A stretch of DNA of 25,217 bases from Candidatus Thorarchaeota archaeon. Its GTDB lineage: Archaea > Asgardarchaeota > Thorarchaeia > Thorarchaeales > Thorarchaeaceae. This document shows, piece after piece, positions 1 to 25,217 of this stretch. Every line of letters starts with the position of its first letter. Position 1 is the stretch's first letter. The notes under the pieces are model-generated. The model searched no databases. It was not told where the DNA came from and worked only from the letters and a program-made list of their open reading frames with translations. The stretch is from the NCBI GenBank assembly GCA_048882385.1, contig JBHLRQ010000041.1, forward strand, positions 1 to 25,217, written 5' to 3'. The translations under genes were made by a program, and so were the position numbers.

Positions 1-239
1 TCTTCATCCTCAACGAAGGTCAATCCAAGATCGTCTTTCAGACAAGATTCACAACGTTTTGCTGCAGCAATGAGGCCATCGTGAATAAAATCATCCAAAT
101 CCTTTGCACGTTCTTTGTTTCTACGCGCCCATTTGTTGAAACTATCTATCATCCTTAGTGCATCACGTACGCCCATCCAGTATTCGTCTGACCGTTTCTT
201 TTCTGAATCCACTACTGACACCAAGCTCTGGAGATTCAA
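1..239 (-). CDS. Hypothetical protein, partial (runs off the window start)
   Basis: Manual translation from TTG 239 (or GTG 221) is open to the edge: MNLQSLVSVVDSEKKRSDEYWMGVRDALRMIDSFNKWARRNKERAKDLDDFIHDGLIAAAKRCESCLKDDLGLTFVEDE. It has a CxxC and lies directly downstream of 271..819 on the same strand. Absent from the ORF track. Confidence 0.7.
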   Translation of the reverse strand, partial: MNLQSLVSVVDSEKKRSDEYWMGVRDALRMIDSFNKWARRNKERAKDLDDFIHDGLIAAAKRCESCLKDDLGLTFVEDE

Positions 240-270
240 GAATCGAGAAAAAGGTTCGTGTTACGTCTTG

Positions 271-819
271 TTATTTCTTCTTTTTCTTCACAGGTTTTTT
301 CTCAGTTTTGGCCTTCTTCCTGACTTTCTGTTTTTCCTTTACCTTCTTTTTCTCTGCTTTCTTTTCCTTCTCTCTCTTGGCTAGAATTTCGTCCATCAGA
401 TCATCAAAAATATGATGAATCTCAGTGCGTTTGAATTGGTCGAGAGTGGATTCGATTGTAACCACACGAGTTGGCACTTTGGGTCCAAGATTTTCTCGGA
501 CTTCATTTCTGTAAATAGTCTCCAATTCAGGATCAGGGTCTTTCAACACAATTATAGCTGAGCTTGCTCCCTTATAGGTCAAGGAAAGGAGAATGTCAAG
601 TGCGGCATGCTTTGGCGACATGAAGACTGCTCGGACCTCTGAATCTTCAGTAGAATGATCAGCTGATACAATTCGGATTCCATCAACTTTCACTACCGGA
701 TCAAAAGTTGAAAGGACATCTTCTAGAAGCGAATCATCAGGTCCTACAACTGTAATTTTGAAGAGATACTTTGATTTTGCCCTCTTGTTGATTTTCTTCT
801 TTGTGTCAGTTGGTGTCAT
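271..819 (-). CDS. Degenerate small-GTPase-like (Rab-like fold) protein with Lys-rich C-terminal tail
   Basis: YLFKITVVG, TYKGASSAIIVL and EIHHIFDDLMDEIL parallel Rab beta1, YYRGAxGIIVV and helix 5, but the G1/G3/G4 motifs are absent. Start placed at ATG 819 (MTPTDTKKK) after a G-rich SD-like stretch; the ORF track starts at 942. Confidence 0.6.
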   Translation of the reverse strand: MTPTDTKKKINKRAKSKYLFKITVVGPDDSLLEDVLSTFDPVVKVDGIRIVSADHSTEDSEVRAVFMSPKHAALDILLSLTYKGASSAIIVLKDPDPELETIYRNEVRENLGPKVPTRVVTIESTLDQFKRTEIHHIFDDLMDEILAKREKEKKAEKKKVKEKQKVRKKAKTEKKPVKKKKK

Positions 820-1017
820 TTGTTCAAACCCCCGCACCGTAGTATATTCATCATGAATGATATATACAGTGGCGTGCAATGCCTGATATCTAATCTGTTG
901 TTGATATGTCTTATGTGCGTTTTCAATCACATGATTTTGCATAGATTATTAAGCCAACTGGGAAGGCGACGTGGAAATGAGAATTATTTCGGGACCTCTT
1001 CAATGGATTGAACGAAA

Positions 1018-1383
1018 ATGAAACTACGAGAAATCTTGATTCTTGTGACAGGCTTTGTCATGCTAGGAGTGGGAGTGGCAATTTTAGCAGTCTTCGGAGA
1101 GAGTGGTCTCTTTGTGTTCCCTTTCTTTTTCATAGGTGATCCAGCGATTGGTCCTTTTTTGGTGATATTCTCCTTAGCTTTGGTTATACTCTTTTTCTGG
1201 TGGGCTAATAGTCAATATCCTGAAGATGCTCGGTTCGTGAAATATCAAAGATCGAGAGAGGAGTTCCTCAAAATTGGGGGGCAATGCCAGATTTGCGGAA
1301 ATCCCTTGCCAGAAAAGGCAGTATTTTGTTCGGCATGTGGAAGCGAAGTAAAATTCGATTTTTCAGATAATGATTCGTTCTGA
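1018..1383 (+). CDS. Small membrane protein with C-terminal zinc ribbon
   Basis: Two to three hydrophobic segments in the first ~62 aa, followed by CQICGNPLPEKAVFCSACG (CxxC...CxxC). Confidence 0.8.
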   Translation: MKLREILILVTGFVMLGVGVAILAVFGESGLFVFPFFFIGDPAIGPFLVIFSLALVILFFWWANSQYPEDARFVKYQRSREEFLKIGGQCQICGNPLPEKAVFCSACGSEVKFDFSDNDSF

Positions 1384-1402
1384 AGAAGTGAGTGTAACTG
1401 TA

Positions 1403-1870
1403 ATGAGTCTAGTAATTCGTCCAGTAAAATTGGAAGACCTAGATATAGTGATGGAGATTGAGCGAAAGTGCTTTCCTATTGCTTGGGAATATTCGGTATT
1501 TCTTACAATCTGCATGAATAATGGACGGATTGTTTCTAGGGACATGGGCATGATTCTAATGGATGTTCTTGAAAAAAGTGGAGAGATTATTGGGTATACT
1601 GTCTGGGAAACAGATACTCAGAGTAAAAGAGGTCATATACTCAACCTGGCAGTGATTGAAGAAGAACGACGAAAAGGATACGCAAAGCAACTCATTCATC
1701 ATGTCCATGAGAACCTCAAGACAACAGGTTTTGTTTCTTGTCATCTTGAAGTCCGAGAGAGTAACGTAGCAGCTCGGAAGCTCTATGAAAACTGCGGATA
1801 CGTACTCTCCGATAGAATAATTGGTTATTATTTCGATGAGGATGCGATTGAGTATAGCATAAACCTTTGA
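1403..1870 (+). CDS. rimI: GNAT N-acetyltransferase, RimI/Ard1 family
   Basis: GHILNLAV..ERRKGYAKQL (acetyl-CoA motif A), LEVRESNVAARKLYENCGY and GYYFDEDA. Likely start ATG 1403 (MSLVIRP); the ORF track starts at 1370. Confidence 0.88.
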   Translation: MSLVIRPVKLEDLDIVMEIERKCFPIAWEYSVFLTICMNNGRIVSRDMGMILMDVLEKSGEIIGYTVWETDTQSKRGHILNLAVIEEERRKGYAKQLIHHVHENLKTTGFVSCHLEVRESNVAARKLYENCGYVLSDRIIGYYFDEDAIEYSINL

Positions 1871-4800
1871 CTATGCGATTCGACCTTTGATTAGCTGAGG
1901 TCCTAGAACATCATGATATAACTTCAGATAGGCTTCATCTTCAGAAACTACTGAAATAAGGCTCTTTGAATCAAGTGCGCCTCCAACCAAGATTTCTTTA
2001 TCATCCATCACACTAAGAAGCATTGGTGTTTTGGAATGCCAAATCCGCCAACCGCTCAAAGTTTCAAGCTCCTCTCCCGGTTCATCAGGTTCGGGAATTA
2101 TGAGGACCTTTCGCTTGGCAGTTCTGGCTTTGGAGAGCTGGGCTAAATCCAGACATGCCAAATCAGGAACTGAGATCACAACTGATTCTTTAGCTCGCCT
2201 TGCCATGTCGCTGATGTGAGCGCAGGACTCTTCAAAACCACTGAGATACCAAGTTCTGTCAGCATTCACGTCAAGAAGAATATCCATAGCTTTATGGATT
2301 GCATCAAGAATATCTACCGCTTTTGTTGTGATGTCAGTTACATTAGAAACAGTTTCAAGAACGGTCTGATTCAGAGATGAGATCTTTTTCTTCTGATCGT
2401 TCGATGTTCTTCGTAATGTCTTGTCAATTGCATCGTTGAATTCTGTTAATGCATCTCTTCGAGTCTGTTGCAGAACTGATACTGCTTCAGCTGTTTCATT
2501 ACTTGCCTCAGTAACAGAATCTGTCAAGACAAGATTCTTTCTAGCTAATTCAGATCTTGCTTTCTCTGTCAAATACGATGATTCTGTACTCAACTGCGTC
2601 TTTAGGTCGAGACCAATTGCTTCTAGCTTTCGTGCAGCTTGCTGGTTTGTTAAGTTTGCACTTTGGCGAATAGCCTCGATTGCTTCATTTCTTTTCTCAG
2701 TGGTTTGTATAGAAGATTGTTCCAAGAGATTTCTGAATTCTTCTGAAGCTGATTCAGATGATCTATGGAACTCCGTAAATGAGGAAGCAAGTTTGTCTAC
2801 TACAACACTATAGCTTTGGTTTGTTTCTTCTGAAATAATAGTGTCCAATTCTTCTATTTTCTCAGCAATCTTGCTTGGCATCTTTGTGAATGCATCAGTT
2901 CCTTTGGCTAAAGCAATAGCACAATCTGAACCAAATGCATTGATTCGTTCAGTTACTTCAGCTTCAGAATTTGAAATGAGTTCAGTGGTTATTTCAGCAA
3001 AACGATTGATTGCTTCTTCACCACGTTCCGCGATGGAAACAGACGCTTCATCAGCGGATTTTAACAAATCATTCTGTAAGAGCGTCAATTCGTTTCTAAG
3101 TTTTGTACCGAAGGTTTCTAGAGATGTTGCAACATTTGAAACTGTTGAATCAACCCAAACTGATGCTGCATCAAATGCCTGAGCGACTTCAGCTCTGCGA
3201 GCTTCAACCGCACGGATGACTTCATCCTTTGCACTATTTCTGTCCTTGACTCCTCCAGTTTCCCGTTCAGAAAGAAGAGCGTGAAATTCTTCTATATTTG
3301 CAGATGAAGCTTTAACTCGCTTTGTTGCGAGACGGTTTATTTTCTTGCTCGTGTCAGCCAGAACTCTCTGTTTGTGGTCTTTCTGTTCGGAAATGAATGA
3401 ATCAGCAATACTCTTTGCAGCCGCAGAACTCTTCTCGAGAGAAGTTGATGTATCTGCTCGAACATTATCCAATCGTTCTGCAATATTGTCTCGAGCTGCA
3501 TCGACTGATTGGTTGAACTCAAGAGAAACCTGATTCATTGTATCAGTGAACTGCTTTATAGTACCAGATTCCATTTCTCGTAGACTTTCTTCAGTACTCT
3601 GAATGGATGCCTCCAGCTTACTTAATGCAGCTGCCATACTCTCAGAAATTTCTAATCTCTTTTGAACTGCAACTTCTTCAAGGCTCTTCTTGACTCCAGC
3701 AACCGATGAAGCAACTTCATCAATTTTCATTCCTAACTCAGCTGAATACTCTTGCTGAAGTTTTTGTGAGTCTTCCTTGAGACTAGTCATCTCATTTTTC
3801 AGTGAGGTTTTGAATTCTGTATGTGCGGATGCAATAAGATCTCGTGCCTCAACTGTCTGACTTGAAAGAAGTCCATTGAAAGTTGCCTCAAGACCTTGAG
3901 TCAATGTGATAAACTGTTGAGTTATGTCATCTAGATGAGTATGGAATTCTTCTCGAATCGCCATTGTATGTTGTTCAATTCTGGAGTCTTGTTGTTTTAT
4001 GGTAGAATCAATTTCAGATTGAATTCGATTTGCGTGAGAGTTTATTTCATTGATACTTTGTGTCATCCTTTTATCTAGACGGTTCCTAAGTTGCTGGTAG
4101 AGACTTTTTGAATCACGTGCTTGTTTTTCAGCTGTTGTAGTGAAACTACCAATGAGTTCCTCCAATCTTGCTCCTACACTTGCTTCGTAGTTGTGTGTAG
4201 TAGTTTTAATGGAGGTAATCAATGCCTCATTTTTAGCTGTTGTTGATTTAATGATAGAATTGAAAGCGGATTGTAGGCGGCTATTCATTGTTTCTGCAAT
4301 GCTATGCAATTCAGTGGTTTCTGTATTCAGGATATTGCTTACATCTGTTGATGTATCGCCGAGTTTTTTTTCAATTGATTGGATGGTTGATGCCACCCAT
4401 CCATCAAGTTCAGAGTGTAGTGCTTTTGTTGCGGCATCGCAACTTTTCTGTTCTTTGAGATTCTGTTGTTCCAAAAGGTCGAGTACTAAAACCCTAGTAT
4501 CAGCTAGAGTTGTTTCACAATCATTGCCAAGTGTTGTACCTAAGTTTTGTAGTTCATCATACTCTTCCTTAACCATTCCATTCAATTTCTCTATATGTGA
4601 GGTCAAAGTATTTTTCATAACATCAATATAGTTTGCATCTGTTGAGGCAACTTGGTCGAGCTGCGATGTCACGGATTGGGATGCAACATCCATGAAACTA
4701 GACACCTCGTCTTTCCAAGACTCTACTGCACTGATTACTGATTCAGCAATCTCAGCACTGGCACCAATCTGACCTTTTACAAAGTCACTAAAATCAGCTG

Positions 4801-5764
4801 GAATTGTTCTTGCTTCCACAAGAACTTCTCGGAGGGATTCCTGACCAGCAGTATAGGTTTGTTCAAGTTGACTTTCAACACGAGTAAGAAGCTGAGTGAG
4901 GTCGCCAGAAACAGTGTTTAATACCTCGACACCTTCATCGGATGCATTTGAAACCATCGAGCTAAGTGTTTTTGTTGTTTTCTGGGCGATTTTATGAAGG
5001 ACCTCTGATGATGCAGTTAATGTATTTGTTACTGCATCCCTCGCAGCCTTGATCAGACTTGCAGATTTGGATTCGAATTCTGTGATTGTTGTAAGTGTAG
5101 TTTTTCGTTCAACTTTTAACCACTTATCAAATTCACTTGATATCCGTTTAACATCCCGCTCTAAAGCCAGTTGACTCTTATCAATCTCCTTCTGGAGTTC
5201 CATGATTTTGGACCCCAACCGGTTATCTAAGGTGTTGTCAAGTTTGTTCATTATTTCCTCAAGATCTTCAGACAATGACTCCATCACTGTACTTGCGCTA
5301 GTCTTCACTTGTTCAATACGACTTCTAACAAGCTCTGACATACTATCCTCATAGGTTGCCAGTGATTCACTTACTTTTTCGAGTGACTTATCTTTTGATT
5401 CAATGACCTTCCTAATTGCATTATCAATTGCATCAATACTTGAGCTAAAAGCTTTCTCAGAAATACTAGTAAGGTCTGAAACTTCATTGTTGACAGCTGC
5501 TAGCTCATTAAGAAGTGAGAGATTTGGAGGTATTGCCCGATAGACAGGTACGATTCCTTCAATCTCTTTGATTAGTCCTTTCTTCACAAGTCGCCCAAGT
5601 GTTTTCTTGACTGTAGGGACTGTTTCTCCAATCATTTGAGAAACTCCGCCCACAGTCATATTCCCTCCAATTAAAATAGGGAGAATCGCCTTGGACTCGG
5701 CATTCGTTATGCCTAGATTCTTTTTCAATACGGAAACTACTTCCGTAACTGCTTCATTACTCAT
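1871..5764 (-). CDS. Giant TrmB-like wHTH + ~1080-aa coiled-coil + PLD-like (TrmB effector-type) domain protein
   Basis: N-terminus LGITNAESKAILPILIGGNMTVGGVSQMIG..VKKTLGRLVKKGLI..YRAIPP resembles the TrmB wHTH. The long middle is amphipathic and nearly Pro-free. C-terminus ISDMARRAKESVVISVP..LLSVMDDKEILVG is PLD-like without a canonical HxKxxxxD. Start taken as ATG 5764 (ORF track 5797). Confidence 0.8.
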   Translation of the reverse strand: MSNEAVTEVVSVLKKNLGITNAESKAILPILIGGNMTVGGVSQMIGETVPTVKKTLGRLVKKGLIKEIEGIVPVYRAIPPNLSLLNELAAVNNEVSDLTSISEKAFSSSIDAIDNAIRKVIESKDKSLEKVSESLATYEDSMSELVRSRIEQVKTSASTVMESLSEDLEEIMNKLDNTLDNRLGSKIMELQKEIDKSQLALERDVKRISSEFDKWLKVERKTTLTTITEFESKSASLIKAARDAVTNTLTASSEVLHKIAQKTTKTLSSMVSNASDEGVEVLNTVSGDLTQLLTRVESQLEQTYTAGQESLREVLVEARTIPADFSDFVKGQIGASAEIAESVISAVESWKDEVSSFMDVASQSVTSQLDQVASTDANYIDVMKNTLTSHIEKLNGMVKEEYDELQNLGTTLGNDCETTLADTRVLVLDLLEQQNLKEQKSCDAATKALHSELDGWVASTIQSIEKKLGDTSTDVSNILNTETTELHSIAETMNSRLQSAFNSIIKSTTAKNEALITSIKTTTHNYEASVGARLEELIGSFTTTAEKQARDSKSLYQQLRNRLDKRMTQSINEINSHANRIQSEIDSTIKQQDSRIEQHTMAIREEFHTHLDDITQQFITLTQGLEATFNGLLSSQTVEARDLIASAHTEFKTSLKNEMTSLKEDSQKLQQEYSAELGMKIDEVASSVAGVKKSLEEVAVQKRLEISESMAAALSKLEASIQSTEESLREMESGTIKQFTDTMNQVSLEFNQSVDAARDNIAERLDNVRADTSTSLEKSSAAAKSIADSFISEQKDHKQRVLADTSKKINRLATKRVKASSANIEEFHALLSERETGGVKDRNSAKDEVIRAVEARRAEVAQAFDAASVWVDSTVSNVATSLETFGTKLRNELTLLQNDLLKSADEASVSIAERGEEAINRFAEITTELISNSEAEVTERINAFGSDCAIALAKGTDAFTKMPSKIAEKIEELDTIISEETNQSYSVVVDKLASSFTEFHRSSESASEEFRNLLEQSSIQTTEKRNEAIEAIRQSANLTNQQAARKLEAIGLDLKTQLSTESSYLTEKARSELARKNLVLTDSVTEASNETAEAVSVLQQTRRDALTEFNDAIDKTLRRTSNDQKKKISSLNQTVLETVSNVTDITTKAVDILDAIHKAMDILLDVNADRTWYLSGFEESCAHISDMARRAKESVVISVPDLACLDLAQLSKARTAKRKVLIIPEPDEPGEELETLSGWRIWHSKTPMLLSVMDDKEILVGGALDSKSLISVVSEDEAYLKLYHDVLGPQLIKGRIA

Positions 5765-5828
5765 ATGTGCATCCCACCGTTGAAACGGACTATCCATATA
5801 GAGTGGCGTCCTGTTTCTTTTACTCGGT

Positions 5829-6632
5829 TCATAACTTTGATACTTGATCGAACAGATCTCTTAGTTGACCTACCTCAATAAGTGGAGACTCACCATCTAC
5901 AATAACCTCCGCACGTAGCTTGGTAGAGTCATCAACTTCATCGATGTAAACAGTATCGAAGTGTTTAGCTGACTCACTCTTCGCAATACCTCTTACATCA
6001 GTTGGCTCTTTACCATGGACATCAAATGTAAGAAGCCACCAATTCAAGGTCAAATCAGTTACTTTTGTTTTCAAATCATAATAGTTTGAGAATAGCTCGC
6101 AATAGAGTCTGAATATTACAAAATCATCGATCCGATCAAGGATTGGATTTAGAGTCACAATCTCTCTGGTGAAATCAAACCGAAACAGAAAGCCATCACC
6201 CACTATCAACATAATATCCTTTTCATTAACTGAAGAGAAGTTCTTCCAAATCTTTTTGAATTTGGTAGAGAAATGTCGAATCGAGCTTACATTCAAAGTT
6301 GAGAGTAAATCTTTGATAGGAATTCGTCGATCTTCCATTCCACGACCCTTATTCTCCATTATGAAACGTCGTATCTGTTCTAGATACTGACTATAGCAAA
6401 AGCTAGGCAAATCTTGGGGTCTAACTCCAATCTCTATGAGCGCATTCAAGAAGTTCCTATTTGTACATCGAGGCCGAACAGTACAACTTAGCCGATCCTC
6501 TTGACAGGCAGTACATTTTGCCTCATGTAGCTCGATTAATTCTTTGGCCAGCTGATTATCCGCCACAGCATCAAGCAGGCTTATTCTTGTAGCTAGTTCA
6601 TTCTTATGCTTCTTTAGTTCCATGGAGGTCAC
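5829..6632 (-). CDS. Hypothetical protein with Cys cluster (putative metal-binding)
   Basis: 267-aa ORF with HEAKCTACQEDRLSCTVRPRC...FC. It ends 64 bp upstream of the proposed start of the giant coiled-coil gene, on the same strand. Confidence 0.8.
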   Translation of the reverse strand: MTSMELKKHKNELATRISLLDAVADNQLAKELIELHEAKCTACQEDRLSCTVRPRCTNRNFLNALIEIGVRPQDLPSFCYSQYLEQIRRFIMENKGRGMEDRRIPIKDLLSTLNVSSIRHFSTKFKKIWKNFSSVNEKDIMLIVGDGFLFRFDFTREIVTLNPILDRIDDFVIFRLYCELFSNYYDLKTKVTDLTLNWWLLTFDVHGKEPTDVRGIAKSESAKHFDTVYIDEVDDSTKLRAEVIVDGESPLIEVGQLRDLFDQVSKL

Positions 6633-6788
6633 AAACCACTCAAGTATTCTTAGTGAGCAGGAGTTGATTCTGCTCGATTTTCTTCGTCATCGAGTCACTG
6701 AAAGTGAGTCTAATTGCGCATTGTGGTTTCACCGAGATAAACCTATGTAACAGGAACTGGTTTTTTGATTGAGTTTTAGTTGCTATTA

Positions 6789-7742
6789 TCAACCCTTAGT
6801 CGTTTCTTTCAACTTACTGGTCCATGATTTAATATCTCGACTCAAACTAGCAATATCATTCTCATTCAAAGTTGCAGTAGGTGGATATGATTTCAATTCT
6901 CGAGCACGTTTTCCAAACTGAAATAGCACTGGTGTGTGGCCTTCGATTTGTGTTGTAAGTTGATCACGAACATCTTCAAGAGCTTCGGCCATATCAGTAG
7001 CTTCTGTTTGAGGGACAACGAGATCCAATAATCCTGACATTAGACTGTCAATTGTAGATGGCAAACTAGCCTTGGTCGGTTCTCTGACCTTAGGCGCTTC
7101 CTGATCTTTCGTTTCTTTTGGTTTCTTGGAAGGCGTTTCAGATTCTGCTACAAAACTTTGACCCTCTTCCATGAACTTCGTAAGTAAATCAACAGCTTCT
7201 GTGACTTTGTCGATCGAGATATTGTACTTGCGTTCGATATCATCTAGTTGGCGTACTATGATTCCAACAATCTCATTAGTTTCTCCTAGTTGCGATCCTA
7301 GGTCTTGGACTTTTTCCTCAAGACCGGATAGGCTGGCAATATATCCTTCAAGATCATCGAGTTTCTTTGCTAGAACTTCAACATCAGCTATTGATACAAG
7401 AATGTCATCAATTTTTTTGATAATGACTTCAGCTTCTTTTGAGTCTTTGATTTCCTTTAAATCAGAACCGAAACCTGAAACGGATTTGGTAATCTCATCA
7501 AGTTTCTTTGTTGTGTCTAATCCCTTCACAGACTTGACTAATTCATCTATTTTCTTTCCAACTATCTCGAAATTATCATCGACTTCCTTTAACTCAGAAT
7601 CCAAAGCATCTATCTTCTTATTCATCTCTTCTACAGAGTTGATTGCCTTTAGTTCCTCGCGTAGTCCTGTAAGCTCTTCAGAGAGCTTGTCTACCTTCTT
7701 TTGAATTGCCTCAAGTGCTTCATCGCTTTTCTCTGGTGCCAT
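6789..7742 (-). CDS. Coiled-coil protein with C-terminal helical-bundle domain
   Basis: About 190 aa of heptad-like repeats (KKVDKL, KKIDAL, KKIDEL, KKLDEI, KKIDDI, KKLDDL), a charged linker and an ~85-aa helical C-domain ending IKSWTSKL. A GGGGATG SD-like element precedes the ATG. Confidence 0.82.
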   Translation of the reverse strand: MAPEKSDEALEAIQKKVDKLSEELTGLREELKAINSVEEMNKKIDALDSELKEVDDNFEIVGKKIDELVKSVKGLDTTKKLDEITKSVSGFGSDLKEIKDSKEAEVIIKKIDDILVSIADVEVLAKKLDDLEGYIASLSGLEEKVQDLGSQLGETNEIVGIIVRQLDDIERKYNISIDKVTEAVDLLTKFMEEGQSFVAESETPSKKPKETKDQEAPKVREPTKASLPSTIDSLMSGLLDLVVPQTEATDMAEALEDVRDQLTTQIEGHTPVLFQFGKRARELKSYPPTATLNENDIASLSRDIKSWTSKLKETTKG

Positions 7743-7837
7743 AGCATCCCCTACTGAGGTCGCGATAGTGTGGGTTTTGTGTCGGGGAGGTAAATTAGCC
7801 TTTCGGGAATGTAATAATGAATATCAAAAACCTAATT

Positions 7838-8668
7838 CTATGCATTCTTTGCACGAATTATCTCAATATTTGCGTTTTCGAGCAATGGAAAGAGATGTGC
7901 TTTATTCTCAGCATTGGTTCCCTTCCAATCAATCACTGCTTTTACGATTGGATTTGTTGAAAGATCTATCATCTGTCGAAGAACTTCTGGGGTTAAATCA
8001 TCAATCGCATACTTTGGAGCCATGTGACCAATCTTGTAACCTTTCTCTAGGACAAGTTTGTTGAATTTACTTGCATAGTGGGTTCCTCCAAATCCGATCA
8101 CTGCATCCCCTATGAGTGGCTCCGAAACACACACTATTGCAGCAGCTGCAACTGCTCTAGCACCTTCTTCATGAGTCCAGTATTCTTCAGAGCTTCCCAG
8201 TTCGATAAAAACGAGTGGTGTTTTCAATGAGGTTGGTCCATGATGAGTTACTTCAAGCGATACATCAAACTCTTTCAGTTCTAGTCTACTACATTCTTGA
8301 TTTAATTTTCTAAGAGCAGCTGATACCAAAGATGGAGCAGAAATTGAGAGTTGCTGTGGATATCCACCAAAAAGAGATTGACTCCCAAGATTCCCTGTGC
8401 TATGAACTAGTAGAGCTGGTTTTCCAGACTCAGCTCTGTGACGAGAACAAAAAATGAAAACTTCTGCATCAAAATGACTATCCAGATGGTCACAATGGAT
8501 CAAATCACGGTTTGTTGTTATGAGTAGATTATCATCAGATTGGTAAACTTTGCTACCTTCGAATTCATCGCCTGATTCGGAAAATCCATACTCATTCAGG
8601 AGAATGTTCTTGATTGTGAGACTTGCAATATCTTGTTCCGAAGTAACTAGAACCCTCAAACTGTTCAT
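7838..8668 (-). CDS. dtdA: D-aminoacyl-tRNA deacylase (archaeal DTD2/GEK1 type)
   Basis: FCSRHRAESGKPALLVHSTGN, SLEVTHHGPT, FIELGSSEEYW, IGFGGTHYA and GHMAPKY are typical of the family. Confidence 0.93.
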   Translation of the reverse strand: MNSLRVLVTSEQDIASLTIKNILLNEYGFSESGDEFEGSKVYQSDDNLLITTNRDLIHCDHLDSHFDAEVFIFCSRHRAESGKPALLVHSTGNLGSQSLFGGYPQQLSISAPSLVSAALRKLNQECSRLELKEFDVSLEVTHHGPTSLKTPLVFIELGSSEEYWTHEEGARAVAAAAIVCVSEPLIGDAVIGFGGTHYASKFNKLVLEKGYKIGHMAPKYAIDDLTPEVLRQMIDLSTNPIVKAVIDWKGTNAENKAHLFPLLENANIEIIRAKNA

Positions 8669-8677
8669 CCTCAAAAT

Positions 8678-9910
8678 CTAGAGTTGAGTCATCTCTAGTA
8701 ATGGCTCTAGACTGACTTCAACATGAATAGTCACTTTATCACCAAAAGCTTCTTGAATCTCATTTTCGATTCTACCCTTGAACTCCTGCACTTTGTCAAT
8801 CTGTCTAGTGATGTCATCCCGTAGCCGTAAGAGATCATTTGTATGGTATTCCAGGTTCTTCTTAGCTTCATTGAGTGCTGCTCGAAGCTCGTCATTTTTA
8901 GTATACACATTAGAACCTGCATAGGTGTGTCGCTTCTCCTCAATTTCCTTTGCTTGGTTCTGTAGCTTCGAAAGACCACCCTTCCTCACAATCTCAATCT
9001 CTTCAATTGCTCGACGAGCTAGTCTGTCCTTTAGAGGGAGTTTCTTGGTTTCTAGGGCTTTTTGAAGACCACCAAGACCCTCGAGGAGGTTAGGATATCC
9101 TTCCTTCTCTGCTATGATTGCTGAATAAGGATCATCAAAATATTCTGTAAGAGCAATCTGACCTGCTGGACCAACTCTGACTCCAGTATCATGTTGAAGG
9201 AATTTCTTAACCTGTTTCTTCAAAGGATTCAGTTTCATTCTTAATAATCCGGATATGCGTTCTGCTTGTTCGTCAAGGCTAAGAAGCTCTGCAACATTAG
9301 AAGTTTCAGTAAAAGCATCATATGCTTTCTTTGCTTCGGTGTATTCAGACTGGGCAGTTTCTATTTTACTTCGCACCTGACGAATTTGTTCATCAAAAAT
9401 CTCCTTACTAAAAGTCAAATCATGGAGTGTGTCGATTCTACCTCCAATTCTTTCCAAATCTTTGACCCAACTATACTCATAGAGAAGTTTACTGATTCTA
9501 TTCATTTCTTTTGCAAGCTCTTTCATATAGGAGTCTAATGATTTGATTGTATTCTTGTAGCGTTTGTCCATCCTTCTAATCCAACGAGCTCCTGCTCCCC
9601 AAAGCTCTTGGATAAAGTGTTGAATCTCTCTCTGCATTGATTCTGTGTTTTCATATGTTATTTCCTTGTCAACATAGAAATCATTGACTATCTCACCGAT
9701 TTTCATTGCGAATCTAGATGCAATCCCACCACCTTCGATATCATCAATTTCCTCTTCATCTGTGAATTCTTTTGATAATTCCTCAATGTCTTTCAGAGTG
9801 GTTTCTACAATTTTATAGCTTCGTTCAGCTTGTTTGATGAAATCCTTGGATTTATTGCGAAGCTGTTTTTTATACCACTTCTGTAGCTGTTCAACGGTGA
9901 GATTGGTCAT
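8678..9910 (-). CDS. Alpha-helical/coiled-coil hypothetical protein (~410 aa)
   Basis: Charged helical sequence starting MTNLTVEQLQKWY (ATG 9910), ending 9 bp before dtdA. The upstream extension to 10225 overlaps the divergent gene and is rejected. Confidence 0.8.
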   Translation of the reverse strand: MTNLTVEQLQKWYKKQLRNKSKDFIKQAERSYKIVETTLKDIEELSKEFTDEEEIDDIEGGGIASRFAMKIGEIVNDFYVDKEITYENTESMQREIQHFIQELWGAGARWIRRMDKRYKNTIKSLDSYMKELAKEMNRISKLLYEYSWVKDLERIGGRIDTLHDLTFSKEIFDEQIRQVRSKIETAQSEYTEAKKAYDAFTETSNVAELLSLDEQAERISGLLRMKLNPLKKQVKKFLQHDTGVRVGPAGQIALTEYFDDPYSAIIAEKEGYPNLLEGLGGLQKALETKKLPLKDRLARRAIEEIEIVRKGGLSKLQNQAKEIEEKRHTYAGSNVYTKNDELRAALNEAKKNLEYHTNDLLRLRDDITRQIDKVQEFKGRIENEIQEAFGDKVTIHVEVSLEPLLEMTQL

Positions 9911-10004
9911 TAGAAAAACACCCAACTTGTAAAGCTCTCTTTTGACAGGTTTATCAACTTTATGACCCATGACAGATTGTATGAGCACAAGAGCAAACAT
10001 GACG

Positions 10005-10050
10005 TTTATATCAAAATAGACAATCGGGTCTACAGCATAGGAACTGTGAT
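10005..10050 (+). promoter_or_regulatory. Putative TATA box and SD-like site for the 10056 gene
   Basis: TTTATAT at 10005-10011, and GTGAT at 10046-10050, 5 nt before ATG 10056. Both support a start upstream of the in-frame TGA. Confidence 0.45.
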
Positions 10051-10055
10051 CAATC

Positions 10056-10859
10056 ATGTCTGAGCCTTTGGAAACTGGAAATCGAAAACCAAGGCTGGAC
10101 GTCACATACAATGTCGAGTGTTCATCCTGAGGTTTAGGTCGTCTTGGTTTCTTCATAATGCGCCTCAGTCTGATAGATCCCGCTGGAAAGGAACGCTTGT
10201 TAATCCGTAATCCTGCGGAATACAAGAGTGGATTCTGGCAGACATACTATTCAGATGGCATGTTCTGCAAGGCATCGTCCACAGAAAGCAAATCCTTTAC
10301 TCTAGAGAGTGAGGAATCTGCTAAGGGGACACTCAACGTGTCTCTGAATCATTCCCCACTACTAGATGGCATGATAACAACAAGAACCGACATCAATGTC
10401 TGGAGCTATAATAGACCTATCATGCTAATTCGCCACAGGACAACAAATGTCACGAACAAATCCATTGAAGATCTTAGGGTATACAACTTCATGGATTTCG
10501 ACATTGGCGGTCCAGCAAGTTACAAGGACGATAAGGCGGTCTATGACCCAGAGAAAGGAGTCATGATCGTTTATGATGGAAATCCACTTCATGTGGCTTT
10601 GTCATCTCGTCCAAAGGCGGACAGGTGGGAGATATCAAAACCTACAAAGCTGCGTGTCGATGAAGATTCAAACGACCTCAAGAATAATCTCCGGCTTGGA
10701 CCAGAAGACGTGGCGACTGGACTGCAGTGGAATATGGGAAACCTAGAACCCTCTGAAAGTAAATCAGTCGACATCGTCATGACATCTGCGGCCAGCCTCA
10801 AAGAGGTCAAGACTCTCACTCCAGAAGGATGGAGTCTGTTCGACAAGAAGATACGATGA
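10056..10859 (+). CDS. Putative selenoprotein (267 aa): N-terminal CxxU motif plus beta-sandwich (galactose-mutarotase-like / glucoamylase N-domain-like) region
   Basis: ATG 10056 is in frame with the 10158 ORF: MSEPLETGNRKPRLDVTYNVECSS(TGA 10128-10130)GLGRLGFFIMRLSL... A SECIS-like hairpin overlaps the stop. The C-terminal part (TNKSIEDLRVYNFMDFDIGG..DDKAVYD..GPEDVATGLQWNMGNLEPSES) is beta-rich. Confidence 0.8.
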
Positions 10860-10897
10860 AGCGGGAATGTAAAGCTCAGCAGTTTCCGCAGAGAGTA
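10852..10897 (+). promoter_or_regulatory. Eukaryote-like SECIS element (form 2-like)
   Basis: The AUGAA core (10856-10860) opposes AGAG (10890-10893), giving tandem G.A/A.G pairs. Helix II is GCGGGAAU/GUUUCCGC (10861-10868/10882-10889). There is an unpaired AAA (10871-10873), a GC-UCA-GC mini-stem and a short lower helix UAC/GUA. Confidence 0.75.
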
Positions 10898-10902
10898 GGG
10901 TA

Positions 10903-10965
10903 GTCCCCGGTTCTTTTTGTCGATGACCTGACAAAAAGAAAAGGAAGGGGACATGAGTCCCCCTT
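10903..10965. terminator. Inverted repeats between convergent genes (probable terminator or processing structure)
   Basis: Perfect 11-bp stem TTCTTTTTGTC/GACAAAAAGAA (10911-10921/10930-10940) gives T-tracts on both strands. A second hairpin GGGGAC-ATGA-GTCCCC lies at 10947-10962. Confidence 0.55.
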
Positions 10966-10968
10966 GTA

Positions 10969-11340
10969 CTAGAGATCTCTCTCTAGATAGTCCACCAGCA
11001 TCTGGGCCTCAACTGTGAGGAAGGCGAATTGCCCTTTGTTATTGAGATCTCCACCAGTCAGCAGACCCATGTCCTTGAGAGAGCGCAGGTTCCATTTTAC
11101 AGTGCTATAAGGAACAGCACTTCGCCTTGAAACCATGTCAGCTAAACCAGTCAAGCTCAAATCATGATACCTGAGTAGTTTTCGACTCAATCTCAGCACA
11201 AGTTTCTGTGTATCGCTTAACCTAGCATCAGCTAATTGTAAGAACGATGCAAGAAGACTCTGATAAGTAGTAGAAACCTCACGCTCACTGAATGAGCGTA
11301 AGAACGCATTCACCTCTGCGTGACTTAATTTGATAGTCAC
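10969..11340 (-). CDS. Winged-helix DNA-binding protein
   Basis: LSDTQKLVL..SLTGLADMVSRRSAVPYSTVKWNLRSLKDMGLL..FLTVEAQML has a wHTH pattern. The start is uncertain. Confidence 0.75.
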   Translation of the reverse strand: MTIKLSHAEVNAFLRSFSEREVSTTYQSLLASFLQLADARLSDTQKLVLRLSRKLLRYHDLSLTGLADMVSRRSAVPYSTVKWNLRSLKDMGLLTGGDLNNKGQFAFLTVEAQMLVDYLERDL

Positions 11341-11464
11341 CCTTCGCGTTTGAGACCCGATATTGATGAGTATTGGTTGTTTCAGTACCCATTGAATTTT
11401 TCACCTCGTTTGTTTTGGGTCAAAAAACCGTCAGGGTATGTTCACTTAAGTTTTGCCTGCAACG

Positions 11465-11977
11465 CTATTCAATGTCAGGCATCTCAAGTCCCATAGCTCT
11501 GAGTTTGCCAAAACCTTGACTAAACAAGCTCATGTGATGTCGGATGTTTTCTTCAGAGTCTGCTAGATTGGAGAGATAGGGAACAATCTCATCTAAGCCA
11601 CTTAGTTGATACTCCTCTTTCATAGAATGAATGGTGTCGCTCATGCCAAGTATGTCTTCAGAAAGAATCTGGGTAAGGTCGATCATCGATTGAACCACTT
11701 CTCTCGCTTCAGGATCAGGCATGTATGGAAGAAAGTCCTCAAATGCGATTTGAGCTGATTTGCACTTCTCTACTCGACCAGGAATGATTTCTTCATACAT
11801 CGAATGCATCCATCCAAGTCTTTCACTACTGGTGAGGTCTCTTAGATTATCAAGTGAGAAATAACCGGTGTATGGTCCAAATTCAGTACTTTCGTAGTAT
11901 ATCCAGTCTTCGAATGCTTTAAGTACGCGTCGCCAACCTTCATGCTCTGACAATTGGCTCACCCAATTCTCAGTCAT
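11465..11977 (-). CDS. Hypothetical acidic alpha-helical protein
   Basis: ~170-aa ORF with protein-like composition filling the gap between neighbours; no motif recognised. Confidence 0.75.
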   Translation of the reverse strand: MTENWVSQLSEHEGWRRVLKAFEDWIYYESTEFGPYTGYFSLDNLRDLTSSERLGWMHSMYEEIIPGRVEKCKSAQIAFEDFLPYMPDPEAREVVQSMIDLTQILSEDILGMSDTIHSMKEEYQLSGLDEIVPYLSNLADSEENIRHHMSLFSQGFGKLRAMGLEMPDIE

Positions 11978-11986
11978 CAATTGAGG

Positions 11987-12008
11987 TTATAAACTAGCGC
12001 GATATTTA
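11987..12008. promoter_or_regulatory. Overlapping divergent TATA-like boxes (leaderless transcripts)
   Basis: TTATAAA (11987-11993, +) lies ~25 bp before ATG 12019. TAAATA (12008-12003, -) lies ~25 bp before ATG 11977. The intergenic gap is 41 bp. Confidence 0.4.
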
Positions 12009-12018
12009 GAGATTGAAC

Positions 12019-12684
12019 ATGACATCAAGAATTGTTGAAACCATTAAGGTTGTCTTGAAACAATCAAAGGAAGACAATGAGGTTACCAACATTAGTAGTG
12101 ATGATGCAAAGTTATTGATCCAATTTGGATTTCCAAATTCAACACCATTCGTAATTGACCGGAGTCAAAGAATAAACCTTGCATTCAATGCGGTAACTCA
12201 TGGGGCAAGCTTCTCAGAGATTGTGGACCTATTGACATGGAAAGACTTTGAGGGATTTGTTGCAGGAATACTATCAGAAAACAACTATAGATGTGTTGAG
12301 AGTTTTAGAAGACGGGGTACTGCACTTATTCAAGGAATGGAGATTGATGTTGTTGGAGTTAAGGGAAGAACAATCGTTTCTGTTGATGCAAAGATGTGGG
12401 GAATTCGAGGAGGAAAAACATCAGCACTAAAGAATGCAGCTGAGAAACAGAAGAATAGAACTTCAGAACTAGCCTCTGAGTTGGACGGGCTTACAAAGAA
12501 ACTCTCACTACTGCCTGATGGTGTATATACTATATACCCAACCATTGTGACTTGGCTTGTAGAAGAGGTCGAACTTCACGAGGGGGTTCCTGTTGTACCG
12601 ATTACCAAATGGAACTCATTCATTTTAGATTTGGAGCAATATGAGGACATCATTGTCACCTATTCAGGACAACTAAAATCTTGA
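12019..12684 (+). CDS. PD-(D/E)xK restriction-endonuclease-like protein (Mrr-cat/NERD-like)
   Basis: LTWKDFEGFVAGIL, MEIDVVG and VDAKMW give an E...D...DxK catalytic pattern. Confidence 0.8.
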   Translation: MTSRIVETIKVVLKQSKEDNEVTNISSDDAKLLIQFGFPNSTPFVIDRSQRINLAFNAVTHGASFSEIVDLLTWKDFEGFVAGILSENNYRCVESFRRRGTALIQGMEIDVVGVKGRTIVSVDAKMWGIRGGKTSALKNAAEKQKNRTSELASELDGLTKKLSLLPDGVYTIYPTIVTWLVEEVELHEGVPVVPITKWNSFILDLEQYEDIIVTYSGQLKS

Positions 12685-12794
12685 ATATATCAACGCCTAT
12701 TGATAATGAGCATTCGTACTGTACACAAGCAATCAAGATAGTCCTTTTAACGGAGCGACTGTGTCCTCTGATTATCAACCTTGAGATGATGATA

Positions 12795-13691
12795 ATGCCT
12801 AGTCGTTTGTTTGGAGTAATCTATCACGAAAATGTGAACAACTGGGCTACTGCAGGATTGATTGAAGCAATCAAAACAAAAGGCCATACTGCCAAACCAT
12901 TTCGACTTCCTGAAATCGCAGCTGAAATTCCTAACAAGTTCACCTATTTGGATGAAGAAGACGTTTCCAACATGGACGGTGTCATAGTAAGGACTGTAGG
13001 TTTTGGCACTGGGGATCAGATAACATTTAGAATAAGTCTTCTTGAACACTTTGAGGACGCTGGGATTTATGTCATGAATCCTGCTTATTCGTTTAGGAGA
13101 GCTAAGGACAAGTACGCTACACTCACCGCTTTAAACAAAGCAGGTATTCATGTTCCACGTACCTATGTTGGCGAGAATCTTGAAGCAGCAATCAAATTCG
13201 TTGAAGATGTCAGAGATGTAATCATCAAGCCGCTAATCGGAGCAAGGGGAATGGGTGCTATCCGATCGGACAATCCAGAATTAGCCTATCGTGCTATGAA
13301 ATTCATTCACCAACTAGGACAGGTTCTATACGTTCAAGAGATGATAGAGAAACCAAATCGGGATATCAGAGCTTTTGTCATTGGTGGAGAATTGGTTGGC
13401 GCGATGTATAGATATATCCCTGAGGGGGTTGAAGATGAATGGCGTACAAATGTTCATGGTGGAGGAAACGCAGAACTTACTCAACTATCGAGTGAATACG
13501 AGGAATGTGCAATTCGTACTGCAGATGTTTTAAATTTAGATTACACCGGTGTAGATATTATCGAATCGCCCAATGGACCTTGTGTGATCGAAGCAAACGC
13601 AGCTCCGTCATGGAGTGCACTCGCTAGAGTGACAGGAATTGATGTTGCATCACTCATTATTGATAGACTCGTAAAACAATCAAGCCGCTAA
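12795..13691 (+). CDS. RimK family ATP-grasp alpha-L-glutamate ligase (MptN/CofF-like)
   Basis: AKDKY, VPRT, IIKPLIGARGMG, YVQEMI, DIRAFVIG, WRTNVHGGG, GVDIIE and IEANAAP. Start likely 12786-12795 rather than 12681. The substrate cannot be assigned. Confidence 0.9.
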   Translation: MPSRLFGVIYHENVNNWATAGLIEAIKTKGHTAKPFRLPEIAAEIPNKFTYLDEEDVSNMDGVIVRTVGFGTGDQITFRISLLEHFEDAGIYVMNPAYSFRRAKDKYATLTALNKAGIHVPRTYVGENLEAAIKFVEDVRDVIIKPLIGARGMGAIRSDNPELAYRAMKFIHQLGQVLYVQEMIEKPNRDIRAFVIGGELVGAMYRYIPEGVEDEWRTNVHGGGNAELTQLSSEYEECAIRTADVLNLDYTGVDIIESPNGPCVIEANAAPSWSALARVTGIDVASLIIDRLVKQSSR

Positions 13692-14420
13692 TCTTGCTTC
13701 TAAAATGGCTTTGACTTCATCCTGTTCGAGTGTCCTGAATAGCTTTTCCTTTGTATCGATTCTACCAATCTCAAGAGTCTTGGCTTTCTCAGCAGGAGGT
13801 ACTTCTGTTTTGTCTGTGACTTTTAGAAGTCCTTTGATTGCTAATTCAAGTGCTCCATCGAGATTGATGTTTTCTTTGTACTCTTCAGCAAAAAGATCAC
13901 GGACAACGTCAGCTTCTTTACCAATTGCAGCTGCTTTCCAACCCCAGAATGACCCAGATGGGTCGGTCGTATACAACTGAGGACCATGGTCGTCAACACC
14001 AGCCAGTAAAAGAGAAACTCCGTAGGGTCTTACACCACCATACTGTGTGTGCATTTGCTTCGTATCACAGATATTTACTACAAGAGAAGCAATTGAAATA
14101 GGTTCATCGTAGCTCAATCGGTTTATCTGTGCTTGAACTCGTGCTTGATCGATGAGCTTTCGAGCATCAGCATGAAGACCTGCGATTGCGGTACCTACAT
14201 GATCATCAATGAGTAGGATCTTCTTCAAGGAATCTAGATCAGCCATTGGATGGGGCGAGCGTTTCTCTCCAACCAATACAACTCCATCTCTAGCCTTGAC
14301 TCCTACCGCAAGTGGTCCATGTCGGACAGCTTCAGTGGCGTATTCTACTTGATACAATCTGCCCTCCGGACTGAAGACTGTGATGGCTCTGTCATAACCC
14401 ATTGACTGTTGTGGAAACAT
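13680..14420 (-). CDS. psmA: Proteasome subunit alpha
   Basis: GYDRAITVFSPEGRLYQVEYA signature, GGVRPYGVSLL and TDPSG. Confidence 0.98.
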   Translation of the reverse strand: MFPQQSMGYDRAITVFSPEGRLYQVEYATEAVRHGPLAVGVKARDGVVLVGEKRSPHPMADLDSLKKILLIDDHVGTAIAGLHADARKLIDQARVQAQINRLSYDEPISIASLVVNICDTKQMHTQYGGVRPYGVSLLLAGVDDHGPQLYTTDPSGSFWGWKAAAIGKEADVVRDLFAEEYKENINLDGALELAIKGLLKVTDKTEVPPAEKAKTLEIGRIDTKEKLFRTLEQDEVKAILEARLAA

Positions 14421-14528
14421 GTTTCTGATAACACTCCAGCAATATCTGACCTAACATCTGGCGTGGTCAAATCAACGTCAATCCTAGGGCGTTTAAAAGG
14501 TTGTCTGTGTGTTCACTATGATGAAGGG

Positions 14529-15227
14529 CTAACGCCACTCTAGCTTAAGATGGATGCCTGAGGGGACATTGTCAACGACTATTTGCAGCTCTTCAAGATT
14601 CGGTTCATAGTAATTTGCTACATCTGCTTCTCTAGTGCCTGAAGATTTTTTGAAGTTCTGTACTAGATAGTCCCCCTCAAATCCAAATTCTTTTAGAAGA
14701 TCACAAATTTCGAGAATCTCAGCTGGTTGTGTCAAACCTCCAACATATGTAGTCCTAGGCCAAAAACATACATCAGATTCCAATAATAATTGGATGCTTT
14801 TGAGAACCCTTGGCCATGGGTCTTGATTCACCCTAGTCACTTCACAGTATTTGTCTGGAGTCGTCTTTATGTCAAACCAGACTGAGTCCAGATATGGAAG
14901 AGATTGTTCAAGTACTGATAGAACCGATCCTTGCGTGTTTAGATTGATGTGTTTTGATTCATCCTCTAGTCGAATAGCATGTAGAAGGTCGGGAAGATCT
15001 TTGTGGATGGTTGGCTCTCCTCCAGTTATGCAATACCCGTCAGTCAGATTACCTGTTAGTCTGTTGACAATATCTGATACTGACATCGATTCTCCCGAAT
15101 TTTTGGGGATTATTGATGCATTCTGACAGAATGAGCAGTCCATGTTGCAACCAGCAGTGAAAAGAACTGTCACTGGGATTCCAGGGACATCAACAAGGCT
15201 TATGTCAATAATCGAAGCAATTCGCAT
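14529..15227 (-). CDS. Radical SAM activase, anaerobic ribonucleotide reductase-activating (NrdG/PFL-AE-like) family
   Basis: SLVDVPG..LFTAGCNMDCSFCQN (CxxxCxxC), ITGGEPTIH, LNTQGS and FDIK. Confidence 0.85.
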   Translation of the reverse strand: MRIASIIDISLVDVPGIPVTVLFTAGCNMDCSFCQNASIIPKNSGESMSVSDIVNRLTGNLTDGYCITGGEPTIHKDLPDLLHAIRLEDESKHINLNTQGSVLSVLEQSLPYLDSVWFDIKTTPDKYCEVTRVNQDPWPRVLKSIQLLLESDVCFWPRTTYVGGLTQPAEILEICDLLKEFGFEGDYLVQNFKKSSGTREADVANYYEPNLEELQIVVDNVPSGIHLKLEWR

Positions 15228-15667
15228 TTCAGCTCATATCCATATCTCTCTGAAGCATCCCTGGTTAAATCTTAAACCCATATGAGAACCTATCAGGTGA
15301 TATTGGGTCTGTATTACTAGATTTCATGAAGGTTTTTTCTAGAATCTTCTTAAGAAATATCCATCCTCGAATCGGTGGGGACCGTGCAATGGAAAATAGA
15401 TGTATCTCCCGACGTGACATCCTAAAAAGCACTCTTTTTCATATCCAAATAAAACAGTGTCAGTATATTGACAATTTCCCGGAGAAAGTTACAACCATTC
15501 TCGATACTGCGGTTGGAAAAAAGGGAATCAAGAAATATGAAGAAATCAAAAATCGATTATACCGAATAAAAACGAACTTCTTCAAAATTAATAATATCAA
15601 GAAGAAAGATTTCTTTGAAGGACTTTACCGGCGAATAGAGAATCGTGCAAAATAGGAAAAGCTGAAT

Positions 15668-17155
15668 TCATCGTTTCTTACGTGGTGTAGCTTTTTTCAG
15701 GGTAACAATAAATTTGCTACCTAGCGCAGGCTGGCCGTCTATTCGGTCAGTCACATCAATTGTGCCGCCATATTTACGAATCATCTGATTGACTAATGTC
15801 AGACCCACGCCACCACCATGCTTTCTCTCTGAAAAGAGTACTTTCTTTCGCATGTCACTAACTCCAGATCCATCATCCGCAATTGTCAGTATACATGAAT
15901 TATTGGTTGATTCAAAAGTAATCCAGACTTGTTTGTCTTCCTTTGGATTGTGACGCGCTGCATTTTCAAGAAGATTCCAAATCATCTCACCAAGAAGTAC
16001 ATCTGCTTCTACAATCATCTTTTTTGTTATCCCTTCAGAGTGGACCCTAGCACCATAGATACGCTCCAATACCTTGATTTTTTCTTTGATTACTGGAATT
16101 GCATCTATTTGGGAAAGAGGGATGTTACGTATTTGTGCTGCTCGTTTGACTTTCGTGATCAATCGATTGCAGCGTTCAACAGCATCAAGGATATCCTGTC
16201 GAGCTTCATCGATATAGGAAGGGGGTACATCTTCTTCCAACATTCCGCTACTTGTCATAATGACCTGCAGCTGGTTTGCAATATCATGAGACAATAGGTC
16301 GAGATAGAATTGGACAGTTTCCTCTGCATCTTTTTGGGCAGAGATTTCTGTGACCACGGCAAATGTTCCGATGAATTTTCCATCCCTATCAATATAGGGT
16401 GTTGCGGATATAATTGTTGGAATCTTTTCACCCGTTTTTGAAGTCCACATTAATTCATAACTTTCAGATTTGCCTGTTTTTCGATCTTCGATCTTTTTCT
16501 CAAGGCTTTCCCTATCCATATCTTTGGTAAGGTCCATCCAAGAATTACCTAGGAGTTCATCTGGAGTATATCCAATCATGTTACAGAAAGCTTCGTTTGT
16601 ATAGACAAGATTACCATCGGGGTCATCAATAACCAAACCGTCATTCATTGTTTCTACTAACATCTGGTATCGAGTTTCTGATTCTTCAAGAGCTTCTGTT
16701 CCAGCAAGAATATCTGTTATATCTAAGAGATGAGCAATTGTCTTTACTTTTCCATCAGGACCTTTAGTTACTGATACCCGACCCTCAACAGTTCGAATTT
16801 CTTCATCTTTTCGAATGATATCTATAGGATAGACTTCTGGTACATCTTCACCCTTTCTTCTGAGTTCGTAACGTTCAGCTGTCAGCTTTGCCATATCTTC
16901 TTTCAAGAATTTGCGAAAATCCTGTCCGATAAGATCATCAGGAGATCCACCAAAAATCTGGCACATTTTCTCATTTGCATACTCGATTCTGTAATCTTCA
17001 CCAACTATTGCAATTCCTTCATGTGAGTTGTTGAAGATTACATTCAACATTGCATAGTTTACTGCTGGAAGTGTATACTTTTCCTTCTCCGGAGTATTGC
17101 GGATATTCTCATCTTCTTTTTCCTGCTTGCCTATGTCCTTTGGCAAATTACTCAT
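15668..17155 (-). CDS. Cytoplasmic PAS-PAS sensor histidine kinase
   Basis: Two PAS/PAC repeats (YANEKMCQIFG, YTNEAFCNMIGY), H-box LSHDIANQL, N-box NLLENAARHN, G1 DDGSGV and G2 GGGVGL. No TM segments. Likely start ATG 17155 after GGAG. Confidence 0.93.
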   Translation of the reverse strand: MSNLPKDIGKQEKEDENIRNTPEKEKYTLPAVNYAMLNVIFNNSHEGIAIVGEDYRIEYANEKMCQIFGGSPDDLIGQDFRKFLKEDMAKLTAERYELRRKGEDVPEVYPIDIIRKDEEIRTVEGRVSVTKGPDGKVKTIAHLLDITDILAGTEALEESETRYQMLVETMNDGLVIDDPDGNLVYTNEAFCNMIGYTPDELLGNSWMDLTKDMDRESLEKKIEDRKTGKSESYELMWTSKTGEKIPTIISATPYIDRDGKFIGTFAVVTEISAQKDAEETVQFYLDLLSHDIANQLQVIMTSSGMLEEDVPPSYIDEARQDILDAVERCNRLITKVKRAAQIRNIPLSQIDAIPVIKEKIKVLERIYGARVHSEGITKKMIVEADVLLGEMIWNLLENAARHNPKEDKQVWITFESTNNSCILTIADDGSGVSDMRKKVLFSERKHGGGVGLTLVNQMIRKYGGTIDVTDRIDGQPALGSKFIVTLKKATPRKKR

Positions 17156-17268
17156 ACTCCAGAAACTCGTTCTCATTGAATGCGTTGCATAAATCATATT
17201 GTATTATTATTAAGAGCGGTCAAGAAATTCAGACAGTCTCGCTAATTATGCCTTCCGTGCGCGAATAA

Positions 17269-18627
17269 TCAGCTAAGTTTCTTCCAAAATTTGTTACCAC
17301 TCTTCTGTTTGCCATATCCAACCACATCATTGAGTTTCACTATCAAGCGATTCAAAATAGGAAAATGTTGAATAAACCACAAGACTGTCCGATGTAAAAT
17401 TCCATCGTTCTTATTGTATGGACAAGATCGAATGCAGTTTGAGCATTCAGACCCATTCTCAAGCCAGAATCCGTAACAGGTTTCCACATCTACAAACCAT
17501 TTCTTGACGCCGGGATTATTGGATTTCGTGATGCCTTTCCATGTTTGATCTTTCCCGTAAGGAATGGACTGTGATGGACAAGAAATTGCACATTTCTCAC
17601 ATGTTTCACAGAATCTTACCACAGATTTACAGAAGTCTATATCAGGAGAGTCACTAACAAGTTTCATGTCTGTGAGAACTTTTGCAATCCGAACTCGAGG
17701 ACCAAATTGCTTTGTGATTAGAATTCCATGGCGGCCATACTGTCCTAACCCAGCATCAATTGCTAGTGGGACACTTAATGCAACATTATTTCCGCAGGTC
17801 ATTGCTTCATATCCAAGTCTTTGAATGAATGAGGCTAGCTCGATTTCCACAAATGCCATTTTCGAATAGCCTAGACCTGTTGCAGCGGAACTTGTGAAGC
17901 TAGGTGAAGTTGCAATTGCTTCATAGTCCATCTCAATTGCCATCACAATTGCATACTGAAAAGATTCAGGAATATTATATGGATTACCTCTCCTATCCTT
18001 GGTATAAAGCCAGTTCCTATCAATAGATGTGATCCCAACAAGGTGAGCTCCAAAGAAACGTGAAGCTTTTTTAATCATTGAAGTAAGATCCTTTGGATTG
18101 GTTATGAGGCGTGTACCATGTTCACTCGCAGCAGGATCTAAACCAATTCCAGGGCGTTGTATTGAATTTCTAGAATCATAGAGTATCCACGCAGCAATAC
18201 TCAACTCATTCTCAAACCTTCCGTATCCTGGAATGTCTTTTGCAATCATAGCTTCCGAGCCCGAAAACTCAGTCTTTTGATAGAATTCGTATTCAGGGTC
18301 ATATTGGACTCTGGCAAATATTGTATCAGCTTCAGACATAGGGGACAGTGATTCATTAATCTGATACGGCTTCTCATTAGATGAGGATTTTTCTTGCTTG
18401 GATTTGTTCTCACGAGTCTGTGCTTCTGTTGTTGGCATCACAATTGCATTTAGAGGGCAAGCACGAAGACAGGCAAGGCACTTAGTACAAGAACTTTCGT
18501 CAATACTCGGTTGACGATCTTTCTTATCAAATTCTAGTGGTGGATCTTCATCATGTATTCCTTTACAAGCATCTAAGCATTCGAGTGAACAGATTGCTGA
18601 ATTACAGATGTCTTTGTGAACGAACAT
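17269..18627 (-). CDS. Reductive dehalogenase-family (RdhA-like) cobalamin/Fe-S protein with an extra N-terminal ferredoxin domain
   Basis: IKKASRFFGAHLVGI, SVPLAIDAGLGQYGRHGILIT..GPRVR, FCETCEKCAISCP, KKWFVD and CYGFW..CSNCIRSCPY. The N-terminus has C-x4-C-x3-C-x3-C and CTKCLACLRACP. No Tat RRxFLK signal. Confidence 0.88.
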   Translation of the reverse strand: MFVHKDICNSAICSLECLDACKGIHDEDPPLEFDKKDRQPSIDESSCTKCLACLRACPLNAIVMPTTEAQTRENKSKQEKSSSNEKPYQINESLSPMSEADTIFARVQYDPEYEFYQKTEFSGSEAMIAKDIPGYGRFENELSIAAWILYDSRNSIQRPGIGLDPAASEHGTRLITNPKDLTSMIKKASRFFGAHLVGITSIDRNWLYTKDRRGNPYNIPESFQYAIVMAIEMDYEAIATSPSFTSSAATGLGYSKMAFVEIELASFIQRLGYEAMTCGNNVALSVPLAIDAGLGQYGRHGILITKQFGPRVRIAKVLTDMKLVSDSPDIDFCKSVVRFCETCEKCAISCPSQSIPYGKDQTWKGITKSNNPGVKKWFVDVETCYGFWLENGSECSNCIRSCPYNKNDGILHRTVLWFIQHFPILNRLIVKLNDVVGYGKQKSGNKFWKKLS

Positions 18628-18703
18628 GAGAGAGTCTCCAAAATGTTAGCGCTTTCAAGTAAAAGACTCTAATACATCCTTCTATAGGATTCAGACCTAA
18701 GAC

Positions 18704-20353
18704 ATGAAAAGCGGAAGAAATAATGGAAAAATGGTGCTTCCAATGAAGAAACATGTGATTGTGTTCGAACCATCAGGTCTACGCATCTCAGTGGATGAGG
18801 GAAGCACAATCCTTGAGGCAATCAGAAATACTGGCTTACATGTAAACTCTGAATGTGGAGGTACAGGGTCTTGTGGAAAATGTTGTGTCATTCTTCACCC
18901 ACTACAAAATCCAGGGTCACAAGATTCAGAACATGTTTCTTCGGCTGACCTTGAACTAGGTGTACGCCTTGCATGTCAACACACAGTACAGCAGGACATG
19001 CGTGTTGTCATATCAGAGGACAGCAGAGATGCAAAGATACTGATAGTAGGTAAACCGCTAAAGCAACATTTGAATCTAGATGAGGGATTTGAGAACAAGC
19101 TTGGAGCAGCAATTGATTTGGGTACAACGACAATTGTTGCATATCTTCTTGACTTGGGTTCTGGAGTCCAATTGAACCAAGCCGCCACTCTTAATCCTCA
19201 AACAAAATATGGAGAAGATGTAATATCTCGAATCACTCACGCAGTACAAGAAAAAGGAGGAGTTGATGGTCTCTTTGACTGTGTATCGAGAGAGATGAAT
19301 GATCTTGTATTAGGACTCATCGAAGCCACAGGAGGCAAAGAGAGTGATTTGGCAAGGGTCACAATTGTGGGGAATACAGCGATGCATCACTTCCTACTTA
19401 GATCTGATGTGAAATCCCTAGGTGTTTCGCCCTACATACCTACAATTAGAGATGCGATTAACATTACAGGGGAAAGGATAGGTCTTTCTTCCACACCTAA
19501 AGCAGAAGTCTACTTCCCGCCCAATATCGCTGGATTTGTTGGAGGAGACACGGTGGCATTCATTTTATCACAGAGGCTGGACTTGAATGATAAAGTCATA
19601 TTGGGAATAGACATTGGTACAAATGGAGAGATTGTTCTATCTGATTGTGGAAAACTCTCCTGTTGTTCTGCAGCTGCAGGCTCAGCATTTGAAGGGGCTG
19701 CAATTAGAAATGGAATGAGAGGAGAAAGCGGTGCTATCGAGTATATATCCATAGATAATCCGGATTTACCTCCAGAGATCTCTGTCATAGGGAATATTGC
19801 TCCACATGGGTTGTGTGGTTCTGCAATAGTTGATATTACCGCTGAGATGAAACGATTTGGTCTCATCGATTCGGGAGGGAGAATCCAAGTAGCAAAAAGC
19901 AAGAGAATTTTTAATGATGAAGAGTTTGGGTTGAGCTTTTTGATTGCAAACAAGGAGGAGTCAGATGCACAGAGAGACATTGTATTTACACAGAAAGACA
20001 TTCGACAAGTCCAACTAGCAAAAGGAGCGATACATGCAGGTTCTACAATCCTACTCAGAGAAGCAAATCTTGGTGTACACGATATCGATTTAGTCATGTT
20101 GGCTGGGGCTTTTGGAAGTTACATACGACCAGAGAGCGCGTTAGGTATAGGTCTCTTTCCTCAGGTTCAAATTAACAAAGTAATTCAAGTAGGAAATGCT
20201 GCTGGAGAAGGGGCTAAGGCACTACTTCTTTCATCAGAGATTAGAAGACTCGGGGAAAAGATTGTTTCGGATATCAAATATGTAGAATTGGCAGATCATG
20301 AGAAATTCCAATCCGTGTTCCTAGAATCGCTAAGGTTCCCCGATGAATCATAA
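18704..20353 (+). CDS. RACo/RamA-type ASKHA ATPase (DUF4445), reductive activator of corrinoid proteins, with N-terminal 2Fe-2S domain
   Basis: CGGTGSCGKC..RLACQ (2Fe-2S), AIDLGTTT, NPQTKYGEDVISRI, GNTAMHH, GFVGGD, DIGTNGE, AGSAFEG, LCGS, QLAKGAI, LAGAFGS and GNAAGEGA. The start may be 18731 or 18743. Confidence 0.93.
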   Translation: MKSGRNNGKMVLPMKKHVIVFEPSGLRISVDEGSTILEAIRNTGLHVNSECGGTGSCGKCCVILHPLQNPGSQDSEHVSSADLELGVRLACQHTVQQDMRVVISEDSRDAKILIVGKPLKQHLNLDEGFENKLGAAIDLGTTTIVAYLLDLGSGVQLNQAATLNPQTKYGEDVISRITHAVQEKGGVDGLFDCVSREMNDLVLGLIEATGGKESDLARVTIVGNTAMHHFLLRSDVKSLGVSPYIPTIRDAINITGERIGLSSTPKAEVYFPPNIAGFVGGDTVAFILSQRLDLNDKVILGIDIGTNGEIVLSDCGKLSCCSAAAGSAFEGAAIRNGMRGESGAIEYISIDNPDLPPEISVIGNIAPHGLCGSAIVDITAEMKRFGLIDSGGRIQVAKSKRIFNDEEFGLSFLIANKEESDAQRDIVFTQKDIRQVQLAKGAIHAGSTILLREANLGVHDIDLVMLAGAFGSYIRPESALGIGLFPQVQINKVIQVGNAAGEGAKALLLSSEIRRLGEKIVSDIKYVELADHEKFQSVFLESLRFPDES

Positions 20354-21436
20354 GAATGAGATATCATGGATCGGAAAGACAAGCTCTTTTACTTGTTCAA
20401 CATTCTTACGAACTTCAGCCCATGTTTCTTCGTCGTCATCGTAAGGAGGTTCTTGTTCGGGTGGATCATATCTATAGCCTGAGAGAACTGACATTACAAC
20501 ACCAATGCCCCATTTGAATGAATCATTAGTGTACCCACCTCCTGCTGTTACACCCAATCTTCCCTTACAGTACCGATGAGCGACATTGTGGAAGTAGGTA
20601 GCAACGTACTGAATAGAATCTGTAGTCAGGTTGAGATGCGCCAGTTTATCTCGATAGTGCGCATCAAAACCTGGTAAGAATATAATGAAGTCTGGTTTGA
20701 AGGATTCAACAAGAGGAGGAACGAGATTATCGAAAGCAAATTGATACACCCCATCACAAGAATCCATTGGGAAATGCATGTTTATGTTGAAACCACGGCC
20801 AGCACCTTCCCCGATATCTTGAATGAATCCATCATGAGGATACATCCATTCTGGATCTTCATGGAATGAAATTTGCATGATCTCAGGGTCATCATAAAAA
20901 TAGCCTTGAGTACCATTTCCATGATGCACATCGAAATCCGCAATCAAAATTCGCTTGAATCCTTGATTCTTCAATTCGAGGACAGATGCTGCAACATCAT
21001 TGAATATACAGAAACCACCACCCCATTCAAACTTGGCATGGTGAAATCCTCCAGTTGGAGAAAGGAAATGGTCAACTTCTCCAGAAATAACAGATTGAAC
21101 TCCGGTCACAGTGGCTCCTGAAGTGATACTGGCATTATCATAGATACCTTTGAATCCTGGCGTGTCGATGTCAATCTCCCCTATTCCGGTTTCTGAAATT
21201 CGTTTTACTTCATCCAAGTAGCTCTTCGCATGTATTGCCTTTAGAAGTTCATCAGAGAGATGTTTTGGGGATATGATCTTGACATTGGGTTGATCAAGAA
21301 AGTCGTTCTCAGAAAGAAAATCTCGAACCATCTGAAACCGTCCAACTTTGATGGGATGCTTTATTCCAAAGTCGAAAGTTTCTAGTAAAGGATTCCAGAG
21401 AAAGCCGACCCTGCATCTATCTTGGGTAGTCATCAC
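20348..21436 (-). CDS. Histone deacetylase family protein (AcuC-like Zn deacetylase)
   Basis: GGFHHA, GFCIFND, DFDVHHGNGTQ, ISFH, GFDAHYRD and GGGY. Confidence 0.93.
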   Translation of the reverse strand: MMTTQDRCRVGFLWNPLLETFDFGIKHPIKVGRFQMVRDFLSENDFLDQPNVKIISPKHLSDELLKAIHAKSYLDEVKRISETGIGEIDIDTPGFKGIYDNASITSGATVTGVQSVISGEVDHFLSPTGGFHHAKFEWGGGFCIFNDVAASVLELKNQGFKRILIADFDVHHGNGTQGYFYDDPEIMQISFHEDPEWMYPHDGFIQDIGEGAGRGFNINMHFPMDSCDGVYQFAFDNLVPPLVESFKPDFIIFLPGFDAHYRDKLAHLNLTTDSIQYVATYFHNVAHRYCKGRLGVTAGGGYTNDSFKWGIGVVMSVLSGYRYDPPEQEPPYDDDEETWAEVRKNVEQVKELVFPIHDISFL

Positions 21437-21502
21437 TGTGTTCGAAATCTATGCATACTTATATGGCTATGCAACAAGAGTGCACAAGGTGTAGGATAAA
21501 AA

Positions 21503-22945
21503 TTGAAGATACGCTCCGTCGCGGAGGTGCCCACTTCTGCGAATGTATATTCCGTGTACGTTCGCCAAAAACAGGATGCTAGTACACAAATCTTCTCTTT
21601 GGATTACGGAGACCGGCTAAGAGTCTTTGACGCGAGGGGTACTCTTCGTAGTACAAGAAAGTGGAGCAGCAAAGTAAGATGCATTGCTGTAGGAGATGTT
21701 GAAGGAGAAGGCAAAGATGCTCTTGTTGGAGGAGTGGGAAAGAAAGTACTAGTCGTTGACCATAGAGGAAGTCCGGTCTGGAATATCAGACTCGAGAGCG
21801 ATGTAGTCGCATGTGATGCGCGAGATGTTGATGGGGACGATGCTGCAGAGGTTGTCGTTGCTTTGCAGAATAACCGAATAATTCTCTACAATGATGACAA
21901 AGATGCTATCTTCACAAAGACCATGGGAGATCCAATCGCAGATGTTTGGCTTGAAGACATCACAAAGGATACAGAGCTGGAAATAGTAGTTGCTGACAAG
22001 ACAGGATTGGTAAACGTACTAACAGCAGCAGGATACCTGTTAAAGGAACTACAGCTCGGTTCTCGTTTGTCTGTCTTTGCAGTATTGTCATTTGGTGAAA
22101 GGACTCTATTCATCACAGGGGACCAGTCACCCACACTTCGTATGTGGGACATTGATGGAAATGAAGTTGCTCGACTTGATGTTGGCGACGCTCCACGAGC
22201 AATGGCAACAGGAATTCCCGATGACATATCGGATGTTGCTTTTCTTGTAGTCAGTACGAAAGACCGGAAACTGAGTTTCTGGGAGGTCCAAGAATCAGGA
22301 AAAGTCACTCGAACTGAAAAAGTAATTTTGCAGCAGATAGGATCAACAAAGAATGTGCTTTACCGGAGAGCTATAAAATGTGGTAATTGCGGGGCTCCCA
22401 CCTCTCCAGAGGCGTCAACATGTTCATCATGTGGTGCAGAATTGGAGATGATTGAAGAATATGTTATTGAAGAGTATATACAGGAGAGTATCGATTCAAT
22501 CACATCCAAGCACAACAGAATCAAGTTGAAAGAATTAGACAAGATATTACGACGAACATTGCCGAGACCTGCAGCTTACAATCTTCGTCGCAGTCTTCAG
22601 GCTATGATTCAGAGTGATACAATTGATGGTCATATTGATGGCAATACATTCGTCAGAACTGAAGCAAAGAAGAAGCTGATGCCTGCACTTTCTACACAAA
22701 CAGCACGGAATGTTGAGGGAATACTAAGAGACCTTCTTATTGGAACTGATACATTGGATGTTAATCGCCTTGAGAAAGAAACAGGCGTGGATCGTGGAAT
22801 TCTGCGAAGAACACTAATTATCCTACTTGGTGAGGGAAGGGTTCAAGGTTCATTGTCAGGTGACGAGTTCATTCTGGAAGAGAAACAAGATGTTGATGAT
22901 TTTACCAAGAAATTGGTCAAGGAACTATCAACCTGGAGTGGTTGA
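21503..22945 (+). CDS. Beta-propeller (FG-GAP-like repeats) + zinc ribbon + tandem PCI-like winged-helix protein
   Basis: Repeats GDVEGEGKDALV, RDVDGDDAAEVV and EDITKDTELEIV; CGNCG..CSSCG; two wHTH-like units ending IDGHIDGNTF and VQGSLSGDEF. TTG start and no signal peptide. Confidence 0.75.
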   Translation: MKIRSVAEVPTSANVYSVYVRQKQDASTQIFSLDYGDRLRVFDARGTLRSTRKWSSKVRCIAVGDVEGEGKDALVGGVGKKVLVVDHRGSPVWNIRLESDVVACDARDVDGDDAAEVVVALQNNRIILYNDDKDAIFTKTMGDPIADVWLEDITKDTELEIVVADKTGLVNVLTAAGYLLKELQLGSRLSVFAVLSFGERTLFITGDQSPTLRMWDIDGNEVARLDVGDAPRAMATGIPDDISDVAFLVVSTKDRKLSFWEVQESGKVTRTEKVILQQIGSTKNVLYRRAIKCGNCGAPTSPEASTCSSCGAELEMIEEYVIEEYIQESIDSITSKHNRIKLKELDKILRRTLPRPAAYNLRRSLQAMIQSDTIDGHIDGNTFVRTEAKKKLMPALSTQTARNVEGILRDLLIGTDTLDVNRLEKETGVDRGILRRTLIILLGEGRVQGSLSGDEFILEEKQDVDDFTKKLVKELSTWSG

Positions 22946-22991
22946 AGAGAGTTGAGAAATAAGGGTCATACGATAGAGTGGTGTTAGATAA

Positions 22992-25217
22992 ATGGAAATT
23001 TCAAAACGAATAGTAGTAACATTTGTCACAGTTGCATTGATACCGATTTTGGTTATTGCATCACTGTCGATATTCGCTATTATTGATGTGTCCAATGCAA
23101 ATGCAGGCGATGCTGCTGAGGAACTGAAAGCCGAAGAATTGGCAAATCTCATGAGGCTCTCTAATGATACAGGTCTCTTCATCGAAGAGAGATGGCAGAA
23201 TTATGTTGATGGCGTCTATATGATGGAGGCATATTGTGAAGACTTATTCGAGGGGAGAATCAATGCTACAGCAAGATATAGCTACTACTGGGATCAAGCA
23301 GAAGAACCCCAATGGGCAGATCTAACATTTGAAACAGATCCTGAGATTGTTGATGCATATTTTTCGGATTATATAACATTCCAGACAGACTGCTACTACA
23401 TGCCCCGATTTGCATGGAACGATAATGATCCCCATGACTTATCACCTGGTACGCAGTATGCACTGGATGTTTCCTCGAACATGGTCAATATTTTCAAAGC
23501 ACTTCATGATATGAACGCGGACTATAGATGGTTATACATGGGATTTGACTTGAGTATTTCAGATCAACACCTTTTCAGGAATTATCCTTTTGACGATCTC
23601 ATCTACTTCCAATGGGATGAGAACGAGGAAATCGGACCTCCAGCAAATGACTACGATCCGAATGCTGAGGACTGGTATACCAATGTTGCAACACAAGACC
23701 TAGGTGATAATAGTGTTGTTTTCACAGAACCATACATCGATCCTTCAGTAGGTCTTGTGATATCAATGGGAAGACCTGTGAGGTTTGACAATAATACACT
23801 CATCGGTGTTGTGTCAGCAGACGTAACAATGGCGACAATAAACGAAAAGGTTCTGAATCTTGAGGTACTCAATAATGGGTATGCATATCTTCTCGACAGT
23901 AACGGAGTTGTCGTTGCCCATCCCGACCTAAGTGTATTTGACGATCCAGCCCCAATTACTACACTTGAGTTTGGTTCTTCAACTAGTACTGAAGCAGTTG
24001 AATTCAACAGTTTACTTACCTCTGAAGTTCTTACTCAAGAATCGGGGCAGGAGGATTTCCAGAAAAACGGTGAACTCTGGCACATGGCTTTTGTGAATGT
24101 ATCCAACACCGACTATGTGCTTGCAGTAATTGTTCCAGATTCTGATGTTGTAGAGCCTGCTGTTGCAATGCTTAACCTTGTTGCCACACAGACGATAATC
24201 CTTACAATTGCACTTGGGGGTGTACTTGCAGCAGTAGCAGGAGTTGTGACAGTTGTGTCATATCGTCGAGCTCATGCTGTCGTCGAACCAATCTCAGAGA
24301 TGACACGTCTTGTGAGAAAAATGGCTAAACAAGACTTTACGCGAGGAGTGACAACTGCTGGAGCCATGTATGAGGAGGTCGGAACAACAGTAGATGCGTT
24401 ACTAAGCTTTCAAGAAGCTGCGCGCTATGGAAATCAAGCTTTCATAAGAGGTGACCTAAACAGAGCGTTGGCTAACTACCAGAACCTCCTGGAGATCAGT
24501 CGTAGACTGGGTATTCCTGAAGGAGAGCAGACCATGCTTTTGAATATAGGAAATGTGTTCCGTCAACGTGGTGACACAGTAAGTGCTCGGGAGTACTATG
24601 ACCAGTCGATGGTAATTGCAAAGCAGCAATTGGAGAAATCCAAGGAAGACGGTGCTGATGAGAAAGATGCAATGTATAGGATTGCGTCACTGTATCATAA
24701 CATGGCACTTGTGGAGATGGATAGTGGTCATGCAGATAAGTCAATGAAGCTGCTAGAAGATGCAGAAGCTATAGATCTGACATTGAAGAATGCTTACGGC
24801 CTCGCAAAACGTTACGATGCTATGGGGCTGGTTCTAATGGGAGATGGTCGATACAGTCAAGCTCAGTCAAAGTTTGATGAAGCAAAGGACAAGGCGACAA
24901 GTGTAGACTACATCAGAAGTCTTGCCTATATCCATTATCACGAGGGTGAACTCTATCAGGTTCAAGGGAAATGGAAAAAAGCCGAAGATGCCTACAAAAA
25001 GGCAACCTCATACGGGACCGAAACCGATGAGCTCTGGCTTGTTGTATTTGCATTACAGAGATTAGCAGATGTTCTTGACCAACAGAATAAATCAAGTCAT
25101 GACACACGAAGAAGAGCTGAGAAACTCAGAAGGTCGATTCTATTCAAGAAGAGTGTGACGTTTGTCATTGACTATTCTGGTAGTATGCAAGCACAGAACA
25201 GAATACGAGCTGCTGTG
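22992..25217 (+). CDS. Membrane receptor-like protein TM-dCache-TM-HAMP-TPR-vWA, partial (runs off the window end)
   Basis: Manual translation from ATG 22992 is open for 742 codons. TM1 is IVVTFVTVALIPILVIASLSIFAII. dCache motifs are YDPNAEDWY, FTEPYID, IGVVSADV and GYAYLLDSNGVVVAHP. TM2 is IILTIALGGVLAAVAGVVTVV, followed by HAMP-like EPISEMTRLVRKMAKQDF, TPRs (LLNIGNVFRQRGD, LYHNMALV, IHYHEGELY) and a vWA MIDAS FVIDYSGSM (25170-25184). Absent from the ORF track. Confidence 0.88.
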   Translation, partial: MEISKRIVVTFVTVALIPILVIASLSIFAIIDVSNANAGDAAEELKAEELANLMRLSNDTGLFIEERWQNYVDGVYMMEAYCEDLFEGRINATARYSYYWDQAEEPQWADLTFETDPEIVDAYFSDYITFQTDCYYMPRFAWNDNDPHDLSPGTQYALDVSSNMVNIFKALHDMNADYRWLYMGFDLSISDQHLFRNYPFDDLIYFQWDENEEIGPPANDYDPNAEDWYTNVATQDLGDNSVVFTEPYIDPSVGLVISMGRPVRFDNNTLIGVVSADVTMATINEKVLNLEVLNNGYAYLLDSNGVVVAHPDLSVFDDPAPITTLEFGSSTSTEAVEFNSLLTSEVLTQESGQEDFQKNGELWHMAFVNVSNTDYVLAVIVPDSDVVEPAVAMLNLVATQTIILTIALGGVLAAVAGVVTVVSYRRAHAVVEPISEMTRLVRKMAKQDFTRGVTTAGAMYEEVGTTVDALLSFQEAARYGNQAFIRGDLNRALANYQNLLEISRRLGIPEGEQTMLLNIGNVFRQRGDTVSAREYYDQSMVIAKQQLEKSKEDGADEKDAMYRIASLYHNMALVEMDSGHADKSMKLLEDAEAIDLTLKNAYGLAKRYDAMGLVLMGDGRYSQAQSKFDEAKDKATSVDYIRSLAYIHYHEGELYQVQGKWKKAEDAYKKATSYGTETDELWLVVFALQRLADVLDQQNKSSHDTRRRAEKLRRSILFKKSVTFVIDYSGSMQAQNRIRAAV

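Follow-up and report, generated by a model that had tools for sequence, protein, structure and literature searches.

The gene and its reading frame

The window, by which is meant the whole stretch of 25,217 nucleotides that was analysed, carries on its plus strand a coding sequence at 10056-10859 that opens with an ATG (10056-10058), runs for 267 codons and closes with a TGA stop (10857-10859). Under translation table 11 only a 233-aa ORF, 10158-10859, is called, and this ORF extends in frame by a further 34 codons in the 5' direction to the ATG at 10056. As a sequence-only reading of the locus had observed, the extension is interrupted by exactly one stop, a TGA that forms codon 25 within the motif C-S-S-U-G, three codons after Cys22. 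Its downstream neighbour is a convergent gene for a wHTH protein. The features of the gene are as follows.

10005-10012, plus strand: TATA-box-like TTTATATC, putative promoter of the gene; (G)TTTATATC lies some 45-50 nt before the ATG and is kept in most of 33 orthologs
10046-10051, plus strand: Shine-Dalgarno-like GTGATC, 4 nt 5' of the ATG; GTGATC or GTGA is kept at the same spacing in nearly all orthologs
10056-10859, plus strand: full coding sequence with UGA-25 putatively read as Sec; based on translation, ortholog matches over residues 1-267, alignments and an AF2 model
10119-10121, plus strand: Cys22 codon TGT, the C of CxxU; Cys in 36/37 distinct Thorarchaeota orthologs, Ile in L068
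10128-10130, plus strand: in-frame UGA, putative Sec codon 25; TGA in 36/37 distinct orthologs, TGT in L029
10158-10160, plus strand: ATG of Met35, the table-11 start of the shortened 233-aa ORF and, from start-codon counts in orthologs, not the real start

The TATA-like and Shine-Dalgarno-like signals, which had also been pointed out from the letters of this one sequence, hold up on comparison, in that both stand at constant distances in nearly all orthologs, which is more than chance would give; the GTGATC is, moreover, presumably complementary to the 3' end of the 16S rRNA. Transcription would begin behind the TATA box, with the ribosome binding at GTGATC and initiating at AUG 10056.

Since the extension is also overlapped by the longest ORF of the minus strand (8678-10225), discrimination between the frames was needed. 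The frame test favours the plus frame, and the minus frame left open in the window is interrupted by stops in 9 of 19 orthologs. Across these 19 orthologs the diversity at the three codon positions is 0.22/0.12/0.41 for codons 2-34 and 0.21/0.12/0.42 for codons 35-45. Pairwise NG86 estimates over codons 2-24 and 26-34 give a dN of 0.236 and a dS of 1.345, that is, a dN/dS of ~0.18 (382 usable of 595 pairs), and the three strain variants within the extension (10076, 10085 and 10145) are all third-position and synonymous. In other words, the third position is the most variable and the protein sequence is conserved on both sides of codon 25, as had been anticipated for a gene that is read through.

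The SECIS element

At the 3' end of the gene lies an RNA element which is supported, from its sequence and its covariation, as a eukaryote-like SECIS. Its parts are as follows.

10845-10922, plus strand: SECIS of three helices, which takes in the final four codons and the stop; RNAalifold, pair counts, covariance model R1 at 71.2 bits
10846-10851, plus strand: 5' strand of helix I (coding AAGAAG...), pairing with 10913-10918; 6 pairs, 5 compensatory, 86.6% of cells paired
10856-10859, plus strand: AUGA of the kink-turn core, its UGA being the stop of the gene; ATGA in 32/36 and GTGA in 4/36 aligned elements
10861-10889, plus strand: helix II, 8 bp with G-C and G.U closing pairs, and the apical loop AAAGCUCA at 10871-10878; 10 pairs, 9 compensatory, 96.1% paired
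10891-10892, plus strand: 3' GA of the kink-turn core; in the GAG of columns 47-49, A48 and G49 never vary and G47 hardly does (36 sequences)
10897-10909, plus strand: helix III, an extra hairpin that follows the 3' GA and precedes the 3' strand of helix I; 4 pairs, 2 compensatory, 89.4% paired
10913-10918, plus strand: 3' strand of helix I; alignment columns 69-74

A hairpin with an AUGA/GA core, an 8-bp stem and an apical AAA had been seen here beforehand. Those elements stand, but the SECIS is larger than was thought, extending beyond the 10897 at which the hairpin region was taken to end, and its UGA is the stop codon itself. The eukaryotic type that had been proposed for it gains weight from compensatory changes in 16 of the 20 pairs, with 91.9% of cells paired; none of 500 shuffles reaches the observed values, and sliding the pairing partners lowers the paired cells to 44-63%. 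The kink-turn core is assigned from the AUGA..GA sequence together with the covarying helices I and II that flank it. In the apical region GTAAAG is nearly invariant, and the 8-nt loop starts with AAA (columns 27-29, of which two are invariant and one nearly), which makes it type I-like. In the window's own copy helix I is weak, containing two G.U pairs and one mismatch; folded as a single sequence, the element has a z-score of only -1.45.

The overlap of the element with the stop codon is a general property of the family in Thorarchaeota, for the gene ends at the AUGA-embedded TGA in 36/37 distinct orthologs. In L068 the 3' reading frame differs and the SECIS is still kept. Two lineages have the stop codon inside the apical AAA motif instead of the AUGA. 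It had been expected that a SECIS would accompany only the TGA-bearing copies, and this is true in part: the one distant CxxC gene that was examined is without one, but the single Thorarchaeota ortholog with TGT for Cys retains a weakened element, scoring 40.0 bits with R1 against 51-81 in the others.

In terms of mechanism, the UGA at 10128-10130 would be decoded as Sec by Sec-tRNA(Sec) and EFSec, recruited by the SECIS 728 nt downstream through its AUGA/GA kink-turn core, an upper helix of 8-10 bp and an apical loop beginning AAA. Termination would occur at the UGA at 10857-10859, inside the SECIS core and presumably too near to it for recoding.

Searches with models were less informative. 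An Rfam scan of 10700-11100 (E up to 10) returned no SECIS family and three chance-level matches only. R1, the covariance model built from the family, found this locus alone in the window's genome, plus one match at E 8.9, such that the element is not linked by score to other selenoprotein genes; on the 3' ends of homologs from the Asgard families f9, f16 and f30 it gives weak scores of 10-12 bits, not significant alone. Two genome-wide scans were set aside as unspecific, a motif scan with 63 matches and a descriptor scan with 20 matches against 11 in shuffled sequence, and both missed the element of SelD.

Selenocysteine machinery of the genome

The machinery for selenocysteine, the presence of which had been called for in the sequence-only reading, is complete in the genome, with tRNA-Sec (58.2 bits; ARAGORN type SeC, anticodon tca), SelD, PSTK (PSTK/KTI12, 123 bits), SepSecS (381 bits) and EFSec (307 bits) each above the family cut-off. 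SelD itself contains an in-frame TGA (Sec). Matches to the NiFeSe hydrogenase and FlpD/VhuD families in the genome have no in-frame TGA, which leaves SelD as the only internal comparison for selenoprotein genes. In this regard, the 3' end of the SelD gene has, by eye, a like SECIS layout (AUGA, N, 8 bp, AAAA, ministem, 8 bp, N, GAG), in which the AUGA again overlaps a TGA stop; since R1 missed SelD, this likeness comes from reading the sequence and not from a score.

Conservation of the UGA codon and the wider family

Codon 25 is TGA in 36/37 distinct Thorarchaeota orthologs and, in our own translation, TGT (Cys) in L029. Counted by genome, and leaving the window's own aside, residue 25 is covered by the match in 28 genomes of this GTDB family, and the TGA is in frame in 27/28 and absent in 1/28. 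Contigs assembled from 4 runs, which belong to 4 studies, also show it without change, and it is therefore not an assembly error, a possibility that had been raised beforehand as a ground for refutation. In an alignment of 49 sequences of the superfamily, no more than 6 columns are invariant, and U/C25 is among them. Conserved residues elsewhere in the protein include DFDxGG and YKDD, with an invariant D147/G152 loop.

In all, the family occurs in well over 150 genomes from at least four GTDB families of the Asgard phylum. Within the second of these (f9), 124 of 135 genomes match the read-through query, 119 of the 124 from residues 1-6 on (most 1-3) and with one TGA inside, and in 20 of 20 diverse f9 loci the aligned site is a TGA and the SECIS has three helices. 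The f9 element has AAAAA and a CC/GG ministem and is type II-like, and the layout with the extra hairpin is also present in it. Two more Asgard families have a TGA at the same aligned position. More distant homologs (P0031, P0050, P0034, P0072 and an f29 homolog) carry Cys at the positions of both C22 and U25, such that the TGA aligns either with TGA or with Cys, which is the pattern that had been predicted for a selenoprotein. The f30 homologs have a plain 11-12-bp hairpin starting GUGA and without the 3' GA. A homolog search with P0031 returned only P0031 itself.

No model of Pfam or NCBIfam matches the protein (E up to 0.01 and 0.1, respectively), and in protein clusters the table-11 ORF appears only as 'hypothetical protein'. 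Synteny is kept within Thorarchaeota and is different in f9 and f16, with no operon conserved across the families; the neighbourhoods allow no operon-level inference on function. The run search gave no RNA runs with the locus.

The predicted fold

The product is predicted to be a 267-residue, single-domain beta-sandwich of the glucoamylase-N or galactose-mutarotase type, as had been suspected from the sequence. An AF2 model of residues 1-267, made with the 49-sequence alignment, has a pLDDT of 92.2 and a pTM of 0.91; it supersedes an earlier model from 19 sequences in which residues 1-56 were below pLDDT 50. In the model, residues 13-22 and 29-40 are strands of the sandwich, and the CxxU (Cys22 and Sec25) is placed at the exposed tip of the first beta-hairpin.

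Comparison of this predicted structure with known ones by VIA-align gives the N-domains of glucodextranase (1ulv_A, Z 22.9) and glucoamylase (1lf6_A, Z 22.8) at an rmsd of 2.5-2.6 A over 226 residues, and the N-terminal super-beta-sandwiches of GH15 and GH94 as a whole at Z 19.4-22.9 over model residues 1-267. Foldseek gives an E of 1e-9 and a TM of up to 0.70. The likeness of the model to the galactose mutarotase fold is less marked (Z 13.7-16.2), and there is no match to Pfam Aldose_epim, nor to any Pfam glycoside-hydrolase model. Sequence identity to the structural matches is 8-13% in the ten best rows, and a shared fold does not, in any case, show a shared function. In comparison with the glucoamylase and glucodextranase N-domains (1lf6, 1ulv) and the GH94 phosphorylases, what is alike is the predicted fold over the whole length; what differs from GH15 and GH94 is that the protein stands alone, without an (alpha/alpha)6 catalytic domain, and that the presumed Sec is on its first hairpin.

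Interpretation of UGA-25

On the sequence evidence the locus is very probably a genuine selenoprotein gene in which UGA-25 is read as Sec. The insertion of Sec at residue 25 is what we infer, with high confidence, the frame, the conservation of the UGA, the exchange of Sec with Cys, the RNA structure, the machinery and the predicted fold being computed results.

What the Sec does is a less certain matter. Tentatively, and at rather less than even probability, Cys22 and Sec25 may form a redox pair through a selenenylsulfide, with a substrate that is possibly carbohydrate-related. The Cys of the CxxU motif is kept in 36/37 distinct Thorarchaeota orthologs, but CxxU is not universal in the wider family, since most f9 homologs have no Cys at position -3. 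Given these homologs and L068, a redox pair built on CxxU cannot be how every member of the family works. A conserved Cys does, however, lie 1-5 residues from the C-terminus in 20/20 f9 loci.

The principal alternative, somewhat doubtful but of some weight, accepts the selenoprotein and gives its Sec25 a different role, either as a ligand of a metal or of selenium (with Cys22, or as part of the CxxCxxC of relatives) or as a site of selenium trafficking. Spacings like C-x-x-C-x-x-C are typical of metal sites, and the motif is C-x-x-C-x-x-U in close relatives from the window's genus and C-x-x-C-x-x-C in distant homologs, while its position at an exposed hairpin tip is knuckle-like. However, within Thorarchaeota the first Cys of CxxCxxU varies, its place being taken elsewhere by N, T, S, A, E or D, and in most f9 homologs both Cys near the Sec are missing; the near-C-terminal Cys of the f9 loci, in turn, is better explained as a resolving Cys than as part of a metal site. 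As to trafficking, the gene stands beside a GcvH-like gene and SepSecS in one Asgard genus, but the SepSecS neighbourhood is seen only in two genomes, both of that genus.

Much less probable, and indeed very improbable, is that the TGA is a true stop, which would make the upstream part a leader ORF of 24 codons and give the beta-sandwich a translation start of its own further downstream, for instance at ATG 10158. Annotation would seem to agree with it, in that table 11 yields a clean ORF of 233 aa from that ATG, and the copies in databases are shortened to 219-234 aa, starting at query positions 34-49, and are accompanied by a 46-aa ORF ending just before the TGA. Moreover, f9 has an ATG 18 nt after the TGA, and in 5/124 f9 genomes a 29-31-nt insertion right after the TGA breaks the frame; these genomes retain the SECIS as well as the upstream peptide and its TGA, the latter two being out of frame with the main ORF, and this fits a separate short upstream ORF better than it does read-through. 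Against it, in 15/35 of the Thorarchaeota orthologs that carry the TGA the stretch from codon 26 to codon 45 is free of ATG, GTG and TTG, and no more than 10/35 offer a start at codon 34 or 35, from which, together with the conserved TATA and Shine-Dalgarno signals before ATG 10056, it follows that the short ORF cannot be the gene. In addition, coding constraint is unbroken across the TGA; Cys occupies the site in one ortholog and in several distant homologs; residues 13-40 supply two strands of a fold that reaches Z 22.9 over model residues 1-267; and the covarying SECIS would be without a role.

Least probable of all is that the UGA is read through as something other than Sec (near-cognate Cys, Trp or Arg, or a local variation of the code) or that the gene is a decaying pseudogene: the identity of Sec is indeed taken from sequence, and in one database fragment, P0012, the residue is W, presumably because the gene caller applied another genetic code, but TGA acts as a stop elsewhere in the window (the gene itself terminates at one, and the ORFs obtained with table 11 reach 1308 aa), the genome has the full Sec machinery and the locus a SECIS, and the retention of the TGA in 36/37 and 119/124 lineages, with the low dN/dS given above, excludes a pseudogene.

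Taking the selenoprotein reading further is speculative. It is possible, though doubtful as a whole, that this is an ancient selenoenzyme family of several Asgard lineages, built as a free-standing beta-sandwich of the mutarotase or glucoamylase-N kind, a fold not represented in the accessible selenoprotein tables, with a catalytic hairpin Sec that is resolved by a Cys at -3 or at the C-terminus, acting on a sugar-like substrate or a carrier of Se or S, and that the three-helix SECIS engulfing the stop is perhaps a general Asgard variant.

Relation to known selenoproteins and SECIS elements

Seven selenoprotein families are given for Asgard archaea in the accessible text of the published surveys: SelD, VhuU/FrhA, HdrA, VhuD/FrhD, Prx-like, an AhpF-N homolog and DsbA-like (Huang et al. 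2024, PMC11227280; Mariotti et al. 2016, PMC4989117). All seven, as far as that text and a 2026 review go, were found by homology to known selenoproteins (PMC11227280; PMC13188914). The protein described here is not one of them, and Pfam and NCBIfam reveal no sequence homology between it and SelD, FrhA/VhuU, HdrA, FrhD/VhuD, Prx-like, AhpF-N or DsbA-like proteins. Moreover, its predicted fold is neither thioredoxin-like nor related to Fe-S proteins or hydrogenases, which sets it apart from these families. It is very probably the founding example of a selenoprotein family outside the Asgard families so listed, and the unfamiliarity first suggested for it is upheld both by these published lists, in the parts available, and by the want of a Pfam or NCBIfam model.

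The Asgard selenoproteome hence gains a family that homology searches could not see. The family's annotation is, at present, wrong, since every close database copy seen is truncated, and the resources accordingly hold a protein without the first strands of its fold and without its presumed active site. The structural range of selenoproteins is also extended, to a beta-sandwich of the carbohydrate-enzyme type as predicted. Proteins with CxxU are typically thioredoxin-like. With the CxxU/UxxC selenoproteins of the thioredoxin superfamily the protein shares the spacing of the motif, the existence of CxxC homologs and a Sec that is the best-conserved residue; it differs from them in its beta-sandwich fold and in that the Cys at -3 is dispensable in most f9 homologs.

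The variants of the SECIS within the family (a stop in the AUGA, a stop in the apical AAA, a third helix and, where the protein has Cys, a weakened element) are natural comparisons on the proximity of UGA and SECIS. They bear, too, on the archaeal-to-eukaryotic transition of the element and, if the three-helix form is indeed a general Asgard variant, on the origin of the eukaryotic SECIS.

Compared with the published Asgard genes, the locus is alike in its in-frame UGA, its 3' SECIS near the stop, its AUGA..GA core (GUGA in some) and its Sec machinery. The GUAAA of the window's SECIS, moreover, fits the motif G[U/G]AAA reported for frhA of Thorarchaeia in the accessible text of PMC11227280. 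What differs is that a conserved extra hairpin separates the 3' GA from the lower helix, a feature absent from the published descriptions of Asgard SECIS elements, in the parts of them available. The doubling of the AUGA as a UGA stop has one precedent in the accessible text of PMC4989117, where it was noted for a single gene, VhuU.1 of Lokiarchaeota; here it recurs in 36/37 distinct orthologs.

A very probable selenoprotein gene with a truncated annotation

The gene that begins at ATG 10056 is real and belongs to an apparently uncatalogued selenoprotein family spanning several Asgard lineages. Its recoding mechanism is of a known Asgard kind; as far as checked, the protein family is new, and so are the presence of such a fold among selenoproteins and the details of the SECIS element. 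The features on which the argument turns are as follows.

10005-10012, plus strand: TATA-like TTTATATC, position conserved across orthologues
10046-10051, plus strand: GTGATC, position conserved across orthologues
10056, plus strand: start codon ATG, read in the window sequence
10128-10130, plus strand: in-frame TGA (codon 25), three codons past a Cys codon, giving C-S-S-U-G
10158-10859, plus strand: table-11 ORF of 233 aa, stop likewise TGA, in frame with the 34-codon extension
8678-10225, minus strand: longest minus-strand ORF, 515 aa, TTG start, overlapping the extension and the first 57 codons of the selenoprotein gene

Because the minus-strand ORF lies over the extension, the coding frame there, if any, had to be decided. 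Among 19 orthologues, mean pairwise diversity at the three codon positions is 0.223, 0.117 and 0.405 for codons 2-34, and 0.206, 0.124 and 0.42 for codons 35-45, while NG86 estimates over codons 2-24 plus 26-34 give dN 0.236 and dS 1.345 (382 usable of 595 pairs). The minus frame, open in the window, is interrupted by stops in 9 of the 19. Judged on sequence, the plus frame is the one that codes, before the TGA and after it; conservation to either side of codon 25 was what the sequence-only reading had named as support. The Met at 10158 is itself unconserved: codon 34 or 35 is a start codon in 10 of 35 TGA-bearing orthologues, and in 15 of 35 codons 26-45 include none. When the 515-aa product is used in tblastn, matches mostly begin at residues 76-106, so that this divergent gene probably starts near 9913-10000 and an intergenic promoter region remains.

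Conservation of the in-frame TGA

A search with the read-through product against 60 relatives, reading through stops, matched 33 of 61 genomes, the window's own included. Within the same family, 28 genomes have a match that takes in residue 25, 27 of them with an in-frame TGA and one (G025) without. Extracted and translated loci, combined with 37 named loci, gave 37 distinct orthologues (one, L018, with four masked codons close to the start), all labelled Candidatus Thorarchaeota apart from some Promethearchaeota archaeon. Codon 25 is TGA in 36 and TGT in one (L029, the same record as L051). Four distant full-length homologues (P0031, P0050, P0034, P0072) carry Cys opposite both C22 and U25, as CxxCxxC or CxxC; the expected alignment of TGA with TGA or Cys is thus what was found. 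The N-terminal consensus, M-S-E-[IT]-L-E-T-G-N-R-x-P-R-L-D-x-x-Y-x-x-E-C-x-x-U-G-x-G-x-L-G-F-[FY]-I-K-R-L-S-L-I-D, is conserved better than much of the remaining protein.

An assembly error at the TGA is ruled out, since 10128-10130 is identical in contigs of four runs from four studies, one of which (X1) may be the window's source sample. Variants within the extension, at 10076, 10085 and 10145, are third-position synonymous changes in the plus frame.

Selenocysteine machinery

The window's genome (3.70 Mb, 256 contigs, 95% complete; the window is contig C41) encodes all five components that the sequence-only reading had named: tRNA-Sec (58.2 bits, above the Rfam cut-off; called SeC with anticodon tca by ARAGORN), SepSecS (381 bits), a PSTK/KTI12 homologue (123 bits), EFSec (307 bits) and SelD. 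The first four lie side by side on contig C4 at 4425-8913 (loci L001, L012, L013, L086), a compact selenocysteine-machinery cluster. The SelD gene (contig C7, about 28300-30200, minus strand, locus L005) itself contains one in-frame TGA (…THG-U-SCK…). From its gene content, the organism should be able to make selenoproteins.

The 3′ SECIS element

The 3′ element of the gene is a SECIS. Alignment of 36 TGA-bearing copies, with the structure taken from RNAalifold on the first 19, gives a helix I of 6 pairs whose 5′ strand is the coding AAGAAG, a helix II of 8 pairs plus G-C and G.U closing pairs, and a third hairpin of 4 pairs. Cells are paired in 91.9% of cases, against 44-63% with the partners slid; compensatory changes occur in 16 of 20 pairs, and none of 500 column shuffles reached any of five measures. 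What had been described as an AUGA/GA hairpin of eukaryotic type is upheld as a covarying three-helix element. Its conserved unpaired parts are A/G-UGA 5′ of helix II, GAG 3′ of helix II and an apical loop starting AAA, which sits inside a nearly invariant GUAAAG. This agrees with the published Asgard eukaryote-like SECIS model, including the G[U/G]AAA motif reported in section 14 of PMC11227280 for Thorarchaeia frhA. For the window's copy, helix I is weak and the single-sequence fold unremarkable (z -1.45).

The gene ends in TGA preceded by A or G in all of the first 20 orthologues, such that the AUGA of the element overlaps the stop codon. SelD of the same genome is alike: at its 3′ end, CCATGATAA…, the TGA stop is part of the AUGA of a type II-like SECIS, and by eye the element runs AUGA, N, 8 bp (one bulge), AAAA, ministem, 8 bp, N, GAG. 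The same overlap is described in Lokiarchaeota VhuU.1 in the Discussion of Mariotti et al. (PMC4989117), where it was argued that a UGA that near the SECIS is not recodable. In one orthologue, L068, an indel shifts the frame and the RNA element is intact, hence the element is conserved as RNA and not as coding sequence. In two lineages (L068:2289-2366; L162, around 2250-2332) the stop is UAA in the apical (G/U)UAAAG, not the UGA of AUGA, and the coding sequence consequently traverses both the kink-turn core and helix II's 5′ strand.

Rfam has no match to the element. A covariance model built from the family finds a single locus in the window's genome, the gene under study (71.2 bits). The expectation that a SECIS accompanies only TGA-bearing copies holds in part: the 3′ region of a CxxC gene from family f29 is without structure (MFE -2.2 kcal/mol), but the model, built without the Cys orthologue L029, still gives this copy 40.0 bits, where four Sec copies reach 50.7-81.3.

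Homologues in other Asgard families

A phylum-wide search with P0031 matched 197 of 400 genomes, including 123 of 135 in a second family, f9. Upstream of the annotated f9 ORFs (286-295 aa) lie, in frame, a conserved 13-residue peptide and a TGA, giving the consensus (I/M)-V-L-K-V-x-[FW]-[NH]-[DE]-[IV]-x-[AS]-[TLM]-U-[ND]-x-x-G-Y-[LV]-M-G-F-S-I-K-E-L. With the f9 read-through query (P0107), 124 of 135 f9 genomes, from 13 genera, gave a match; in 119 it begins at residues 1-6 (most at 1-3) with one TGA inside, and in five only at residues 12-14, with no TGA in the match. All 20 diverse f9 loci have the TGA, and all 20 elements read AAAUCC, AUGA, UCAAAUAA, AAAAA, a CC/GG ministem, UUAUUUGA, GA, a hairpin and then GGAUUU, sharing the three-helix order of the Thorarchaeota element. 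Helix II is nearly invariant here (two pairs with compensatory changes), and covariation is seen in the third hairpin. In the MAFFT alignment the f9 and Thorarchaeota Sec residues share a column, one of six that are invariant in 49 sequences.

CxxU forms occur in two further families, f30 (C-T-V-U, C-S-I-U) and f16 (C-S-K-U), and the f29 homologue is a CxxC form. In f16 the last six codons extend into the SECIS, whose apical UAAAG includes the stop codon. At the f30 3′ ends only a simple hairpin of 11-12 bp is visible, which opens with GUGA and lacks a GA on its 3′ side.

Several features of the f9 loci stand apart. In L097-L106 and L139-L158 the apparent start is ATA, 7-9 nt past a strong GGAGGT; at this site L144 has ATG, L139-L142 have GTG and L158, perhaps also L146, has ATT, and L147 has an ATG two codons upstream. 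The pattern points to AUA as a conserved non-canonical start codon. In one genus, five genomes (L099 in G235, L107 in G242, and G239, G264, G273) have a 29-31-nt insertion directly after the Sec-TGA, so that upstream peptide and main ORF are in different frames; peptide, TGA and 3′ SECIS are still there. Sec may have been lost recently in these genomes, or the arrangement may hint at a separately translated peptide. The SECIS core of L097 (G231) is AAGGA, against AAUGA or GAUGA in 29 other f9 copies, and may be a natural variant or an assembly error.

Predicted fold and proposed function

Pfam has no family for the 233-aa ORF. AlphaFold with 19 orthologues left residues 1-56 unresolved; with 49 sequences (Thorarchaeota, CxxC homologues and f9) the model reaches pLDDT 92.2 and pTM 0.91. 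Residues 13-22 and 29-40 form a predicted beta-hairpin with C22-S-S-U25-G-L-G at its tip (pLDDT 68 for block 21-30), such that, in the model, strands of the beta-sandwich are supplied by the 34-codon extension. Superposition of the whole model (1-267) gives Z 22.9 (rmsd 2.6 A over 226 residues) with the N-terminal domain of glucodextranase, 1ulv_A, and Z 22.8 with that of glucoamylase, 1lf6_A; dextran dextrinase and GH94 phosphorylases (Z 19.4-21.0) also match, and galactose mutarotases (Z 13.7-16.2) do so more weakly. Foldseek comparisons give E 1e-9 and TM up to 0.70. The mutarotase- or glucoamylase-N-like sandwich guessed from sequence was, on these superpositions, right.

As the best mechanism, the exposed hairpin of a sugar-enzyme-type sandwich would carry a selenol/thiol redox centre. 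The main rival makes the Sec site a metal or selenium ligand site rather than a redox centre. A Cys lies 1-5 residues from the C-terminus (…DCK, …EC, …WCK) in all 20 f9 loci (L139-L158) and in the f30 and f29 forms (L159-L161), and most f9 proteins have none at position -3; Thorarchaeota proteins are without the C-terminal Cys and have the Cys at -3 from Sec instead. Under the redox reading, we infer, these would be alternative resolving cysteines for one redox-active Sec.

Relation to catalogued proteins

Profile searching of 1.84 billion representative proteins returned 105 matches. The close ones are truncated (219-234 aa, beginning at profile positions 34-49); also present are a 46-aa ORF that ends just short of the TGA, and a fragment in which W takes the Sec position. 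Weaker matches are the unannotated N-terminal domain of large proteins bearing transglutaminase, PKD or CarboxypepD_reg domains. Neither Pfam nor NCBIfam has a model for the selenoprotein. Sections 6, 13 and 14 of PMC11227280 give seven Asgard selenoprotein families, found by homology to known selenoproteins, and passages of a 2026 review (PMC13188914) the same seven; passages of PMC4989117 (five families in Lokiarchaeota), PMC9723677 (HdrA, Prx, MvhD) and PMC11291895 (HdrA, Prx-like, SPS, VhuU) likewise leave the family unnamed, in line with the new family that the sequence-only reading had thought possible, and the supplementary tables of these papers may bear on novelty.

Gene neighbourhood

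In Thorarchaeota the gene order is conserved: D-aminoacyl-tRNA deacylase, coiled-coil protein, selenoprotein gene, TK0271-like wHTH gene and a 171-aa ORF. The coiled-coil protein is the divergent upstream product, with sub-threshold Pfam matches only. The TK0271-like gene (10969-11340, minus strand, convergent, 123 aa) has a weak match to the TK0271-family transcriptional activator (NCBIfam E 3e-7, below cut-off) and is syntenic in 37 of 37 named loci. The neighbours are others in f9 (DNA methylase, Ras-like GTPase) and f16 (radical SAM, GcvH-like, SepSecS). In f16 L162 (G349) and L163 (G350), two genomes of one genus only, the CxxU homologue lies between the radical-SAM and GcvH-like genes and is convergent with SepSecS (284 bits), some 550 nt away.

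Elsewhere, the window has no tRNA genes, and at 1871-5797 (minus strand) a 1308-aa ORF joins an N-terminal TrmB-type HTH (E 2e-9) to long apolipoprotein-like coiled-coil repeats, an unusual architecture for a transcription-factor domain.
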